A stretch of DNA of 64,000 bases from an uncultured virus (IMG/VR IMGVR_UViG_3300030673_000009) (taxonomy: Duplodnaviria > Heunggongvirae > Uroviricota > Caudoviricetes), in the IMG/VR virus record IMGVR_UViG_3300030673_000009; one strand, given 5' to 3'. The notes beneath the pieces were generated by a model, which searched no databases, had not been told where the DNA came from, and worked only from the letters and a program-made list of their open reading frames with translations. A program made the translations under genes and the position numbers. Below are positions 1-64,000 of the stretch, piece after piece. Position 1 is the first letter of the stretch, and each line of letters starts with the position of its first letter.

Positions 1-363
1 CTTCGCATCGCGCTCCACGTCCACCTGGCGCTGCGTGCCGTTCATGTTGAACCACTCGAAGTCCTTGGACACCATCTGGACGCTGACCACGTACTGCTCC
101 AGTCCCGCCAGGTACTCCGCGGCCTTCTGGATCTCGTCGCTGGGGTACTGGCCGCCGACGATCATCTCCACGTACGAGCGCCCCAACTGCCGCTTGGCGA
201 CCTGGATGCGGTCGAGATTCACCAGCGAGTACAGGCCCGTGATGTCCTTCTCAACAATCTGCGCGTAATCCGTCAGGTAGTCGTAGACCACCGAGTCGAT
301 GAAGGCGCAGCCCGCCGCCTCGTCGGCCTTCATAACCTCGACGAAGACATCCATGACGCTCAT
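1..363 (-). CDS. Head-module protein, N-terminal part only (runs off the window edge)
   Basis: Own translation: ATG at 363 with GGGAG upstream, open to base 1 (MSVMDVFVEVMKADEAAG...VDVERDAK); follows ORF 373-1557. Confidence 0.75.
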   Translation of the reverse strand, partial: MSVMDVFVEVMKADEAAGCAFIDSVVYDYLTDYAQIVEKDITGLYSLVNLDRIQVAKRQLGRSYVEMIVGGQYPSDEIQKAAEYLAGLEQYVVSVQMVSKDFEWFNMNGTQRQVDVERDAK

Positions 364-372
364 GAGCACTCC

Positions 373-1557
373 CTAGCTGCGCGAGCCGGGCATGGAGCCG
401 CGGCGTGTGCTGATCTTCCCACTCACCGAGCGGGTCAGGCCTCCAACACGAGGCCTCGGTGTGCGAAGGCCGGCGCCGATCGCACGGGTGTAGTTCGGCC
501 GTGGCATGCGGATCAGGGCCTTGGCCACGCGGTCCCGACCCAGCTCGCCGACAGCAGCACGCTCGTAGGCCTTCGCCTTGATCTTGTTCATCCGCCGCTG
601 CATGCCGCGAGCCGACCGGACATTGTTGGACGCCTCGATGCCGGCCATCAGGCCACCAGCCATGTACGCCGTCGTCGCCAGCCGGTTGCCGGGCTTCACG
701 CCGGACTTCGCGCCCATGATCCCGGCAAGGCCAGCCACCGTGCCGTTGCCGGTGCCCATGCCTACGTCGACGTTGCGACGGTGCTTGAGGTCCCGGTAGC
801 CGCGCTCGGCATCCGTGGAGATGTTCTGGGAGTGCGTGCGCAGGAAGCGGTCCTTCTTGACCACCTCGGGGTTCTTCAGCTTCTGCTGCTTGGCCTCCAG
901 CTTCTGCTGGGCGGCGTAGTTGAACGAGCCCACCGCACCCGTGCCGATCGCCATCGGGACCAGGGCATCCGAGGCAGCCGTGGCATGCGGCTCCATCTGC
1001 GCCAGGCGACGCACCAGGCGGCCATTGGCGGCCTTCGGCACCTTGCGGGCCACATAGTTCGCCGCTCGAGGCCCACGCAGTGCCAGGGCCGTCAGGCCCA
1101 TCGTGCCCGAGGCCAGCGACAGGTCCCGGCCGATCTTCTTGTGATGGACCAGCTTCTTGCGCTCGGAGACCTGCAGGTCGGCCTTGGCCATGGCCTCGCG
1201 TCGCTTGTCCGCCGCCTGCGCCATCGTCGCGTTGCGCAGCACCGGTCGGACCACGTCCCGGTCCATGTTCACCCGATGGACCTCCGTGTCCGGCTTCAGC
1301 AGGTTGTACGCCCCATAGGCCGCCAGCGGGATGCCCGTCGTGCGTGCCGCCGTCGTGGCGATCTTGCCTCCCACACGACGGGCGTGCACCCACCCCAGCT
1401 TCTTCTGCCGCAGTGCCCGGACGACCTTCGGACGCCCTGAGCGCCTCAGGTCCCGCTCGAGCAGCGCATTGCCGCCAGAAGCCGCACCGATCAAGGCGCC
1501 ACCGGCGGCCAGGTTGCCCGTAGCCGCTCGGCGCTGCTCCCGCTTGGACTGGCTCAC
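373..1557 (-). CDS. Basic modular protein with Gly/Ala-zipper segments (putative head-packaged polyprotein)
   Basis: 394 aa, Arg/Lys-rich, repeated Gly/Ala hydrophobic stretches; downstream of portal. Confidence 0.75.
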   Translation of the reverse strand: MSQSKREQRRAATGNLAAGGALIGAASGGNALLERDLRRSGRPKVVRALRQKKLGWVHARRVGGKIATTAARTTGIPLAAYGAYNLLKPDTEVHRVNMDRDVVRPVLRNATMAQAADKRREAMAKADLQVSERKKLVHHKKIGRDLSLASGTMGLTALALRGPRAANYVARKVPKAANGRLVRRLAQMEPHATAASDALVPMAIGTGAVGSFNYAAQQKLEAKQQKLKNPEVVKKDRFLRTHSQNISTDAERGYRDLKHRRNVDVGMGTGNGTVAGLAGIMGAKSGVKPGNRLATTAYMAGGLMAGIEASNNVRSARGMQRRMNKIKAKAYERAAVGELGRDRVAKALIRMPRPNYTRAIGAGLRTPRPRVGGLTRSVSGKISTRRGSMPGSRS

Positions 1558-1820
1558 GGCCGCTGCGCCATCTGCACCGCGAGGGAGTCGAAGTACTCCG
1601 TCGCATCACCGACATGCTTCTTCGCCACATGGAGCGTCAGGCCGATCGTGGCATGCAGGAGGATCACCATCGCCTCCTCGTGAGTCACCTTCTGCTCATC
1701 AGCCTCGTTCAGGAACAGGCCCACAAGAGTCTGCATGTCGTACCAGCGGTTCTGGGTCGCCAGCGAGCAGGCACCCACCGCCGTGCGGTAGGCCATCTCG
1801 CGCAGGTCCTCATTTTGCAC
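1554..1820 (-). CDS. Hypothetical protein
   Basis: C-terminal part of ORF 1554-2102; GTG at 1820 overlaps the portal end; start uncertain. Confidence 0.6.
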   Translation of the reverse strand: MQNEDLREMAYRTAVGACSLATQNRWYDMQTLVGLFLNEADEQKVTHEEAMVILLHATIGLTLHVAKKHVGDATEYFDSLAVQMAQRP

Positions 1821-3576
1821 GGGACTTCCCCTTCGGCTTGGCCTTGCTCTTCTCCTTGGCGTCCAGCTTGCGCTGGGCCATCTCGTGCTCGCGGTCCTCC
1901 GCACGATGAGTGTCCTCGCGCTCGTACTGCTCGCCCTGCTGGGCGTCCTCGCGCATCTGGCCCTCGGCATCCTTGGCGCCCTCGAGCTCAGCCTGCTCCT
2001 GCGCCTGAACGTCCTCGCGCTCCTGTGCGGCCTGCTGCTGCTCGCCATCCACCGCCTGCTGCTCGGCGGACTGGGCATCGGAGATGGCCGGCTGCATGGC
2101 ACTAGTGGGCAGCTGGCCCATCCGCGCCATCATCACCTCCTGCTGAGCCTGGATGTACTCGGTGTTGATCTGCGCGAAGGCCGTGGCCTCCGTGCGCTGC
2201 TGCATCTGCCGGCGACGCTCGATCGCGTCCTTGTCCAGCTGCGGCAGGCGAGCAGCCTCCCGGATGAAGTTCTCCAGGTCACCGTCGGGGAACCAGTTGA
2301 CCCCGGTGCCCGCCAAGGCCGCCATGAACTGCGCCAGCTGGCTGATGTCCGGGGAGTCCACGTCCGTCGGCACGATCGTCGGCAGGGCCTCCGGCCGCCA
2401 GCCGTTCGCCATGAACAGCCGCGGCAGGGCGTGCCGGTTGAGCACGTCGGCGATGTTGTTCGCGATCGAGTTCAGCGACGTCCGGAAGATGCCCGTCTTG
2501 TCGGTGTGCAGGGAGTACGAGCCCACACTCTGGTGGCCGACCAGGATGAAGTCGGCCAGCACCGTCATCAGGATACGTTCCTCGTACCGCTTGATAATGG
2601 CGTCAGTACTGAAGGCTCGCCCACCCCCTGAGCCGAGTAGCTCGAAGCTGTATAGGGGCTGTTTGGTGTCCTGGTCATAAGCCATCGGGAAGACGATGCC
2701 CTCTTGCTCATCCCTCCTGACGCTCTTGACCATCTTCTTGAACGCTTCGACGGTCTTCGCATTCTCGGTGCCCGCTTTCGCACGCAGCATCTCCGCAGGG
2801 ATCTTCACGATCGGGAGTCCCGCGAGGTCCCGCTCGACGCCGATCGCCTCGAACTCCTCGAGGCGCTTCTTCATGAACCACGGGCGGTAGGCGTTGCGCA
2901 GCATGCTGACGCCCTCGGGGTTGCCCTTCGTCTGGCGGTACCGGAACAGCAGCGAGCGCTCGATCGGCAGCGTCGCCGTCTTGTACGTCGGCGGGGCCAG
3001 CTGCACCAGCGCCCGCACGTCACCGGTCTCATCGAAGTTCCAGCGCAGCAGCGTCTCCTGGGCGCGGATCGGCATCTTGCGCCAGCCGATCAGGCCGTCG
3101 GAGAACTTCGAGCGCGTCTTGGAGTCCCGCGTCCACTGGCCGACACGGCGCTTGTACACGATCTCGTGCCAGGACCAGCCGTAGACGTTGGACGTCAGCA
3201 CCTCGGAGATGAAGTCGCTCCACGTGTGCGACATGTCCTGCATGCACTCCTCGACGAAGGTCGCGGCATCCGCGTCCTCCCTCGTCTTGCCCGCCGGGAC
3301 GACCTTCCACTCCACGTTGCGCAGCAGCCGGTCGATCGTGAACAGCAGCGAGCCCACCAGCGGATCGTTCTCGCTCATCTCCTTGAACACCTGGACGGCC
3401 TTGCGGCCACGCAGCTGCGGGAGGAACTCCTCGTCGATGTAGCCGGCGGCCCGCTTCAGGCCCGTGGAGCCGAGCTCCATGAACGGACTGGCTTCCTCGG
3501 CCTCCTTCAAGGCCTCCGCATCCGGCGCCGAGGTATCCCGGACCGATCCCTCACGACGGGTGGTCATCTCGCTCAT
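1810..3576 (-). CDS. Portal protein
   Basis: 588 aa; ELGSTGL...EEFLPQLRG, YGWSWHEIVYK, GNPEGVSMLRNAYRPW, GVERDLAGLP motifs typical of this portal family; charged C-terminal tail. Confidence 0.92.
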   Translation of the reverse strand: MSEMTTRREGSVRDTSAPDAEALKEAEEASPFMELGSTGLKRAAGYIDEEFLPQLRGRKAVQVFKEMSENDPLVGSLLFTIDRLLRNVEWKVVPAGKTREDADAATFVEECMQDMSHTWSDFISEVLTSNVYGWSWHEIVYKRRVGQWTRDSKTRSKFSDGLIGWRKMPIRAQETLLRWNFDETGDVRALVQLAPPTYKTATLPIERSLLFRYRQTKGNPEGVSMLRNAYRPWFMKKRLEEFEAIGVERDLAGLPIVKIPAEMLRAKAGTENAKTVEAFKKMVKSVRRDEQEGIVFPMAYDQDTKQPLYSFELLGSGGGRAFSTDAIIKRYEERILMTVLADFILVGHQSVGSYSLHTDKTGIFRTSLNSIANNIADVLNRHALPRLFMANGWRPEALPTIVPTDVDSPDISQLAQFMAALAGTGVNWFPDGDLENFIREAARLPQLDKDAIERRRQMQQRTEATAFAQINTEYIQAQQEVMMARMGQLPTSAMQPAISDAQSAEQQAVDGEQQQAAQEREDVQAQEQAELEGAKDAEGQMREDAQQGEQYEREDTHRAEDREHEMAQRKLDAKEKSKAKPKGKSRAK

Positions 3577-4262
3577 GCGCTCTTCCGATCATTCGCCTTG
3601 AGCCAGTCACGACTGGCCGTGGGTGACGGACGCCTGGACATCCCGTCCTTGTCCTGCAGCAGGCCGCCCTGGCTGGTCATCGCACGGTAGTCCCGCAGCG
3701 GGCGATGTGAAGGGGCCTGCGCTGGAGGGGCTTCCATCTGCCGCGGCTTCTTAGGCCCCGCCTTGCGTCGCTCCGCCATCACCGCACCGAGCACCCCGAG
3801 GGAGGCACCGGCACCGAGCACGCCGGCACCCACCCGCTTCACCCGCACGCGCTTGCGCCGGATGGCGTCCCCAGCCAGCATCGTGGCGTCCTTGGCCCTG
3901 CCCTCGGCATCCCGGATCGCCGTCTGGCGGTGATGCTCGTCGGCGTCCTTGATCCGCTGGCGCTGGGCGTTCATCTGCTCCGGGCCCATCCGGTACTGCA
4001 CGGGGGCACCGACCGGCTTGCCCAGGTTGTGCCGGGTGTCCTCGTCGAGGATGTCGTGCATCTGCTTCATCCTCGTGCGGGCTCGAGTGGCACCGGCCTT
4101 CGCCTTCGGGGCCTGCGGCTTGCCGTACAGCTTCGTCGGGTCGTACGGCTGGCCCTTGGGCATGCTCGAGGCGTGAGCCATGATCCCGCCACCCGTGGCT
4201 GCTATCGCCCCGCCCACAAGAGCAGCATCACCCCAGCGATTGGGCCGGCGATCGGAGGGCAT
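3573..4262 (-). CDS. Basic protein with two Gly-zipper segments
   Basis: AALVGGAIAATGGGIMA and VGAGVLGAGASLGVLGAVM flanked by Arg/Lys runs; stop overlaps the portal start. Confidence 0.75.
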   Translation of the reverse strand: MPSDRRPNRWGDAALVGGAIAATGGGIMAHASSMPKGQPYDPTKLYGKPQAPKAKAGATRARTRMKQMHDILDEDTRHNLGKPVGAPVQYRMGPEQMNAQRQRIKDADEHHRQTAIRDAEGRAKDATMLAGDAIRRKRVRVKRVGAGVLGAGASLGVLGAVMAERRKAGPKKPRQMEAPPAQAPSHRPLRDYRAMTSQGGLLQDKDGMSRRPSPTASRDWLKANDRKSA

Positions 4263-4323
4263 GGAGGACCTTTCGTTGGCAACACCACAAGGCTACGGGC
4301 TGACAGGTCCGGGTGCCCGTACC

Positions 4324-4743
4324 TCAGGCGCTGACGTTGAGCTCCCCGTACGGCGTCCACGCGGACCACCCCAGGTACTTCAGGCCCCACCGCGGGAACG
4401 TGCGAGGGGCGTAGTCGATCTTGCCCTGGCGCACGTAGTCGTTGCTCAGGCACTTGTCGTGCGTCTTGATGCCAGCCGCGATCGCCACGTGCCCGAACTG
4501 CCCGCCCGAGTAGTACAGCAGTGCGCCTCGAGGCGCCTGCGACGGCGAGCCACCCACGTGCTTGTGCTGGCGGGGGATCTTGTTCCACGCGCTGATCGCG
4601 CTCGGCGCCCATGCCGGCACCCCGTAGGCGCTGCGGCAGTGCGACTGGCACATGCCACGCCACGACCGGGTGGGGTGGGCGATCTGGCCACGGCTGAACG
4701 CCATGACCTCGGCCACGGTTCGCTTGAGGTACTTCGGAGCCAT
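4324..4743 (-). CDS. Endolysin, CHAP/NlpC-P60-like Cys-His peptidase
   Basis: GMCQSHCRSAYG...SAISAW...GHVAI and YLGWS motifs; next to holin. Confidence 0.75.
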   Translation of the reverse strand: MAPKYLKRTVAEVMAFSRGQIAHPTRSWRGMCQSHCRSAYGVPAWAPSAISAWNKIPRQHKHVGGSPSQAPRGALLYYSGGQFGHVAIAAGIKTHDKCLSNDYVRQGKIDYAPRTFPRWGLKYLGWSAWTPYGELNVSA

Positions 4744-4859
4744 CAGCCCTCCACCGCCTCGTCGTCCTGGACCGCCTGGTCGATGAACTTGCCGGTGCCT
4801 TCCTTCGCGATCGGGGTGTCCTCCGGGTCTACCCCGGACACGATCTTCACTGTCGTCAC
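4743..4859 (-). CDS. Small acidic peptide (38 aa) in lysis cassette
   Basis: AAGGAGACC RBS, GTG overlapping the holin stop, TGATG coupling to the lysin. Confidence 0.55.
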   Translation of the reverse strand: MTTVKIVSGVDPEDTPIAKEGTGKFIDQAVQDDEAVEG

Positions 4860-5056
4860 TTGGTCTCCTTGTCGGGCGGTGTGAGGTTGTTCAACGCGAG
4901 CGTCGGCGTCAGGATCGCACCGACGACGGCGATCCACAGCGGGGCCATGTTGCTCGAGATGGCCCCGTAGGCCACCAGCAACGGGATCAGCACCACCGAG
5001 ATGCCGTACAGGTACTTGCGATGCTCGCGATCGGCGAACCAGTTCATGATGGTCAT
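4856..5056 (-). CDS. Holin (two TM helices)
   Basis: RKYLYGISVVLIPLLVAYG...LWIAVVGAIL pattern typical of actinophage holins. Confidence 0.8.
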   Translation of the reverse strand: MTIMNWFADREHRKYLYGISVVLIPLLVAYGAISSNMAPLWIAVVGAILTPTLALNNLTPPDKETK

Positions 5057-5093
5057 CCTCTCTGATTATGTGACTGGATGTGACACGACACGC

Positions 5094-5987
5094 TCACTGG
5101 AACTTCGCCAGGGTCGTGGTCCCCGCGCCGGTCGACTGGAACGGGATGCCCAGCACGCTCGGGTCGCCGTGCACCCCGTAGGCGTACCAGTAGACCCGTG
5201 CCACGGACAGGTCGTTGGCCGCCTGGTCCGTCGCCGGGATGCGCTGAGCGATCGCCGCATCCGGCATCGCACCGCCCAGCAGGTTGTACGTCGTCTCCGT
5301 CACCCACAGCGGGCAGTTCGGTGCCGCCAGCCGCTTCAGCTCGTCCTTCCAGTCCTGCACGTAGTAGCGCCACCGCGCCGGCATGAAGCCGATCTCCGGG
5401 TAGATGTGAGCGGTATGGATGTCCACCGGCCAGTCGTAGTGCTTCAGGGCCTGCAGGTACTTGCTGCCACGGTTCATCCCCGGCACGCCGAGCGTGGAGT
5501 TGCGGGGCAGCACCGGGGCACTCACGATCGAGGCCTTCGGTGCCCGGGCCTTGATGATCGTCTTGGCCCGCAGCGTCATCACCCCAAGCCGGTCGATCGT
5601 GGCGATGTCCTTCCAGAACGGCACCGCAGTCGGCTCGTTCCAGATCTGATAGCTGGAGATGCGGCCCCTTGCCGCCGTCACCACCGCCACCAGGAAGTTG
5701 TCCCAGTCCACCAGGTCCTTCGGCGGGGAGTTGGATGCCGGGCCGATCCACGACGCCCAGCCCGTCTCGGCCGGATTCGTCGCCGCCCACTGCGGAGTCC
5801 CCGACAGCGTCAGCATGAAGTTCGTTCCCGGATGGGCACTCAGCACCGCCTCGAGCACGCTGAAGTCGTAGACGCCCCTCGCCGGGTTCATGTGCGCCCA
5901 GTCCAGGCCGATGTCCCACAGGCGGATGTACTTGTCCTTCACCGGCCAGTAGTCCTTCGACAGGCAGACGTACCCGTGGATGGCCAC
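5094..5987 (-). CDS. Clan GH-A glycoside hydrolase (GH39/GH5-like TIM barrel)
   Basis: IRLWD, GTPQWA, YQIWNEP (acid/base Glu), HIYP, LWVTE (nucleophile Glu). Confidence 0.85.
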   Translation of the reverse strand: MAIHGYVCLSKDYWPVKDKYIRLWDIGLDWAHMNPARGVYDFSVLEAVLSAHPGTNFMLTLSGTPQWAATNPAETGWASWIGPASNSPPKDLVDWDNFLVAVVTAARGRISSYQIWNEPTAVPFWKDIATIDRLGVMTLRAKTIIKARAPKASIVSAPVLPRNSTLGVPGMNRGSKYLQALKHYDWPVDIHTAHIYPEIGFMPARWRYYVQDWKDELKRLAAPNCPLWVTETTYNLLGGAMPDAAIAQRIPATDQAANDLSVARVYWYAYGVHGDPSVLGIPFQSTGAGTTTLAKFQ

Positions 5988-6139
5988 TACTCCTCCTCGG
6001 GCTGATCGTCCTTCGGCTTCTTCTTCAGGTACTTCTCGGTGATCCGAGCGATGTAGCCCTCAGGAAGCAGGACATCGACCAGCCGGGTGATGATGACGAT
6101 CGCGGCACCGATGACAAGCGACCATTGGCTGTCACTCAT
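5987..6139 (-). CDS. Small single-TM protein (50 aa)
   Basis: Own translation MSDSQWSLVIGAAIVIITRLVDVLLPEGYIARITEKYLKKKPKDDQPEEE; fills the gap with coupled start/stop. Confidence 0.7.
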   Translation of the reverse strand: MSDSQWSLVIGAAIVIITRLVDVLLPEGYIARITEKYLKKKPKDDQPEEE

Positions 6140-6566
6140 CTCCGTACGCCAAGTGCCAGTGCCACTTGTGGTCGAAGCGCTCCAGCGCGTAGGCGCCGAT
6201 GATCCCGATGAACCAGCCGACGGAGAAGTACACGCTCAAGGACGTGGCCCCCTGCTCCAGCAGGTACAGCGAGGCTCGTGAGCCCCACACGCCTGCCGCG
6301 ATCAGCAGGCCCCAGTCGTGGATGTCATCGTTCTTCAGCACCCAGCCCAGCAGCAGCAGGCCCGTCGCGGTGAAGGCGAACCCGCCGGTGAACCAGTCGG
6401 CCACCGCGCTGCCCGGCCCGGTGTGCAGGCCCAGGTACTGGATGCCCACGATGGTGGTGGTGAACATGATCGCGAAGGAGAACGGCCTGATGCGCCGACC
6501 GAAGATCTTCCACGGCAGTTCCACGCCCCGAGCCATCATGGGTTCATTCTCCCAAGGGATGGACAT
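6132..6566 (-). CDS. Membrane protein (about 4 TM), possible lysis accessory
   Basis: Four hydrophobic segments; in lysis cassette. Confidence 0.7.
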   Translation of the reverse strand: MSIPWENEPMMARGVELPWKIFGRRIRPFSFAIMFTTTIVGIQYLGLHTGPGSAVADWFTGGFAFTATGLLLLGWVLKNDDIHDWGLLIAAGVWGSRASLYLLEQGATSLSVYFSVGWFIGIIGAYALERFDHKWHWHLAYGDE

Positions 6567-6579
6567 GATTGCCCTCAGA

Positions 6580-6837
6580 TCACGTGGCGAACTCCTCATG
6601 CACGTGCTCGGCCGGCGTGCCCGCGGCCATGTGCTCGATGGTGTGCTGCAGGGAGCCGATCACGCCATTGGCGAAGTCGATCTCGATGCGCAGCCGCACC
6701 ACCTCGTCGTTCAGGATGCTCACCTGCTGGCGCAGCCCGTCGATCATCACCACGTCGGGCACGCCAATGCGCCGTGCGATCTCCACCACCTGGGCCTCAG
6801 TGGGCTCGGGTGCCTGCTCTACTGCCTGGTCAGTCAT
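6580..6837 (-). CDS. Small coiled-coil protein
   Basis: AAGGAGACCAGATG start; heptad-like LRQQVSILNDEVVRLRIE. Confidence 0.7.
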   Translation of the reverse strand: MTDQAVEQAPEPTEAQVVEIARRIGVPDVVMIDGLRQQVSILNDEVVRLRIEIDFANGVIGSLQHTIEHMAAGTPAEHVHEEFAT

Positions 6838-6846
6838 CTGGTCTCC

Positions 6847-7356
6847 TTAGACGATCTTGAGCACTGAGGCTAGCAGCGTGAACGTCGCCGCCGCCGTCTT
6901 GATGATCGTGTAGCCGTACAGGTTGATCGCACTGGCATCCCCACTCGTAGGAGCCGTGCCGCCCACCCACTTGGGCGTCTTGGCCGAGCCGTCGATCGTG
7001 TAGGCGCTCGGGTAATACGGAGTGGCCCCGTTGGTGACCAGATGCGTCACCGTGAGGACGTCACCGACAGCCATCAGCGAGTCCAGCGACTGCCCCGAGC
7101 TGCCACGGAAGTTCGTCGTCCAGTTCGCCGAGCAGTTGACCGTGTGATACCACACGGCCGAGGTGTTCACGTCCAGATGGTTGGTCGCCGAAGGCGCCGC
7201 CGCGACGATGTTGCCCCTCTCGAGCGGGGTGATGAACGCCAGCTGGCTGCTGAAGTTCGCCGTCCACACACCATTGGCCGTTGAGTAGATCCACGACCGG
7301 CCGCCGACGGTGTACACCTGCCCGTCGGTGGGGCTGTTCGGGAAGTCAATGGCCAT
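6847..7356 (-). CDS. Tail fibre/virion accessory protein
   Basis: MAIDFPNSPTDGQVYT N-terminus; KWVGGTAPT domain shared with 14278-14982. Confidence 0.75.
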   Translation of the reverse strand: MAIDFPNSPTDGQVYTVGGRSWIYSTANGVWTANFSSQLAFITPLERGNIVAAAPSATNHLDVNTSAVWYHTVNCSANWTTNFRGSSGQSLDSLMAVGDVLTVTHLVTNGATPYYPSAYTIDGSAKTPKWVGGTAPTSGDASAINLYGYTIIKTAAATFTLLASVLKIV

Positions 7357-7374
7357 GGGCTCATCCTCTCGCTG

Positions 7375-8991
7375 TCACAGGCCGAACCGGGCGCGTGACG
7401 CGTTCCAGTTCTGGGCCACCTCAGCTGCCGTCAGGGCACGGGAGTAGATCCGCACGATGCCGTAGTCGCCCGGGGCATAGTCCGGGTTGTCCCAGCGCCG
7501 GCCGATGCGCACCTCAGCAGCAGAGGACGCCGGTGTCGCCGTGCATGCTGACTGCACCGGGGCCGCGTTGTTCTTGTACAGGCTGAGGTTCGCTCCGTCG
7601 TAGGTGAGCACGAGCTGGTACCAGCTGCCCGCAGCCACCGTCACCGTCGGAGTCTGGTACCACGCACCGTTGTAGAATCCGGAGATCACCTGCCCGGACA
7701 CCCCGTTGTAGTTGATCGCATAGTTCACGTAGCTCGGGTAGTAGTCCGAGACGAATGCTCCGTTGTTCGCCGGCAGGCTGACGGGCTTCACCCACACCTC
7801 GATGGTGAAGCGAGTCAGCACGGAGATGCCGGGCAGCCTCATGAACTCGGCATCATCGAGGGTGATCACCCCGCCGGCAGTGGCCGCGAACGCCGGGGCT
7901 CCTGTGTCCGTGGACGTGAGCGCATGCCGGTTGTTGCCGGAGATGTCCGTCCACTCGTTGGCCGCCGCCGACAGCGGCTTGGAGGCGTCTAAGTGCGTGA
8001 CCAGGGAGTCCAGTACCGGCAGTTTCGGAGGAATCGAGATGTAGGGGTAGCGGATCGCTACGAGTCCGCTTCCTCCAAGGCCTGTGACCGGGCTCCAGCT
8101 GGCTGCCGAGTCCGAACCGGAACCACCTCCTCCGCCACCACGGCCATTCATGCCTGGGATGCCGTTGTTGGCCAGCGAACCACGCCCAGCCCCACTGGAC
8201 GCTGAGCCCGGAGTTCCCGTGCCCCGCTTGCCTCCGCCTCCGCCCGAGCCGAACAGCAAAGGCACGCCCAGCAGGCTGGAAACCACTCCTGCTCCACCCA
8301 CTCCGCCGTTGGAGGTCGAGCCGGCCGTCCCCACAGCACCGGCCCCGCCGCCACCGCCGCCGGAGACCAGGTTGCCATCCACGGTGGAGCCGTTGCCCGT
8401 TCCTCCGTTGAAGCCTCCCGTGCCCGTGCCTCCGGCGACCGTGCCTCCGTACCCGCCGCCTCCGCCACCACCCGAGGCTCCATTCCCTCCTGCTCCGGCC
8501 AGGCCGGCCATGCCTCCGCCCGCTGCCGTGTGAGCATTGAAGACCGAGGAGCCGCCCGGGGCGTTGCCGCTACCGTCGTTGAGTCCTCCAGCGCCCACAG
8601 TGATGCCGAACGACCCCGGTGACAGGGTGTCGATGCCCGTCAGCACCCTTCCGCCTCCACCACCACCGGTGGACTGCTGGAAGCAGGATCCTCCGCCACC
8701 GCCTCCACCCACGACCAGGTACTCGAACGGAATGGTGGCCGGAGCCCTCGAGGTGAGCGTGAACGTGTTGGAGCCCACGGCAGAGAACACATGGGTCCGG
8801 TACTGGCCATCGTCGATGATCGTCCCGCCTGAAGCGACCACGGCAGGCAGCTCAGCCAGCATTCCCCAGGACTCGTTGACCGCCGGAGGAACGTAGAAGA
8901 ACAGGTCCGGGTCCAGCCATGCCGTTGGATCCAGCAGCTCGGAGAACCAGCTCTTGATCCTCAGGATCGAGCTGGACAGGTACGCAGGCAT
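7375..8991 (-). CDS. Glycine-rich virion protein with C-terminal LamG/ConA-like domain
   Basis: YLVVGGGGGGG...GGSGLVAIRY Gly-rich domain; FTIEVWVKP, WYQLVLTYDG, RIYSRALTAAEV. Confidence 0.85.
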   Translation of the reverse strand: MPAYLSSSILRIKSWFSELLDPTAWLDPDLFFYVPPAVNESWGMLAELPAVVASGGTIIDDGQYRTHVFSAVGSNTFTLTSRAPATIPFEYLVVGGGGGGGSCFQQSTGGGGGGRVLTGIDTLSPGSFGITVGAGGLNDGSGNAPGGSSVFNAHTAAGGGMAGLAGAGGNGASGGGGGGGYGGTVAGGTGTGGFNGGTGNGSTVDGNLVSGGGGGGAGAVGTAGSTSNGGVGGAGVVSSLLGVPLLFGSGGGGGKRGTGTPGSASSGAGRGSLANNGIPGMNGRGGGGGGSGSDSAASWSPVTGLGGSGLVAIRYPYISIPPKLPVLDSLVTHLDASKPLSAAANEWTDISGNNRHALTSTDTGAPAFAATAGGVITLDDAEFMRLPGISVLTRFTIEVWVKPVSLPANNGAFVSDYYPSYVNYAINYNGVSGQVISGFYNGAWYQTPTVTVAAGSWYQLVLTYDGANLSLYKNNAAPVQSACTATPASSAAEVRIGRRWDNPDYAPGDYGIVRIYSRALTAAEVAQNWNASRARFGL

Positions 8992-8994
8992 GGC

Positions 8995-10338
8995 CTAGTA
9001 CGAGTAGACGATGCAGATGCCGGCTCCGCCTGCCCCGCCATTGCCTCCCAGTCCGGGGTTCATGCCGACGCCTCCACCACCGCCGCCACCGCCGCCGACG
9101 CCACCATTGCCACCATCGCCACCTGCTGCGCTGGCGAACGTCGTCGTGCCGCCTCCACCGCCGCCGGACCCGCCGACTGCTGACGTGGCTGCCGATCCCG
9201 CTGTACCCGCACCCGCGGCACCGGTCGTGGAGTCAGTTCCGTACGCGCCACCACCACCGGGGACATACAGGCCGCCGGCCTTGCCTCCTGCGCCACCGGA
9301 CACGTTGGCCGGAGTCGCCGAGTGGTGACCACCCGATCCACCGCCACCACCACCGCGCATGGACGATCCGCCCAGCGAGGATGCGACGGGCGGGTTGGCA
9401 CTTCCCGCTCCACCACCGCCACCGTCAATGGCGTTCTGCGTGGTCGATACGGCCACGCTTCCCGTCACGCCCTGGCACGAGACTCCTGCCGATCCAGCCG
9501 TCGGAAGACCGCCTGTTCCTGCCGAGGAGGAACCCGTGCCTCCAGCACCAAGGCCTCCACCACCGCCTCCTCCGCCAGAGATGGCTCCGGCGTTGTTTCC
9601 ACCCGCCCCGCCACCGCCTCCGTAGGCCGTCAGGAAGGAGCCGAACGTCGTGTTGCCGCCTACACCACCGGCACCGCCTGCTGCTCCTGCAGCGCCCCTG
9701 GCACCCACCGTTCCGCCGGTCCCGCAGGTGACCACGACCGAGGTGCCGATGTCAGCGACGTCGAACACGCCGCGCATCCAGCAGCCTCCGCCGCCTCCTG
9801 CACCGCCCTTGGCCACCGTCGCGGATGCCAGTGAGGCTCCTGCACCACCGCCGCCGCCAGCGCCGATCATCTCGACGATGACGACCTTGGCGCCTGCCGG
9901 TGCCGTCCACGTTCCACCCGTGCCCATGAACCGCTGCACATTGCCCTGACCGAGTGCGCCGTCGGCGACAGGGCCGCCCGAGGAGGACGACCGGATCCAC
10001 TCGCCCTCATTGGTCATGAGCACCGACTCGTAGGGAGCCAGCGTCCCGCGCCACAGCGTGTGACCGTAGGTGCCGTCATAGAGTTCGACCGTGACCAGGT
10101 CCGAGTAGGTGGCGTTCTCGTTGTAGAACTGCAGGTACTGCACGTTGCGCTGGATGCCTGCGCCTGGTGCCGCCACCACCGTCGTCGTCGTCGCGCTGGT
10201 GATGTCCACGTTGATGCCGTCGACGGTGACCGCACCGGCATTGTTGTCCGCCCAGGAGGCGTGGCAGTCGATGTCGATGCCAGTGGCTGCAGCCGTCACG
10301 ACGCGGACGAGGTCGGTGGTGCCATTCAGGATCAGCAT
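8995..10338 (-). CDS. Glycine-rich virion/fibre protein
   Basis: GTWTAPAGAKVVIVEMIGAGGGGG...GGAGICIVYSY. Confidence 0.85.
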   Translation of the reverse strand: MLILNGTTDLVRVVTAAATGIDIDCHASWADNNAGAVTVDGINVDITSATTTTVVAAPGAGIQRNVQYLQFYNENATYSDLVTVELYDGTYGHTLWRGTLAPYESVLMTNEGEWIRSSSSGGPVADGALGQGNVQRFMGTGGTWTAPAGAKVVIVEMIGAGGGGGAGASLASATVAKGGAGGGGGCWMRGVFDVADIGTSVVVTCGTGGTVGARGAAGAAGGAGGVGGNTTFGSFLTAYGGGGGAGGNNAGAISGGGGGGGGLGAGGTGSSSAGTGGLPTAGSAGVSCQGVTGSVAVSTTQNAIDGGGGGAGSANPPVASSLGGSSMRGGGGGGSGGHHSATPANVSGGAGGKAGGLYVPGGGGAYGTDSTTGAAGAGTAGSAATSAVGGSGGGGGGTTTFASAAGGDGGNGGVGGGGGGGGGVGMNPGLGGNGGAGGAGICIVYSY

Positions 10339-10349
10339 GAGCAGGTCTC

Positions 10350-11003
10350 CTAGGTCGGGGTGTAGCGGATCAGGGCGACCAGTTCGGACCCAGCCACGGT
10401 AGAGCCGACCTGGTCAAGATCAAGCGTGCAGTAGTCGCCCGCAGCAAAGGACACCACGTCCATGTTCGTCACCTCGGCCGCCGTGGCATAGGCACTCGCG
10501 GCGATCTGCGGGCGGTTGCCCTGCGTGGTGAAGATGGTCGTGCCGTTCTTGTTCACGTCCATGATGATCGCCGCACCCGTGGGAGCCGTGTTCACCGCGG
10601 CACTGACGCCCAGGATCGTGGCCGCGAACGGGAACCGGAACCGCTGCACTCCTGTGGACACGTACAAGGCGCCCGGCCTGGAGTACGGGATGGTCGACTG
10701 CCCCTGAGCACCCGTGGCACCAGGGTTGCCCTGCTTTGCTCCCGTGAACTCGATCCAGAACGAGTCGTAGTAGATGTAGACGATGCCCGTATCCGACTCC
10801 AGCCACATCTGGCCGGCCGAGGGAGAGCCCGGCGCGGTGTCGGAGACGGTGAGGCCGCCCGAGCCGCCCACCTGCACCCAGGCAGCACCCGTGGAGGCGA
10901 ACAGCGCGTTGGAGGCGGTGTTGTAGTACAGCGACCCCGCCACCCCGACCGCGGGAGCCGAGGACAGGGTGGGGACGGTGAAGGTGCCCAGCTGCAGGCC
11001 CAT
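10350..11003 (-). CDS. Minor tail/fibre protein
   Basis: VSDTAPGSPSAGQMW linker, short collagen-like stretch, beta-rich C-terminal domain. Confidence 0.75.
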   Translation of the reverse strand: MGLQLGTFTVPTLSSAPAVGVAGSLYYNTASNALFASTGAAWVQVGGSGGLTVSDTAPGSPSAGQMWLESDTGIVYIYYDSFWIEFTGAKQGNPGATGAQGQSTIPYSRPGALYVSTGVQRFRFPFAATILGVSAAVNTAPTGAAIIMDVNKNGTTIFTTQGNRPQIAASAYATAAEVTNMDVVSFAAGDYCTLDLDQVGSTVAGSELVALIRYTPT

Positions 11004-11006
11004 GGA

Positions 11007-12851
11007 CTACCCGTAGATCACGAAGCGGTAGGCATTGGCTCCCGGGGCCGTGGCGAATGTGAAGGTCGTCACCGTGGAGCTGGTGATCGTGACATCGCAG
11101 TCCACCATGGTGTCGTCGCTGACCTTGTAGACCCGAGCGATGACGTACTTGTTGTTGAGGTTGTGGGTGATCGCGATCGTGGTGGCGCTGGCATGCGTCG
11201 AGGTCTGGAACAGCTGCGGGACATGGGCGTTGTTGCTGCCCGTGCGATCGACCGCGACAGCGTCCGCGGTGACCGCGATGCCCGTGCCCTGGCCGACCGC
11301 CATGATGTTGCTCGAGGCCGTCAGGCCCGCACCGGCCTGCGTGGCCGTGATCGTGAACAGGAACGACCACGTCGACGTGCTCGAGCCCGGCACCCACGGG
11401 GACGCACCGGTCGCGGTGCAGTAGTAGAACGTGTTCGCGCCCGTGCCCGCCTCGACCGGGACCACCGTGCCGACGCTGATCTCGTTGTTGGCGTCCGCAT
11501 CCGTGGCGCGGGTGGGGGCACCCGAGGCGGGGACGATGTAGATGCCGTTCTCGGCAGCTGCCGTCTGGCCCGCCGCCAGCACGCGGTCACCGGTGGCCAG
11601 CGTGACGCCGCCGAAGGACTGCCCGTTGGCGAAGCCCGTGGCCAAGGCCACCTGCGTCGTGCTGACCGCCCGGACGCTGTTCTTCCAGTCCAGGCCGCTG
11701 ATCAGGTTCTGCACCTGGCCCCACGTGGCCGCATCCGTGGCAGCCGTGCCATCGACCAGGCCGGTGATCTTGTGCGTGCCCATCGCCAGGTCGCCCGTGG
11801 GCGCCGACAGGGAGGACAGGCTGATGCCCGAGTGGTCGGACCCTGCATGCGTGGGCATCGCGTGCGCGTGATCGACGCGGGCGAAGGTAGCCGCCACGCC
11901 GACGGAGTTGGCGGCCGCGAACGCCTGCGCAGCAGCCATCGCCCCCACCAGGCCCCATGCCGGCAGGGAGTGCTTGTGGTCGTCCTTGGCCGGCGCAGTG
12001 CCCGAGCCGTTCGCAGCGGCATCACCGGGAGCCTGCGCCGAGGCGGCGTTCGAGCTCAGCGACGGGTTGCCGTGCGTGTGGTCCGAGCGGGAGGCCGTCG
12101 TGGCCACACCGTTGGATGCAGCCGAGCCGTACGCCGTGTCCGACGTCGCATTGCCCAGGGCGGGCATCGCATGCTTGTGGTCCCCACGGGCCACCGTGAC
12201 CGCCGTGCCGGCAGCCGCGGCATCGCCGAAGGCCTGCGTGCTCGGAGTGCCCGCGAAGCCGTAGATCTGCACCCACGCCGCGCCTGTGTCGTAGTACATG
12301 AGCTGGTTGGTGGTGTCCACGAAGAGGCGGCCGACAGTCCCGAAGGCCGGACGGTTCGCGAAGATGTCCTGGTAGATGCTCGGGGTGCCGTTGGCGTTCG
12401 CCACCGCGCCCACGCTGGAGGCCGTCGGAGCCGACGGCATCGCGTGCTTGTGGTCATCCTTCGCCGGGGCCGTGCCCGTGCCATTGGAGGCCGTGTCGCC
12501 GAACGCCTGGGTGGACGCCACGTTGCTCGAAAGACTGGGCGTGCCATGCGTGTGGTCGTTGCGGGCCGCATCCGTGCCCACGCCATCGGACCTGGTCAGG
12601 CCGTAGGTGGTCTGGCCCGTCGAGACGCCGAACGTCATCGCCGAGCCGGTGCTCAGCGTGACGAAGGTCGTGCCGTTGTAGAAGCGCAGCGTGTTGTTGC
12701 CGGTGTTGTAGTAGATCTGCCCAGTCACCGGAGTGCCGGGATCACCCGCCAGGTTCTGGATGCGGGCGTTGCGCAGCTCCTGCTTCTGCAGGTCGGCGTA
12801 ACTGACCAGGGTCAGTGCACCCTCGATGGTGACTGGGGCGTTGATGTACAT
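11007..12851 (-). CDS. Tail fibre protein with repeated D-H-x-H motifs
   Basis: Six DHxH motifs; KITGLVDGTAATDAAT and GLDWKNSVRA...GDRVL...ENGIY fibre domains. Confidence 0.85.
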   Translation of the reverse strand: MYINAPVTIEGALTLVSYADLQKQELRNARIQNLAGDPGTPVTGQIYYNTGNNTLRFYNGTTFVTLSTGSAMTFGVSTGQTTYGLTRSDGVGTDAARNDHTHGTPSLSSNVASTQAFGDTASNGTGTAPAKDDHKHAMPSAPTASSVGAVANANGTPSIYQDIFANRPAFGTVGRLFVDTTNQLMYYDTGAAWVQIYGFAGTPSTQAFGDAAAAGTAVTVARGDHKHAMPALGNATSDTAYGSAASNGVATTASRSDHTHGNPSLSSNAASAQAPGDAAANGSGTAPAKDDHKHSLPAWGLVGAMAAAQAFAAANSVGVAATFARVDHAHAMPTHAGSDHSGISLSSLSAPTGDLAMGTHKITGLVDGTAATDAATWGQVQNLISGLDWKNSVRAVSTTQVALATGFANGQSFGGVTLATGDRVLAAGQTAAAENGIYIVPASGAPTRATDADANNEISVGTVVPVEAGTGANTFYYCTATGASPWVPGSSTSTWSFLFTITATQAGAGLTASSNIMAVGQGTGIAVTADAVAVDRTGSNNAHVPQLFQTSTHASATTIAITHNLNNKYVIARVYKVSDDTMVDCDVTITSSTVTTFTFATAPGANAYRFVIYG

Positions 12852-12860
12852 GAGCTCTCC

Positions 12861-13262
12861 CTAGGACAGGTAGGCCTTGCCGCCGAAGGCAGCCAGGAAG
12901 TGAACCTCGAGGTTGTTCTCGTCCACGTACACAGTCTCCCCGAGTTGAGTGGTCCCTGCGCTGTCGATGGCCGTCACGTTTGGCTGGTAGCCCAGATTGT
13001 GCTGGATCGCCCAGACGACGTCCGGAATGGACTGATCGTGCACGTATGCCTGCGGCGCGGAGCCAGGCGGTCCCTGCGGGCCCATAGGCCCGGGCACCGT
13101 GGACGGTTCCCCCTGCGGACCGGGAATGCCCTGCAGGCCCGAAGAGGACACGATCACCACCGACGTCGATGTCTCGTCGATGATCACGCTCGACTCGTCA
13201 GCGGGGTAGACGGCCACCGCGCTCGGCTCAGGCGGGTAGACCACCACATCATCGTCAGACAT
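12861..13262 (-). CDS. Collagen-like minor tail protein
   Basis: GIPGPQGEPSTVPGPMGPQGPPG; W-x-I-x-HNLG domain. Confidence 0.8.
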   Translation of the reverse strand: MSDDDVVVYPPEPSAVAVYPADESSVIIDETSTSVVIVSSSGLQGIPGPQGEPSTVPGPMGPQGPPGSAPQAYVHDQSIPDVVWAIQHNLGYQPNVTAIDSAGTTQLGETVYVDENNLEVHFLAAFGGKAYLS

Positions 13263-13599
13263 CGCGCCTCACTCGCGCCTTCCCGCTGGCGACCTGCCCG
13301 AGCGGGCTGCCGAAGGAGTCAAGGTCGTCGTAGTCCCACTCGTACATCCCCACCTCAAGGACGCCTGTGTGGATCGGGGCCAGGAAGATCCGGATCAGGC
13401 CGGGATTCGTCAGCACCACCAGGCCATTGGCCACGCTGGCCAGCACGAATGGGACGCTGCCCGACTTCGTGGACACCAGCGACATGCGCCCGCCATGACC
13501 GGTGAGGTCGGCGGGAGCACCGTTGAGGTTCCACGTGAAACTCATGTCCCACGGCTTGCCCTGCCAGATCGTGATGTTGATCGGCACCGGAACGATCAT
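13255..13599 (-). CDS. Baseplate/fibre adaptor-like protein
   Basis: NITIWQG...ADLTG...YEWD beta-sandwich pattern, in fibre cluster. Confidence 0.65.
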   Translation of the reverse strand: MIVPVPINITIWQGKPWDMSFTWNLNGAPADLTGHGGRMSLVSTKSGSVPFVLASVANGLVVLTNPGLIRIFLAPIHTGVLEVGMYEWDYDDLDSFGSPLGQVASGKARVRRDV

Positions 13600-13621
13600 G
13601 CGATCTCCTCCCATTCGTCGC

Positions 13622-14278
13622 TCACGGCGCGATCTCGTAGCGAACGATCACCAGACCGGCATTGCCGCCATACCCATAGTTGCCTGGCGCGTATGCGACT
13701 GACGACCCGGAAGTGTCCTTGCTCAGGCCGGGACCGTAGTAGGCGCCATTGCCGGGGATGATGTCGCCGCCGCTGCCGCCACCTCCAGCACCGCCGCCGG
13801 CCCGGTACTGATCACCCGACGGACCATATGTGGGGCTCGGCCCATAGGCTGTAGGAGCACCCGATGTGCCGTTGGATGAACCACCTGACACCGAGTAGCC
13901 GGCAACGCTGGAGCCACCACCGTTACTACCAAGACCATTCGGTCCTCCCACCACGACCGCATAGGCCTGCGCAGCCAGTACAACTGCAAGCTGCTGGAGC
14001 ACACCGCCACCGCCACCGCCGTAGGTGTGGGTCAAGTACGACTCACCATCAGACCCACCACCTACCAGCAGCAGGTCGAATGGCTTCAGTGCGTTCAGTA
14101 CCGTCAAGGTGCCGCCTGCAGAGAACGAATGCACTTGGTACTTGTGACCCGAGACAGTGCCGGCCTGACCGGCAGCAGTGAACGTGGTGATCGTTCCACC
14201 CGTGGCAAGGTTGAACGCTGCACGAGCCAGTCCGCTGATCGGGGCGTACAGCCCTCCTACTGATCCGCGCCGTGGCAT
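13622..14278 (-). CDS. Glycine-rich virion protein
   Basis: ATGGTIT...HSF...LLVGGG...GLVIVRY, homologous to the N-terminal domain of 7375-8991; ATG at 14278 coupled to upstream stop. Confidence 0.8.
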   Translation of the reverse strand: MPRRGSVGGLYAPISGLARAAFNLATGGTITTFTAAGQAGTVSGHKYQVHSFSAGGTLTVLNALKPFDLLLVGGGSDGESYLTHTYGGGGGGVLQQLAVVLAAQAYAVVVGGPNGLGSNGGGSSVAGYSVSGGSSNGTSGAPTAYGPSPTYGPSGDQYRAGGGAGGGGSGGDIIPGNGAYYGPGLSKDTSGSSVAYAPGNYGYGGNAGLVIVRYEIAP

Positions 14279-14982
14279 CAGAAGTTCGCCAGCATCGAGC
14301 CGAAGCACACCCATGCGCCTGACTTGCGCACGAGGGTGAAGGAGAAGATGTCGATCTTGCCCGCACTCGAGGTAGGCGTCGGGGCACTGCCGCCAGCCCA
14401 CTTGATCGTCTGGCCACTTCCAGCCACCTGCAGTGTGGCCGGGATGTAGCCCGTGGCCCCCTGCGTGCAGAAGACCGTGACCGTGATCGCCTGGTCATTG
14501 GTCGTGGGGGCGTTCGTGATGTTCAGCGTCCAGTTCGCCGTCGGGGCCGTGGTGATGTACGAGACGTTGGAGTTCGCCAGGTCGAGCGTCTCCACGTTCG
14601 TGGCCAGCGCGATGGTGGGCGCCGGCTCATAGATGCGGTTCGCCTTGGCAGCCAGGTCGGCCGTCAGGTTCGTCACATCGGACTCGGCGATCGTGCCCAG
14701 GTGGTGCACATGGTCGGCCTTCGAGGCCGCAGTCGCCGATCCAGGAGCGGCCGTCCCCGTGTTCTGCGGAGTGGCCGCGCTCAGCGCGGGGACAGCCACG
14801 CCGCCCACCTGAAGAGCCGTGGCATTCACCGTGCCCGTGATCGTGAAGTTGCCCGTGACCACGTCCCCATGGGCGTTCATCGTGTCGTCGGCGAAGTCCG
14901 AGAGGATCGCCTGCAGATCAGCAGCGTCAGTCAGTTCCGGCAGGGTAAAGGCCGATGACCGCCCGGCAGGGGTGTACTCCAT
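14278..14982 (-). CDS. Tail fibre-like protein
   Basis: ASKADHVH motif; KWAGGSAPT...IDIFSF domain. Confidence 0.78.
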   Translation of the reverse strand: MEYTPAGRSSAFTLPELTDAADLQAILSDFADDTMNAHGDVVTGNFTITGTVNATALQVGGVAVPALSAATPQNTGTAAPGSATAASKADHVHHLGTIAESDVTNLTADLAAKANRIYEPAPTIALATNVETLDLANSNVSYITTAPTANWTLNITNAPTTNDQAITVTVFCTQGATGYIPATLQVAGSGQTIKWAGGSAPTPTSSAGKIDIFSFTLVRKSGAWVCFGSMLANF

Positions 14983-15043
14983 GCGTCCTCCACGGTAGGG
15001 CTGCCACCCATGCTAACGGCGACGAAGGCCCCAAGCCCTCACC

Positions 15044-16576
15044 TCAGAGGTTGAACACGGCGATGTCGTCCGACGCTATCTGCACGGTGACGCCACCGAT
15101 GTCGTAGGCCACGTCCACGTCAGGCTTGGCATGGAAGCCCTCGAAGTCCTTCTTCGGATCCTCCGTCTTGGGCACGCCCTGCGCAGCAGCTGCCGGAGCC
15201 ATGCGCATGGCCGCCCGATGGCAGATCGCCCCCGCAGCAACCTCGTCGGCGAGGTGGGAGTTCCAGCGCCCCGGCATGAACACCTCCTCGACTGTGGTGC
15301 CCTTGTGGGCGTCGAAGTCGGGAGTGGCACGCGTGGTCAGGTCGTAGACGCCCTGCTCCACGGCAGTGATGTACTCGGTCAGCAGGTTCGTCCTGTCCCG
15401 GCCGATCATCAGCACCTTCATGGTGCGCTCGTCGATCATGTCGTGGATGACATTGCCCAGGCCGGTGGCGTCATGGGCACTGACCGCCTGGTACTCGATG
15501 CACAGGTCGTTGAAGGCATCGATCATCGTGGGCCACGGCCGCCTGTTCCAGATCCTCAGGTAGACCACCTTCCATGGGCGAATATCCGTACGGATGACCC
15601 GGAAGACGGTCTTGTCGTGCTCCTTGGCCCAGTCAGCCCCTGCTGCGTAGGTACCCAGAGCATCAGGCTTCTCGAAGACCCACTCGTCGTCATCTCCCTT
15701 ATGGGTCTCATCCACAGTCTCAGCAGCTCGGAAGTACTTGTTGAGCTTGGCCAGGTCGAACGCACGGCTTCCTCCTGCAGGCTCGCCCAGCTCGTACTCC
15801 ACCCGGAACATCTCGGCAGGAACGCTCAGTCTCTTGCGCTCGATGAACTCCGGGCTCATCCACCCCGTGGGGTTGTCCTTGGACTTGATGACCTCCCGCC
15901 AGCACCAGGTGAAGATCGGCATCCCCTTGGCCTTGGCATCGGCCATCACCGTGGAGAACGTGCCCACGGGGTTCTGCCACGTGCTCGAGGCCACCACCAT
16001 CTCGGGGATCTCGATGCCCCGGGCGTTGGGCTTCTCCATCGCCTGACCCATGGCGGCGTCGTAGACGTCCTTGTCCATCTCGTCGATCTCGTCCAGCAGC
16101 GTCATGTGCGGGTGAGGGCCGCGCACTGTCTTCTGGGAGGCGGGAAGCGGCCTGATCCAGTTGGACTCCCCGAACTCCAGCTCGGTCTGGATCTGCTTGG
16201 TGACCGCCTGCCGGGGAGCGTTCGGCTTGAGCATGAGGTTCTCCACATGCTCCTGCACGTTCTGGGACTGGGCCATGGACCCGCCCAGCAGGGTCACGTT
16301 GATCTCCAGCACCGCGGCCTTGACCAGGGCGAGCAGGGCCAGCATGTAGCTCTTGCCCGTGCCCCGAGAGCCGTACCACAGGGCGTAGTTGGGCTCCCTG
16401 GCGAAGTAGGCATGGGCGAAGGCGGTGAAGGGGGCCACGTGCCCCTCGCAGACGGCCTGCCGGGGGATGGCCACCCCGAACATGGCGAAGACCACCCACC
16501 ACAGCTCGTCCTCGGTGGCTGGGGGTCGTGCCAGCTGCAGCCTGCCTTGAGGGGTCGTGGTGAGGGTGTCGCTCAT
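15044..16576 (-). CDS. terL: Terminase large subunit
   Basis: Walker A GSRGTGKS, Walker B TLLDEID, nuclease GADWAKEHD and HDATGLG. Confidence 0.95.
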   Translation of the reverse strand: MSDTLTTTPQGRLQLARPPATEDELWWVVFAMFGVAIPRQAVCEGHVAPFTAFAHAYFAREPNYALWYGSRGTGKSYMLALLALVKAAVLEINVTLLGGSMAQSQNVQEHVENLMLKPNAPRQAVTKQIQTELEFGESNWIRPLPASQKTVRGPHPHMTLLDEIDEMDKDVYDAAMGQAMEKPNARGIEIPEMVVASSTWQNPVGTFSTVMADAKAKGMPIFTWCWREVIKSKDNPTGWMSPEFIERKRLSVPAEMFRVEYELGEPAGGSRAFDLAKLNKYFRAAETVDETHKGDDDEWVFEKPDALGTYAAGADWAKEHDKTVFRVIRTDIRPWKVVYLRIWNRRPWPTMIDAFNDLCIEYQAVSAHDATGLGNVIHDMIDERTMKVLMIGRDRTNLLTEYITAVEQGVYDLTTRATPDFDAHKGTTVEEVFMPGRWNSHLADEVAAGAICHRAAMRMAPAAAAQGVPKTEDPKKDFEGFHAKPDVDVAYDIGGVTVQIASDDIAVFNL

Positions 16577-16600
16577 CTGGTCTCCATCGATCCATCATGC

Positions 16601-16669
16601 CTGTCCACAGGCTCATCCACACCTGTGCAGACGCAAATGGCCCACCGGTGAGGGTGGGCCTGAGGATAA
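16601..16669. promoter_or_regulatory. Cluster of DnaA-box-like 9-mers and hairpin (candidate origin)
   Basis: CTGTCCACA 16601, TCATCCACA 16613, TTATCCTCA (minus, 16661), each one mismatch from TT(A/G)TCCACA; hairpin 16639-16660. Confidence 0.4.
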
Positions 16670-16918
16670 GCAGGACAGTATAGGGAGAACAGGGAGTAAC
16701 ACTCTCTATATGTCCACTACTACGTAGTGGTTGGCCTGTCTGGTCACTTCCAATGACCTGTGATCAAGGCCTGATGCCCTGCGCCTCGCTGCGGCTCTTC
16801 GTCGTCCCGCTGTCGCATGGGCGGACAGTGGAGCACGCCGCTCGGCATGCGCGATCATACACTGACACCGGGGTTTCCACACCTCCTGGTGACCGTCCCG
16901 GTGGTGATGTGTCAGTAG

Positions 16919-16947
16919 TGGACAGCAACTGACATAGCCGGTATGAT
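16919..16947 (+). promoter_or_regulatory. SigA-like promoter for the replication operon
   Basis: TGGACA-N17-TATGAT. Confidence 0.65.
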
Positions 16948-16955
16948 GGCTTCAC

Positions 16956-16996
16956 CGCGGGTAGGGAGATCTCTATCTCCCCGCCTGCGGCTTTTT
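16956..16996 (+). terminator. Intrinsic terminator-like hairpin directly after the promoter
   Basis: CCGCGGGTAGGGAGAT/ATCTCCCCGCCTGCGG imperfect stem followed by CTTTTT. Confidence 0.55.
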
Positions 16997-17097
16997 CATG
17001 CCCGTGTCATCCCACATCGGCACTCAAGGAGGTGCAGGATGGCCACTATCCAGAGTTGATCCGCTGCCCTCACCCGGCGGTGTAGTGAGGAGACCTC

Positions 17098-18378
17098 ATG
17101 CCACAACAGCCCGCAACGAACATCCACACATTCGCCTCCCAGGCCGAGAAGTCATGGCCTGCGGAGGCGTTCTTCATCTCGGCCCTCATCGAGAAGGGCC
17201 AGTACCACCCCGGGGCCTACGGGGTGTCCGACCACCATTTCGGTCCCTGGAAGGCCGTGCACGAGTTCTGCAAGGACCATCAGTCCAAGGCAGGCCGGGC
17301 ACCGACCATGGAGCTGGTCCGCCGCAAGTTCCCCCGGTTCCCCTACCTCGAGCACATGGACCCCATCTGGGCAGCCGAGGACATGGTCAATGCCTGGGGG
17401 TCACGCACCTTCCGGGGAGCCATGGGCAAGGCCAGCCAGCTGCTGATCGAGGAGGACCTCCCCCAGGCCCTGGCCGTCATGAGGCAGGCCATGCAGATCG
17501 TCACCCCTGCCCTGACCCGGGGATCGGCCATGCACGACTTCTCAGACATCGAGGCAGCCAGCGGAGTGCAGCGCATCTGCGTGGACTACGACGACGGCAA
17601 GCTGCAGCAGTACACCGGGGGCATCGGACCCGGAGAGCTCTGGTACTTCGCCGCACGCCTGGGCGAGGGCAAGACCTGGGAGCTGCTGCGCATCGCCGTC
17701 AGCGCTGCCGAGGCCGGCCAGAACGTCATCCTGTTCTCCACCGAGATGAACGCCTCGCAGGTCAAGGAGCGCCTGCACCGCATCGCCCTGCGGAACACCC
17801 CCATGGGGGCCAAGGGCTACGACCTCATGGGCATCAAGGACCGCCGGGACCGCATCAAGGTCTGGCAGTCCACCTCGGGCAGGATCACCATCTACGACCC
17901 CTCCTCAGGTCCCACCACGGCTGCCAGGGTGGCCGCGGCAGCCACCGAGGACACCTTGATCATCATCGACTACGTGGGCCTGATGAGGACCGCCACAGGC
18001 GCTCGGGCCATCGAGGACTGGCGGGCGGCGGCCACCATCTCCAATGAGCTCAAGGAGGCATCGCTGGAGTATGCGGTGCCCATCATCGCCGCGGCCCAGA
18101 TCAACCGTGAGGGGGCCAAGGCCAAGGATGGGGCAGGGTCCCAGCACCTGTCCCAGACGGACGCCTTCGGGCAGGACGCCGATGTCATCTGCACCCTGAA
18201 GTCCTTCAGCACGCATGTGCGGGTCAAGGGGCTGGTGAAGAACAGACACGGCATCCAGGGGGTCAAGTGGTACAGCCATTTCGACCCCGCTATGGCAGCC
18301 TTTGAGGACATCAGTCCGGAGAAGGCGCACACCATTGCCGACCTGGACAAGGAGCAAGAGTCCTCGGCCGTGGAGTGA
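17098..18378 (+). CDS. DnaB-like (SF4) replicative helicase
   Basis: Walker A ARLGEGKT, FSTEM, IIIDYVGLM, AAQINR, QDAD, KNRHG. Confidence 0.93.
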   Translation: MPQQPATNIHTFASQAEKSWPAEAFFISALIEKGQYHPGAYGVSDHHFGPWKAVHEFCKDHQSKAGRAPTMELVRRKFPRFPYLEHMDPIWAAEDMVNAWGSRTFRGAMGKASQLLIEEDLPQALAVMRQAMQIVTPALTRGSAMHDFSDIEAASGVQRICVDYDDGKLQQYTGGIGPGELWYFAARLGEGKTWELLRIAVSAAEAGQNVILFSTEMNASQVKERLHRIALRNTPMGAKGYDLMGIKDRRDRIKVWQSTSGRITIYDPSSGPTTAARVAAAATEDTLIIIDYVGLMRTATGARAIEDWRAAATISNELKEASLEYAVPIIAAAQINREGAKAKDGAGSQHLSQTDAFGQDADVICTLKSFSTHVRVKGLVKNRHGIQGVKWYSHFDPAMAAFEDISPEKAHTIADLDKEQESSAVE

Positions 18379-18498
18379 GCATGAGCAGCACAACGTGGAT
18401 CTGCTTCACATGCGGGTCCCCGGATCGTCACACCCATCCATCGGGCATCACCTTCTGCGGAGGGTGCGGCGTGCCCGACCTACCCAAGAGGAGACCAG

Positions 18499-18975
18499 AT
18501 GAACAGAACGATCGAGCAGGAAGCCAACCGCCAGGTGCGCTTCGCCTCACAGCTCGTTGAGGAGATCGACAGCACCACGGACGTCGACGCCGGCAAGGTG
18601 CTGGCTGTCCTGACATGGCTCAACGACGCCGGCCTGAGGCTGGCACCGGCCAAGGACGAGCGCGTGGGCCTTGCCGTGCGCTGGATGACGGATGACGAGG
18701 CCGAGCCGGCCAAGGAGCCCAGGACGGTGCTGGAGTCCATGCACGCGTTCCTTGAGGCCATCAAGGCCGCCGGGGAGAAGGTGTTCCCCGGAGGTGGGGC
18801 GATGATCATCGACATCATGAAGGTGCCCTGCGAGGACCCTGACTGCGAGAAGTGCAAGGCGTTCACCGACCTGGCCAACGCCCTCGAGGTGGACGCTGTC
18901 ACCGAGGCCGTCAGCCATGGCCACACCCTGGACCATGACTGCCCGGTCTGCGCTGCACGTGACAACGCTCAGTGA
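18499..18975 (+). CDS. Hypothetical protein with Cys motifs
   Basis: Strong RBS; CEDPDCEKC and CPVC. Confidence 0.7.
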   Translation: MNRTIEQEANRQVRFASQLVEEIDSTTDVDAGKVLAVLTWLNDAGLRLAPAKDERVGLAVRWMTDDEAEPAKEPRTVLESMHAFLEAIKAAGEKVFPGGGAMIIDIMKVPCEDPDCEKCKAFTDLANALEVDAVTEAVSHGHTLDHDCPVCAARDNAQ

Positions 18976-19789
18976 GGCACTGACCACTGGCCGAGGAGTA
19001 GAGCGCCCCTTCCGCTGTCAGGTGCACGACGACAGCAATGCCAGTGCGTCCGTGAACGTCCTCAAGGGCGTGTGGGTGTGCTATGCCTGCGGCGCCCACG
19101 GCATCGTGGACGGCGAGGCTGCCGTGCCCAGCGCCGAGGACCTGCTCAAGCTGCTCGCCGAGGATGAGCCGTCACGGCTCTACCCGGAGTCCTGGCTGGA
19201 CACCTTCGACGCCTTCGGTCCCTCGCCCTACTGGGAGGGCCGGTACGGCTACGCCATCGCACGAAGGTTCCGGTGCGGCACCCATCCCCTGACCGGGGCA
19301 CCGACCTACCCCGTGCGTGATGCCTCCGGGCAGATCTGCGGGGTGGTCATCCGGCAGGAGAACGCCGAGCCCAAGTACAAGTACCCGTTCGGGGCGCGGG
19401 TGTCCGAGACGTTCTTCGGCACCATTGCCCCCTGCAAGGTGGCCATCCTCGTCGAAGGGGCCTCCGATGTCATGGCCGTGGAGCAGCCCGGCCTGCCCGC
19501 TGACTGGCGGGTGTGGGGCTGCTACGGGTCAGGACTGCACTATCCGCAGGCCCAGATCCTCGCCGAGATGTCACCCGCCGTGGTGATCGCTGCTTTCGAC
19601 GACGACAAGGCCGGCCAGCTCGCGATCGAGCGAGCCCAATACACCCTGCAGGACATCGCCCCCGTCGTGTCACACCTCTGGGGGACTGTAGGGGGATCGG
19701 ACCCAGGCAACGTCGATGTTGATCGTCGCATCGAAAGCCTGAGGGAAACACTGCGCACCACGCCGTTCAAGGCACTCGCCAACACCTAA
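18959..19789 (+). CDS. DNA primase (CHC2 zinc finger + TOPRIM)
   Basis: CQVHDD...CYAC; LVEGASD; FDDDKAG; GTG start at 18959 inferred. Confidence 0.92.
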   Translation: MTTLSEALTTGRGVERPFRCQVHDDSNASASVNVLKGVWVCYACGAHGIVDGEAAVPSAEDLLKLLAEDEPSRLYPESWLDTFDAFGPSPYWEGRYGYAIARRFRCGTHPLTGAPTYPVRDASGQICGVVIRQENAEPKYKYPFGARVSETFFGTIAPCKVAILVEGASDVMAVEQPGLPADWRVWGCYGSGLHYPQAQILAEMSPAVVIAAFDDDKAGQLAIERAQYTLQDIAPVVSHLWGTVGGSDPGNVDVDRRIESLRETLRTTPFKALANT

Positions 19790-19799
19790 GGAGACCAGA

Positions 19800-20243
19800 G
19801 TGACCGACATCGAATACGAGGATCCAGGCATGACGGAGGAGGAGATATCCGCCATCTCCGTCGACCTCGACCGGCTCAGCAGGCTCAAGCTCGAGCGTGA
19901 CGCCATCGAGGCCGAGATCGACTACCTGCAGGCCGCCATGGTCAAGATCCTCGACGCCAGCCAGGTCAAGGAGATCGAGATCACCGACCGCGACGGCAAG
20001 CCGCTCAAGGCCACCGTCGTGACTGGAGCCACCAAGACGTTCGACCTCGAGGCGCTGGCCGACATGGACAAGTCGCTGGCCGACGCCGTGTCCAAGCGCG
20101 TCGTCGACCGTGCCCGGCTCGAGAAGGCCGAGGCCATGGGCCTGCTCGCCCAGCCCAAGTACCAGGGACTGTGGAAGATCAAGGCCAAGAGGCCCTACAT
20201 CCTGTTCACCGCACCGCGAGAGGAAGCAGTATCAGATGAGTGA
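19800..20243 (+). CDS. Hypothetical protein
   Basis: RBS, operon position, N-terminal coiled coil. Confidence 0.75.
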   Translation: MTDIEYEDPGMTEEEISAISVDLDRLSRLKLERDAIEAEIDYLQAAMVKILDASQVKEIEITDRDGKPLKATVVTGATKTFDLEALADMDKSLADAVSKRVVDRARLEKAEAMGLLAQPKYQGLWKIKAKRPYILFTAPREEAVSDE

Positions 20244-20586
20244 GGCACCGGAGGAAGAGATCGACCTTGACGAGATGTTCGGGGTCCAGCAGACCCCGGA
20301 CGCGAAGCTGATCGTCAAGGTGTCCTACGCCGACCTGTACGAGGGGCGGCCGTGGTACCCGGCGGTGGAGTACGGCGATGGTCCACGGGTCCTGCAGTAC
20401 GACGACCCGGAGGAAGGCACCATCACCGTCATCGAGTCCGAGGACGACCTGCGCAAGCGGGTCACGGAAACCGCAGTACGGGCACTGGAGGAGTCACGCG
20501 CAGCCTTCATCGCCCAGTTCGACAAGCAGAAGAAGACCCGAGCGGCCAAGAGGTCCGCACCAACACAAGAAGGAGACCAGCAGTGA
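20236..20586 (+). CDS. Hypothetical protein
   Basis: ATG at 20236 overlapping the upstream gene end. Confidence 0.7.
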   Translation: MSEAPEEEIDLDEMFGVQQTPDAKLIVKVSYADLYEGRPWYPAVEYGDGPRVLQYDDPEEGTITVIESEDDLRKRVTETAVRALEESRAAFIAQFDKQKKTRAAKRSAPTQEGDQQ

Positions 20587-21521
20587 GCACTGACAGTGGA
20601 TTCATCGTCCCGCGATCAGCAGCGATGGCGGGCAAGGAGGGCTGGGCGTCGTCCGGCGAGGGCTACGCCAACATCGCCCGTACCGTCAAGACGGGCAAGC
20701 CCGTCGTCGTCCGGTTCCTGACCAACCCGCTGGATGACAGCAGGGACGAGACGCAGGACTTCGTGTTCTACCGCGAGGTCGGTGCGTGGAACGGCCTCAT
20801 GGGTGGCCTGAAGACGCCCAACGGCATGAAGGAGTTCCCGGTCAATGACGTCATCTACTTCGAGGATGGCACCAGGGCCAGTGCGCCGCGTGGCACCGAC
20901 CTGCTCTTCGACTCGGTGCTGCCGGGCAAGTACGACCTGCAGAACGGTCGCAACCGTGCACAGGCCAAGGACGTGCTCGCGTTCAACGTCATCGCCGTCG
21001 ACGGTGACTGGGGCGAGCAGAAGGAGGAGTTCAACCCCAAGGACGGTCAGCACCTGATCGCCAAGCTGTCCGGCGCCAAGGGTCGCTCCCTGCTCGAGCA
21101 GATGGGCGCTCTGGCCGAGGACGAGGACGACTTCGATCCCACTGTGGGGGCGTGGCGGATCTCGCTGACCGGGTCGGGCACGCAGACCAACCTCATCCTC
21201 ACCCGCAAGACCAAGGGCATCACGCCCCTGGACTTCGAGCCGGAGATCATCCACCTGGGTCAGTGGCTCAATGAGCTGCGTGGCGCGGTGGATGCCTGGT
21301 GGGAGGAGGCCAAGGAGTCCGGCGGCAACGCCGAGGAGTTCATCGATGACGATCAGGAGCTCGTCGACCAGTTCGAGCAGGCGGTGTCCAATGCCCCTGA
21401 GGTCGACTACTCGGTGATGAGCCCGGCACGGCTGAAGAAGCTGCTCGCTGACGCCGGCGTCGACCTGCCCGCACGGGCAACCACGGCCAAGCTCATCGAG
21501 CTGGCCGAAGCCAACCTGTAG
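20583..21521 (+). CDS. Putative ssDNA-binding protein (gp32-like) with C-terminal helix-extension-helix-like domain
   Basis: VVRFL motif, acidic region, position between primase and polymerase; C-terminal YSVMSPARLKKLLADAGVDLPARATTAKLIEL. Confidence 0.55.
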   Translation: MSTDSGFIVPRSAAMAGKEGWASSGEGYANIARTVKTGKPVVVRFLTNPLDDSRDETQDFVFYREVGAWNGLMGGLKTPNGMKEFPVNDVIYFEDGTRASAPRGTDLLFDSVLPGKYDLQNGRNRAQAKDVLAFNVIAVDGDWGEQKEEFNPKDGQHLIAKLSGAKGRSLLEQMGALAEDEDDFDPTVGAWRISLTGSGTQTNLILTRKTKGITPLDFEPEIIHLGQWLNELRGAVDAWWEEAKESGGNAEEFIDDDQELVDQFEQAVSNAPEVDYSVMSPARLKKLLADAGVDLPARATTAKLIELAEANL

Positions 21522-21528
21522 TCAACAC

Positions 21529-21569
21529 GCTGAGGGGGTCGGTCCTAACGATGGATCGGCCCCCTCAGC
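21529..21569 (+). terminator. GC-rich hairpin after the SSB-like gene
   Basis: GCTGAGGGGGTCGGTCC/GGATCGGCCCCCTCAGC. Confidence 0.65.
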
Positions 21570-21588
21570 CATTCCCTGAGGAGACCAG

Positions 21589-21837
21589 ATGAGTGTAGAC
21601 AGGCCCAATGCCGGTAGGCGTTGGGGCAAGGCGCATTACGAGCAAGTAGCTCTCATGATCAGCGAGGGGTTCACGCATCAACAGATCGCGGACTGGTACG
21701 ACGTCAAGCGCACGACGGTTCACCAGTGGGTGACATGGATGAGGGCGAAAGGGATGCTCTCTGACGACTGCCCATATTGCCTGGCTCCGAAGGAGCACCA
21801 ACGTCGCAGTCCTTACTTCAAGAAGGAGACCAGATGA
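21589..21837 (+). CDS. HTH DNA-binding protein
   Basis: GFTHQQIADWYDVKRTTVHQWV. Confidence 0.75.
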   Translation: MSVDRPNAGRRWGKAHYEQVALMISEGFTHQQIADWYDVKRTTVHQWVTWMRAKGMLSDDCPYCLAPKEHQRRSPYFKKETR

Positions 21838-22082
21838 CCGAGTACCGCATCACGTTTGGCTCGCAGTACCGCCACGAGCCTCACCCATCAGCCCAATGGG
21901 CGCATCCTGATGGCTGGCTTGCCGTCATCACCGATGACCCGCAGCTCGTGCGTCCACTGACACTGTCCGTCGTCGGTCAGGCGTTCAGCTCCGACTATGC
22001 CCCTGATGACCCGTGGTACCCCACCGAAGAGCACTACCCACTGGGATGCCTCGCCCGCATCCGCCTCGAGATCCTCGAATAG
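21834..22082 (+). CDS. Hypothetical protein
   Basis: AAGGAGACCAGATG start. Confidence 0.7.
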   Translation: MTEYRITFGSQYRHEPHPSAQWAHPDGWLAVITDDPQLVRPLTLSVVGQAFSSDYAPDDPWYPTEEHYPLGCLARIRLEILE

Positions 22083-22089
22083 GAGACCC

Positions 22090-24777
22090 ATGCCGTATTG
22101 GTCCGCACACACCCACAGCCGGTTCAGCGCCAAGGACGCGCTCCCGGCCGTCGACAAGATCGTGGCTCGGGCCGCCGAGCTGGGATACCCCGCACTCGCG
22201 CTGACCGATCACGGGAACGTGGCCGGCTCGGCGCAGCTGTACAGGGCCTGCCGAAGTGCCGGCATCGCACCCATGCCCGGCATGGAGGCGTACGTGGCCA
22301 TCAACCGCCTAGAGGGCAAGCGGCCGGCATCCATGCACATGGGCCTGCTGTCCACCACCGAGCAGGGCTACCGCAACCTCGTGGGGCTGGCCAGCATGGC
22401 CCACCGCAACTTCCGCTACAAGCCGATGCTCGACTTCGGCGACCTCGCCTGGGCGGCCGAGAACGGCCTGCTGGACGGCGTGGCAGCCACGTCAGGCTGC
22501 TGGTTCGGCCTGGCTCCCGTGATCATGCGGGAGGGCTCCCTGCTGGGCGTGCGCAACGTCCTGGAAGCCCTGCGGGGCTGGTTCGGGGCAGGCCTGTATG
22601 TGGAGGTCCAGAACCACATGATCGTCGACGTCGACCACGACGACGACCTCTACGGGCAGCAGCTGTACGCCCTAGCCAAGGACCTGAGCCTGCCGATGGT
22701 GCTCACGCAGGACTCGCACTACTGCCATATCGAGGACCGGAGCGCCCACGAGGAGATGAAGCGCCTCATGTCGTGGTCCGACGATCCTGACGATGCTGTG
22801 TTCCCCGGTGATGGCTATCACATGGTCGACGAGGAATGGATGCGCGATCACCACGGAGATGCCATCTTCGAGGCGGGCATGGCCGGGCTCGACGACCTGC
22901 TCGTCAAGGCGCGTGTGTCCATTCCAGAGCTGGACCACTTCACGCTCAAGGTCCCCGACACCACGATCAGTGGTGACCCGGATGCCGAGATCGCCCAGAA
23001 GTGCACCCAGACGCTGGAGGAGTACATCGCCAGTGGAGCCATCAAGAAGGCCCATGCCGAGGCCTACCGTGAACGACTGCGCGAGGAACTGGAGGTGGTC
23101 CACGATGCCGGGTTCGCTGGCTACCTGCTGTTCACGGCCACGGTGACGGACTTCATGAAGCGGGAGGGGATCTTCTATGGTCCCCGTGGATCCGCCTCCG
23201 GGTCGATGATCGTCTGGCTGCTGGGCATCACCGTGCACGATCCGATCGTATGGGGATTGCAGTTCGATCGCTTCATCAGCCGCGACAAGGCCAAGCCGCC
23301 GGACATCGACCTCGACGTGGAGCACCTGCGCCGCGGTGAGGTGCTGGCCTGGCTGGAGGAGATGTACACCGTCAGCCACATCGGCTTGTGGATGAAGATG
23401 GGCCTGAAGGATGAGGAGGAGGACGAGAACGGCGAGACCACGCAGCGTGGATCACTGGTGGTCAAGTGGAAGTCGAACGCCCGCAAGCAGGGCAGGGACC
23501 CGAACGAACGCTTGACTGATGAGGAGTGGCAGGCCCTGGTGAGCATCGCCAGCCACACGCCCTACTCCAACTATGGGGTGCACGCCGGCGGCATCCTCAT
23601 CATCCCCGACGAGCACGCAGGATCGGGGATCCCCATCCAGTACGTGGCCTCGAGCAAGACCTTCGTCACGGCCTTCGACATGAACGACATCGAGCCCTTC
23701 GGCCTGGTCAAGCTCGACGTGCTGGGCCTGAAGACCATGAGCGCGATCAAGAGCATGGTCGACGTGGTCGGCATCGACATGGCGGACATCCCGCTGAACG
23801 ATCGCCGGGCCTATGCACGGATCGGGTCAGGGCAGACCGCTGGCATGTTCCAGCTGGAGGGCTGGACGTTCACCAAGGGCTGCTCGCGCATGAAGCCGAA
23901 GAACATCCACGAGGTCATCGCCGCGCAGGCGCTGTTCCGGCCTGCGGTGATGAAGTCCGGTGCGACGGACGAGTACCTCGAGCGGCGCAGCAAGGCCAAG
24001 CAGGTGCCCATCCGGCATCCGCTGATCATGGAGGCCACACGGGACACGTACGGCACGATCATCTACCAGGAGCAGGTCATCAACATCCTGAAGGCGATCG
24101 GCATGCCCATCGAGGAGATCGAGCGGGCACGCAAGGCGATCAAGGCCTCCACCGAGGATCAGATCGCCAAGGCCCAGAAGGTCATGCGGGACATCACCAC
24201 CACCATGCGGGCCAAGGGCACGGCGGCCGGGATGGACGAGCACGACCTGATGTTCCTGGACACCGCGCTCAACGCCTACGCCCAGTACGGCTTCAACAAG
24301 GCCCACGCCACCGCCTACGGGTGGCTGGCCTACATCACGGCGTGGTTCTCCGTGAACCATCCCGTGGCGTACTGGTCGAGCCTGCTCAATGCCTACGTCG
24401 GCGACAAGCAGGAGTCGGGCTACCTGAGCGCAGCACGCAAGGCCGGGGTGAAGATCCGCGGCCCGCACGTCAACCTGTCCAAGGTCGGGTACGTGGCAGA
24501 CCTGGAGAAGGGCGCCATCCGCAAGGGGCTGACAGCGATCAAGGGAGTGGGCGAGAAGTCCGCTACCGAGCTGGTGGCCAACCAGCCGTACACCTCGCTC
24601 GTGGACATCGGTGCGCGGGTGAACGCACGACGGGTCAGTGGTGCCAAGGCACTGCGAGACGGTCACTCTCCAGCAGCCTGCGGAGGGATCGTTGCGGCCC
24701 TGAACGAAGCAGGGGCCCTGTACGGGCTCGTGGAGCAAGCCGAACTGTTCGCACCGACCAAGAAGGAGAACGCATGA
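22090..24777 (+). CDS. dnaE: DNA polymerase III alpha-like (family C)
   Basis: PHP HTHSRFS, ALTDHGN; GPRGSASGS; catalytic PDIDLD; KLDVLGL; YGFNKAHA; HhH IKGVG. Confidence 0.96.
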   Translation: MPYWSAHTHSRFSAKDALPAVDKIVARAAELGYPALALTDHGNVAGSAQLYRACRSAGIAPMPGMEAYVAINRLEGKRPASMHMGLLSTTEQGYRNLVGLASMAHRNFRYKPMLDFGDLAWAAENGLLDGVAATSGCWFGLAPVIMREGSLLGVRNVLEALRGWFGAGLYVEVQNHMIVDVDHDDDLYGQQLYALAKDLSLPMVLTQDSHYCHIEDRSAHEEMKRLMSWSDDPDDAVFPGDGYHMVDEEWMRDHHGDAIFEAGMAGLDDLLVKARVSIPELDHFTLKVPDTTISGDPDAEIAQKCTQTLEEYIASGAIKKAHAEAYRERLREELEVVHDAGFAGYLLFTATVTDFMKREGIFYGPRGSASGSMIVWLLGITVHDPIVWGLQFDRFISRDKAKPPDIDLDVEHLRRGEVLAWLEEMYTVSHIGLWMKMGLKDEEEDENGETTQRGSLVVKWKSNARKQGRDPNERLTDEEWQALVSIASHTPYSNYGVHAGGILIIPDEHAGSGIPIQYVASSKTFVTAFDMNDIEPFGLVKLDVLGLKTMSAIKSMVDVVGIDMADIPLNDRRAYARIGSGQTAGMFQLEGWTFTKGCSRMKPKNIHEVIAAQALFRPAVMKSGATDEYLERRSKAKQVPIRHPLIMEATRDTYGTIIYQEQVINILKAIGMPIEEIERARKAIKASTEDQIAKAQKVMRDITTTMRAKGTAAGMDEHDLMFLDTALNAYAQYGFNKAHATAYGWLAYITAWFSVNHPVAYWSSLLNAYVGDKQESGYLSAARKAGVKIRGPHVNLSKVGYVADLEKGAIRKGLTAIKGVGEKSATELVANQPYTSLVDIGARVNARRVSGAKALRDGHSPAACGGIVAALNEAGALYGLVEQAELFAPTKKENA

Positions 24778-25166
24778 GCACCAAGCACCTACTCATCTGT
24801 GACGCCTGTAGCACAGAGGTGTCCGAGCAGGACAAGTTCCTGCGCGGCGGGCTGCCACCGATGTGGATGTCTGTCAGTAAGGACCCTGCAGCGTCCCCAT
24901 GGCATGTGTGCTCGTGGGACTGCCTGCGCTCGTTTGGCGACAGGATGGACCGCGAGAAGAAGGAACGAGAGGCAGCCCTTGAGCGCAGGGCAGCACAGGA
25001 CGGCATGCACCAGATCGCCACTGGCAAGTCTCAGTTCGATCGCATCACCCCGCACGCTGTCGACCACCCGAAGGACTGGGGCGGCACCGGTGGAGCTACC
25101 GAGGTTCACGAGATCCACTACGGGATCGGCAAGCCCGGCGATCCGCTTCCCCCGGACGCCGCCTGA
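24774..25166 (+). CDS. Hypothetical Zn-binding protein
   Basis: CDAC...HVCSWDC; coupled to the dnaE stop. Confidence 0.65.
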   Translation: MSTKHLLICDACSTEVSEQDKFLRGGLPPMWMSVSKDPAASPWHVCSWDCLRSFGDRMDREKKEREAALERRAAQDGMHQIATGKSQFDRITPHAVDHPKDWGGTGGATEVHEIHYGIGKPGDPLPPDAA

Positions 25167-25342
25167 TGGACCCGGATGTCTGCCTAGCCGAGATCCGCCT
25201 CATACTCGACGATCACGCCTCCGGGGAATGGGTGGACCTCGACCGTCTGACCCACCTGATCAACTCGATGGACGAATGGATATCCAGCGGAGGCTTCCTG
25301 CCCCAGGCATGGCGGGACGCCCACGCGCCACTGACGAACTAG
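25166..25342 (+). CDS. Small actinophage-type protein (58 aa)
   Basis: Own translation MDPDVCLAEIR...MDEWISSGGFLPQAW, a pattern I recognise from small actinophage proteins. Confidence 0.7.
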   Translation: MDPDVCLAEIRLILDDHASGEWVDLDRLTHLINSMDEWISSGGFLPQAWRDAHAPLTN

Positions 25343-25365
25343 CCCCACACCAACAAGGAGACCAG

Positions 25366-26211
25366 ATGACGATCGATCCACTGGACGCCATCGCAGCAGA
25401 GCGAGGGACGCCCAAGCCCATCACCACAGCAATCAACGCATGGAAGAACAATGGCAGCGTGTACGACTCTCGCGCTGTCGAGCGGGTGCAGGAGGTCATG
25501 CGCAAGGACCTGCTCACCGACCATCGCAGCCAGTCCGCCGGCCGCATCAGGCCGTCCATGATCGGCAGCGACTGCCGGCGCCTGCACGCCCTGTCCTTCG
25601 CCGGGTTCGAGAAGGCCGCATTCAGTGAGAAGTCCCTCGGCTTCATGGACTCCGGCACGTGGGCGCACTACCAGTGGCAGGCCATGCTGCTGAGCGCCTG
25701 GTACCAGGGCTACGGCGGCATCACCGACATCGAGGTGCCCGTCACCTACCGGCCGTGGAAGCTCGTCGGATCCATGGACGGCGTGCAGCCGGACCTGAGC
25801 ATCTTCGAACTGAAGACGTCCGGCTACTTCAAGTACTACGGCGGAAAGTACTCCATCGGCATGGCCAACGCCCCGGAGCCGACACTGGACCACCTCCAGC
25901 AGATCAATGGCTACATGAAGGCCAAGGGCGTGCAATGGGCGTCCATCGTCTACTTGTCCCGGGATAACAACAACGACTTCATCGAGTTCCGGGTGCAGTT
26001 CGACCAGGCTGTGTTCGATGCCAAGGACATGGCCATCCGATCCACCCTGAAGTCCGTCAGGGACGGCGAGCTGCCACCCATGCTCGAAGGCTGCCGGCGT
26101 GTCTGGGAGGGCGACACCCTCGACGGGGTCACCTCCGCCCAGAAGGCCACATGGGAGGGCGTGTTCGACCGCTGCGACTTCCACCACATCTGCCCGAAAG
26201 CGATCCTGTGA
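25366..26211 (+). CDS. Cas4-like PD-(D/E)XK exonuclease
   Basis: RPSMIGSDCRR, GSMDG, FELKT, QINGYM, C-terminal C...CDFHHIC. Confidence 0.85.
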   Translation: MTIDPLDAIAAERGTPKPITTAINAWKNNGSVYDSRAVERVQEVMRKDLLTDHRSQSAGRIRPSMIGSDCRRLHALSFAGFEKAAFSEKSLGFMDSGTWAHYQWQAMLLSAWYQGYGGITDIEVPVTYRPWKLVGSMDGVQPDLSIFELKTSGYFKYYGGKYSIGMANAPEPTLDHLQQINGYMKAKGVQWASIVYLSRDNNNDFIEFRVQFDQAVFDAKDMAIRSTLKSVRDGELPPMLEGCRRVWEGDTLDGVTSAQKATWEGVFDRCDFHHICPKAIL

Positions 26212-26531
26212 GCGAGGACGGCCTGATCCTCAAGGAAGAGGGGATTGCCCTCGCCCTGAGCAGGCATGCGCTGTTCGAGTGGAAGCGTGAGTTCCGCAGG
26301 GTCGTGCGGATGCTGGCCAAGAAGGGCTCTCCGTTCACCTCCGAGGACGTGCTGGAGTACACCGGCTTGCCCAACGGGGACATCGCCACGAACGCCAACA
26401 ACGCGGTGGGCGCCATGATGAACGCCATGGCCAAGGAGGGCTGGATCCGCAAGACGAACGAGCGGAGCAAGGCCACCCGGCCCACCTCCCACGGCCGCGA
26501 GCTCGCAGTGTGGGTGGGAGAGGACCTGTGA
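26208..26531 (+). CDS. Hypothetical (winged-helix-like) protein
   Basis: PFTSEDV...NAVGAMM...GWIRKT; coupled starts/stops. Confidence 0.65.
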   Translation: MSEDGLILKEEGIALALSRHALFEWKREFRRVVRMLAKKGSPFTSEDVLEYTGLPNGDIATNANNAVGAMMNAMAKEGWIRKTNERSKATRPTSHGRELAVWVGEDL

Positions 26532-27001
26532 CCGCCATGGGAATCGACTTCGGGGTCCGCAGGGTGGCTGTGGCCACCAACGACGGGGAGATGGTGGACG
26601 AGGCCCTGTTCCGGACGGTCCCGCCCGGGGTGGAGAACGACGTCGACGCCATGGACCTGATCTACCGGTACGTTCATGACCGGGTTTACTACGTCAGGCC
26701 GCAGCTGGTGGCCATCGAGAGCCCGATTCAGGGGCACTCGGCGAACATCAAGACCGGGCTGCGACTCGCCGCTGTGACGGGCGTGCTTGCAGTCGCCTGT
26801 AGGCACGCTGGATCATCTACGGTATCGGTGGCACCAGCAGAGTGGAAGAAGGCGGTCACGGGGCATGGGGACGCAGACAAAGAGCAGGTCAGCAAGTGGC
26901 TCTCCGACAATCGACCAGACTTGTTCGCCGCCTGCGACTCCCAGGACCTCGTCGACGCCACCTGCATGGCGCTATATGCCCAAGCCCTACTGGACCGATG
27001 A
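26528..27001 (+). CDS. ruvC: RuvC-like Holliday junction resolvase
   Basis: MGIDFG, VAIES, WKKAVTGHGDADKEQV, DLVDA. Confidence 0.92.
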   Translation: MTAMGIDFGVRRVAVATNDGEMVDEALFRTVPPGVENDVDAMDLIYRYVHDRVYYVRPQLVAIESPIQGHSANIKTGLRLAAVTGVLAVACRHAGSSTVSVAPAEWKKAVTGHGDADKEQVSKWLSDNRPDLFAACDSQDLVDATCMALYAQALLDR

Positions 27002-27272
27002 CGCCGACTGCCTGGGGTATCCGCTGGAGCCGTTCTTCGGCACCTTGGAGGACCCCCTCACAGCCAAGGAGGCCAAGCAGGCCAAGACCATCTGTGGAGC
27101 CTGCCCAGTGCAACGCGACTGCCTCATCTCTGCTTTCCGGGACGATGAGAAGTACGGCATCTGGGCAGGCTTCACTGCTGTCGAGCGCAGGCGCATGCTC
27201 AAGGACTCGGACAAGGACTGGCGCGTCGTCATCATGAAGTGGGACATGTGGATGGAAGGACGCACCGGATGA
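26976..27272 (+). CDS. whiB: WhiB-family Fe-S transcription factor
   Basis: C...FF...AKTICGACPVQRDC...GIWAG...ERR. Confidence 0.95.
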   Translation: MPKPYWTDDADCLGYPLEPFFGTLEDPLTAKEAKQAKTICGACPVQRDCLISAFRDDEKYGIWAGFTAVERRRMLKDSDKDWRVVIMKWDMWMEGRTG

Positions 27273-27745
27273 CTACCGCAATCCGTCAGCGCAAGAAGGC
27301 CGACGCCGCCATCAAGGCCGCCGAGCGGGCTGATGTGGCGCTGAGGGCATACAAGCTGCGCCAGCAGGGCTACTCCTGGTGGGAGGTCGCCGAGGACGTG
27401 CAGGTCTCCGAGGCCGTTGCCGGAAGGCTCATCAACGAGCAACTGGAGGAGGCGGCCCGGCTCATCGACGAGGGCACCAAGCGCACACTGCTGGCGCTCG
27501 AGGTCGACCGCCTGGACCAGCTGCAGAAGGGCATCTGGCGGCAGGCCATCTCCGGTGACCTGCGTGCCGTGGAGACCGTCCTGAAGATCATCTCCACCCG
27601 GGCCAAGCTGCTCGGCCTGGACGACATCACCATCAACAACATCACCAACAACACCGTGGTGATCGCAGGCAACGGCCCCGACTACGTGGAGGCCCTGAAG
27701 GCGTTCGCCACCTCCACCGCACCACTGGAGATTGAGGCCTCATGA
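27269..27745 (+). CDS. Putative terminase small subunit (N-terminal HTH)
   Basis: LRQQGYSWWEVAE HTH; LEVDRLDQL...GDLRAV...RAKLLGLD. Confidence 0.65.
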   Translation: MTTAIRQRKKADAAIKAAERADVALRAYKLRQQGYSWWEVAEDVQVSEAVAGRLINEQLEEAARLIDEGTKRTLLALEVDRLDQLQKGIWRQAISGDLRAVETVLKIISTRAKLLGLDDITINNITNNTVVIAGNGPDYVEALKAFATSTAPLEIEAS

Positions 27746-28761
27746 GTTCGATCACGTACTTCTCCTCGGTCTACGGCACCGCGCCGTGGGCCTCGATCAA
27801 GCTCGTCTGGGCGGGCACAGCCACCACATGGCGCGTGTACTCGGGCAACAACCCGACGCCCATCTACACCGGGACAGGCACCAACTACACCTTCACCGGC
27901 ATCCCGAACCAGCGGTACGACTTCCACCTCGAGGGGGACCTGCTCGGGGTGACGTCCGTCAGCCAGATCACCTGCTTCACCAGGTCACTGCCTGCTCCGT
28001 CGAACGTGGTCTACAACGTCGGCACGCACACCCTGTCATGGGATGCGGTGGCCACGGCGGACACGTACGAGATCGCCGACGTGACCGACTCCTACGCGAT
28101 CCTGCACTCCACTGCATCCACATCGCAGTCGATGACGGTCACGGCGGGCACCCGCTACTCAGTGGCAGTGCGAACGGTCGCTGACGGCCAGTACTCCACG
28201 TGGAGCGCTCCGATCACCTTCACCACGCCGGCGCCATCGACAGTGGTGGCAGCCCAGTACGGCATCGTCCCGATCGCCACCCACGTGTGGCAGGCGGGCC
28301 GCTCGGGATCAACCGACCCGGGCTGGCGACCAACCGCTGACGACTGGTTCCACGGCGACGGCCTGGTGTGGGGAGACCTCGCCGGGGTGCAGTCGACGTA
28401 CTTCTTCTACACCGGGACGAACTTCACCGATTTGGCCGGCGCCACGGTGACCGCCTTCGAGGTGTATCTCGAGCGCGGTGGCGGCGACGGCGATCCCGGG
28501 GCGGTGCTGTCCCGATGGATGCTCCACAGCCACGCCACCAAGCCAGCAGGCGAGCCGACCCTCACCGGCGTGAACCACGACAACGGCACTTTCACCCGCG
28601 GCCAGTCCGGCTGGGTGACGCTGCCGAACGCCTGGGCCAACGCGCTGATCGCCGGCACCGCCAAGGGCATCGCCTGGGGCGGGGTGTCCGAGCGCTACCA
28701 GGTGGCCAGGAAGTCAGCCGTGGCCCCGTTCACGGGCTGCCTGAGGATCACGGTGTCCTGA
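27742..28761 (+). CDS. Fibronectin-III domain virion-type protein
   Basis: Two FN3-like units (LPAPSNV...LSWDAV...YSVAVR...WS); C-terminal WVTLP...AKGI domain resembling minor tail proteins. Confidence 0.75.
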   Translation: MSSITYFSSVYGTAPWASIKLVWAGTATTWRVYSGNNPTPIYTGTGTNYTFTGIPNQRYDFHLEGDLLGVTSVSQITCFTRSLPAPSNVVYNVGTHTLSWDAVATADTYEIADVTDSYAILHSTASTSQSMTVTAGTRYSVAVRTVADGQYSTWSAPITFTTPAPSTVVAAQYGIVPIATHVWQAGRSGSTDPGWRPTADDWFHGDGLVWGDLAGVQSTYFFYTGTNFTDLAGATVTAFEVYLERGGGDGDPGAVLSRWMLHSHATKPAGEPTLTGVNHDNGTFTRGQSGWVTLPNAWANALIAGTAKGIAWGGVSERYQVARKSAVAPFTGCLRITVS

Positions 28762-28949
28762 TGGAGATGGTCACCGGGCGCATCAGCCCCACTGGCGGGA
28801 AGGCCGGTCACACGCATGGCCAGATGGTCATGCCCTCGCAGGCCACCGTGGATGCCATCGATGCAGCCACTGATGCAGCCACCCTCCAAGCAGCACTCAT
28901 CGCGTGGTTCGCCGAGAACGGCCTGACCCCTAGTCCGCCGTCCATGTAG
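28761..28949 (+). CDS. Small hypothetical protein
   Basis: TGATG coupling; contains HTH tripeptide GHTHG; followed by hairpin. Confidence 0.55.
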   Translation: MEMVTGRISPTGGKAGHTHGQMVMPSQATVDAIDAATDAATLQAALIAWFAENGLTPSPPSM

Positions 28950-28965
28950 CGACACGCCCAAGTAC

Positions 28966-29003
28966 GCAGCAGCCCGTTCACCTCCGGAGTGAGCGGGCTG
29001 CTG
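28966..29003 (+). terminator. Hairpin terminator
   Basis: GCAGCAGCCCGTTCAC/GTGAGCGGGCTGCTGT. Confidence 0.65.
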
Positions 29004-29145
29004 TGCTCCACCATGAAGGACGTGGCCTAGCACTAGGTAAGAGCGGTGCCGCAATGGGAGTGCCGAAGCAGCCGCCGCCACGCACAACTGAATAGACAGG
29101 CCGCCCCGATGAGAGGGGTGGCTATCGCTGAGCAAGGAGATCTGA

Positions 29146-29553
29146 ATGTTCGACGCACTCGTTATGACCGCTGCACTGGCACTGCCGGCGGATGGGAGTT
29201 CGAGCCGCCATCAGCAGTCATCCCACAGTCAATCCGCACGCTGGATGGACTCCGGGGCGGCAGTCTGGAACCACACTCCAGTGTGGATCAGGAACCTGAG
29301 CCTGTGCATCAGGAAGCACGAGTCGATCCGAGCAGGTCACTACAGGGCGAACAACCGCTCGGGAGCGAGCGGGGCCTATCAGTTCATGCCGAGCACGTGG
29401 AGGGGCAATGCGCTCTACACGCCCGGCGCCAGGAAGTACGCGTACGGCAGGCCCTCATCGGCACCAGCTGCCGTGCAGGATGCCGTGTTCATCCATGCGA
29501 TCCAGCACGGCGGGATCCATGCGTGGCACGGCACCTGGTGCTCCGGCACCTAG
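29146..29553 (+). CDS. Secreted Rpf-like/lysozyme-fold lytic transglycosylase
   Basis: Hydrophobic N-terminus; CIRKHES (catalytic Glu), ASGAYQFMPSTW, Q-D, final W...C. Confidence 0.85.
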   Translation: MFDALVMTAALALPADGSSSRHQQSSHSQSARWMDSGAAVWNHTPVWIRNLSLCIRKHESIRAGHYRANNRSGASGAYQFMPSTWRGNALYTPGARKYAYGRPSSAPAAVQDAVFIHAIQHGGIHAWHGTWCSGT

Positions 29554-29634
29554 ATGATCGGAGGGCGGGGTCGAGGGTGAGTGATCACCTCGGCCCCGCC
29601 TTCTCATTTCCTACACCAACACAAGGAGATCTTG

Positions 29635-29985
29635 ATGGAATCAACCGCCGCCATCTTGAAGAAGATGAACGAGATGTGGATCCTGCTCGAGCAGGCCAAC
29701 AACGACATAGGCGTGTACGACGAGGACTTCGTCCGCAAGCGAATCGAGTGGAAGAAGATGTACGCCCGCACGTTCATGAGCGAGTCAGGCTCGATGGACC
29801 TGCGCCGCCAGCAGGCAACACTCGACTGCATCGACGCCGAGCTGGACATGGACCTTGCCGAGATGCGGGTGCGTACGTGCAAGGAGCGCATCCGGATGCT
29901 GGGCCAGCAGCTGGAGATCCTGCGGAGCATGAACGCTGCTGCCCAGCGTCAGTTCATGACCGAGCCGATTGGTCAATACACATGA
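29635..29985 (+). CDS. Helical coiled-coil protein (possibly UvsY-like)
   Basis: AAGGAG RBS; long amphipathic helices. Confidence 0.6.
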   Translation: MESTAAILKKMNEMWILLEQANNDIGVYDEDFVRKRIEWKKMYARTFMSESGSMDLRRQQATLDCIDAELDMDLAEMRVRTCKERIRMLGQQLEILRSMNAAAQRQFMTEPIGQYT

Positions 29986-30242
29986 CCCACTGCCCGCTCT
30001 GCGAAGAGTTCATCGGCCCAGACGACGAGACCAGTCCGATCACCGTCATGGATCCCGTGCTGGGGGTGACGGCTCGCAGAATGCACCGCGAGTGTGCTCT
30101 GCGCAATGTCATCGGTGGCATCGGCCACCTGACGGACCACTACCTGTGGTGCACGATCAACAAGGACCCTGACGGTGGCATGACCTATCGGGCCAGCGCC
30201 ATCTTGGTCGACAAGTGGGTCCGGGAGAGGGGCGTGTCATGA
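29982..30242 (+). CDS. Small Zn-binding hypothetical protein
   Basis: CPLC...HREC; coupled. Confidence 0.65.
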   Translation: MTHCPLCEEFIGPDDETSPITVMDPVLGVTARRMHRECALRNVIGGIGHLTDHYLWCTINKDPDGGMTYRASAILVDKWVRERGVS

Positions 30243-30481
30243 CCAACCCCTATGTCGCCAAGACCGTGCCTCAGCGGTTCATCGTTGACCTGCTGACCTT
30301 CCTCGACGTCGACATCACCAATGTCGCCCGCATCGAGGTCGACTATCGGGCCGTGCGCGTCACCGTGTACAGCAAGGACGAGTTCGACCGCCTGTTCGTC
30401 GGCATCGACGGCATGGCGGCCGTGCAGACCAACGAGTACCCGCTGCAGCTGTGGGACGACTACATGAAGGAGACCGAGTGA
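30239..30481 (+). CDS. Hypothetical protein
   Basis: ATGA coupling. Confidence 0.65.
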   Translation: MTNPYVAKTVPQRFIVDLLTFLDVDITNVARIEVDYRAVRVTVYSKDEFDRLFVGIDGMAAVQTNEYPLQLWDDYMKETE

Positions 30482-30636
30482 TGAAGCCACGAACGTACGT
30501 AGCAGAGTTCAAGGACGACCTCGGTGAGCCCTGGCAGGTGCTCACCATCGTCTACGAGGACACCATCCATCAGGCGGTGCGCCGCCGTGAGTGGGAGACG
30601 TGGAGCGTCCCGCTGGAAGCGGAGCCACGGCCATGA
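30481..30636 (+). CDS. Hypothetical protein
   Basis: TGATG coupling, AGGAGACC RBS. Confidence 0.6.
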   Translation: MKPRTYVAEFKDDLGEPWQVLTIVYEDTIHQAVRRREWETWSVPLEAEPRP

Positions 30637-30776
30637 CCGAGAAGATCCGGTGCTCCTGCGAGCACGCCTACCACCAGGGCAAGCCGTGCCCGAACGAGGT
30701 CACGCGCTGGCTGAACGAGGAGATGGCCGACCGGCCCGTGTGCACGCCTTGCGGGATCGGGAGGTACTGCCGATGA
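30633..30776 (+). CDS. Small Cys/His-rich protein
   Basis: CSCEH...C...CTPC. Confidence 0.6.
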   Translation: MTEKIRCSCEHAYHQGKPCPNEVTRWLNEEMADRPVCTPCGIGRYCR

Positions 30777-30828
30777 CCGACATTCCGCGGTGGGACGTAG
30801 CCAAGATCAACTACGGGAAGGGATCGGT

Positions 30829-31113
30829 ATGAGTGACAAGGGTATGCAGCCGTGGGCTGACCAATTCGGGCCAGTTCCGTATGACATTCATATTGCCGCC
30901 GTCGCGGAAGCCGAGCAGCGGGGCTACGAGAACGGGCAAGTCATCCACCGATACCGGCTGGAGAACTACACAGACGGCATCAAGACTGCCCGTGACGCGG
31001 TGGTCGAAGTGTCGCAGCACGACCACCCCGACATTGACCCGCTGGAGTTCAGCACGCCGTTCGACTACGCGAAGGCGATCTGTGAAGCCGCTATCGACGG
31101 GGTGAAGCCATGA
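30829..31113 (+). CDS. Hypothetical protein
   Basis: ATGA coupling. Confidence 0.6.
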   Translation: MSDKGMQPWADQFGPVPYDIHIAAVAEAEQRGYENGQVIHRYRLENYTDGIKTARDAVVEVSQHDHPDIDPLEFSTPFDYAKAICEAAIDGVKP

Positions 31114-31292
31114 AAGAGGGCGACCTCGTGCGTGTGGAGAAGGGCAGGCGCACGGGCGTCATCGTCAACTGCCCCGACGTAAAGGACGGTCAGGTGTGCG
31201 TTCGGCTGAACGGCAAGCGTCTGCCGTTGGCCCACCGCCACTACCGGGTGGAGAACGTGCAACCCAGCGACGAAGGTAGGAACACAGAATGA
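31110..31292 (+). CDS. Small SH3/KOW-like protein
   Basis: MKEGDLVRV...TGVIV...VCVRL. Confidence 0.6.
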   Translation: MKEGDLVRVEKGRRTGVIVNCPDVKDGQVCVRLNGKRLPLAHRHYRVENVQPSDEGRNTE

Positions 31293-31621
31293 GCCACTTC
31301 TTCGGACCCGACATAACTGCACGACAGGGCGGCAAGACGAAGGCCATGATCGAGGCCGCCTATGAGCAGGGAAAGATCGATGCCCGAGAGCAGGCTGCCG
31401 TCGCCATGGCCGTGATCATCGACAAGGCCCTCGCCGACCCATGGACCGTGACCGTCGGTCTCGAGGTCGTCCAAGAGCTCTGGGATGTCGTACGGGTCAA
31501 GTCAGCCCCGACGAACGAGGATCAGCACGAGGATGACGGCAATCATGATGGTGTCGGCGATGAGCAGGATCTGGTTCATCCCTCCACCATCCTCCCTCCG
31601 GCCGAGGAAGGGAAGCCATGA
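31289..31621 (+). CDS. Hypothetical protein with isolated RQGGKT motif
   Basis: ATGA coupling at both ends. Confidence 0.6.
   Translation: MSHFFGPDITARQGGKTKAMIEAAYEQGKIDAREQAAVAMAVIIDKALADPWTVTVGLEVVQELWDVVRVKSAPTNEDQHEDDGNHDGVGDEQDLVHPSTILPPAEEGKP
31502..31579 (-). CDS. 25-aa hydrophobic membrane peptide (antisense, nested)
   Basis: Own translation MNQILLIADTIMIAVILVLILVRRG; GGAGG upstream. Confidence 0.5.
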   Translation of the reverse strand: MNQILLIADTIMIAVILVLILVRRG

Positions 31622-31773
31622 GGCACTCGTTCAACGACGAGGGCCGGTGCGTGTTCTGCGACATGCGCTGGCACAGGGCGGTGGGCACCGAGTGCTCAGC
31701 GTTCCCCACCGACCGTGACATAGCGAAGCCCGCCTCCGAGGCAGGAGACGGGCATCGAGTCGAGCAGTCCTAG
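31618..31773 (+). CDS. Small hypothetical protein
   Basis: Own translation MRHSFNDEGRCVFCD...; ATGA coupling. Confidence 0.45.
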   Translation: MRHSFNDEGRCVFCDMRWHRAVGTECSAFPTDRDIAKPASEAGDGHRVEQS

Positions 31774-32180
31774 CCGAGGGAGTTGAGCTGGTCCACCTCG
31801 GACTGGATGGAGGCCACGGCAGCGGTCTGGGCGCTGGCCTGAGCAGCAAGCTCAGCCTGGGCCGCAGTGAGCGCGTCCGTGAGTGCGGCGATCTGCGCCT
31901 GGAAGTCGGCGTCCTCGGTGGCGTCCGCGGCATTCGCGGCGTCGAGGGCGTCCTGAGCGGCCTGTGCGGCGGCCTGAGCGTTCGCAGCGACGGCCGTGGT
32001 GGCCGTGAGTACGTCGACGATGCGGTTCACAGCAGCCGTGAGGGCGGCGGTGACCTCTTCGAGAGTTGCCATGCGGTTCTCCAGTCTCGTGAGTATGTCG
32101 TTGGTATGCATCTGGGCGTGGTAGATCAGGTCCAGCTTGTGCTCGATGTCTTTCATCGACCGCCCTTTCAGGAAGATCAT
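31770..32180 (-). CDS. Ala-rich coiled-coil protein on the opposite strand
   Basis: GAGGAGG RBS; long Ala/Gln heptads. Confidence 0.75.
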   Translation of the reverse strand: MIFLKGRSMKDIEHKLDLIYHAQMHTNDILTRLENRMATLEEVTAALTAAVNRIVDVLTATTAVAANAQAAAQAAQDALDAANAADATEDADFQAQIAALTDALTAAQAELAAQASAQTAAVASIQSEVDQLNSLG

Positions 32181-32239
32181 GTGAGCCTCCTCAAGGCACA
32201 GAGTAACCCGTCAGCACGACAACCAACAGGAAGGAAGAG

Positions 32240-32434
32240 ATGACGCCTAAGGGAACGTCCGGCCGGTCCCGCGAGGACCTGCTGAGGGACTACAACGAGC
32301 TGTGGGACCGGCACAGGGGGAACACCCTCGTGGCCGCCGAGCTGCTCGGCATGACCAGGGCCGCCCTCGAGCGGGCCATCTACCGGGCCAGAGCGACCGG
32401 CTTCACCGTACGCACCTCAGGAACCCGGTACTGA
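32240..32434 (+). CDS. Small HTH protein
   Basis: AAELLGMTRAALERAIYRAR. Confidence 0.7.
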   Translation: MTPKGTSGRSREDLLRDYNELWDRHRGNTLVAAELLGMTRAALERAIYRARATGFTVRTSGTRY

Positions 32435-32435
32435 G

Positions 32436-32555
32436 GTGACCGCAGAGTCCGCAACATTCGCCGAGGGAGCCATGGCAATCGGTGTCCTATGGGGTGCCAC
32501 AGCCGTGGTCGCCGTCGGCTACGCGATATGGAGGAAGGTCCGCAATGAGAAATGA
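32436..32555 (+). CDS. Small single-TM peptide
   Basis: Own translation ...MAIGVLWGATAVVAVGYAIWRKVRNEK; start either 32436 or 32472. Confidence 0.55.
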   Translation: MTAESATFAEGAMAIGVLWGATAVVAVGYAIWRKVRNEK

Positions 32556-32670
32556 CTGCCCGCACATCAGGGTCTACCTGATCCGCGGGGCGAATGGCAT
32601 CAACTACACCCGCTGCAAGGACTGCGGCGAGGACAACGCTTGGGAGAAGAAGGAGACCACCAATGCCTAA
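32545..32670 (+). CDS. Small Zn-ribbon-like protein
   Basis: CPH...CKDCG. Confidence 0.55.
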   Translation: MRNDCPHIRVYLIRGANGINYTRCKDCGEDNAWEKKETTNA

Positions 32671-32959
32671 GGACGTGACCGGTACCGCCTACCTCGTCAT
32701 CGAGGGGGAGCGCTACCGCTACGGAATGACCGATCCGACCACCGGCCTGAAGACGGTGAGCAAGGCCAAGATCGTCGCTGTGCGACAGTCACGGCCCAAG
32801 GTGCTCGAGCTGGACCAGATCGCCATCAAGGTGACCATCCAGCTGCCGAGCGCTGCGTTCGACCCCATCGCTCCACAGGCCCTGATTGTGGTGCCCACGG
32901 AGATGATCATCAGCGGCGAGGAGATCGTCGTGGAGGCCGTGGAGGAGATCCATGAATGA
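32663..32959 (+). CDS. Hypothetical protein
   Basis: AGGAGACC RBS. Confidence 0.7.
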   Translation: MPKDVTGTAYLVIEGERYRYGMTDPTTGLKTVSKAKIVAVRQSRPKVLELDQIAIKVTIQLPSAAFDPIAPQALIVVPTEMIISGEEIVVEAVEEIHE

Positions 32960-33254
32960 GCGCCCATTCTTCGACGCCATCCACCGCATGACGACGGAGT
33001 ACGTCCGCCGCATGCGCGAGCAGTACATGGAGGCCCAGCCGATCGGGTGGATCGTCATCACCCCGGCCCAGCGGATGGCCCTGATCAGCCAGGCGCCTCC
33101 CGGCATCGACCAGGAGCTGCTGCGGCGAAGCACCGGGGCCTTCGGGTCGATGTTCGGAGTGCCCCTGCACATGGCCTCCCGTGAGGCCAAGCTCGACCAG
33201 TGGCTCTACGGCACCTTCACCGTGGACATGCGGGAGGTGGGCGTCCATGGATGA
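32952..33254 (+). CDS. Hypothetical protein
   Basis: GGAG RBS, operon position. Confidence 0.65.
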   Translation: MNERPFFDAIHRMTTEYVRRMREQYMEAQPIGWIVITPAQRMALISQAPPGIDQELLRRSTGAFGSMFGVPLHMASREAKLDQWLYGTFTVDMREVGVHG

Positions 33255-33606
33255 GGACACGAACGCCGCCATCCACATGAAGGTCATCTCGGCCTACTGC
33301 AAGATCTGCCGCTGGGAGACCAGGATGCACATGCCGACGGGCAGCATGTTCCCCGGCATGGCCGGGAATATGGACGCCGCCGGACAGCGCATGGTCGACG
33401 ACGCCGTGGCCGTGCACCTGCGCAACGAGCACGGCCTGATGAGCGTGCTCCAGCACACATGGGAGTTGAACCAGCAGGCCGACAGGTCCTTCAAGGAGGG
33501 CATGCGGGAGGGCGAGTCGAAGACGGAGTCAGCGCTGCGCAAGGTGGTCCTGCAGGCCATGCGGGATGCCATGGCACCGGTCCTCGACTCGGACGACCTC
33601 GATTGA
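33247..33606 (+). CDS. Hypothetical protein (C2H2-like ligands)
   Basis: CKIC...HLRNEH. Confidence 0.65.
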   Translation: MDEDTNAAIHMKVISAYCKICRWETRMHMPTGSMFPGMAGNMDAAGQRMVDDAVAVHLRNEHGLMSVLQHTWELNQQADRSFKEGMREGESKTESALRKVVLQAMRDAMAPVLDSDDLD

Positions 33607-33986
33607 GCCCGGCGACGCACGACATGGTCTTCGGGATCAGCACCGGGGTCGTTCTCGCACTCGTCATCCTGGTGGTCATCTTCAGGTCTGTGGAGGGCGA
33701 GTGGTTCTGGGCGGAGTGGCGACGCTACTTCCGCCACAAGCGGGAGGCCCAGATCGCTGAGGCCCGCCGTCACATCCTGACCCTCGAGCATGAGCTGGGC
33801 CTGCTGCCCCACGCCAGGGATGCCGGCTACTGCAGCGAGTGCTCACGCATCGCAGACCGGGAAGTCGCACTTGAGCAGATGGTCAAGGACTCGTGGAACC
33901 CAGCCATCAAGACCAGGAGGGTCGGGCACATCGTCGACATCTACCCACCGTACCCAACAGCCAAGCCAGGAAAGGAGTGGCGATGA
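33603..33986 (+). CDS. Membrane-anchored hypothetical protein
   Basis: N-terminal TM GVVLALVILVVIF; start uncertain. Confidence 0.6.
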   Translation: MSPATHDMVFGISTGVVLALVILVVIFRSVEGEWFWAEWRRYFRHKREAQIAEARRHILTLEHELGLLPHARDAGYCSECSRIADREVALEQMVKDSWNPAIKTRRVGHIVDIYPPYPTAKPGKEWR

Positions 33987-34435
33987 GCGAGTTCATCATC
34001 CTCGGGCAGTGCATCCACTGCCTGGTGGTGCACGGGCCGTTCAGCACGGACAGGCAGCGCAACCAGTTCTATGACGTCGCCCACCCGCCAAAGTGCGTCG
34101 GGGAGAAGCAGGTCCCCAAGCATCTTCGGGGGAAGATCGCCAGGTCGGCCAGCGCGTCACCGGCCGCCACGGTAATCGAGGTGAGCGGGCATAGGACTGT
34201 CACCCCGGCCAGCACCGAGCGCACCTATGCCAAGGGCGACTCCAGTCCGGCCTTCCCGTCGAAGTGGGCAGGCAGCTGCTACCACTGCGGCTTCAAGTAC
34301 TACGAGGGCGACTTCATCAAGATGGTCACCGTCAAGGACGGCGAGAAGGGCAAGCCTGTTCACGAGGACTGCGCTGACGAGCTCGTGGCCTCCCTGTGGG
34401 GCAAGCAGATCCAGTCCGATGAGCCCCCATTCTGA
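33983..34435 (+). CDS. Zn-binding hypothetical protein
   Basis: CIHC; CYHC...HEDC. Confidence 0.65.
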   Translation: MSEFIILGQCIHCLVVHGPFSTDRQRNQFYDVAHPPKCVGEKQVPKHLRGKIARSASASPAATVIEVSGHRTVTPASTERTYAKGDSSPAFPSKWAGSCYHCGFKYYEGDFIKMVTVKDGEKGKPVHEDCADELVASLWGKQIQSDEPPF

Positions 34436-34701
34436 TGAGGTTCCGCAGCAAGAAGCAGCAGAAGATCTACGACGAGGACCGGCGAAGGATAGTCCGCGAC
34501 ATGCTGGCGACCTACCCGATCTGCGTACGCTGCTGGCGGGCCCCGTCAGTGGACGTGCACGAGCGCAAGAGCCGAGCACGTGGCGGTTCCATCACCGACG
34601 TGAGCAATCTGGTGTGCCTGTGCCGGGTCTGCCACGACGTCATCACCACCAACCCAGCCATGGCACAAGCCGAGGGCTGGTCCATCCACAGTTGGGAGTA
34701 A
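34435..34701 (+). CDS. HNH endonuclease
   Basis: CVRC...DVHE...RGGS...SNLVCLCRVCH. Confidence 0.88.
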   Translation: MRFRSKKQQKIYDEDRRRIVRDMLATYPICVRCWRAPSVDVHERKSRARGGSITDVSNLVCLCRVCHDVITTNPAMAQAEGWSIHSWE

Positions 34702-34704
34702 GTA

Positions 34705-34962
34705 ATGAACGAGGAACGAACGCAGCGCCACTACACATTCTCTGAGGCGCTGATCCTGCTCAAGCAGGGGAAGAGGTTGACCCGCACAGGTTGGAACGGA
34801 GCAGGTCAGTGGATCTCACTCCAGACACCCGACAACAACTCCAAGATGTCCCTGCCCTACATCTACATGCAGACCGCCCAAGGCGACCTCGTCCCCTGGC
34901 TCGCTAGTCAGACGGACCTGCTGGCCGAGGACTGGGACTTCGCCACTATGGAGACCTCATGA
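34705..34962 (+). CDS. DUF2829/Tad2-like anti-Thoeris sponge protein
   Basis: FSEAL..LKQGKRLTRTGWNG...PYIYM...VPWLASQTDLLAEDW. Confidence 0.85.
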   Translation: MNEERTQRHYTFSEALILLKQGKRLTRTGWNGAGQWISLQTPDNNSKMSLPYIYMQTAQGDLVPWLASQTDLLAEDWDFATMETS

Positions 34963-35171
34963 CATTCACGCCTGACCTGAATCACCGGTTCGTGTACCAC
35001 GCACCGGACGAAGAGAAGAAGCTCCTGCACGAGGCAACTCGACGGGAGTGCCTGACACTGGCGCACTTCTTTGACGGATCCCTGCCCGACGGCCGGGAGA
35101 AGGCCCTGGCGATCACCAAGCTGGAAGAGGCGATGTTCTGGGCCAATGCCGCGATCGCGAGGCACCGATGA
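34959..35171 (+). CDS. Tad1/Acb2-type helical-hairpin protein (putative nucleotide-signal sponge)
   Basis: RFVYH-x-P...REKALAITKLEEAMFWANAAIAR. Confidence 0.7.
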   Translation: MTFTPDLNHRFVYHAPDEEKKLLHEATRRECLTLAHFFDGSLPDGREKALAITKLEEAMFWANAAIARHR

Positions 35172-35350
35172 CGCCGGCGGAGATGTCGAAGTTGCTGTTC
35201 TGCGCCCGTGAGGAGATGTCCATGTGGGCTGACGTCGTGGAGATCCGCACTGGCGAGAGGCCCGAGCACACACTCGGCCTGATCAGCCAGATCGACGCCT
35301 ACCGGGCCGAGCAGGGTTGGTCGCCGGACGGCTTCGGGGGCGAGTCATGA
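35168..35350 (+). CDS. Hypothetical protein
   Basis: ATGA coupling at both ends. Confidence 0.65.
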   Translation: MTPAEMSKLLFCAREEMSMWADVVEIRTGERPEHTLGLISQIDAYRAEQGWSPDGFGGES

Positions 35351-35841
35351 TCCGCGAAGCCTGCGCGTGCGGCGCCACGTTCCTGGCCGACTTCTCCGAG
35401 TTCAAGGGAGCGACATCCACCAGGGAGTGCGATGCGGCCGAGGCATGGCGCAAGGACCACAAGCACAGGGCCACGGCTCAGGAGGCGCTGGCTGCCCTGC
35501 CGGCCGACTGGAAGCCGCTAAGCCAGCGTGAGGGCTCTGGGTCGGTCAGCAGCATCCACGACCCGGACATGTACGCCCTCAACAAGGACTACATCCTCAA
35601 CGGCGATCTCGATCCTGTGTGGATCGGGGCCACTGGCCAGCCGGAGTACTTCGCCACATGGGCCAGGTACCAGGGCTCGCTCAACCGGGAGCAGGACCTT
35701 CCGCAGCACTCGCACTACGCCGCGGGCGTGGACTACCTCATCAACCAGGAGGGCAAGCCTGTGTGGATCAGCAAGGACTGGGAGGAGCCGGACGACTTCA
35801 AGGCGTGGGCCGGCATGTACGTCGGGGTGAACCGCATATGA
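35347..35841 (+). CDS. Hypothetical protein with internal duplication
   Basis: DYILNGDLDPVWI / DYLINQEGKPVWI. Confidence 0.65.
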   Translation: MIREACACGATFLADFSEFKGATSTRECDAAEAWRKDHKHRATAQEALAALPADWKPLSQREGSGSVSSIHDPDMYALNKDYILNGDLDPVWIGATGQPEYFATWARYQGSLNREQDLPQHSHYAAGVDYLINQEGKPVWISKDWEEPDDFKAWAGMYVGVNRI

Positions 35842-36089
35842 CCGACAAGCCGAAGAAGTTCGACGGCCACCGGCCGGACTTCGTCATCATGGACGAGATC
35901 ACCGCCATCGCGGACAACGTCAAGTGGACCTGCTACTGCGGGTCCAAGGGCCACGGGATGGCCGACATGTTCGAGCACGCCCGTGTGCACCTCGACAGGG
36001 AGGGAGAGGTGGCTCTCGACCTCCGTTCCACCGATTACAGCATCATCGACCCGAAGGAGACCGACCATGGCTACAACAACTCAAAATGA
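35838..36089 (+). CDS. Small protein with Walker-B-like motif and Zn ligands
   Basis: GHRPDFVIMDEI; CYC...HARVH. Confidence 0.65.
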   Translation: MTDKPKKFDGHRPDFVIMDEITAIADNVKWTCYCGSKGHGMADMFEHARVHLDREGEVALDLRSTDYSIIDPKETDHGYNNSK

Positions 36090-36285
36090 CCTGTGGGACC
36101 GGGTCCAGCGCCTGGAGGCCGAGCTGGCCTCCACCAAGGGCACGGACTGGACCAAGATGAACCGCCTCGAGCTGGACCTGCAGGAGTCCCAGCGCAAGGT
36201 CCGCGAGCTCGAGGAGCAGCTGGCCCACCCACCGGTGAAGGCCACCTTCCCGAGGACCTGCCCGGCCTGCGGGGAGAAGCTGTGA
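36067..36285 (+). CDS. Coiled-coil + CxxC small protein
   Basis: AGGAGACC RBS; CPACG. Confidence 0.7.
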   Translation: MATTTQNDLWDRVQRLEAELASTKGTDWTKMNRLELDLQESQRKVRELEEQLAHPPVKATFPRTCPACGEKL

Positions 36286-36395
36286 GGGAGATGCTCTGGC
36301 GCCTGCTCGGATGGGTCATCGAGCGGGTGATGGGGGCCGTCATGACCTTCATCTACTGGGACCAGAGTCGAAAGAAGAGTCCACAAGAGGCATGA
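36282..36395 (+). CDS. Small hydrophobic peptide
   Basis: GTGA coupling; MLWRLLGWVIERVMGAVMTFIYW. Confidence 0.45.
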   Translation: MREMLWRLLGWVIERVMGAVMTFIYWDQSRKKSPQEA

Positions 36396-36438
36396 GCAGG
36401 CAGGTTCTGCACCCTAAGCGCACGTAGAATCGTTGACC

Positions 36439-36660
36439 ATGACCAGTCCTGACATGTCCTCCGTCGTTGTCCTGAAGATCCCCCAGGTGGCCGAGATCCT
36501 CGGCTGCTCGGATCGCCACATCTACCGGCTCATCGAGTCCGGTGCCCTGCCGGCTGTCGACATCAGCCCGCCGGGGAGCCAGCGGTCAAGAACGAGGATC
36601 CGGTTCCACGACCTTGAGTCATACATCCAGAGCAGCATCCAGAAGATCGACACCACCTAA
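36439..36660 (+). CDS. Excisionase-like (HTH_17) DNA-binding protein
   Basis: LKIPQVAEILGCSDRHIYRLIESGALPA...RIRFHDLESYI. Confidence 0.85.
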   Translation: MTSPDMSSVVVLKIPQVAEILGCSDRHIYRLIESGALPAVDISPPGSQRSRTRIRFHDLESYIQSSIQKIDTT

Positions 36661-36668
36661 GGAGCACC

Positions 36669-37673
36669 ATGCCCGCTGAATACGAGGAGGGCTGGGTCGC
36701 GCACACCGCTGCGTGGCACCAGCTCGCCGACATCAAGCAAGATCGGCCCCGCACATGGGAGGCCGCCAAGGAGGGCTACCTGAACTGGGAGCCTAAGGCC
36801 GTCCCGATCTACGCCGCGGTACCAGCCGTCGACCCGGCGACCATCGCACGCGGGGTGGAGAACGAGTACTTCGAGATCCCCGGCTGGCACCAGGTCGTCC
36901 GCGACGACAACAAGGAGATCCTGACCATCCAGCCGGACTCCCTGGCCATCATCGGCAACAACGAGTTCGGCAACCTCGTCGAGTACATCATGGGCGTCGA
37001 CATCCCCGGCATGCCGCCGCTGTCCTTCGACACCCTCTCGGTGCTCAAGGGCGGCCGCATCGTGGCTGTCTCGCTCAAGCTGGAGACCCCCTTCCAGATC
37101 CCCGGCGATGACTCCCTGACGTACGGCTACATGCACTTCTGGACCCGCCACGACGGCCTGGGCGGCATGAAGTGCGGGCCGGGGATGTTCCGCATCGTCT
37201 GCTCGAACACCCAGTCAATGGCAGAGGCGTTCATGGACGCCAAGCACGCCGCCATGACCATCCGGCACACCCGCAACTGGGCGACCCGGGTGGAGGAGGC
37301 CCGCCGCTCGATGGTGGCCTCCCTGGGCCAGATGCAGGCGTGGGAGGTCATGGCCAAGGACATGGCGAAGACCCCGGTCCGGGAGGCCGACCTCGAGTGG
37401 TTCCTGGACAAGTGGCTGCCGTTCTCCTCGGACATGACGGACCGCCAGAAGGACACCATCGGAAGCAAGCGCAGGGCCTTCCTGACGGCCTACGACAGCG
37501 CCACCTGTGAATCCATCCGCGGAACCGTCTACGGGCTCTCACAGGCCGCCGTGGAGGTCTGCGATCACGTGTTCCCGGCACAGTCGCTGGAGTCACGGGT
37601 GACCCGCACGATCGTCTCGGGGAACACCTACAAGGCCAAGGCTCTCGAGCTCGCTCGGAAGATGTCGTCATGA
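36669..37673 (+). CDS. DUF932-family phage/plasmid protein
   Basis: AWHQL, LKGGR, HDG, RIVCSNT, IRHT, GTVYGL..AAVE..DH. Confidence 0.85.
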   Translation: MPAEYEEGWVAHTAAWHQLADIKQDRPRTWEAAKEGYLNWEPKAVPIYAAVPAVDPATIARGVENEYFEIPGWHQVVRDDNKEILTIQPDSLAIIGNNEFGNLVEYIMGVDIPGMPPLSFDTLSVLKGGRIVAVSLKLETPFQIPGDDSLTYGYMHFWTRHDGLGGMKCGPGMFRIVCSNTQSMAEAFMDAKHAAMTIRHTRNWATRVEEARRSMVASLGQMQAWEVMAKDMAKTPVREADLEWFLDKWLPFSSDMTDRQKDTIGSKRRAFLTAYDSATCESIRGTVYGLSQAAVEVCDHVFPAQSLESRVTRTIVSGNTYKAKALELARKMSS

Positions 37674-37990
37674 GCGATGACCGGATGAAGAGGATCCACC
37701 TGAAGACCAAGTACACCGACGATGAGGGCACGATCGGCTTCGGCAACTACGCCGACGGCCAGCTCGCCATGCTGTTCGCCCCGGACACCGGGGAGCCGGC
37801 GTGGGCCCTGTCGATGAACCTGATCGCCTACGGCCTGGTCGCTCCCGAGAACCACGTCTACGTCGGCGGCTACTCCGAGCATGTGGGAATCGCCTCGTGC
37901 CTGCAGGACCAGGGCGTTGCGCAGCTGGAGGAGGAGATCATCTTCGGCCCGTTCAACACCCCCGCCTACCTGATGAGGGTGCTGCTCTGA
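37670..37990 (+). CDS. Hypothetical protein
   Basis: ATGA coupling. Confidence 0.7.
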   Translation: MSDDRMKRIHLKTKYTDDEGTIGFGNYADGQLAMLFAPDTGEPAWALSMNLIAYGLVAPENHVYVGGYSEHVGIASCLQDQGVAQLEEEIIFGPFNTPAYLMRVLL

Positions 37991-37991
37991 G

Positions 37992-38165
37992 ATGGCCAGG
38001 TGCTACCACGTGTGGGTCTGGCGCATGCGGTACGCGGAGGTCGACATCGTGTGCCGCGAGTGCGGGTGGGTGAGGTACTCGTGGGAGTCCCTCGACCTCG
38101 AGGGCGATCGCAGGAGGGCTGAGTACTCCCAGCAGGCTGCTCGTGAGTGGTCGCATGGCCGGTGA
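37992..38165 (+). CDS. Small hypothetical protein (57 aa)
   Basis: Own translation MARCYHVW...CRECG...; followed by hairpin. Confidence 0.5.
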   Translation: MARCYHVWVWRMRYAEVDIVCRECGWVRYSWESLDLEGDRRRAEYSQQAAREWSHGR

Positions 38166-38197
38166 GGGGGAGGCATTGCGAGGGACCTCCCCCTCAC
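38162..38197 (+). terminator. Hairpin
   Basis: GTGAGGGGGAGG/CCTCCCCCTCAC. Confidence 0.6.
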
Positions 38198-38276
38198 GCT
38201 GGAAGGAGACCAGGCCTTCAGGGTCAGTCTAGGTAAGGCAGCCCTTGGCTCACACCCATCAAGCGCGTGTCAGCAG

Positions 38277-38304
38277 TAGACACCAGAGGACAACGCTGTA
38301 CACT
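38277..38304 (+). promoter_or_regulatory. SigA-like promoter
   Basis: TAGACA-N16-TACACT. Confidence 0.45.
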
Positions 38305-38436
38305 TCAGCGTGTTGGTGCATGGGTCGAGCTGTGTTGCCTCACGGTGAAGATCACTCTGGATGCCTGACGAGGGCCCTTGGGAAGCGATTCCCGGGGGCC
38401 CTTGGCATATCTCCATGAGGGATTACGTGACTGTAG

Positions 38437-38465
38437 TTGACAGTAATACCCCACTATGAGACAAT
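38437..38465 (+). promoter_or_regulatory. SigA-like promoter
   Basis: TTGACA-N17-GACAAT. Confidence 0.45.
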
Positions 38466-38608
38466 AGAGGCGTAGGGATTCCTATGCCTCGTGTCTCCCC
38501 CGTCACGAGCGTAGGACCCCTGCAAGGAAGGCCCCGGGTTGATCCGCCACAGGACATCCCCGGGGCCTTCCTGCATGTCCGGCCCGGGTATTCCGCCTGG
38601 GCCGTTTC

Positions 38609-38627
38609 CATGTCCGCAACGAAGGAG
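38609..38627 (+). repeat. 19-bp start-associated repeat, copy 1
   Basis: CATGTCCGCAACGAAGGAG, identical at 41295-41313. Confidence 0.9.
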
Positions 38628-38632
38628 GAGCC

Positions 38633-39010
38633 ATGAAGGCTCAGGACAAGGCAATGCTCGAGCTCGTCACCAACCTGGTCACCGAGAAGGTCATCGAGAC
38701 CATCGAGGAGATCGAGGTGCTCGTGAAGGCCGCCAAGAAGGAGGCCCGCAAGGAGCGCGAGGCCACGGCGCAGGCCAAGGCCAAGAAGGCTTCCAAGAAG
38801 GCCAAGAGGGCAGCCAAGAAGGAGGCTGCTTTCCAGGCTCGGTTGGACGCGGACTTCGCCGCCAGGTACCCCAATCTCCAGGGGATCTTGGACGACGCCG
38901 AGGCCGAGAAGAAGGCCTACCTCAACCCCAAGAAGTTCAACGCCCGCATCGGCTCCAACCCCTGGGTGCCGGCCGCTGACGTGCTTCCCGAGGCCAAGGT
39001 CACCAAGTAG
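38633..39010 (+). CDS. Lys/Ala-rich protein
   Basis: AAGGAGGAG RBS; AKAKKASKKAKRAAKK. Confidence 0.8.
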   Translation: MKAQDKAMLELVTNLVTEKVIETIEEIEVLVKAAKKEARKEREATAQAKAKKASKKAKRAAKKEAAFQARLDADFAARYPNLQGILDDAEAEKKAYLNPKKFNARIGSNPWVPAADVLPEAKVTK

Positions 39011-39119
39011 ATCCCTGTCGCACTTGGCGGTGTCTCCTGCGGGAGGCGCCGCCACTGAGCCGCAGGGCTCATCAGGTTCCACCATCCGGTGGGGCCTTCG
39101 CTATGAGAAGGGCAAGGCA

Positions 39120-39797
39120 ATGTCCGCAATGACAGAACAGACCGTCTCCCGGCGCAAGTACGGCTTCTGCGCCAAGGGCCTGGACGGGAGCACCGGCCAC
39201 CTGCACATGAAGGTCGAAAGCACCAACTACGTGTGCGACGAGCACCGCGGGACTCCCGGCTACTACTTGGGGTGCGCCAGCTGCGGGACGGCGTGGTCGG
39301 ACGGCGAGAGCCGGGACTACGTCTGCCGCAACTGCCTGGTCGGCTACATCGAGTACCAGGACCGCAAGATCAGGGGCCTCGAGCTGAACATCAAGGGCTA
39401 CGAGGCCGACATGAGGGGCACGATGGCCGCCCTTCAGGAGGTACGAGCAGAGAAGACCTCGATGGAGCGCGAGCTCACCAGCCTGCGGGCCGAGGTCATC
39501 ACCTGGCGTGTCAACGCCACTCTGGCCCAGCACGAGGCCGAGGCCGACATCGACCAGGCCGACGACCACGGCTACGACCGCGGCTACCACCAGTGCATGC
39601 GGGACATGTTCGTCCACCTGCTCACGTGGAAGATCGCCCACGCCGGCAGCGGCGGCGTCGAGGTGCTGGACCAGATGAACATCCCCGTGCACGCCAGCCA
39701 CCTGACGCTCGGTGAGTACCTCGAGCGCCAGATGGACCTGTACTTCACCTCGCCGGACAACTGCGGGTGGGACCAGGACTGGACGGCGGAGTCATGA
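39120..39797 (+). CDS. Zn-finger + coiled-coil hypothetical protein
   Basis: CDEH, CASC, CRNC then heptads. Confidence 0.7.
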   Translation: MSAMTEQTVSRRKYGFCAKGLDGSTGHLHMKVESTNYVCDEHRGTPGYYLGCASCGTAWSDGESRDYVCRNCLVGYIEYQDRKIRGLELNIKGYEADMRGTMAALQEVRAEKTSMERELTSLRAEVITWRVNATLAQHEAEADIDQADDHGYDRGYHQCMRDMFVHLLTWKIAHAGSGGVEVLDQMNIPVHASHLTLGEYLERQMDLYFTSPDNCGWDQDWTAES

Positions 39798-40555
39798 GCA
39801 GCGACACCCGCAAGGACGAGGAGGGCTGCTGGACGGTGCTGGTCGCCGCCCAGGTGCACGCTCCCTCCATGCAGGCAGCCCAGCAGCTGCTGATGGACAA
39901 GATGCTGGTGCGGCCCAACTCCGACGCGTTCCCCGAGCTCGAGTGCTGGTGGATCGCCGAGGATGAGCGTTACGACGGGTCGGACAACGACTCGGCCGTG
40001 ATGGTCTACATGGGCAAGCAGGACGAGTGGGCCGAGAAGTTCGCCAAGTACCGGGACTTCCCGCCCTGCACGGTCTGCGAGATGGACATCATGGACACGG
40101 AGATGTGCCCGAATTGCAAGACCGAGTGCCTGCACTGCTGCGGATGCGGGGACCATGACCTCGTCCCGTGGCAGCACCGGGTCGACCGGGTACTCGAGCT
40201 CTACGCCCGTCACGACCGGGGCGTGGAGGATCACGTCACGCTCATCAAGGACTTGATGACCGACCTCGTCCTCGAGGTCGGCACCATGGAACTGGACGAG
40301 CAGGACGTGTGGGAGGCAGCCGTGCGAATGGCCCAGGCCGAGAAGGACGAGTTCGGTGAGAACACCGGCAACTCCCGAAGGATCCAGGTCAAGGCTGACC
40401 GTGAGAACCACGAATGGCGTTGGGCCACCTGGACCGACTGCCCCACCGAGCCCGGTGGCGCTGACGACGACCTGATCGACATCCGCGATACCGGGATGAC
40501 GGTCTGGTCGGTCGTCCTTGTCGATGAGTACCTCGCATCGGAGCGTGAGTCATGA
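39794..40555 (+). CDS. Acidic multi-domain hypothetical protein
   Basis: ATGA coupling; Cys cluster CTVC...CPNC...CLHCCGC. Confidence 0.7.
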   Translation: MSSDTRKDEEGCWTVLVAAQVHAPSMQAAQQLLMDKMLVRPNSDAFPELECWWIAEDERYDGSDNDSAVMVYMGKQDEWAEKFAKYRDFPPCTVCEMDIMDTEMCPNCKTECLHCCGCGDHDLVPWQHRVDRVLELYARHDRGVEDHVTLIKDLMTDLVLEVGTMELDEQDVWEAAVRMAQAEKDEFGENTGNSRRIQVKADRENHEWRWATWTDCPTEPGGADDDLIDIRDTGMTVWSVVLVDEYLASERES

Positions 40556-40797
40556 CCACCTTTGATGACGACTTCGTCCGGCTGCCCACGCTGGTTGCCG
40601 GCGATGTCAACATCCCGCTGGTCAAGCTGGGCCTGGAGTGGCCTCCTCCCGAGGAGGTCAACTTCATGGGCCTGCTGTACCGCAGGATCCGCATGTCGCA
40701 GTTCACCGACGAGCAGATCGCTGGCATGGACCACATGGCCCGTGGGGCCGAGTACGAGTTCGTGGGCATCGACCCAGATTGGAAGGAGGAGTCATGA
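40552..40797 (+). CDS. Hypothetical protein
   Basis: ATGA coupling. Confidence 0.7.
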   Translation: MTTFDDDFVRLPTLVAGDVNIPLVKLGLEWPPPEEVNFMGLLYRRIRMSQFTDEQIAGMDHMARGAEYEFVGIDPDWKEES

Positions 40798-41087
40798 AGG
40801 TATGGCTGCAGACGCTGGGCTGCATCGCTGTGCTGGCGGTCATCCTGATCGCCATCAGCGCACGCAGCTCCGCACCGATCACCCAGCCCCCGTCCATCGA
40901 GGGCCGGGAGCAGGCCAGCATCGCCGCCATGGAGGACGCCTGGTCGTACCAGACCTCCATGGTGAAGTTCAAGGCGTGCGGTGCCTACAGCACCAAGAAG
41001 GACAGCGCATGGGAGTCGTTCAACTCCGGCGCCCAGGGAGCCGTCCTGTACGTCACCTGGGACGAGTTCATGGCGTCGCACTGCTGA
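40794..41087 (+). CDS. Secreted/membrane-anchored protein
   Basis: N-terminal TM/signal; two Cys in the mature part. Confidence 0.7.
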   Translation: MKVWLQTLGCIAVLAVILIAISARSSAPITQPPSIEGREQASIAAMEDAWSYQTSMVKFKACGAYSTKKDSAWESFNSGAQGAVLYVTWDEFMASHC

Positions 41088-41140
41088 TGAGCCGGTGGAG
41101 GGAGGGTTCCGGGTTGGTTGCCTCCCTCCACCTCATCGCG

Positions 41141-41169
41141 TTGCAGCGCAAGGCTTTTCCTAGTAGAAT
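41141..41169 (+). promoter_or_regulatory. SigA-like promoter
   Basis: TTGCAG-N17-TAGAAT. Confidence 0.55.
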
Positions 41170-41294
41170 GGTTCCATTACCGGGTAGGGAAACTGTGCCC
41201 ACCTGGTGAAGACCCTCGATGAACCGGCCCGTTGTGCTGGGGAGAGGATCGAAGGTAATCAAGGCCTCTGGCAATCCCGCCAGGGGCCTTTTTG

Positions 41295-41313
41295 CATGTC
41301 CGCAACGAAGGAG
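41295..41313 (+). repeat. 19-bp start-associated repeat, copy 2
   Basis: Identical to 38609-38627; preceded by hairpin + T-tract. Confidence 0.9.
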
Positions 41314-41319
41314 ACTTAC

Positions 41320-41826
41320 GTGAAGGTCAAGGATGTGATGCACCGCCTGCAGCCCGGTATGCGCTACCAGCGCGTGCTCGAGGCCGAAGGCAGCTGGCGC
41401 AAGGAGCAGTACGAGGTCACCGGCCTGGTGATCTCGAGCAAGGACGACGTCGACGGCGCCCCATGGATCACCGTCGTCGAGTTCTACGTCGACAAGTACG
41501 GCGCGGTGAACTTCCCCAATGCCAACCGCCCGGTCCTCGGGCCTGAGTCGGACCTGGCAGTCCTGGAGTACAACGAGGAGGCCATCGAGGCTGCTGTCGA
41601 CGCGGCCTTCAAGTCGGAGCAGAAGGCCACCGAGAAGACCCACGAATCGTGGAAGCACCACAGCGACCAGCTCGCCAAGATCGCTGATGTCTACGACGTC
41701 ATCGTCAAGGACCGGCTGGTGCGCGACCTGCCGGCAGCCGAGATCGTCAGCGAGTCCCCCGACTACGTCTCACGCGTCATGGATGCGGTGAACGACGCCG
41801 CGGCCGACCTCGAGGGCGGGCTGTGA
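41320..41826 (+). CDS. Hypothetical protein
   Basis: AAGGAG RBS with GTG at 41320 (in-frame ATG at 41296 is an alternative). Confidence 0.75.
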   Translation: MKVKDVMHRLQPGMRYQRVLEAEGSWRKEQYEVTGLVISSKDDVDGAPWITVVEFYVDKYGAVNFPNANRPVLGPESDLAVLEYNEEAIEAAVDAAFKSEQKATEKTHESWKHHSDQLAKIADVYDVIVKDRLVRDLPAAEIVSESPDYVSRVMDAVNDAAADLEGGL

Positions 41827-41966
41827 GCGTGCCGGCGTGGAAGGAAGAGGGCTACGAGTCCTACGTCGACTGGCAGTACGGCACGTACCACGGCATGGCG
41901 ATGCCGGAGGAGTCATGGAGTGAGTTCTGGGAGCGCTACTCCCGGGACTTCCCCAAGCACGTCTAG
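41823..41966 (+). CDS. Small aromatic/acidic peptide (47 aa)
   Basis: Own translation MSVPAWKEEGYESYVDWQYG...; GTGA coupling; hairpin follows. Confidence 0.55.
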   Translation: MSVPAWKEEGYESYVDWQYGTYHGMAMPEESWSEFWERYSRDFPKHV

Positions 41967-42066
41967 CCCCGACAGCGGAGACCCCCTAGGTGAACCTGCC
42001 TAGGGGGCCTCTGGCGTTTGGGAAAGGCCCAGACCCTGCACCACCAACACGAAAGGGGACATTCAC

Positions 42067-42993
42067 ATGTCCGCATCAACGGTGACTGCGAAGTCATCCC
42101 TTGGTGACAGCCCTGTGTCAGCGGCAGCTGCTGCAGCGTCAGCCAAGGCAATCCAGGAGGCCGAGAGCCTCGCCACCATGGCCAAGAACAAGCTGGCCTA
42201 CCTCACCGGTCTGGTCCACCGCGCCCGCATGTGGGCAGGCGAGACCGCGATCGCCGCATGGAACGTCGTCAAGGGCATCCTGTCGAAGTACATGGTCCCT
42301 GCCAGCATCATCGCCATCGCTGCCACTGCGACACGAGCCGGGTTCACTGCCCTGGCGAACGTGGCGGTGACGAGCGCCGGCTGGGTCGCTAGGACTGCCA
42401 CGCGCCTCGCTCGAGGGGCTGTGCGCGGTCTGGGCTGGGTCGGTCGCAAGGCCAGTCAGCTAATCAGCAAGGTCTCCCCGAAGTTCGGGGCGTTCTGCGA
42501 GCGTCGTAATGACGCCTTCTTTGGTGGCGCCGAGCGTCTGCTCGACGGTGCCGAGTACCTGATCGAGGGCACCACGGCAATCGTCCGCGACGTCGTGACC
42601 GCCCCCACCACCGCGAACATCGTCAACGCCACGTCCATCGCCCTCGGTGCTGGTTTCGCGGCGAACGCGATCACCGGTGGAACCGTTGCCGCCGCCCTGG
42701 CCACCATCCCGTTCGCGGGTGCAGCCCTGGCAGCAGCCGTGGCCGGTGGCGCTGTGACGCTGGCAACGATCGGCGTGGCCACCCTCGTGGGTGCCGGCCG
42801 TACCGTCTTCTTCCCCGCCAAGAAGACCGAAGACTCGGCAGAGGACATGTGGAATGCCCCTGCCGATACTGATGAGGCTGCGAAGACGCAGGCGGTCACT
42901 GCAGCGGAGTCGACCGTGAAGAAGGCCGAGACCAAGGCCAACCGCACGGCCGCTCCCAAGCAGGCTGCAGAAGCGCAGCCCGTCGCCTCCTAG
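42067..42993 (+). CDS. Ala-rich membrane protein
   Basis: Several Gly/Ala hydrophobic segments. Confidence 0.75.
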   Translation: MSASTVTAKSSLGDSPVSAAAAAASAKAIQEAESLATMAKNKLAYLTGLVHRARMWAGETAIAAWNVVKGILSKYMVPASIIAIAATATRAGFTALANVAVTSAGWVARTATRLARGAVRGLGWVGRKASQLISKVSPKFGAFCERRNDAFFGGAERLLDGAEYLIEGTTAIVRDVVTAPTTANIVNATSIALGAGFAANAITGGTVAAALATIPFAGAALAAAVAGGAVTLATIGVATLVGAGRTVFFPAKKTEDSAEDMWNAPADTDEAAKTQAVTAAESTVKKAETKANRTAAPKQAAEAQPVAS

Positions 42994-43005
42994 TTGGTTG
43001 GTGCA

Positions 43006-44010
43006 ATGGGTGAGGTGACCGGAGAGGGTGCTTACTACGACCCTCTCCGGTCAACTCCTTACGGTGGCTACCACCACCTTGCACCCGTCGACGACGGAAC
43101 GTGGCGTCACATGCTGACCCCGCACGAGTCGGGGTTCGGCATGCTGGTCTACCAGCTCTACCGGTCATGCTCCGGATGTGGGGACGAGATCCCCTTCTGG
43201 CTCATACCGGCCTTCTGCCGCTGGCAGAGCATCGTCGGACCCGATGGCATGGTCGATGAGGCTGTCACCCAGGCGTTCGTCGGAGAGGAGTCCAGATACT
43301 CGGACGCCCTCCGCGGACCCATGGTGGGCATCGCGGAGATCTACCAGCCGGAGCACGTCGACTGCTCTCTCGGACACTCGGAGACCGTTCCGAGCAACCT
43401 CGACATGGAAGAGCACGAGATGTGCGATCCAGACAGCATCGGGGAGTACTTCGAGAACGTCGGGTACCTGATCGGGATGGTCCCTGTGCTCAACATCATC
43501 CCCATCGAGGCTGAGTTCTTCGCGGCCTGGTACCCGCAGCTGAAGGAAGCATGGAAGGCCTACGACACGATCTGGTTCAACTACACCACCTGCGGGTGCA
43601 ACGAGGAGGTCGGCGAGACCGACGAATGCCTCGTGGCCCAGTGGGAGGAAGAGAACGGACCGAAGGGCTGGAGCGACGGCGATCTGCTGAACCTGCGCTG
43701 GTATGCGGACGCGAACTGCGGCTGCCCGGTGCACCTGTTCAATCAGGAGTTCATCGGACTGCTCGAGCATCAGCCTTCGTTCGTTGAACAAGTCGACGAT
43801 GACCTCCTCGAGGCCACCTGGGCTTACGCCCTCGACCGCTACTTCACGGGGTGGAAGTGGCTGGATGAACAAGCACCCCGAAGGCATCTGGACGTCACGA
43901 AGGAGAACGCATGGTTTATCTCGTACTCGCAGCGGTTCTCGCCGTACTGGGCTTCACATGGGCTCAACGGCTTCCTGAATCAACAAGGTCTGGTGCGCTA
44001 CGCAGCATGA
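43006..44010 (+). CDS. Acidic Cys-containing hypothetical protein
   Basis: Long ORF; CSGC, CGC, CGCPVH; start uncertain. Confidence 0.7.
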   Translation: MGEVTGEGAYYDPLRSTPYGGYHHLAPVDDGTWRHMLTPHESGFGMLVYQLYRSCSGCGDEIPFWLIPAFCRWQSIVGPDGMVDEAVTQAFVGEESRYSDALRGPMVGIAEIYQPEHVDCSLGHSETVPSNLDMEEHEMCDPDSIGEYFENVGYLIGMVPVLNIIPIEAEFFAAWYPQLKEAWKAYDTIWFNYTTCGCNEEVGETDECLVAQWEEENGPKGWSDGDLLNLRWYADANCGCPVHLFNQEFIGLLEHQPSFVEQVDDDLLEATWAYALDRYFTGWKWLDEQAPRRHLDVTKENAWFISYSQRFSPYWASHGLNGFLNQQGLVRYAA

Positions 44011-44267
44011 CCACCGTTGCCAACACGGCCAAGCAGGCCACCAGCACGATGAACGCCATCATCAACACCGGTGGCACGCTCGTGCGCCTGCTGGGCTGGC
44101 TCGCCAACCCCACGCCGATCGCAGCTGCGTCGGTGAAGGTTCCGACCAACCCCGTCAACATCCGCCCGGCATCCCTACCTCCTCTTCGAGGTGGCACCCG
44201 CATGGATGACTTCCGGGGTATGGAGCAGTACGAATACGACGTCGACAACATGATGCTCGCACCATGA
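44007..44267 (+). CDS. Hypothetical protein
   Basis: ATGA coupling. Confidence 0.55.
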   Translation: MTTVANTAKQATSTMNAIINTGGTLVRLLGWLANPTPIAAASVKVPTNPVNIRPASLPPLRGGTRMDDFRGMEQYEYDVDNMMLAP

Positions 44268-44419
44268 GCGATCGTGATCTGGAGACGGAGATCGACGCAC
44301 TCAAGGATCAGGTCCGCGACCTTAGGGAGATCCTCCGCCTCACTGAAGAGAAGTTCGACACCCGCACTAGGCAGTTGGCCAAGAGCGTGAAGAACCACGT
44401 CCACGCGGGGTACTACTAG
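44264..44419 (+). CDS. Small coiled-coil protein (51 aa)
   Basis: Own translation MSDRDLETEIDALKDQVRDLREIL...HVHAGYY. Confidence 0.6.
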   Translation: MSDRDLETEIDALKDQVRDLREILRLTEEKFDTRTRQLAKSVKNHVHAGYY

Positions 44420-44487
44420 CCAGTCGCAAGGCGGCGTAGCTGCCTGTTGCGGACCGGCTCCGGTGAGTGGAAACACCGACGCCTTGC

Positions 44488-44543
44488 GACCCCTTGGGCG
44501 GGCTCTCTCCTTCGGGAGGGGGCCCGCCCCTTGGGTCCTTTTT
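44488..44543 (+). terminator. Terminator at the convergence of the two arms
   Basis: 15-bp stem with C(TTCG)G tetraloop, extended stem, T-tract. Confidence 0.85.
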
Positions 44544-44557
44544 GCGTTTCTGGGCCT

Positions 44558-44920
44558 TTACACGTGGACGTAGAGCTCCCCTGCGCTCAGTTGCCACGAC
44601 CCTCGCCCCGAGATCGGGATCGGGTCGTCCAGCTGGAAGAACACCCGCAGCTGGCCGCCGGCATGGGCGTCCCATGCACCGATCCCCATCACCGTGGTGT
44701 CCTCCAGGTTCAGCCACTCCAGCAGCTGCAGGTTCGTGATCGTGCGCGAGCCGGAGTACGTCCACGTCAGTGGGCTCCTGGCGTACGAGCCGGACGTGCA
44801 CTCGCTCGCCATCGGGTTGTCCGTCGTGGGGTACTCGAAGTGAACCGCGGCAAAGCACGGCACCTTCGCCAGCTCGTCGATCCAGATCCCCGCCTGGACG
44901 TCCCAGATCACGCTTGCCAT
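44558..44920 (-). CDS. Minor tail protein
   Basis: GGAGG RBS; SYAR, GIGAWDAHAGG; resembles 48454-48864. Confidence 0.7.
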   Translation of the reverse strand: MASVIWDVQAGIWIDELAKVPCFAAVHFEYPTTDNPMASECTSGSYARSPLTWTYSGSRTITNLQLLEWLNLEDTTVMGIGAWDAHAGGQLRVFFQLDDPIPISGRGSWQLSAGELYVHV

Positions 44921-45045
44921 GAGGCCTCCTTCGGTATCGGCCAGCCCTTGACCGCAGGCCAGCCATCCTCGGCTGGGTAGTCCTTGTAGTGGCAGGCGAG
45001 CCCGTCCTGGCACGGGCACGTCGGATCCTTGCCGATGCACGTCAT
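44908..45045 (-). CDS. Cys-rich microprotein (45 aa)
   Basis: MTCIGKDPTCPCQDGLACHY...; ATGA coupling to upstream stop. Confidence 0.55.
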   Translation of the reverse strand: MTCIGKDPTCPCQDGLACHYKDYPAEDGWPAVKGWPIPKEASWQA

Positions 45046-47255
45046 GCTGTCCCCGGCTCCTTTCGCCAGATGCGCCCGAGGAAGTACACGTCCTGCGTCA
45101 GCTGAGCGTCGCAGTAGACCATGCACCAGATGTCCGCCCGGTTCGGGTCCTGGGCGTTCTCCTGCGGGGAGCGCTGCGGGTCCACCCCGTACACCGCATC
45201 CGTCAGGTCCCAACTGAACCCCGTCTCGTCGGTGAACAGGCCCGTGGGAGTGGCGCCGGGAGTCAGCGACGTCGTCGGCCAGTAGCCGGCCTTCTCGAAG
45301 AAGTTGCCCCACCCGGCGAGCACCTGGGCGCTGGGCACCACCCGGCCGGTCTCCGGGTTGAGGGTGATGCCCTGCTCGTCGATCGACTCCCACGCCCGGC
45401 GGAAGAACGGGTAGTGCTGGCCCGCGAGGTACGGAGGGTTCGCCACCTCGTCATCCAGCCCCATCATCGGCATGCTCGAGTACGACACCCCGTTAGTCCG
45501 GTAGAACGACACATGGAACGGCACCTTCAGCACATGGCCGTCCTTGTCGAAGGCCGCGAACTGCACCAGCCGGGCCTCCCCGGCCTGGCTCATCCGCACC
45601 GGGAACGCCTTGAAGTCAGCCAGCCCCGAATGGGAGTTCGCCCAGTTCTCGTCGGCATTGCTCGAGGCCGGCGGGATGTGGATGTAGCAGTCCGTCCATG
45701 CCGGGTCGCTCGGCGGCCGACGGGTGGTCAGGTCCTCCCACGGGAAGCCCACGTTCTGCATGCCGCCGAACAGGCTGACCTCGGCGATCTGCACCTCGCC
45801 GGCGGAGAAGATTGGCACGCTCGTCTTCGGCACGAACCCCGAGCCATCCGCGTACGACCACGGGAACAGCATGTCCGGGATCGTCGGCTTGTACGCCCCC
45901 AGCGTCAGCATGCGCACCGGCGCCAGGGCATCACGGGTGCGCATCCGCACCTCGGCGACCGTCAGCTGGTCCCGGAACTTGGAGTCCACCGTCAGGCTCG
46001 TGGAGTCCGCAGTCACCGTGCAGTCGGTGATGTGGAACAGCACCCCGTCAGGGCTGCCGAACAGGCCGGTCACCTGGATGGTCATCCCCGCCCGGATCAG
46101 GCGCCGGGAGAAGTACCCGCTGCCCATCCACGGGTCGCTCTTGAGCTCGATGGTCCCTGTCACCCCGGGGTCGGCGAACCGCTGCAGGTGCTTGCGGCCG
46201 ATCACCTGCGCCTCGGCCTCGTCCAGCCCCTCGTAGAAGGCCAGGCTGACCTCCTTGCGCATGATCGACCGGTCGAACCAGTCATTCTGCTCGAGGGGGT
46301 GCACGCTGCGTCGGAAGGCCATCGGCTCGTAGTAGATGCGGGCCCCGTCCGCGCTCGAGCGCATCCCCGAGAACGTGGACCCGTTCAGGGCCTTGCCCTG
46401 CCCGAAGACGACGTTCAGGCGCTGGGAGAAGTCCTTCGTCGGGGAGACCTTGACGCCCGGCGTCAGGACGTCGACCACGAGGGTCTCGACGTCAGGAGCG
46501 GCCTTGCGGGTCCGGTGGCGCAGCACCGGCCGACGGCCCTCGTCGATGTCGATCGTCCACTGCCCGTACTCGGAGTACATGTTCGCCAGCAGGCCCTGCA
46601 CATAGCTCGTCAGCGCCTGGTCGAAGGAGCCCGTCGCCCGGGTCACCATCCCGCTCCACGGCTGCCCGTCCGTCAGGCCGATCGGTCGCAGGTACAGCGG
46701 CTTGGAGGCGTAGTCGGCGAGGTTGAAGACCGTGCTCCACCACGTCGGCCACTCGATCTGCAGCGGGGCCAGCCGCAGGTCGGGGTGGCCCTCGAACTGG
46801 CGGGCAATCGCGATCTCGTACGGGATCGGCTGGTAGACGTACTCCGGCTTCGCCAGGTAGTTGTCCACCTGCCGGCCAGCACCCAGGCAGGAGACCGTCA
46901 GGGAGGATCCGGCGTCGGTGGGGGCGAAGGCGAACGACACCATGTAGCCCTCCCACCGGTAGGCCACGTCATCGCTGGCCGCCGGGATGAACACGACGTC
47001 GACATCCGCCTCGGGCAGCAGCCACCACAGGTCGTTCGCGCCGATCGCGTCCAGCATCGTCACGCTCGGGAACACCAGGTCCATCGCCGCGGGCCCGAAC
47101 GGGTCCTGCGTCTGCATGGAGCCGACCTGCGTCGGCGCATCCCGCACGAACGTCGCATTGAACGCAGCCTGCGGGGAGTTCGCCCCGTAGGGGTAGACCC
47201 ACACCTCGTACGAGCCGACCGGGGAGTTGTCGATGAGCTCGGGAACCGGGATCAC
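45042..47255 (-). CDS. Tail tip/baseplate hub protein
   Basis: 737 aa, downstream of tape measure and distal tail genes; WEG, IRAGMTIQV...I. Confidence 0.75.
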   Translation of the reverse strand: MIPVPELIDNSPVGSYEVWVYPYGANSPQAAFNATFVRDAPTQVGSMQTQDPFGPAAMDLVFPSVTMLDAIGANDLWWLLPEADVDVVFIPAASDDVAYRWEGYMVSFAFAPTDAGSSLTVSCLGAGRQVDNYLAKPEYVYQPIPYEIAIARQFEGHPDLRLAPLQIEWPTWWSTVFNLADYASKPLYLRPIGLTDGQPWSGMVTRATGSFDQALTSYVQGLLANMYSEYGQWTIDIDEGRRPVLRHRTRKAAPDVETLVVDVLTPGVKVSPTKDFSQRLNVVFGQGKALNGSTFSGMRSSADGARIYYEPMAFRRSVHPLEQNDWFDRSIMRKEVSLAFYEGLDEAEAQVIGRKHLQRFADPGVTGTIELKSDPWMGSGYFSRRLIRAGMTIQVTGLFGSPDGVLFHITDCTVTADSTSLTVDSKFRDQLTVAEVRMRTRDALAPVRMLTLGAYKPTIPDMLFPWSYADGSGFVPKTSVPIFSAGEVQIAEVSLFGGMQNVGFPWEDLTTRRPPSDPAWTDCYIHIPPASSNADENWANSHSGLADFKAFPVRMSQAGEARLVQFAAFDKDGHVLKVPFHVSFYRTNGVSYSSMPMMGLDDEVANPPYLAGQHYPFFRRAWESIDEQGITLNPETGRVVPSAQVLAGWGNFFEKAGYWPTTSLTPGATPTGLFTDETGFSWDLTDAVYGVDPQRSPQENAQDPNRADIWCMVYCDAQLTQDVYFLGRIWRKEPGTA

Positions 47256-48391
47256 GATGCGCTCACCCCGTACATCCGGTCGTAGGCCGCCAGCAGCTTG
47301 TTGATCTGGCCCGGCCCGTACTGCTGGTCGGAGTAGCCGACCTCGAGCACGTCCATGACCGCGTTCGCCTGCTGCCCCAGCGGGGAACGGCCCAGGAACA
47401 GCCTGCTCACCGGGTCGATGCGCTGCGGCAGGTTCACCGTCACCACCTGCACCCCGGTGTCCACGCTCATCAGCGTGCAGGTGTTGTTCACCATGTCCAG
47501 GTTGAACCCCACGATCACCGGCTGCGCCGGCCGGGCGAAGCCCGTCGCCAGGTCCATCGTCGCCAGCACCTGGTCACTCCACAGGGCCAGCGTGCCGGAC
47601 CGGGAGTACCGCAGGCTGAAGGAGTAGTCCAGCACGCTGGTCAGCGGGTGCGCGGTCTCCAGGATCGAGTACCACTCCCCCTTCGGCTGCCGCAGCACCG
47701 CGGCGACCACCACTGTCACCTCTGGGGAGGCCCACGGGATGTCATCGGTCCAGAAGTACTGGCCGCCGTCCATGCTGATCGAGCCGTTGCGGATCATGCT
47801 CCCGGCCCGCCAGTAGTCGAACCTCGGCCGGAACGCCGGCGCCGCACCCGTCGTGGAGTGGAAGGCGAAGTCGCTCCTCGAGCGGATGATCAGCGTCCCG
47901 TCCACCAGCAGGTCCCGCACCCGGTAGATGCCGACCTCCCCCACGTTGAACGCCCGCAGCTGGTCCACGGTGTACCCGTCCGAGGGGGCTGTGAGGTACT
48001 CGCTCCACGGGGACCACAGCGTCACCGACGGGTTGAACGTCGCCTCGATCGGCAGCCACCTCGCCGTGACCTCCAGAGCCACGTTGCGGGGCTCTGGGAA
48101 CGGCTCCAGCTCACCAGGCGTTCCCACGCCCACAGAGGGCGCAGCGACCGCCCAGAGGCCATTCCGGGCTACTGGGCGGCCCTTGACCACCAGGTAGTCC
48201 GGCACGTCGAAGCCTGAGGCCCGCACCGGCACCGTGCGGCGGTCACGAGTCAGGGGAGGATCCACCGTCATCGCCATGTCGGCCCCCGACACGGCCTCCG
48301 CGCCGTCGGTCAGCACGAACGTCGTCGGCACGGCCGTGGAGATCAGGTCACCGACGCTGACCAGTCCGACCATCTCCACCGTCAGGGCCAT
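47252..48391 (-). CDS. Minor tail protein with ConA/LamG-like C-terminal domain
   Basis: ORF open from 48583 but overlaps the upstream gene; ATG at 48391 chosen, start uncertain. Confidence 0.65.
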   Translation of the reverse strand: MALTVEMVGLVSVGDLISTAVPTTFVLTDGAEAVSGADMAMTVDPPLTRDRRTVPVRASGFDVPDYLVVKGRPVARNGLWAVAAPSVGVGTPGELEPFPEPRNVALEVTARWLPIEATFNPSVTLWSPWSEYLTAPSDGYTVDQLRAFNVGEVGIYRVRDLLVDGTLIIRSRSDFAFHSTTGAAPAFRPRFDYWRAGSMIRNGSISMDGGQYFWTDDIPWASPEVTVVVAAVLRQPKGEWYSILETAHPLTSVLDYSFSLRYSRSGTLALWSDQVLATMDLATGFARPAQPVIVGFNLDMVNNTCTLMSVDTGVQVVTVNLPQRIDPVSRLFLGRSPLGQQANAVMDVLEVGYSDQQYGPGQINKLLAAYDRMYGVSAS

Positions 48392-48453
48392 CAGCTCGGA
48401 CACGTCGAACGGGGCAGCCGTCCCCAGCAGCGTCTCCAGCAGCTCCCATGCGG

Positions 48454-48864
48454 CTAGAGAAGTGACACCCGCAGCGAGCCCGGAGGCACCTTGAGGCGTT
48501 GACCAGCCACTATCGCCATAGACCGACGCAGACGCCCGAACGCCAGCACCATTCCCGACGTCGACTCCGTACACAGCGCCCATCCGATCACCTGTCCCCA
48601 GTTGTCAGTAGGGATCACCCAGCTGATCTGCTGCGTGTTGGCCACCTGACCCGGACTCATCATCGTCCAGAAGTAGGTCCCCAGCCCGTAAGGAACGCGC
48701 TCGAACGAGGACGCCGTGGGCTCCAGGATGCTCGAGCCGGTGTCCGTGTCCACCGGCACCGCCAGCGTCAGCGCCATGTACGCCCCGCCCAGTACCGCGG
48801 CCGCCTCCGGGCGGAAGACGCTGTTCACCATGACCGTGCGCCCGTACGTGCTCAGCTGCCCCAT
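48454..48864 (-). CDS. Minor tail protein
   Basis: YMAL, EPT..SFERV, NWGQVIGWAL..TSG. Confidence 0.75.
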   Translation of the reverse strand: MGQLSTYGRTVMVNSVFRPEAAAVLGGAYMALTLAVPVDTDTGSSILEPTASSFERVPYGLGTYFWTMMSPGQVANTQQISWVIPTDNWGQVIGWALCTESTSGMVLAFGRLRRSMAIVAGQRLKVPPGSLRVSLL

Positions 48865-49290
48865 TCAGACCACCTCGAGGGTGTAGACCGGATGCCGCGG
48901 CACCGTGAACGTCACCTGGGCGATCCCTGCATGACGCAGCTCGCGGGAGGCCTGCACCTGGCAGTCCGCCACCTGGCAGTGGTACGTGTACATCTCCGAG
49001 TCGTAGGTGACCTCGATCAGGTACGACAGCTGGCTGAATGCCGCCTTCAGGACCTCTACCGCCTGCAGCGTGCTCGTCGTGCCATCGCCCTTCGCCCAGA
49101 TGCTCAGGGTCTCCTGCACGTTGTCCCGCAGGGCATTGACCGTCCACGAGCCCTCCACGAACGGATTCGTCACCTCATCGCGGCGCCAGCTCGTCGAGGA
49201 GTCCGCGAACGAGTCGGCGTGCAGCCGGTACAGGCCCGAGTTCAGCTCCAGCCAGTCATCGGCCGTGGAGATGCGTGCGCTGATGATCAT
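48865..49290 (-). CDS. Distal tail (Dit-like) protein
   Basis: First gene after the tape measure; 141 aa beta-rich. Confidence 0.65.
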   Translation of the reverse strand: MIISARISTADDWLELNSGLYRLHADSFADSSTSWRRDEVTNPFVEGSWTVNALRDNVQETLSIWAKGDGTTSTLQAVEVLKAAFSQLSYLIEVTYDSEMYTYHCQVADCQVQASRELRHAGIAQVTFTVPRHPVYTLEVV

Positions 49291-52200
49291 CGAGCCCCCA
49301 CCGTGCTCACGAGGTTCTGCCGGCGCCTCTTGGCCTCCAGCTTCGCGTTCATCTCATCCGGGTCCTGCGCCTGCACCGTGATCGGACCGGTGTACTGGGT
49401 GCGCTGGTCATAGGACACGTTGTTGTACGTGATCGGCGTGGAGTACTGGTTCGACTGCGAGGCCTTCACGTCGTAGGCGTTCGCGTACCGGGCCATCACC
49501 GAGGCCATGTACGACGCTCCGCGCTCGTTCAGCGGGATGACCGCCTCCGGGTAGCCGGCCTCGGCGATCGTTGCTGTCTCCTGGCGCATCGAGATGCCGC
49601 CCAGGGCCTTCTTCGCCCACGGGTTGGGGATGTTCGGAACGATGTCGCCGGTGCTGAAGTGCTGGCCGCCGATCTTCGTGCCATCCCATCCGAAGCCGGC
49701 GAAGTCCAGCGTCTTGCCCAGCCCCAGCGGGATGGAGAACTTGGCGATGTTGAAGCCGGGGATATTGATCTCCGGCAGGGTGAAGTCGATCTTCCACTCG
49801 ATCTTGTTCCACGCGTCGATCATCGCGCCCAGCACGTTCTTGATGCCGTCCTCGATGGCGCTGAAGGCCGTCGTGAAGAACGACGCATCCGGCAGCCAGT
49901 CGTCCTTGATGGTGTTCGGAAGGCTCTTCAACCAGGAGGACAGGCCGTTCTTGCCCGTGAAGATGTCCACCACCGCAGTCTTGATGTCATCGAGCGACGG
50001 CAGGTTAGCCGTGAGGTTGTCCCACGCCGTCGACACCCAGCCCGATACGGAGTCCACGCCGCCCTTGACGAGGTCCTGCAGCCACTGCTTCGCGGTGGTG
50101 AACGCACCAGTCACGGATGTCCACACCTCGCCGGCCGTCGGCATCCCGTCCATGATGTTGGTCCATGCCGTCGAGATCCACGTGGTGATCTTCCCGCCGA
50201 GGCCCGACATGAAGGTCACGGCCTCGCCGAAGGCCGTAGTGATCTTCCCCATGATGTCGAGGTTGGCAATCGGGGCCGTCAGGTTGCTCCAGCCCGTGGA
50301 CACCAGCCCGGCGATCGTCGTGCCCAGGTCGCCCAGGAACTTGCCGGTGGCCGCCCACGCTCCAGTGACCTTGCCGATGATGTCCAGGTCCTTGATCGGG
50401 GCCGTCACGAAATCCCACGCCGCCTGGGCGGCAGCTGCGATGCCCTGCCCGAGGCCCTCCATGATGTTCCTGCCGATCTCCGCGAACACCGTCGACGGGG
50501 ACTGAATGCCCAGCATGCCCTTCACCGCGCCGACAAGGCCCTCGAACGACTTCACGAAGAGGTTGTCCGAGGCTGCCTCGGTAAACCCCTTCACCAGCCC
50601 GTTCCACATGTTCTTGCCCATCTCCACGAACGCCGACACCGGGTCGCCCGGGATCTCCATCGGCGGGAGCGGCTTCGCCTGGGCAGCCTGGGCATAGGAG
50701 TCCGTGTACGACCCCGGCTCCGACTGGGCGTCAGGCATCCGCTGCGGCGGCAGGTAGCCCTGCGAGTAGAAGACAGGATCCTGCGGGGAGATACCGCCTT
50801 TGGACAGCTTCTTCGTCAGCTCGTCCTGCTGGATGATCATCTTCGCCCAGCGGTCCAGCTGCTTCTGCGCCTCGCCCTGCGGGCCGCCCAGGGCAGCGAA
50901 CATCGCCTCCGTGCGCTGGGCCAGCTGCAGCTCGGAGTTGCCCGCCGTCTCCAGCAGTCCGTTGAACGACTCCTTCATCGCCGCGATCGAGGCACCCAGC
51001 TGGGCGCCGACGTCGCTGATCGCGTTCGCCGTCTGGATCTTCATCCGCTTCACGCTGGTCGCCAGGTCCTCGTCCGAGCGGGCCAGCGACAGCTTCAGTG
51101 CCTTCTCCATGACGCTGATCGAGTGGTTGAGGTCCTGGTCGGCGAACAGCAGCTGCTGCTGGAAGCCCTCCTGCGCCCGGATCCTGGCCTGCGCGTACTG
51201 GAAGTCCATGTCGGACATCGCCACGTCGAAGTTGCGGCGGGCGTCGTCGACGCCGTTCTGGAACGACTCCTTCATGTCCGCCATCGAGTTCGCGAAGTTG
51301 ACGGCGTTGTCGGCCATCGACTTGTTGAAGTCGTCCGTCGAGCGCTGCACGCTGATGTTGAAGTCCTGCTCCATGCGGGCCGTCGACGTGGAGAAGTCCA
51401 CCTGCGCGTCGGCCATCTGCCGGGCGAACGCCTCATTGGCACGCGTCGTCGCCGTCGTGAAGTCCTCCGCCATGCGGGTCTGCGCCGTGGCGTAGTCCTC
51501 CGCAGCACGGGCGTACGCGGTGTTCCCCTGGTCAGTGACCAGGCCGGTGGCCGCGGTGTTCTTCGCCGTGACCTGCTGGTTCAACTGGCCGGCGAACGCA
51601 CCATTGCCCTGCATGTCGCCCACGAGGCGGGCCAGCTGCTGGGCGTTCGAGGAGTCCGCGAGGTTCAGCGCCTTGATGGCCTCCTCGCTCAGGCCCATCG
51701 CCCTGACCTTCGCCAGGTTGTCCACCTGCCCCTGGATCGCCTTCGTCTGGTCCTTCAGGTTCGTGACCAGCTGGCCGGCGTCCATGACCATCTGCGCGGC
51801 AATGCGCTTGTACGGGTCGTACATCTGCTTGGCCGAATCCTCGACCATGCGCTTGATCTGCTTGTCGTAGTCCTGCTGGGCACGCAGCCGGGCCTTGTTG
51901 TAGTCCTCGGCCGCCTGAGCTTGCTGGATGCCGAAGTCACGGGTCGCCCGGAACATCGACTTGTTGAAGTCCTCGTTCGCCCGGGCCTTCTGCCGGTCGT
52001 AGTCCTCCTGCGCACGGGCCTGGGAGATGTTGAAGTCGCGGTGCGCCCGGGCGATGCCCAGGTCGTTGTCACGGTTCGCCCGCCGCACGCTGATGTTGAA
52101 GTCGCGCTCGGCACGCGCCATCTGGGTGTCGTAGTCGCGCCTGGCCGTGAACTTCGAGCGGGCGAAGTCCTCCGCCGCGTAGCGCTCGGAGCGGTTGAAC

Positions 52201-55200
52201 TCCATGGTCATCCGCTGCTCTTGGCGATGGTGCTGGAACTCCATCTCCTTCAGCTGGATGTTGTAGTCCTGCCGGGCACGCTTGTCCTGCTTGCGGTGGT
52301 CCTCCTCCGCCCACAGCACCTTCAGGGCGCCGTCACGGGCGATCGCACCCATCTGGATGCCGGCAGACCTCGAGGCCTGCATGATGCCGGCGTTCATCTG
52401 CCCGTACGCCAGCAGCACGCCCTTGGCGTCCCCGGCCATCTGCGCCTGAGCGCTCTGGCCCATCGAGATGCTCATCGAGTTGGACGCCGACATCTGCGGG
52501 GAGATGTTCGCCTGCTGGGACTGCGCCTGGAAGCCCGCAGCGATCTGCTGGTTCGCCATCCCTCGAGGGCCAAGGATCGCCGACTGCATCGCCCCGGCAC
52601 CGGTCTGCAGCTGCGTGATCGCCGCCTGCAGGCCCGTGGTCAGCTCCGGCATGTTGGACGGGGCGTTGGCGAGGTTGCCCTGCAGGAGGGCGTTCGCCTT
52701 CGTGGTGTTGCCCTGCACCGAAGCCAGCACCTTGTCCAGGATCGCCGACCCGGCCGCATACTCCGTCTTCGGAGTGTCCTGCTTGGCCAGATCAGCCAGC
52801 GCTCGGGGAACACCGCGCATCCCCGCCCGGATGTCACCAGGCAGGCTCTTGAGCTCCGTGCCCGCCTTGGAGGCCGCGTCCGAGGCCGTGTACAGCGAGG
52901 AGCTGAACGAGTCCGACACCCCGATGCCGTGCTCCCATGACTTCGCCAGCTCCTTGGACTGCTTGACCGCCTCGGTGTCACCTGCCGCCCACGAGTAGTC
53001 GCTGGTCATGCCCTGCTTCTGGGCCTCGAGGTAGACCCTCGCTGCGTCGTTGCCGCTCTTGGCGAGCGTCTTCATGAAGTCCTGCCACGACGTGCCGTTC
53101 ATCCACGCCGTGTCGCCGGCATTGACGTTCCAGTCCTGGCGCAGGCCCGAGGTCTTCTGCTGCTCCTCCGTCACCCCCAGGATGTTCGACAGCACTCCGG
53201 ACTTCGTCTGCATCTCACCGGTCAGCAGGCCGTTGTTGCGGGCCTTCGCATCCGCGGACATCGCCTCGTAGATCTTCTGCGCCTGCTTGACCGACTCGAT
53301 CTGCTGGGCGCTGATCGTCAGCCCGCCGGACTCCTTCGTCCCGCCATAGGCAAGGCCCACCTCCGTGGCCCGCTGCTGCGCGGAGTTCTGCAGCAAGGTC
53401 CCCAGTTGCGTCTGGTCGGCGTTCGCCCCGACGATCGAGCCAATCGACTTCTTGCCCCCGATGTCCTGCACCATCGTGGAGATGTCCTGCGTGTTCTTCT
53501 TCGCGTCCACGTAGTACGGGGTGACCTCCTTGGCCACCTCCCGGCCAGCCGCCGACCCCCACTGGTTCGACACGTCCATCAGGGCCCGGGCCACGTCCTC
53601 CGGGGCGGCCTGAGGGCCTAGGGTGGCCGTCAGCTGGGCAGCGATCGACTTCGGGTCGCTGAGGCCCTCCATCGAGGTGAACGCCCGCTTGTAGCCTGCG
53701 TTCTGCGACGCCGACGCCTCTGCCCCGGACACAGTCAGCGCCTTGTCCATCGAGTTGTTGCCGGCGATCATCTTGCTCGTGGTCTCCTGCACCACCTGCT
53801 GGAACGACACCAGCCCGTGCCCAGCCTTGCCGGTGGCCTCCGCGAACGAGTTCATCGAAGCGTAGATGTCCCCGGAGGTGTCCCGCATCCCCTGCAGGTT
53901 CGTCTGGCCCTGGTCGGCCTGCCCGTAGGCCCACGTGCCTGCAGCGATGCCCGCGCCGACAGCCAGCATGGGGCCGCCGATGGCGCTGAGGCCAGCACCG
54001 ATCTTGCCCGCAGCTTTCAGCGCCGTTCCGCCGGCGAACCGCCCGGCATCAGTGGTGATCGCCCTGCCGGTCTCCAGCAGGTTCTTGCCGGTGTCCTTCC
54101 ACCCCGGAGGATTGACCAGGCCGGCCATGTACGCCTTGCGGGCAGCGTTCAGGTCCTCCCGAGGGATCTCGTTCGCCTTGAAGGCCTTGCGGGCCTCGAT
54201 GTACGCCTCACCGGACGGGGTATGCCACTGGGGCTCGTCCAGCCCCATCCGCAGCACGTTGCCGTAGTAGCCGCGGGCGAACCGGTTCGTCGCATCCCCG
54301 GCCATCCGCACGCCGCGGCTGAAGACCTTCCCCGACGTGCTCAGCGCATCACGGCCCGAGCCCATGCCGCCAGCCATCATGGCGCTCTGCATGCCCATGC
54401 CGGCACGCTCAGCACGAGTGGCTGGAACGCCCTCCTCCGCACCCACCCCGTACGAGGCCAGCGCCGCACCCTGCCGGAAGTTCTTCAGCTGCTGGGAGTT
54501 GCGCAGGGCGTTCACGCCGCCCTTGACCATCGCCGCCACCATCAGGCCCTGCATCGCCGTGGAGATGCCACCCCACGCAGCCCCGCCGATCGCCCCGACT
54601 GTGCCCGCCTTCTGGTAGGCATCCGAGCCGGTCGCGCCCTCCATCAGGCCGGCGACCTTCGTGGCGATCTTCAGCTGCAGGCCCATCACGCCCATCAGCG
54701 GCTTGCCGATGTTGGAGATGGTCTGGCCCATCGTCTCCTTCAGCATCGACGCCTGGTCCAGTACGCCGCCCATCGCCGCCCCAGCAGCCTCCTTGGTGCT
54801 GCCACTGCCGTAGGCGCCCACGCTCGTGTCGATCGCCCCACGCACCCCGCCAGGAGTGCGGGCCAGCGCCTGCAGCGATCGGGTGTCACGCACCGAGTCG
54901 AAGCCCAGGTTCTCCAGCAGCCGCTGCGAGCCCTGCCCGGCCTTGCTCAGCGACTCCGTGAACTGGTTGAGGACCTCCGTCGGGTTCGACTTGAACATGT
55001 CCCGCAGCTTGTCGCTGGTCGTGCCCATGATGTCCGCGTACGCCTTCAGCTCCGGGCCGCCGTCACGGATGGACCGATTCATGTCCAGCAGGACCTTGTT
55101 GAAGACGTTGGCGCTGCGCACCCCGTCCTCGCCCAGCGAGCTCATCGCCGCCGAGAGGCCCATCACCGAGGTCTGGCCGATGCCCACCGTCGCCGCGATC

Positions 55201-55793
55201 GGGGCCAGCGCCTTGGAGAACGCGATCGTCGCCGGCGCACTGGCACCCAGCTTCTTGGTCACCGTCGTCAGGGAGTCCGAGAGGGCCTCGAACTGGGAGA
55301 CGCCGTTGCCCATCGACTTGCCCAGCAGCGTCATGTCCCGGCCGATCGAGGCCGCATTCGTGTTCGTCGCCGCACCCAGCTGCACGAACGACTTGCCCAG
55401 CGACTTGAACTGCTGCTCCGACTTCACCCCGACGGACTGGATCGACTCCATCACGTCGACCGCGCCCTGCATGCCGATCGGGAAGTCCCGGGCCAGCGAG
55501 CGGGTCGCCGAGGACAGGTTCGCGAACGACTTGCCCGTCACCGTGGCCGTGGCCTCGATGTTCGCCAGGGCCTTCTGCTGCGCGGCCGCCGCATCCGCAG
55601 CGATCGAGTTGATCTTCGTGAAGCCCGTCAGCCGCTGCGTCGCCTGGACGAACGCCCCCGACATGTCCGCCGTCGCCCCGCGCACGCCGGTGGCGACCTG
55701 CATGTAGTTCTGCGACACCCCGATGGCCTGACCCATCGACTGGGTGAAGCCGGCGGTGTCAGCATTCAGCTGGAAGTCGACGGGAACGCTCAT
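49287..55793 (-). CDS. Tape measure protein
   Basis: 2168 aa helical, 11-residue periodic D-F/D-Y repeats, GIQSPSTVF and AEAGYPEAVIPL motifs; follows the chaperones. Confidence 0.96.
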   Translation of the reverse strand: MSVPVDFQLNADTAGFTQSMGQAIGVSQNYMQVATGVRGATADMSGAFVQATQRLTGFTKINSIAADAAAAQQKALANIEATATVTGKSFANLSSATRSLARDFPIGMQGAVDVMESIQSVGVKSEQQFKSLGKSFVQLGAATNTNAASIGRDMTLLGKSMGNGVSQFEALSDSLTTVTKKLGASAPATIAFSKALAPIAATVGIGQTSVMGLSAAMSSLGEDGVRSANVFNKVLLDMNRSIRDGGPELKAYADIMGTTSDKLRDMFKSNPTEVLNQFTESLSKAGQGSQRLLENLGFDSVRDTRSLQALARTPGGVRGAIDTSVGAYGSGSTKEAAGAAMGGVLDQASMLKETMGQTISNIGKPLMGVMGLQLKIATKVAGLMEGATGSDAYQKAGTVGAIGGAAWGGISTAMQGLMVAAMVKGGVNALRNSQQLKNFRQGAALASYGVGAEEGVPATRAERAGMGMQSAMMAGGMGSGRDALSTSGKVFSRGVRMAGDATNRFARGYYGNVLRMGLDEPQWHTPSGEAYIEARKAFKANEIPREDLNAARKAYMAGLVNPPGWKDTGKNLLETGRAITTDAGRFAGGTALKAAGKIGAGLSAIGGPMLAVGAGIAAGTWAYGQADQGQTNLQGMRDTSGDIYASMNSFAEATGKAGHGLVSFQQVVQETTSKMIAGNNSMDKALTVSGAEASASQNAGYKRAFTSMEGLSDPKSIAAQLTATLGPQAAPEDVARALMDVSNQWGSAAGREVAKEVTPYYVDAKKNTQDISTMVQDIGGKKSIGSIVGANADQTQLGTLLQNSAQQRATEVGLAYGGTKESGGLTISAQQIESVKQAQKIYEAMSADAKARNNGLLTGEMQTKSGVLSNILGVTEEQQKTSGLRQDWNVNAGDTAWMNGTSWQDFMKTLAKSGNDAARVYLEAQKQGMTSDYSWAAGDTEAVKQSKELAKSWEHGIGVSDSFSSSLYTASDAASKAGTELKSLPGDIRAGMRGVPRALADLAKQDTPKTEYAAGSAILDKVLASVQGNTTKANALLQGNLANAPSNMPELTTGLQAAITQLQTGAGAMQSAILGPRGMANQQIAAGFQAQSQQANISPQMSASNSMSISMGQSAQAQMAGDAKGVLLAYGQMNAGIMQASRSAGIQMGAIARDGALKVLWAEEDHRKQDKRARQDYNIQLKEMEFQHHRQEQRMTMEFNRSERYAAEDFARSKFTARRDYDTQMARAERDFNISVRRANRDNDLGIARAHRDFNISQARAQEDYDRQKARANEDFNKSMFRATRDFGIQQAQAAEDYNKARLRAQQDYDKQIKRMVEDSAKQMYDPYKRIAAQMVMDAGQLVTNLKDQTKAIQGQVDNLAKVRAMGLSEEAIKALNLADSSNAQQLARLVGDMQGNGAFAGQLNQQVTAKNTAATGLVTDQGNTAYARAAEDYATAQTRMAEDFTTATTRANEAFARQMADAQVDFSTSTARMEQDFNISVQRSTDDFNKSMADNAVNFANSMADMKESFQNGVDDARRNFDVAMSDMDFQYAQARIRAQEGFQQQLLFADQDLNHSISVMEKALKLSLARSDEDLATSVKRMKIQTANAISDVGAQLGASIAAMKESFNGLLETAGNSELQLAQRTEAMFAALGGPQGEAQKQLDRWAKMIIQQDELTKKLSKGGISPQDPVFYSQGYLPPQRMPDAQSEPGSYTDSYAQAAQAKPLPPMEIPGDPVSAFVEMGKNMWNGLVKGFTEAASDNLFVKSFEGLVGAVKGMLGIQSPSTVFAEIGRNIMEGLGQGIAAAAQAAWDFVTAPIKDLDIIGKVTGAWAATGKFLGDLGTTIAGLVSTGWSNLTAPIANLDIMGKITTAFGEAVTFMSGLGGKITTWISTAWTNIMDGMPTAGEVWTSVTGAFTTAKQWLQDLVKGGVDSVSGWVSTAWDNLTANLPSLDDIKTAVVDIFTGKNGLSSWLKSLPNTIKDDWLPDASFFTTAFSAIEDGIKNVLGAMIDAWNKIEWKIDFTLPEINIPGFNIAKFSIPLGLGKTLDFAGFGWDGTKIGGQHFSTGDIVPNIPNPWAKKALGGISMRQETATIAEAGYPEAVIPLNERGASYMASVMARYANAYDVKASQSNQYSTPITYNNVSYDQRTQYTGPITVQAQDPDEMNAKLEAKRRRQNLVSTVGAR

Positions 55794-56152
55794 CCCAAGC
55801 GCCCCTTCACCCGATTCGGCTGCTCACGCATGGCCTGCGCTACCTGCTTCGGGACGAGCGTGACTCGGGCGCCGGCGAGGGAGGCATCATCCTCACGGGC
55901 CATCTCCTTGATGTAGCAGCCATGGCACTGGACCGTGATCGGCTCGTACGCATACCAGTCCTCCTCCCACTCCCAGTCGCTCGTGCCGCAGGACTGGCAC
56001 TTGCTGCTGGACTCCAGGAGGTAGGCGATCAGCTTCGCCCGATCCTCCGGATCCCATCCTAGGAGCGCGGAGTGGGGAAGGCCGTGATCAGCGCACCACG
56101 ACTGCTCTAGGTAGAAGGTGCTGTCGTACCGGAGCCTTCTACGGTGAAAGGG
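55790..56152 (-). CDS. Tail assembly chaperone, -1 frameshift extension
   Basis: Open -1 frame after the CCCTTTC slippery site; WDPEDRAKLIAY...CQSCGT...CHGC. Confidence 0.75.
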   Translation of the reverse strand, partial: PFHRRRLRYDSTFYLEQSWCADHGLPHSALLGWDPEDRAKLIAYLLESSSKCQSCGTSDWEWEEDWYAYEPITVQCHGCYIKEMAREDDASLAGARVTLVPKQVAQAMREQPNRVKGRLG

Positions 56153-56544
56153 ACGTCCAGGCCCCTCGAGCACACCTCGATGCACCCCACGAAGACCTCC
56201 ATCACCTCACCGCGGGACCAGTCCTCGGAGTTCCAGATCTCCAGGGCCTCATTCGGGGTCAGCCGCGGCTCCCAGCTGCACGCCGCGATCAGGGCCGGGC
56301 CGAATGTCTCCGGGTTGTACGTCGCCCCGTCCTTCTTCTGCTCCGGGGTGGGCGGGTACTTGGCCATCAGGTCGTCGTACGCCCGCGAGCCGATCGCCTT
56401 CAGCGTGATCACGAACTCGATCACGTCGCCGTCGGCGTCCGGCACCATCAGGACGACTTCCTTCGTCCGCTTCGGCTTGGCCTGCAGGTCCGCGAACGTC
56501 GCCTTCCGACGGGTGTCCTTCTTGGCAGGGCTCGGTGCACTCAT
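56107..56544 (-). CDS. Tail assembly chaperone
   Basis: AGGAGACC RBS; between tail tube and tape measure. Confidence 0.85.
   Translation of the reverse strand: MSAPSPAKKDTRRKATFADLQAKPKRTKEVVLMVPDADGDVIEFVITLKAIGSRAYDDLMAKYPPTPEQKKDGATYNPETFGPALIAACSWEPRLTPNEALEIWNSEDWSRGEVMEVFVGCIEVCSRGLDVPFTVEGSGTTAPST
56146..56152 (-). other. -1 ribosomal frameshift slippery heptamer C CCT TTC
   Basis: X XXY YYZ in the correct frame near the chaperone C-terminus. Confidence 0.75.
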
Positions 56545-56628
56545 CACTGGTCTCCTAGGGGTGAAAACGCGTCGAGGAGGAACTCCCACCGACTGTAGCG
56601 GGAGATCCTCCTCGAGCAGCGTCATGAA

Positions 56629-57402
56629 CTACGGCGTGTGGACGAGGACGCCCGTCGCCGTCTGGCCGCCGGTGCCCGTGCCGTTCACGGCAGCGACCTT
56701 GAAGAAGTAGTCGGTGCCCGTGACCAGTGCGGTGATCCGGGCGGTCGTGCCGGTCTTGGTGATGTTGGTCGTGACCTCGGTGTACGAGCCACCCAGCGTC
56801 GACGACTGGTAGACCTTGTAGCTGGTCGGCGAGCCGAGCAGCGGGGCGTCCCAGTCCAGGACGACGACCGTGGCCGACTCCGCAGCACCGGTGAGGTTGC
56901 GCGGCACGCTCGGAACGGCAGCGACACCCGTGACGATCGCGGACTCCGCCGGCTCCTCGGGGACCGAGCCGGTCACCGTGAAGGTCTGGACGGTGTTGGA
57001 GGCGATCGCGGCCATGGTGCGCGAGACGACCATCAGCGGCCACACCTCGACGCCGTCGCCCGCACGAGGCTTCTGGTTCACGCCCGAGCCGCCGAAGCGG
57101 GAGACGAAGAAGTAGCCGTCGGCCGCACGCGGAAGGGTCTCCCACGCGGTGTCGGCCTCGTCGTCGCGGTAGAAGTCACCGGTGAACGACGCCTGGACAG
57201 TGCCCGGGACCGAGGTCTCGAAGAGACTGTCGAGGTTGGGGGTCGGCACCGTGTTGCCCTGCGCCGAGGGGTTCAGCGAGACGATGAACGGCGTCAGCAC
57301 GATGGCAGCGTCGAGCTCGGCCTCGGTGGGGGCAGCGAGGACAGCCGGACGGACAGTCGTCCACGCAATCCAGGTCTGCTCATTGGGGATGATGCGTGAC
57401 AT
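56629..57402 (-). CDS. Major tail (tube) protein with C-terminal FN3 domain
   Basis: APTEAEL, GDGVEVWP; PSVPRNL...LDWDAP...YFFKVAAVN. Confidence 0.88.
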   Translation of the reverse strand: MSRIIPNEQTWIAWTTVRPAVLAAPTEAELDAAIVLTPFIVSLNPSAQGNTVPTPNLDSLFETSVPGTVQASFTGDFYRDDEADTAWETLPRAADGYFFVSRFGGSGVNQKPRAGDGVEVWPLMVVSRTMAAIASNTVQTFTVTGSVPEEPAESAIVTGVAAVPSVPRNLTGAAESATVVVLDWDAPLLGSPTSYKVYQSSTLGGSYTEVTTNITKTGTTARITALVTGTDYFFKVAAVNGTGTGGQTATGVLVHTP

Positions 57403-57466
57403 TGGGTTCTCCTTGTGTCGACCTCGGCGAGGTGGCTGTCGTATGTCAGTTTAGGACCGCGATCGG

Positions 57467-57922
57467 TCAGGTGCCTCGCTTCACGGCATGCAATGTGAGC
57501 GAGTCAGTGGCGTTCCAGATGGGTGGATCCACGCTGTCGTTGCGCAGCACTCCGCCCAGGGACTGCCACTCGACCCACGTGATCTCGAAGGCATCGGGGG
57601 CGCCGAACAGCTGCTTCAGCAGCCCCGACACCGCCTGGCGGCAGGCCGTGCCCGTCCAGTCCACCTGGGCCCGCGCAGCACCGTGGTAGCGCAGCTGGAA
57701 CGAGCACACCCACGCGTCCTCCTGCCGGGCCAGCGTCAGCTCAGGGGTGCGCGGCCGGGCACCGGAGAAGGCCACCACCGCGTACGGCACGAACTGGTCC
57801 ACATTCGGCTGCCCCTTCACCCAGCCGCCGGCATCCGGGGCGATCCCGTCGCCGACCTCCAGCCAGGAGATCTCCGCCAGGGCAGCGATCACGTAATCCG
57901 TCAGAGCACCGGTATCAAGCAC
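57467..57922 (-). CDS. Tail terminator-like protein
   Basis: Position before tail tube; VGDGIAP, PYAVV. Confidence 0.72.
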   Translation of the reverse strand: MLDTGALTDYVIAALAEISWLEVGDGIAPDAGGWVKGQPNVDQFVPYAVVAFSGARPRTPELTLARQEDAWVCSFQLRYHGAARAQVDWTGTACRQAVSGLLKQLFGAPDAFEITWVEWQSLGGVLRNDSVDPPIWNATDSLTLHAVKRGT

Positions 57923-58184
57923 GGATGCAGCCCTCGATTCCCTTGCGGACCGAGTCGATCAGCGGCCGCCTGATCCGGGCAGCCACCTGGGCGCTCGAGG
58001 CCCGCGGGTTCACGCTGAGCACCCGCACGATGATCCCATCACCGGTGCGGCCCACCGCCACTCCCACGCCCGGGGCACGCACCTGCCGGGCCACCTTGGA
58101 AGCCTCCGCCTCCATCGTCGCCGGCACGTCCTCGACAGCCTTCGCCAGGCGCTCCAGGTAAGCCACCAGCTCCTCCGGGGTCAC
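57915..58184 (-). CDS. Neck/tail-completion-region protein
   Basis: GTGA coupling; position. Confidence 0.55.
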   Translation of the reverse strand: MTPEELVAYLERLAKAVEDVPATMEAEASKVARQVRAPGVGVAVGRTGDGIIVRVLSVNPRASSAQVAARIRRPLIDSVRKGIEGCIRA

Positions 58185-58648
58185 TGCCACTCCACCGGGA
58201 CAGGCGGGGCACCGGTGTCGATCCAGTGGCTCGCATCCTCCACGCCCATGCACGTCATCCGGCGCACCACCGGGAACTGCCCTGCTGCCTCCGTGTCCCG
58301 GCAGCGGAACGTCCGGCCCACCATCAGCGGGTCGTCATGCGCCGTGACCTCCACCAGGTCGTCCGGGCGCGGGTCAGGCTCGTACGGCACCCCGTCGATC
58401 ACCACCTGTACAGGGATAGACACGTACGTGTTCTGGAACTCCTGGCTCTCATCCCCGATGCCCAGCAGCAGGGGGCCGGCCACCGAGTAGACCCGGGCCC
58501 TGCCCTTGTAGACCCCGCCCAGGCGCTCGGAGGCCAGATAGCCGGTCACGTCGTTCAGCACAGCCTCGGCGGGCCGAGTGATCGTCACCTCGGCCGTCAT
58601 GTTCATCTCCGCGTACCTGCGGGCCGTGGAGAGCGCCACCGCGTACAT
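58181..58648 (-). CDS. Head closure (stopper)-like protein
   Basis: VTITRP...VYKGRARV...DLVEVT. Confidence 0.72.
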   Translation of the reverse strand: MYAVALSTARRYAEMNMTAEVTITRPAEAVLNDVTGYLASERLGGVYKGRARVYSVAGPLLLGIGDESQEFQNTYVSIPVQVVIDGVPYEPDPRPDDLVEVTAHDDPLMVGRTFRCRDTEAAGQFPVVRRMTCMGVEDASHWIDTGAPPVPVEWQ

Positions 58649-59133
58649 CAGTACCCCGGGTAGTACTCGGGATAGAACGACGGGTACTCGCTCGGGTCGT
58701 AGTCGCCGAAGTTCTGACGGCCTGCGAGGTAGTTGTCCATGAAGCCCAGGCCGAACTTCAGCGGCTTGATCGACTCATCCCACTGCTGGTCGAACAGCGC
58801 CCCAGAGAACGTCGGGGAGGCCATCGCCTGCTCCTGCTTGTACTGGTCCCGCAGGCTGACCGCAGCCGCCTCGAACTTGGACTGCAGCTCCGAGACGCCC
58901 ACGGACACGCCGTCGGCGCTGACGGACACCTCACGGGCGTAGTGGGCCGCGATGATCTCGCAGCACACCGCCGCGTTCAGGGTGTTCGAGCCGTACAGCG
59001 GAGCCCACTTGCCGATGACGAAGGCGATCTCCTGATCGCTCAGCAGCGGCCGCGTGGAGTCCGTGTCACCGCACAGGAACCGGACCTCGTCCTTGTCGGA
59101 CGCGGCCGGGTCGCCTGAGTAGGTGAAGGTCAT
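58648..59133 (-). CDS. Head-to-tail adaptor
   Basis: MTFTYSGDP...VRFLCGDTD...LLSDQEI. Confidence 0.8.
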   Translation of the reverse strand: MTFTYSGDPAASDKDEVRFLCGDTDSTRPLLSDQEIAFVIGKWAPLYGSNTLNAAVCCEIIAAHYAREVSVSADGVSVGVSELQSKFEAAAVSLRDQYKQEQAMASPTFSGALFDQQWDESIKPLKFGLGFMDNYLAGRQNFGDYDPSEYPSFYPEYYPGY

Positions 59134-59480
59134 CGGCCCGCCTTCAGGAAGTCCCCGCCCACCGGCATGAAGTGGCCCTTCGCCCGCTTGAACGCAGGCT
59201 TGCCCCGCAGCACCTTGCCCTTCGGGGTCATCAGCACCAGGCGCCGGGCCGTCGGGGTGTACGCACTCTTGGCCATCACCGGCTTGGGGATCCGCGGGGC
59301 CTTCGCCCCCGGCACGCCAGGAGCCCGGCCGCCCGTCGGCGTCAGGCGACCAGCCTTGGGCGCGGCGATCTTCGGGGCAGCTGCCTTCGGCAGAGCCATC
59401 ACCGGCTTGGGGATGGACGGCTTCGTCACGAAGCGCGACATCGTCTTGGGCGGAGCCATCACACCCGGCAGCCCCGGCAT
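59130..59480 (-). CDS. Pro/Lys/Arg-rich basic protein
   Basis: 116 aa, almost no acidic residues; IPKPVMA duplicated. Confidence 0.65.
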   Translation of the reverse strand: MPGLPGVMAPPKTMSRFVTKPSIPKPVMALPKAAAPKIAAPKAGRLTPTGGRAPGVPGAKAPRIPKPVMAKSAYTPTARRLVLMTPKGKVLRGKPAFKRAKGHFMPVGGDFLKAGR

Positions 59481-59482
59481 GG

Positions 59483-60820
59483 CTAGTAGTACCTGGCGTC
59501 AGTGCTCTTGCGACCCGCCCGGAACGACCCACCCAGGGCCAGGGCCCCACCGGTCACCGCCGCCGTCGTGCGCACCGGATGAGCGGACACCGCCGCCCCA
59601 CCCTGCCACAGCGGACCGGTGGTGAAGTTGTGCAGCGCGTACGACGGCTTCGGGGCCGCCGGATCACGCGTGGCAACGATCGGGGTCTTGTACGTCAGCT
59701 TCCGCTTGCCGCTCGAGGACAGGCCCACCTCGGCCTGACGCGCTCGAGCACCGCCGATGCCCGGAGCCCGCACCAGCGAGCCCACCTTCGGCAGGCGAGC
59801 CTTGCCGACCGGCACCAGCTGGCCGGCACGCTTCTTCTTCGCACGGTGCATGGCGTACAGAGCCGCGCCGCCAGCCACCGTGCCACCGACAGCAGCACCG
59901 ATCAGGGCACCACGACGGATCTGCCGGGGAGAGGCAGAGGACCTCAGGTTCTCGTTGATGCGCAGCGCACCAGCCCGCAGCTCATCCGGCGACTGACGAG
60001 GAGCACGAGGAGCGCGAGTCCTCGGCGGGTTCGGGTTCAGGTGCAGGCTCTCGGGCACCACGGCCTTCTTGCGGGTCCGAGGCTTGCGCGGGGCAGCCGG
60101 AGCCGCCACCGGGGTCACCGGGGCCTTGCGGCGCACCGGCTTCTTCGTCGCCTGCGTCTGCCGGTCATAGGCATCCATCACCGGCTTGTGCTCGGCCACC
60201 ACCTTGTCCCGGTGATCGATCGCGGCCTGCGTCGCCTTCGCCTGACGCGCCAGCTCCGCCTCCATGCCCGCGAGATCCCTCGGCAGCTTCCGGGCTGCCT
60301 TGGACAGCGTGTACGCCTTCGCAGCAGGCATCACCACCGGGGCATACCGCTGCTTCGGCTTGTCAGAGTGCATCGCCGCAATGCCGCCAGCGCCCACAGC
60401 ACCACCAGCGGCACCCACGCCCGCCCACACGTTCCGCAGCCGCTTGGCCTCGCCCACGCCACGAGTGGTCATCGAGTCCACCCGGGCATCCATGTCATTG
60501 GCATCGCGGATCGCCGCCGAGCGAGGGCCCTTGCCCGCCGCTGTCGCGTTCGCCCGCATCGCACCGGCACGACGGCCAGCCCGGCCGGCAGTGTCCAGGT
60601 AGTCCTTCACCCCGCCGGTGCCGAACACCTCACTGGCCACCCGCTTGATCGCCTTCGGGTGCGAGCCGATCCGAATCTCATTGCCCGCCGCATCCACGTC
60701 CGTCATCGACGCCGCGGACCGGTAGTTGCGGGCCAGGCTCGACACGTACCGCTGGCCCAGCTTGCGGGCCTCCAGCAGGCGGCCCTTGGCAACCTCATCG
60801 GAGTAGACGAAGTGACTCAC
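59483..60820 (-). CDS. Basic modular Gly-zipper protein (putative head-packaged polyprotein)
   Basis: GTG at 60820 with GGAGG RBS; three Gly/Ala segments, each after a cationic tract. Confidence 0.75.
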   Translation of the reverse strand: MSHFVYSDEVAKGRLLEARKLGQRYVSSLARNYRSAASMTDVDAAGNEIRIGSHPKAIKRVASEVFGTGGVKDYLDTAGRAGRRAGAMRANATAAGKGPRSAAIRDANDMDARVDSMTTRGVGEAKRLRNVWAGVGAAGGAVGAGGIAAMHSDKPKQRYAPVVMPAAKAYTLSKAARKLPRDLAGMEAELARQAKATQAAIDHRDKVVAEHKPVMDAYDRQTQATKKPVRRKAPVTPVAAPAAPRKPRTRKKAVVPESLHLNPNPPRTRAPRAPRQSPDELRAGALRINENLRSSASPRQIRRGALIGAAVGGTVAGGAALYAMHRAKKKRAGQLVPVGKARLPKVGSLVRAPGIGGARARQAEVGLSSSGKRKLTYKTPIVATRDPAAPKPSYALHNFTTGPLWQGGAAVSAHPVRTTAAVTGGALALGGSFRAGRKSTDARYY

Positions 60821-60822
60821 GA

Positions 60823-61065
60823 CTAGACCTCCACAACGTCGAGGTACCCGCTCCTCACCCACGACTCCACGCGAGTCCATGAGTTGGCCTCAGGGACCAC
60901 ATCCCCGATCTTGAACTTCTTAGCACCGATCTTGATCGGCTTGCGAGCGATGTACGTCACCCCGTCCGTCGGCCCGGGAGCGGCTGCAGCCTCAACCGGC
61001 TGCTTCGGCTTCCGGGTCCTCGCACGAGGACGCACCTGCTCCGAAGGAATGGTCTCCAGGTCCAT
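60823..61065 (-). CDS. Small head-region protein
   Basis: YIARKPIKIGAKKFKIGDVVP; resembles the N-terminus of 61068-61853. Confidence 0.7.
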   Translation of the reverse strand: MDLETIPSEQVRPRARTRKPKQPVEAAAAPGPTDGVTYIARKPIKIGAKKFKIGDVVPEANSWTRVESWVRSGYLDVVEV

Positions 61066-61067
61066 GA

Positions 61068-61853
61068 CTACGCCGGAGTCACGTTGACGGCCGTGGACGC
61101 CGCGCCATTGCCCGCGATGTTCACCGCACGCAGCTGGATGCTCACCTGCACGCCGTTCGTCAGGCCCGTGACCACCAGAGGCGAGCCCGTGCAGGCAGGG
61201 ACCTTGGAAGTCCACGCGCCCGCGCCCACCTTGTACTGGTACTCGCTGATCGGCGCCCCGCCATCGTTCGAGGGGGCGTTGAACGCGATGCTCGCGGACG
61301 TGTTGCCAGGAGTGGCCACAAGAGCAAGCGGCGCAGACGAGGTCGTTCGCGGCGTAGCAACGGTCGCACTCGAGACCACACCCTCCCCGAACGCGTTCAC
61401 GCTGCGCAGCTCGAACGAGTACGCCTGGCCATTGACCAGGCCCGTGAACACCTGGCCGTTCGTCACGCTCGCCCACTCGCCGCCATCGATGCGCCCCTGC
61501 GTGCTCGTGGCACCACCAGCAGCCGTGAACGCCAGCGTCAGCTGCGCGTTGCCCGGGGTCACGCTGATCCCCGTCGGGGCAGCAGGAGCATCCTGCAGCT
61601 CCTCCTGCTCCAGGAAGTCCCGCAGCACCACCGCGCCGAGCGGGGTCACCGTGGGGTGCCCCGCCGGCGTACGGCGATGGAACGGGTCCGGAGTGGCGTA
61701 CAGGACGCCCTTGGACAGCAGGGCGTTCAGGGCGTTCGTCCTCGCCAGCTCCGTCACATGCGCGACGTCCAGACGATCACCCTTCGCGTAGGAGTGACCC
61801 CGAAGGGTCACCGCCCTACCCGCCTTGATGTCCGTGGGAACCCGGCCGGCCAT
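61068..61853 (-). CDS. FN3-repeat capsid accessory (Hoc-like) protein
   Basis: Two FN3 domains (APTGISVTPGNAQL, GLVNG, LRSVN; NDGGAPISEYQY, GLTNG, LRAVN); directly after the capsid gene. Confidence 0.8.
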   Translation of the reverse strand: MAGRVPTDIKAGRAVTLRGHSYAKGDRLDVAHVTELARTNALNALLSKGVLYATPDPFHRRTPAGHPTVTPLGAVVLRDFLEQEELQDAPAAPTGISVTPGNAQLTLAFTAAGGATSTQGRIDGGEWASVTNGQVFTGLVNGQAYSFELRSVNAFGEGVVSSATVATPRTTSSAPLALVATPGNTSASIAFNAPSNDGGAPISEYQYKVGAGAWTSKVPACTGSPLVVTGLTNGVQVSIQLRAVNIAGNGAASTAVNVTPA

Positions 61854-61854
61854 C

Positions 61855-62835
61855 TCAGGCCACCGCGTCCTTGACGAACACGCCCATGTCCGGGCACACG
61901 ACCTTCATGTCGTAGGTCATCTCGGCCTCGACACGATCCGACGCGATGTGCTCCATGCGGAACCGCTTGATCTTGATGCCCTCGGAGTTGCCGCCGAGGT
62001 AGCCGTTCCACGTGAAGGTGTAGCCCGCCGACGGCGTCATGAGCGAGGGGCTCGCCGGCGCGTACGCCAGCAGGGCCGACTTGCTGCTCGTCATGAAGTC
62101 GTACGTCGCACCCGCATCCTGTTCGGCCGCATCCGGGATCTGCGGGGTGTCCGCGATCGTCGCGTACGAGGTGTAGAGCTGGTCGATCCCGAACAGAGTC
62201 GCGATCAGGTCCTCGGAGACGATGCCCTTCTGGGTGTACTTGATGCGGTCGATGATGTCCGGGTGCTGCTTGAGGGCGTTCATGACCTCGGCACCGAGCA
62301 CCATCTTGTTGGGCTTGAAGCCCGTCGCCCGGCGGTAGTCCAGGATCCAGCCGGCCACATCGCCGATCGGGTCCGAGCCGCCATCGCTCCACTTCGTGAA
62401 GTCCGTGGCGCCGGTGTAGTGCACGTCCCACGCGCCCTCGACGAAGAACCGTGCGTTCCAGTCCAGGTCACGCTTGAGGAGCATCTGGTTGGTGATGAAC
62501 TCCGTTGCGTCGCGGTCCAGGTTGAAGTTGGAGTCCGCGTTGCTCCGCAGCTGGTCGTCGACGTCCTTGTGGACGGCGTAGACATGCGCGAAGTACTGGT
62601 CCGTGGTGACGTTCCAGCCCACGCCCGGCGACTCGGTCGAAGGGGCGCGGCGCTTGACGTCGGTACGGCGCCAGTCGCTCTTGGAGTACTTCCAGTACAG
62701 GTCCGACTGCTTCTTCACCGGGCACTTCGGGAAGACCTTGTCGGCGATGTATGCGTCCGAGGACTGCATCCATGCGACGCTGACATTCGTCAGCGGCACA
62801 TTGACGTGCAGGTCAGACTGGCTCGGGCTTGGCAT
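61855..62835 (-). CDS. Major capsid protein
   Basis: 326 aa; VPLTNVSVAW...IADKVFP..PV, W..SDPI, PNKMVLG, HPDI, PSAGYTF. Confidence 0.92.
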   Translation of the reverse strand: MPSPSQSDLHVNVPLTNVSVAWMQSSDAYIADKVFPKCPVKKQSDLYWKYSKSDWRRTDVKRRAPSTESPGVGWNVTTDQYFAHVYAVHKDVDDQLRSNADSNFNLDRDATEFITNQMLLKRDLDWNARFFVEGAWDVHYTGATDFTKWSDGGSDPIGDVAGWILDYRRATGFKPNKMVLGAEVMNALKQHPDIIDRIKYTQKGIVSEDLIATLFGIDQLYTSYATIADTPQIPDAAEQDAGATYDFMTSSKSALLAYAPASPSLMTPSAGYTFTWNGYLGGNSEGIKIKRFRMEHIASDRVEAEMTYDMKVVCPDMGVFVKDAVA

Positions 62836-62856
62836 CTCAGATTCTCCTTGTCAGTC

Positions 62857-63264
62857 TCAGGCCAGCAGGACGCTGATGAGTTCGCCGGCACCGCCGCCGG
62901 TGATGGCGGTCCCTGCCAGGGCCTTGCCGGAGACCCACTTGATGGCCTTGCCGGTGGTGTCCTGAGGGCTGATGGGGTCGCCCGCGGCGACTGTGGCTCC
63001 GGCCACCACGAACACGATGCCACGAATGGCGATCGTGGCCGCCTGGCCAGCGACCTGGGGCTTGGACTGGCAGACCCCGATGACCGGACCCTCGTCGGCG
63101 TCCGCGAGGCCCACAGTGGACTCCCCGGTCACCTTCACGAAGCGGTACTGGGCCTTGCCGTCGTTCGGGTTCGCCGAACCTGGCAGGCCGGGAACACCGG
63201 TGTAGCCGGCAAGGCTCGCATCTGCGGCCAGCGAGACGGACCGGACGCCTTCCTCGAATGCCAT
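62857..63264 (-). CDS. Capsid decoration/cement protein
   Basis: QYRFVKV...IGV.Q.KP...G...AG.I....GKA; between scaffold and capsid. Confidence 0.8.
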   Translation of the reverse strand: MAFEEGVRSVSLAADASLAGYTGVPGLPGSANPNDGKAQYRFVKVTGESTVGLADADEGPVIGVCQSKPQVAGQAATIAIRGIVFVVAGATVAAGDPISPQDTTGKAIKWVSGKALAGTAITGGGAGELISVLLA

Positions 63265-63266
63265 GA

Positions 63267-63998
63267 TCAGATCCCCTTCTCAGAGATGTAGGCGTCGTAG
63301 GCCGCGGGATTGGCCTCGAACAGGGCGACGGTCGCCTGGGCGTGGGTCAGGTCGGACTTGCCGACCAGATCGTCCGCGTAGGCGTCCACAGCGTCGATGA
63401 CGCTGGAGTTGGAGGACTCCCCGACGTAGCCGAGCTCGTTGTAGAGCGCGTCGCCGACGGAGTTGAAGAGCTCGTCGATGACATCGAGCTGGTCCTCGTC
63501 GAGGACCTCCGCCATCGCCTTGAGGATCGGGCCGAGCACCTCGGGGCTGACCGGGAGGTTGTACGTCGCGGCCTTGGAGACGAACTCCTGGGTGATGCGG
63601 ATCTCCCGCTCGCTATCGGCGTAGGCAAGGGCCTCGCGGGCCTCCGCCTTCGCGACCTCGACCTCACCCATCGCCTTGGCGATGATCTCCTCGCGGTCAC
63701 GCTCGGTGACTGCCTTCGAGAGCTGCTCGAGCACGGTGTCTCCCAGTGACTTGTGGGTGTTGTGGCGGTGCACGGCGTACGCGCTTCCGCCAGCGGCTGT
63801 GGTCACGGCCGCGGCCCCGCCGGCATCACGAGCGATCCGGCCCTTGTTGGCCTTGCGACCCTCGCCCTTGAACTTCACGTCGCGCATCGACGTGCGGCGA
63901 TCGCCGCGGAAGGCGATGTCGCCGGCGCCGGAGTCGGGCGCGTAGTAGTCGAGGGGGTTCTTGAGCTTGCGAGCGCCCTTGAACCCGACGTTCTTCAT
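63267..63998 (-). CDS. Scaffold protein (probably N-terminally truncated by the window edge)
   Basis: Acidic helical C-terminal domain ending ANPAAYDAY; frame open to the window end; upstream of decoration and capsid genes. Confidence 0.75.
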   Translation of the reverse strand: MKNVGFKGARKLKNPLDYYAPDSGAGDIAFRGDRRTSMRDVKFKGEGRKANKGRIARDAGGAAAVTTAAGGSAYAVHRHNTHKSLGDTVLEQLSKAVTERDREEIIAKAMGEVEVAKAEAREALAYADSEREIRITQEFVSKAATYNLPVSPEVLGPILKAMAEVLDEDQLDVIDELFNSVGDALYNELGYVGESSNSSVIDAVDAYADDLVGKSDLTHAQATVALFEANPAAYDAYISEKGI

Positions 63999-64000
63999 CT

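Follow-up and report, generated by a model that had tools for sequence, protein, structure and literature searches.

A modular family of basic proteins encoded after the portal gene in uncultured siphovirus-type phages, with candidate lysine cleavage sites at the joints between predicted hairpin units

In large myoviruses of the T4 and phiKZ type, S77-type prohead proteases cut after Glu, mostly in separate gene products that carry N-terminal propeptides. The S78 proteases are known to act on capsid delta domains, on the portal, and on themselves, rather than on a cargo polyprotein. In siphoviruses, the conduit through the envelope is generally attributed to the tape measure protein. The T4 internal proteins and Alt, and the ejection and inner-body proteins of phiKZ and SPN3US (PMC10052503, PMC5694885), enter the prohead, where the head protease trims them at a short consensus, and they leave the virion together with the DNA. 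Polyvalent proteins and MuF-effector fusions, as portrayed in sections of Iyer et al. 2017 (PMC5512222), are products of portal- or packaging-side genes that combine variable enzyme modules in a single chain, which presumably is packaged and then injected. In parts of the same work and of a second one (PMC5512222, PMC7824862), GNAT domains are described within such injected proteins, and SLOG-based immune systems of the host are treated alongside. The ejection proteins of podoviruses (P22 gp7/gp16/gp20 and T7 gp14-16) appear in portions of two further accounts (PMC8402733, PMC8954989) as helical internal virion proteins that leave via the tail and form a conduit across the envelope. The protein family analyzed here resembles each of these in some respects and differs from each in others.

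The DNA under study is a stretch of 64,000 nucleotides from an uncultured virus (hereafter the window) with a siphovirus-type genome, whose relatives measure 67-73 kb. The following features bear on the argument.

1..369, minus strand: N-terminus of the next gene, which encodes 1142 aa in relatives, runs off the window, and is without known family
373..1557, minus strand: target gene, GTG start, 394 aa; an insert-free member (U1-U2-U3-tail) of an undescribed modular family
376..519, minus strand: tail (TL), residues 347-394, net charge +11, predicted beta-hairpin at 373-385
520..522, minus strand: junction 3, codon of K346, candidate cleavage site VAK|A
520..852, minus strand: unit U3, residues 236-346, a DRFLR..ISxxAExGY motif followed by a hairpin, end VAK(346)
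853..858, minus strand: junction 2, codons of K234 and K235, candidate site VVK|K or VKK|D, insertion hot spot
853..1182, minus strand: unit U2, residues 126-235, hairpin, end VVKK(234/235), present in most members
1183..1185, minus strand: junction 1, codon of the nearly invariant K125, candidate cleavage site MAK|A, insertion hot spot
1183..1557, minus strand: unit U1, residues 1-125, basic helical hairpin with unit HMM hits, conserved end motif MAK(125)
1554..1796, minus strand: small ORF of 80 codons in the gap between portal and target genes, its TGA overlapping the target GTG start
1810..3576, minus strand: portal protein of the Mu type (PF06074, E=6.9e-36; phrog_113, E=2.6e-89)
63267..63998, minus strand: C-terminal two thirds of the scaffold, motif-rich; in relatives its start lies beyond the window end

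The target ORF has a GC3 of 0.87, as is usual for coding sequence in this genome, and it is conserved at the protein level in about 140 relatives, all from metagenomes; together these features mark it as a real gene. Its neighbors are portal and terminase-type packaging and head genes, and its synteny with head genes is invariant in the related loci. An earlier note on this DNA had placed the target beside the portal. In 32 of 37 related IMG/VR loci the family gene does directly follow the portal gene, but in the window the two are separated by the 80-codon ORF, for which NCBIfam holds no family (searched from the third codon). In the 36.5-kb fragment that makes up the nearest record (G001), the target gene is absent. 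A second basic protein with Gly-rich segments is encoded just upstream of the portal, and the window also contains a tape-measure-sized ORF of 2168 aa. Among cultured phages, the portals closest to those of this clade come from Arthrobacter phages. At the corresponding position, Arthrobacter phage Kharcho encodes a protein in which MuF-typical zinc-binding motifs can be read by eye and which has none of the units described here. The Kharcho portal-scaffold interval also holds non-structural genes (RNA ligase and VRR-Nuc), so position alone is no proof of a virion role. A complex prediction for the portal with the whole target scored 0.00, which is evidence neither way.

As the earlier note had claimed, the 394-aa protein consists of three Arg/Lys-rich units, each with two Gly/Ala-rich segments, plus a basic tail. 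Its net charge is +53 (78 K+R vs 25 D+E) and its pI 11.7, and Ala (15.0%), Arg (12.7%), and Gly (10.9%) are abundant. Six uncharged Gly/Ala-rich stretches (residues 11-33, 73-87, 146-160, 198-218, 265-283, and 293-307) form three pairs, after which comes the tail. An AF2 model built from 64 sequences (mean pLDDT 80.2) contains three confident hairpins, with helices at 5-40 and 56-87 in U1 (pLDDT about 90) and at 248-286 and 292-336 in U3 (pLDDT up to 97), while U2 holds the best-conserved motif of the family, AIGTGxxGSFNYAxQQKLE, with invariant columns from S196 to E221. The three units differ from one another in sequence: pairwise hhalign comparisons among U1, U2, and U3 gave probabilities of about 1%, and three repeats of one module are thereby ruled out. 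Unit HMM searches detected no further unit copies in the 64-kb window or in the related locus L004, and thus the other basic Gly-rich proteins (229, 445, and 273 aa) are not detectable relatives.

The paired short Gly/Ala-rich helices, with their small-xxx-small patterns, recall glycine-zipper two-helix membrane domains, such as the Pfam Gly-zipper and Rick_17kDa_Anti families. Unlike those domains, the target segments fall below membrane-helix hydropathy and are strongly basic on both flanks. The best 19-residue Kyte-Doolittle mean is 1.15 and each loop is net positive, which indicates that these are not ordinary transmembrane helices. No match to a Gly-zipper family profile was found in the target (Pfam, E up to 0.1), and among the papers listed by a literature search on glycine zippers in a bacteriophage virion or ejection context, none used the term "glycine zipper". 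The idea that the unit products are membrane-active peptides rests on composition.

Consistent with the expectation of the earlier note that no known single-domain family would match confidently, searches of Pfam (E up to 0.1), PHROG, and NCBIfam returned no family for the target, and a Phage_Mu_F (MuF) domain was likewise absent from the Pfam (E up to 0.1) and PHROG results. Profiles of the family alignment and of the HExxH-module alignment, run against PDB sequences, had no hit under E 0.5. At the level of fold, a Foldseek search of BFVD and PDB with the pLDDT-80 model produced no hit under E 0.1, and VIA-align against 48,161 chains matched generic helical hairpins only, with Z up to 9.5, which for long helices is below a meaningful level. 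ESM Atlas provided leads only, with best scores of 0.80 for the whole target and 0.84 for the HExxH insert, and with LPD23 and Peptidase_M78 at 0.82. With regard to podovirus ejection proteins, no sequence or fold relation to the target was found, although a conduit of that type is one possible role for the hairpins by analogy. Cultured relatives were sought by tblastn of the target and of two other family proteins (P0124 and P0033) against 50,697 phage records, with no match. In a scan that covered a single genome for each prokaryote species, no relative came up, and so neither prophage copies nor a host were found.

Among the relatives, the units that are present follow the order U1-U2-U3-tail in 142 of 143 proteins. 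The target copy in the window is the smallest member and has no insert, whereas the junctions of relatives hold variable modules reaching about 740 aa, among them a GNAT acetyltransferase, a SLOG/YAcAr domain, an HExxH module, and extra Gly-rich hairpins. Relatives whose core is nearly identical to the target (1 difference over residues 2-346) carry a 235-aa insert at junction 3. The HExxH module is not tied to one junction, and in P0137 it stands by itself, joined to nothing but the tail; TL similarly forms the C-terminus of P0131, which like P0137 is otherwise a different protein. By analogy with the MPTase domain of polyvalent proteins, the HExxH module may be a metallopeptidase. GNAT, SLOG-type domains, and an HExxH module are thus shared with the polyvalent and MuF-effector fusions, as far as these are portrayed in the sections cited above. 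What sets the family apart is that its modules sit between three small hairpin units, at joints that bear the motif. Above the Pfam cut-off, among 111 family proteins scanned, GNAT was detected in 5 and YAcAr in 3, each as a single recognized domain, and most members carry one recognizable enzyme or none. Neither a MuF domain nor the Pfam "large polyvalent protein" domain was detected in the target or in the relatives scanned. Having no recognized domain, the target falls outside the polyvalent class as defined by at least two effector or enzymatic domains per polypeptide. Judging from sequence comparison, the family is fast-evolving relative to the portal, with protein identities of 30-45% in loci where portal identity is 61-89%. 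The family is undescribed and differs from the nearest known classes in architecture.

The boundary contexts in the target are EAMAK|ADL (K125), PEVVK|K and EVVKK|DRF (K234/K235), and DRVAK|ALI (K346). When the target was aligned with 63 relatives in MAFFT, insertions of at least 25 aa fell after residue 122 (4 sequences), after residues 228-233 (36), and after residue 345 (15), and elsewhere there were only three single ones of 26-28 aa. These sites were located independently of the boundaries that the earlier note had drawn at MAK-A, VVK-K, and VAK-A, so the concentration of insertions there argues that the boundaries reflect more than chance. They can now be regarded as genuine module junctions, and the proposal that an alignment of homologues would reveal module variation at motif sites was borne out at exactly these three positions. 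A hydrophobic-x-Lys motif ([VILMF]-x-K, or h-x-K) falls within a 7-residue window at 79/101 U2 starts, 76/92 U3 starts (in the form h-x-K|xDDRFL), and 31/37 tail starts (h-x-K|ALLxxP). This amounts to 186 of 230 junctions, compared with 438 of 5324 control windows (8%). The Lys is strict: Arg is commoner in the family (8454 R vs 5601 K) and the control windows favor h-x-R by a factor of 2.3, yet only 4 of 230 junctions have h-x-R without h-x-K. Both ends of inserts are often marked as well, since among 99 inserts of at least 60 aa the motif is present at the near end of 85, at the far end of 66, and at both ends of 63. Junctions 1 and 2 lie in predicted coil (124-129 and 229-236), and K346 lies in a short AF2 helix (341-349) just ahead of a coil (352-361) with pLDDT under 50. 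Two observations temper these figures. A conserved h-x-K is found inside a U3 helix (column 325, in 55% of members), and hence not every such motif is a cut site. Furthermore, ordinary conservation of unit ends could explain part of the motif conservation.

The narrower motif [VILM]-x-K-[ASGD], for which the earlier note had suggested a test of enrichment in head-module proteins and had reported recurrence in the scaffold and in ORF 59483-60820, gave a divided result. Nine head-module proteins pooled contain 22 copies vs 11.5 expected (p=0.003), compared with 48 vs 39.5 expected in 59 other proteins (p=0.09), but the target alone, with 4 vs 2.05 expected, is not significantly enriched (p=0.14). 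The scaffold fragment has 6 vs 1.21 expected (p<0.0025) and the ORF at 1-369 has 4 vs 0.49, whereas ORF 59483-60820 has 3 vs 2.06, which is no enrichment. The broader suggestion of several such precursors accordingly keeps the scaffold, in which h-x-K-type sites are conserved among relatives, and loses ORF 59483-60820, for which five related genomes contain no detectable homologue.

In relatives, a protease that may suit such sites is encoded nearby. An XkdF-type (Peptidase_S78_2) prohead protease is present in the same module of near-identical and distant relatives, a few genes beyond the family gene, in 18 of the 18 loci that reach that far. In L004, whose target copy differs in the core by one residue, its gene lies at 13820-14596 and the product is recognized by PF14550 (E=2.5e-21). 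The corresponding position lies just outside the window, so this enzyme is known only from relatives. The S78 proteases HK97 gp4 and T5 pb11 cleave after lysine, according to part of one account (PMC13517437), and their substrates thus resemble the candidate sites described here in having Lys at P1. Unlike these two enzymes, the protease of the target's relatives belongs to the XkdF subgroup. Our literature search found no measured specificity for XkdF or Peptidase_S78_2 proteases, and the Lys rule for the XkdF-type enzyme is borrowed from the S78 enzymes by analogy.

Three unrelated junctions and both insert ends share a strict h-x-K, and relatives encode an S78_2 protease in the same module; the joints therefore fit cutting by a protease. 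On this basis, we put at roughly one in two the probability that the family protein is a head-loaded carrier polyprotein that is cut at its h-x-K joints and ejected with the DNA. The target would be loaded into the prohead, perhaps via its conserved tail, and the prohead protease would then cleave after the Lys of each joint. In the window phage, this would produce fragments of 13.5, 11.5, and 12.1 kDa plus a 5.2-kDa tail, with pI values of 10.6-12, and in relatives the same cuts would also free the enzyme modules. The freed pieces would leave with the DNA at infection. As the least certain step, the freed hairpins might aid the DNA in crossing the envelope or neutralize the packed DNA. Such a carrier would differ from the T4 and phiKZ systems in its siphovirus-type genome, the XkdF/S78_2-type protease of its relatives, its Lys motif, and its single multi-module chain. 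A more elaborate version of this scheme is speculative and, in our estimate, rather unlikely as a whole: in an uncultured siphovirus-type clade, the protein would serve as a cargo rack whose Lys-specific joints accept anti-host enzymes at three sites and free them in the capsid, with the three freed hairpins leaving first to build or prime an envelope path for the DNA and with the C-terminal tail acting as a portable encapsidation tag.

The alternative that survives best is an uncut minor head or ejection protein that would replace MuF and ride on the portal into the head as a single chain. In Kharcho, the position of the target is taken by the MuF-type gene, the relevant sections of PMC5512222 present MuF-type proteins as parts of the head to which effector domains are fused, and the fixed unit order suggests that the units act together. 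The h-x-K joints would then be linker or recognition elements, serving portal, scaffold, or DNA contacts or Lys modification. However, three unrelated junctions and both insert ends share one tripeptide in which Lys is almost never replaced by Arg, which is how enzyme recognition sites look, and in relatives the same module encodes a protease of the Lys-cutting type. Weighing these points, we regard the uncut protein as a doubtful, minority explanation.

The extreme charge of the protein raises a different prospect, namely a polycationic internal core protein, cut or uncut, which remains among the packed DNA, acting as its counter-ion or condensing agent, and whose Gly/Ala-rich helices pack together rather than in a membrane. 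The net charge and pI, the net positive loops, a hydropathy too low for membrane helices, and the predicted long helical hairpins with a generic coiled-coil fold all agree with such a role. Despite this, it leaves unexplained both the inserted enzyme modules of the relatives and the very fast divergence compared with the portal, and the strong conservation of AIGTGxxGSFNY and ISPxAExGY suggests more than bulk charge, so we consider it somewhat less probable still. Finally, a non-virion protein in or on the membrane of the infected cell (an assembly platform, or exclusion or lysis control) that merely sits in the late operon is quite improbable, since the six uncharged segments of 15-23 residues, the non-structural genes of the Kharcho interval, and the second basic Gly-rich-segment protein upstream of the portal are outweighed by a 19-residue hydropathy of at most 1.15, strongly positive loops on both sides contrary to the positive-inside rule, the tight coupling of the target start to the ORF after the portal, the invariant head-gene synteny, and the use of TL to tag other cargo.

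If the joints are indeed protease sites, the carrier polyprotein would represent a compact natural means of loading and releasing exchangeable proteins in a siphovirus-type head; most of the processed internal proteins documented to date are those of T4 and giant myoviruses. In that case, h-x-K would provide a readable rule by which the mature virion proteins of phages with XkdF-type proteases could be predicted, the tail would be a candidate portable packaging tag, and the inserts would constitute unexplored cargo modules, probably acting against host defenses. Whether or not cleavage occurs, the position after the portal has in this family a new and widespread occupant, and the contrast between a conserved portal and a fast-changing family protein marks this position as a site of rapid adaptation.

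The protein encoded at 373-1557 belongs to a new family, which is characterized by a fixed backbone of three basic helical hairpin units (U1, U2 and U3) and a C-terminal tail, three joints that accept insertions, a joint motif strict for lysine, a constant position after the portal gene and fast sequence divergence; in relatives, the family also co-occurs with an XkdF-type prohead protease. The window (64-69% GC) represents a phage genome of the siphovirus type, with a 2168-aa ORF of tape-measure size, a tail-tube protein (PF25595) and a lambda-E-type capsid protein. Its late genes occupy the minus strand and pass beyond both ends, and it resembles a circularly permuted segment of a ~70 kb genome. 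Complete records of relatives measure 70.4 and 73.2 kb and carry direct terminal repeats.

Late genes of the window
15044-16576 (-), terminase, first in the late gene order, then fibre-like and lysis genes
3573-4262 (-), 229-aa basic protein with two Gly/Ala-rich segments; 4-base overlap with the portal start
1810-3576 (-), Mu-type portal (PF06074, E=6.9e-36; phrog_113, E=2.6e-89)
1554-1796 (-), 80-codon ORF between the portal and the family protein; its TGA overlaps the GTG of the latter (GTGA)
373-1557 (-), the 394-aa family protein, following the 80-codon ORF
1-369 (-), first 123 codons of the partial next gene
63267-63998 (-), scaffold ORF fragment, the end of a longer gene with its true start beyond the window end
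59483-60820 (-), 445-aa basic Pro-/Ala-rich protein with Gly-rich segments, between capsid and connector genes

At the opposite window end, the order is scaffold, cement protein, capsid protein and tail genes. The GTGA overlap suggests coupled translation of the 80-codon ORF and the family protein; the former had no NCBIfam match, and related loci have a gap of ~300 bases at its position. The 229-aa protein matched no family and turned up in the closest relatives only (L002-L007). The 445-aa protein likewise matched no family and is apparently lineage-specific, since five related genomes gave no match to it. Two large proteins with long GGGGG tracts, 7375-8991 and 8995-10338 (-), adjoin the fibre-like genes and presumably represent tail fibre or collagen-like components.

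Searches of Pfam, PHROG and NCBIfam with the 373-1557 product yielded no family match, nor did prokaryote species genomes, nor did tblastn of three different family members against 50,697 phage genome records. Metagenome proteins, on the other hand, provided 24 matches in a word-indexed search and 130 cluster representatives in an exhaustive one (92 at E<=1e-10, 46 at E<=1e-30; lengths 81-1169 aa). The closest relative, P0001 (629 aa), differs at a single position (E332Q) over residues 2-346, carries 235 extra residues precisely between RDRVAK and the tail, and differs at 9 of the 48 tail positions. Across related IMG/VR loci, the family protein is 30-45% identical to that of the window, compared with 61-89% for the portal.

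The boundary tripeptides at which the earlier note had divided the protein are present, at K125, K234/K235 and K346. The protein also has six uncharged Gly/Ala-rich stretches arranged as three pairs, and its composition is A 15.0%, R 12.7% and G 10.9%, with 78 K+R versus 25 D+E. The same boundaries emerge from a MAFFT alignment with 63 relatives that was built independently of them. Insertions of at least 25 residues cluster at three places: 4 sequences have them after residue 122 (mean 169 aa), 36 after residues 228-233 and 15 after residue 345 (mean 234 aa), while all other positions show three single insertions only, of 26-28 aa. When profiles of U1 (1-125), U2 (126-233), U3 (234-346) and the tail (347-394) were mapped onto 143 family proteins, the order of the parts present was identical in 142, the exception (P0075) having an additional weak U3-like match, and variable stretches of 25 to ~740 aa were confined to the spaces between parts or to protein ends. 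According to hhalign profile comparison, no unit is a repeat of another (probabilities ~1%), and unit profiles found no further copies in the window or in one related locus. AlphaFold2 confidence rose from a mean pLDDT of 58.8 with 22 sequences to 80.2 (pTM 0.47) with 64, and in the model helices 5-40 and 56-87, 130-160 and 189-228, and 248-286 and 292-336 pair into three long hairpins, with a beta-hairpin at 373-385 in the tail. Coil at 124-129 and 229-236 places the first two junctions in coil, and K346 lies in a short helix (341-349) directly before coil at 352-361 (pLDDT <50). Fold searches with this model found no specific match, and profile searches against PDB sequences found none.

A tripeptide of a hydrophobic residue, any residue and lysine ([VILMF]-x-K) has its end inside a 7-residue window at 79/101 U2 starts, 76/92 U3 starts and 31/37 tail starts, versus 438 of 5324 control windows from the same proteins (8.2%). 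The first position is mainly Val (113/186), and the residue following the lysine is mainly Ala, Arg, Ser or Asp. The joint lysine is not exchangeable: among the 230 junctions, 186 have the motif, 4 have just its arginine equivalent and 40 have neither, whereas family totals are 8454 Arg versus 5601 Lys and the arginine form is 2.3 times commoner in control windows. Among 99 inserts of at least 60 aa, the motif occurs at the near end in 85, at the far end in 66 and at both in 63; even in P0074 and P0076, which start with U2, that unit is preceded by a short leader with EVAK at its end. A further motif of this kind, conserved at column 325 in 55% of members, lies within a U3 helix, so the motif by itself is insufficient to define a joint.

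Among 111 family proteins scanned with Pfam, P0124, P0109, P0118, P0095 and P0023 have GNAT domains that pass the curated cut-off, P0110 and P0019 have weaker ones, and P0119, P0120 and P0130 match YAcAr (a SLOG domain; E ~1e-20); the remaining inserts gave no recognised domain. An HExxH...DEAR signature, invariant in five proteins, characterizes the 235-aa insert of P0001, and from this motif we read the insert as a putative metallopeptidase. This module lies before the tail (P0001, P0034), after U2 (P0081) or upstream of U3 (P0132), and P0137 is a separate HExxH-module protein with the tail as its only family part. By eye, the P0004 and P0005 inserts consist of more Gly-rich basic segments. 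Overall, 140 variable stretches of at least 60 aa form 49 BLAST clusters (41 singletons), the biggest of which covers all junction types, its size being inflated by single linkage via multi-module inserts. A DGAHRYAA stretch between U1 and U2 of P0022 resembles ParB-type nucleases by eye, unconfirmed by Pfam (E<=0.001) and NCBIfam (E<=0.01).

IMG/VR loci with a nearly identical core of the family protein allowed us to read the region between the two window ends. Their order is family protein, 1142-aa protein, AAA+ ATPase, 834-aa protein, 258-aa protein, 273-aa basic Gly-rich protein and scaffold, the five intervening genes corresponding to the L004:6947-15587 region, outside the window. This order is common to loci down to 30% identity, and the portal immediately precedes U1 in 32 of 37. 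The 1142-aa and 834-aa proteins match no known family. The ATPase is of the EccA/SpoVK/CbbX type (TIGR03922, E=6.5e-56, far below the curated cut-off), to our knowledge an unusual component of a head module, and might unfold or load large proteins. The 258-aa protein comprises, in its C-terminal half, a serine protease of the XkdF type (matches: PF14550, E=2.5e-21; phrog_3017 'head maturation protease', E=1e-13), present in 18/18 loci with DNA extending that far. In the N-terminal extension of the protease, sites of the forms V-x-K|M, x-S-K|(S/A)D and EF(S/T/A)K|xD are conserved around a variable basic stretch. XkdF-family peptidases are described as likely head-processing enzymes (PMC7824862), and S78 proteases of HK97 and T5 as cleaving after lysine (PMC13517437, citing Duda 2013 and Zivanovic 2014); a literature search for a measured specificity of XkdF-type enzymes found none.

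Full-length relatives of the scaffold (L039-L043) span 310-381 codons in open frame and are composite: a conserved N-terminal piece (DLDIDEVSVVDRxANQH) is followed by an acidic run, then by a variable module that is basic and Gly-rich, and finally by the conserved core, with lysine motifs at every transition. The conserved scaffold sites in five related genomes are AFSK|S, V(G/E)K|A at the end of an acidic run, and K|S(L/M/F) directly before the core, and the variable module lies between them. Within the window, the enrichment of [VILM]-x-K-[ASGD] in head proteins that the earlier note proposed to test was observed, relative to residue shuffling, for the scaffold fragment (6 sites versus 1.21 expected, p<0.0025), ORF 1-369 (4 versus 0.49) and nine head-module proteins pooled (22 versus 11.5, p=0.003), but not for the 373-1557 product alone (4 versus 2.05, p=0.14) or the 59483-60820 product (3 versus 2.06); 59 other window proteins had 48 versus 39.5 (p=0.09). 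Taken alone, this count gives modest support.

Based upon these features, we put the probability at about one half that the protein is a carrier polyprotein. It would be loaded into the prohead and cut there at its joints, the window copy yielding fragments of 13.5, 11.5, 12.1 and 5.2 kDa, and the pieces would then be ejected. Polyvalent proteins, as portrayed in PMC5512222, are encoded alongside portal and terminase, are presumed packaged, and include metallopeptidase, ParB and other domains as well as MuF fusions; PMC7824862 places GNAT domains in injected polyvalent proteins. An uncut MuF-like stand-in is a possible but distinctly less probable reading. The portal of Arthrobacter phage Kharcho has 88% DNA identity over 116 bases to that of the window and is followed by a 551-aa protein with MuF-typical zinc-binding motifs (by eye), which has none of U1-U3 or the tail. 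Somewhat more doubtful still is a DNA-condensing core protein. A non-virion membrane protein is improbable, as the weak hydropathy (top 19-residue Kyte-Doolittle mean 1.15) and loops that are all net positive on both sides of the uncharged stretches are unlike a six-helix membrane protein. As to the role of the hairpins, the data argue against ordinary membrane helices but are compatible with hairpins that insert once released, that bind DNA, or that do both. Among the papers listed by a literature search on glycine zippers and bacteriophage virions or ejection, none mentioned 'glycine zipper'.

Head proteins that are processed and ejected are already a known kind, as are polyvalent cargo proteins. 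Four elements are new here: the family itself; the insertion of cargo at joints that bear a lysine-specific motif and separate small hairpin units; the combination with a protease of the XkdF type in a genome of siphovirus type, whose relatives measure 67-73 kb; and the C-terminal tail as a candidate portable tag.
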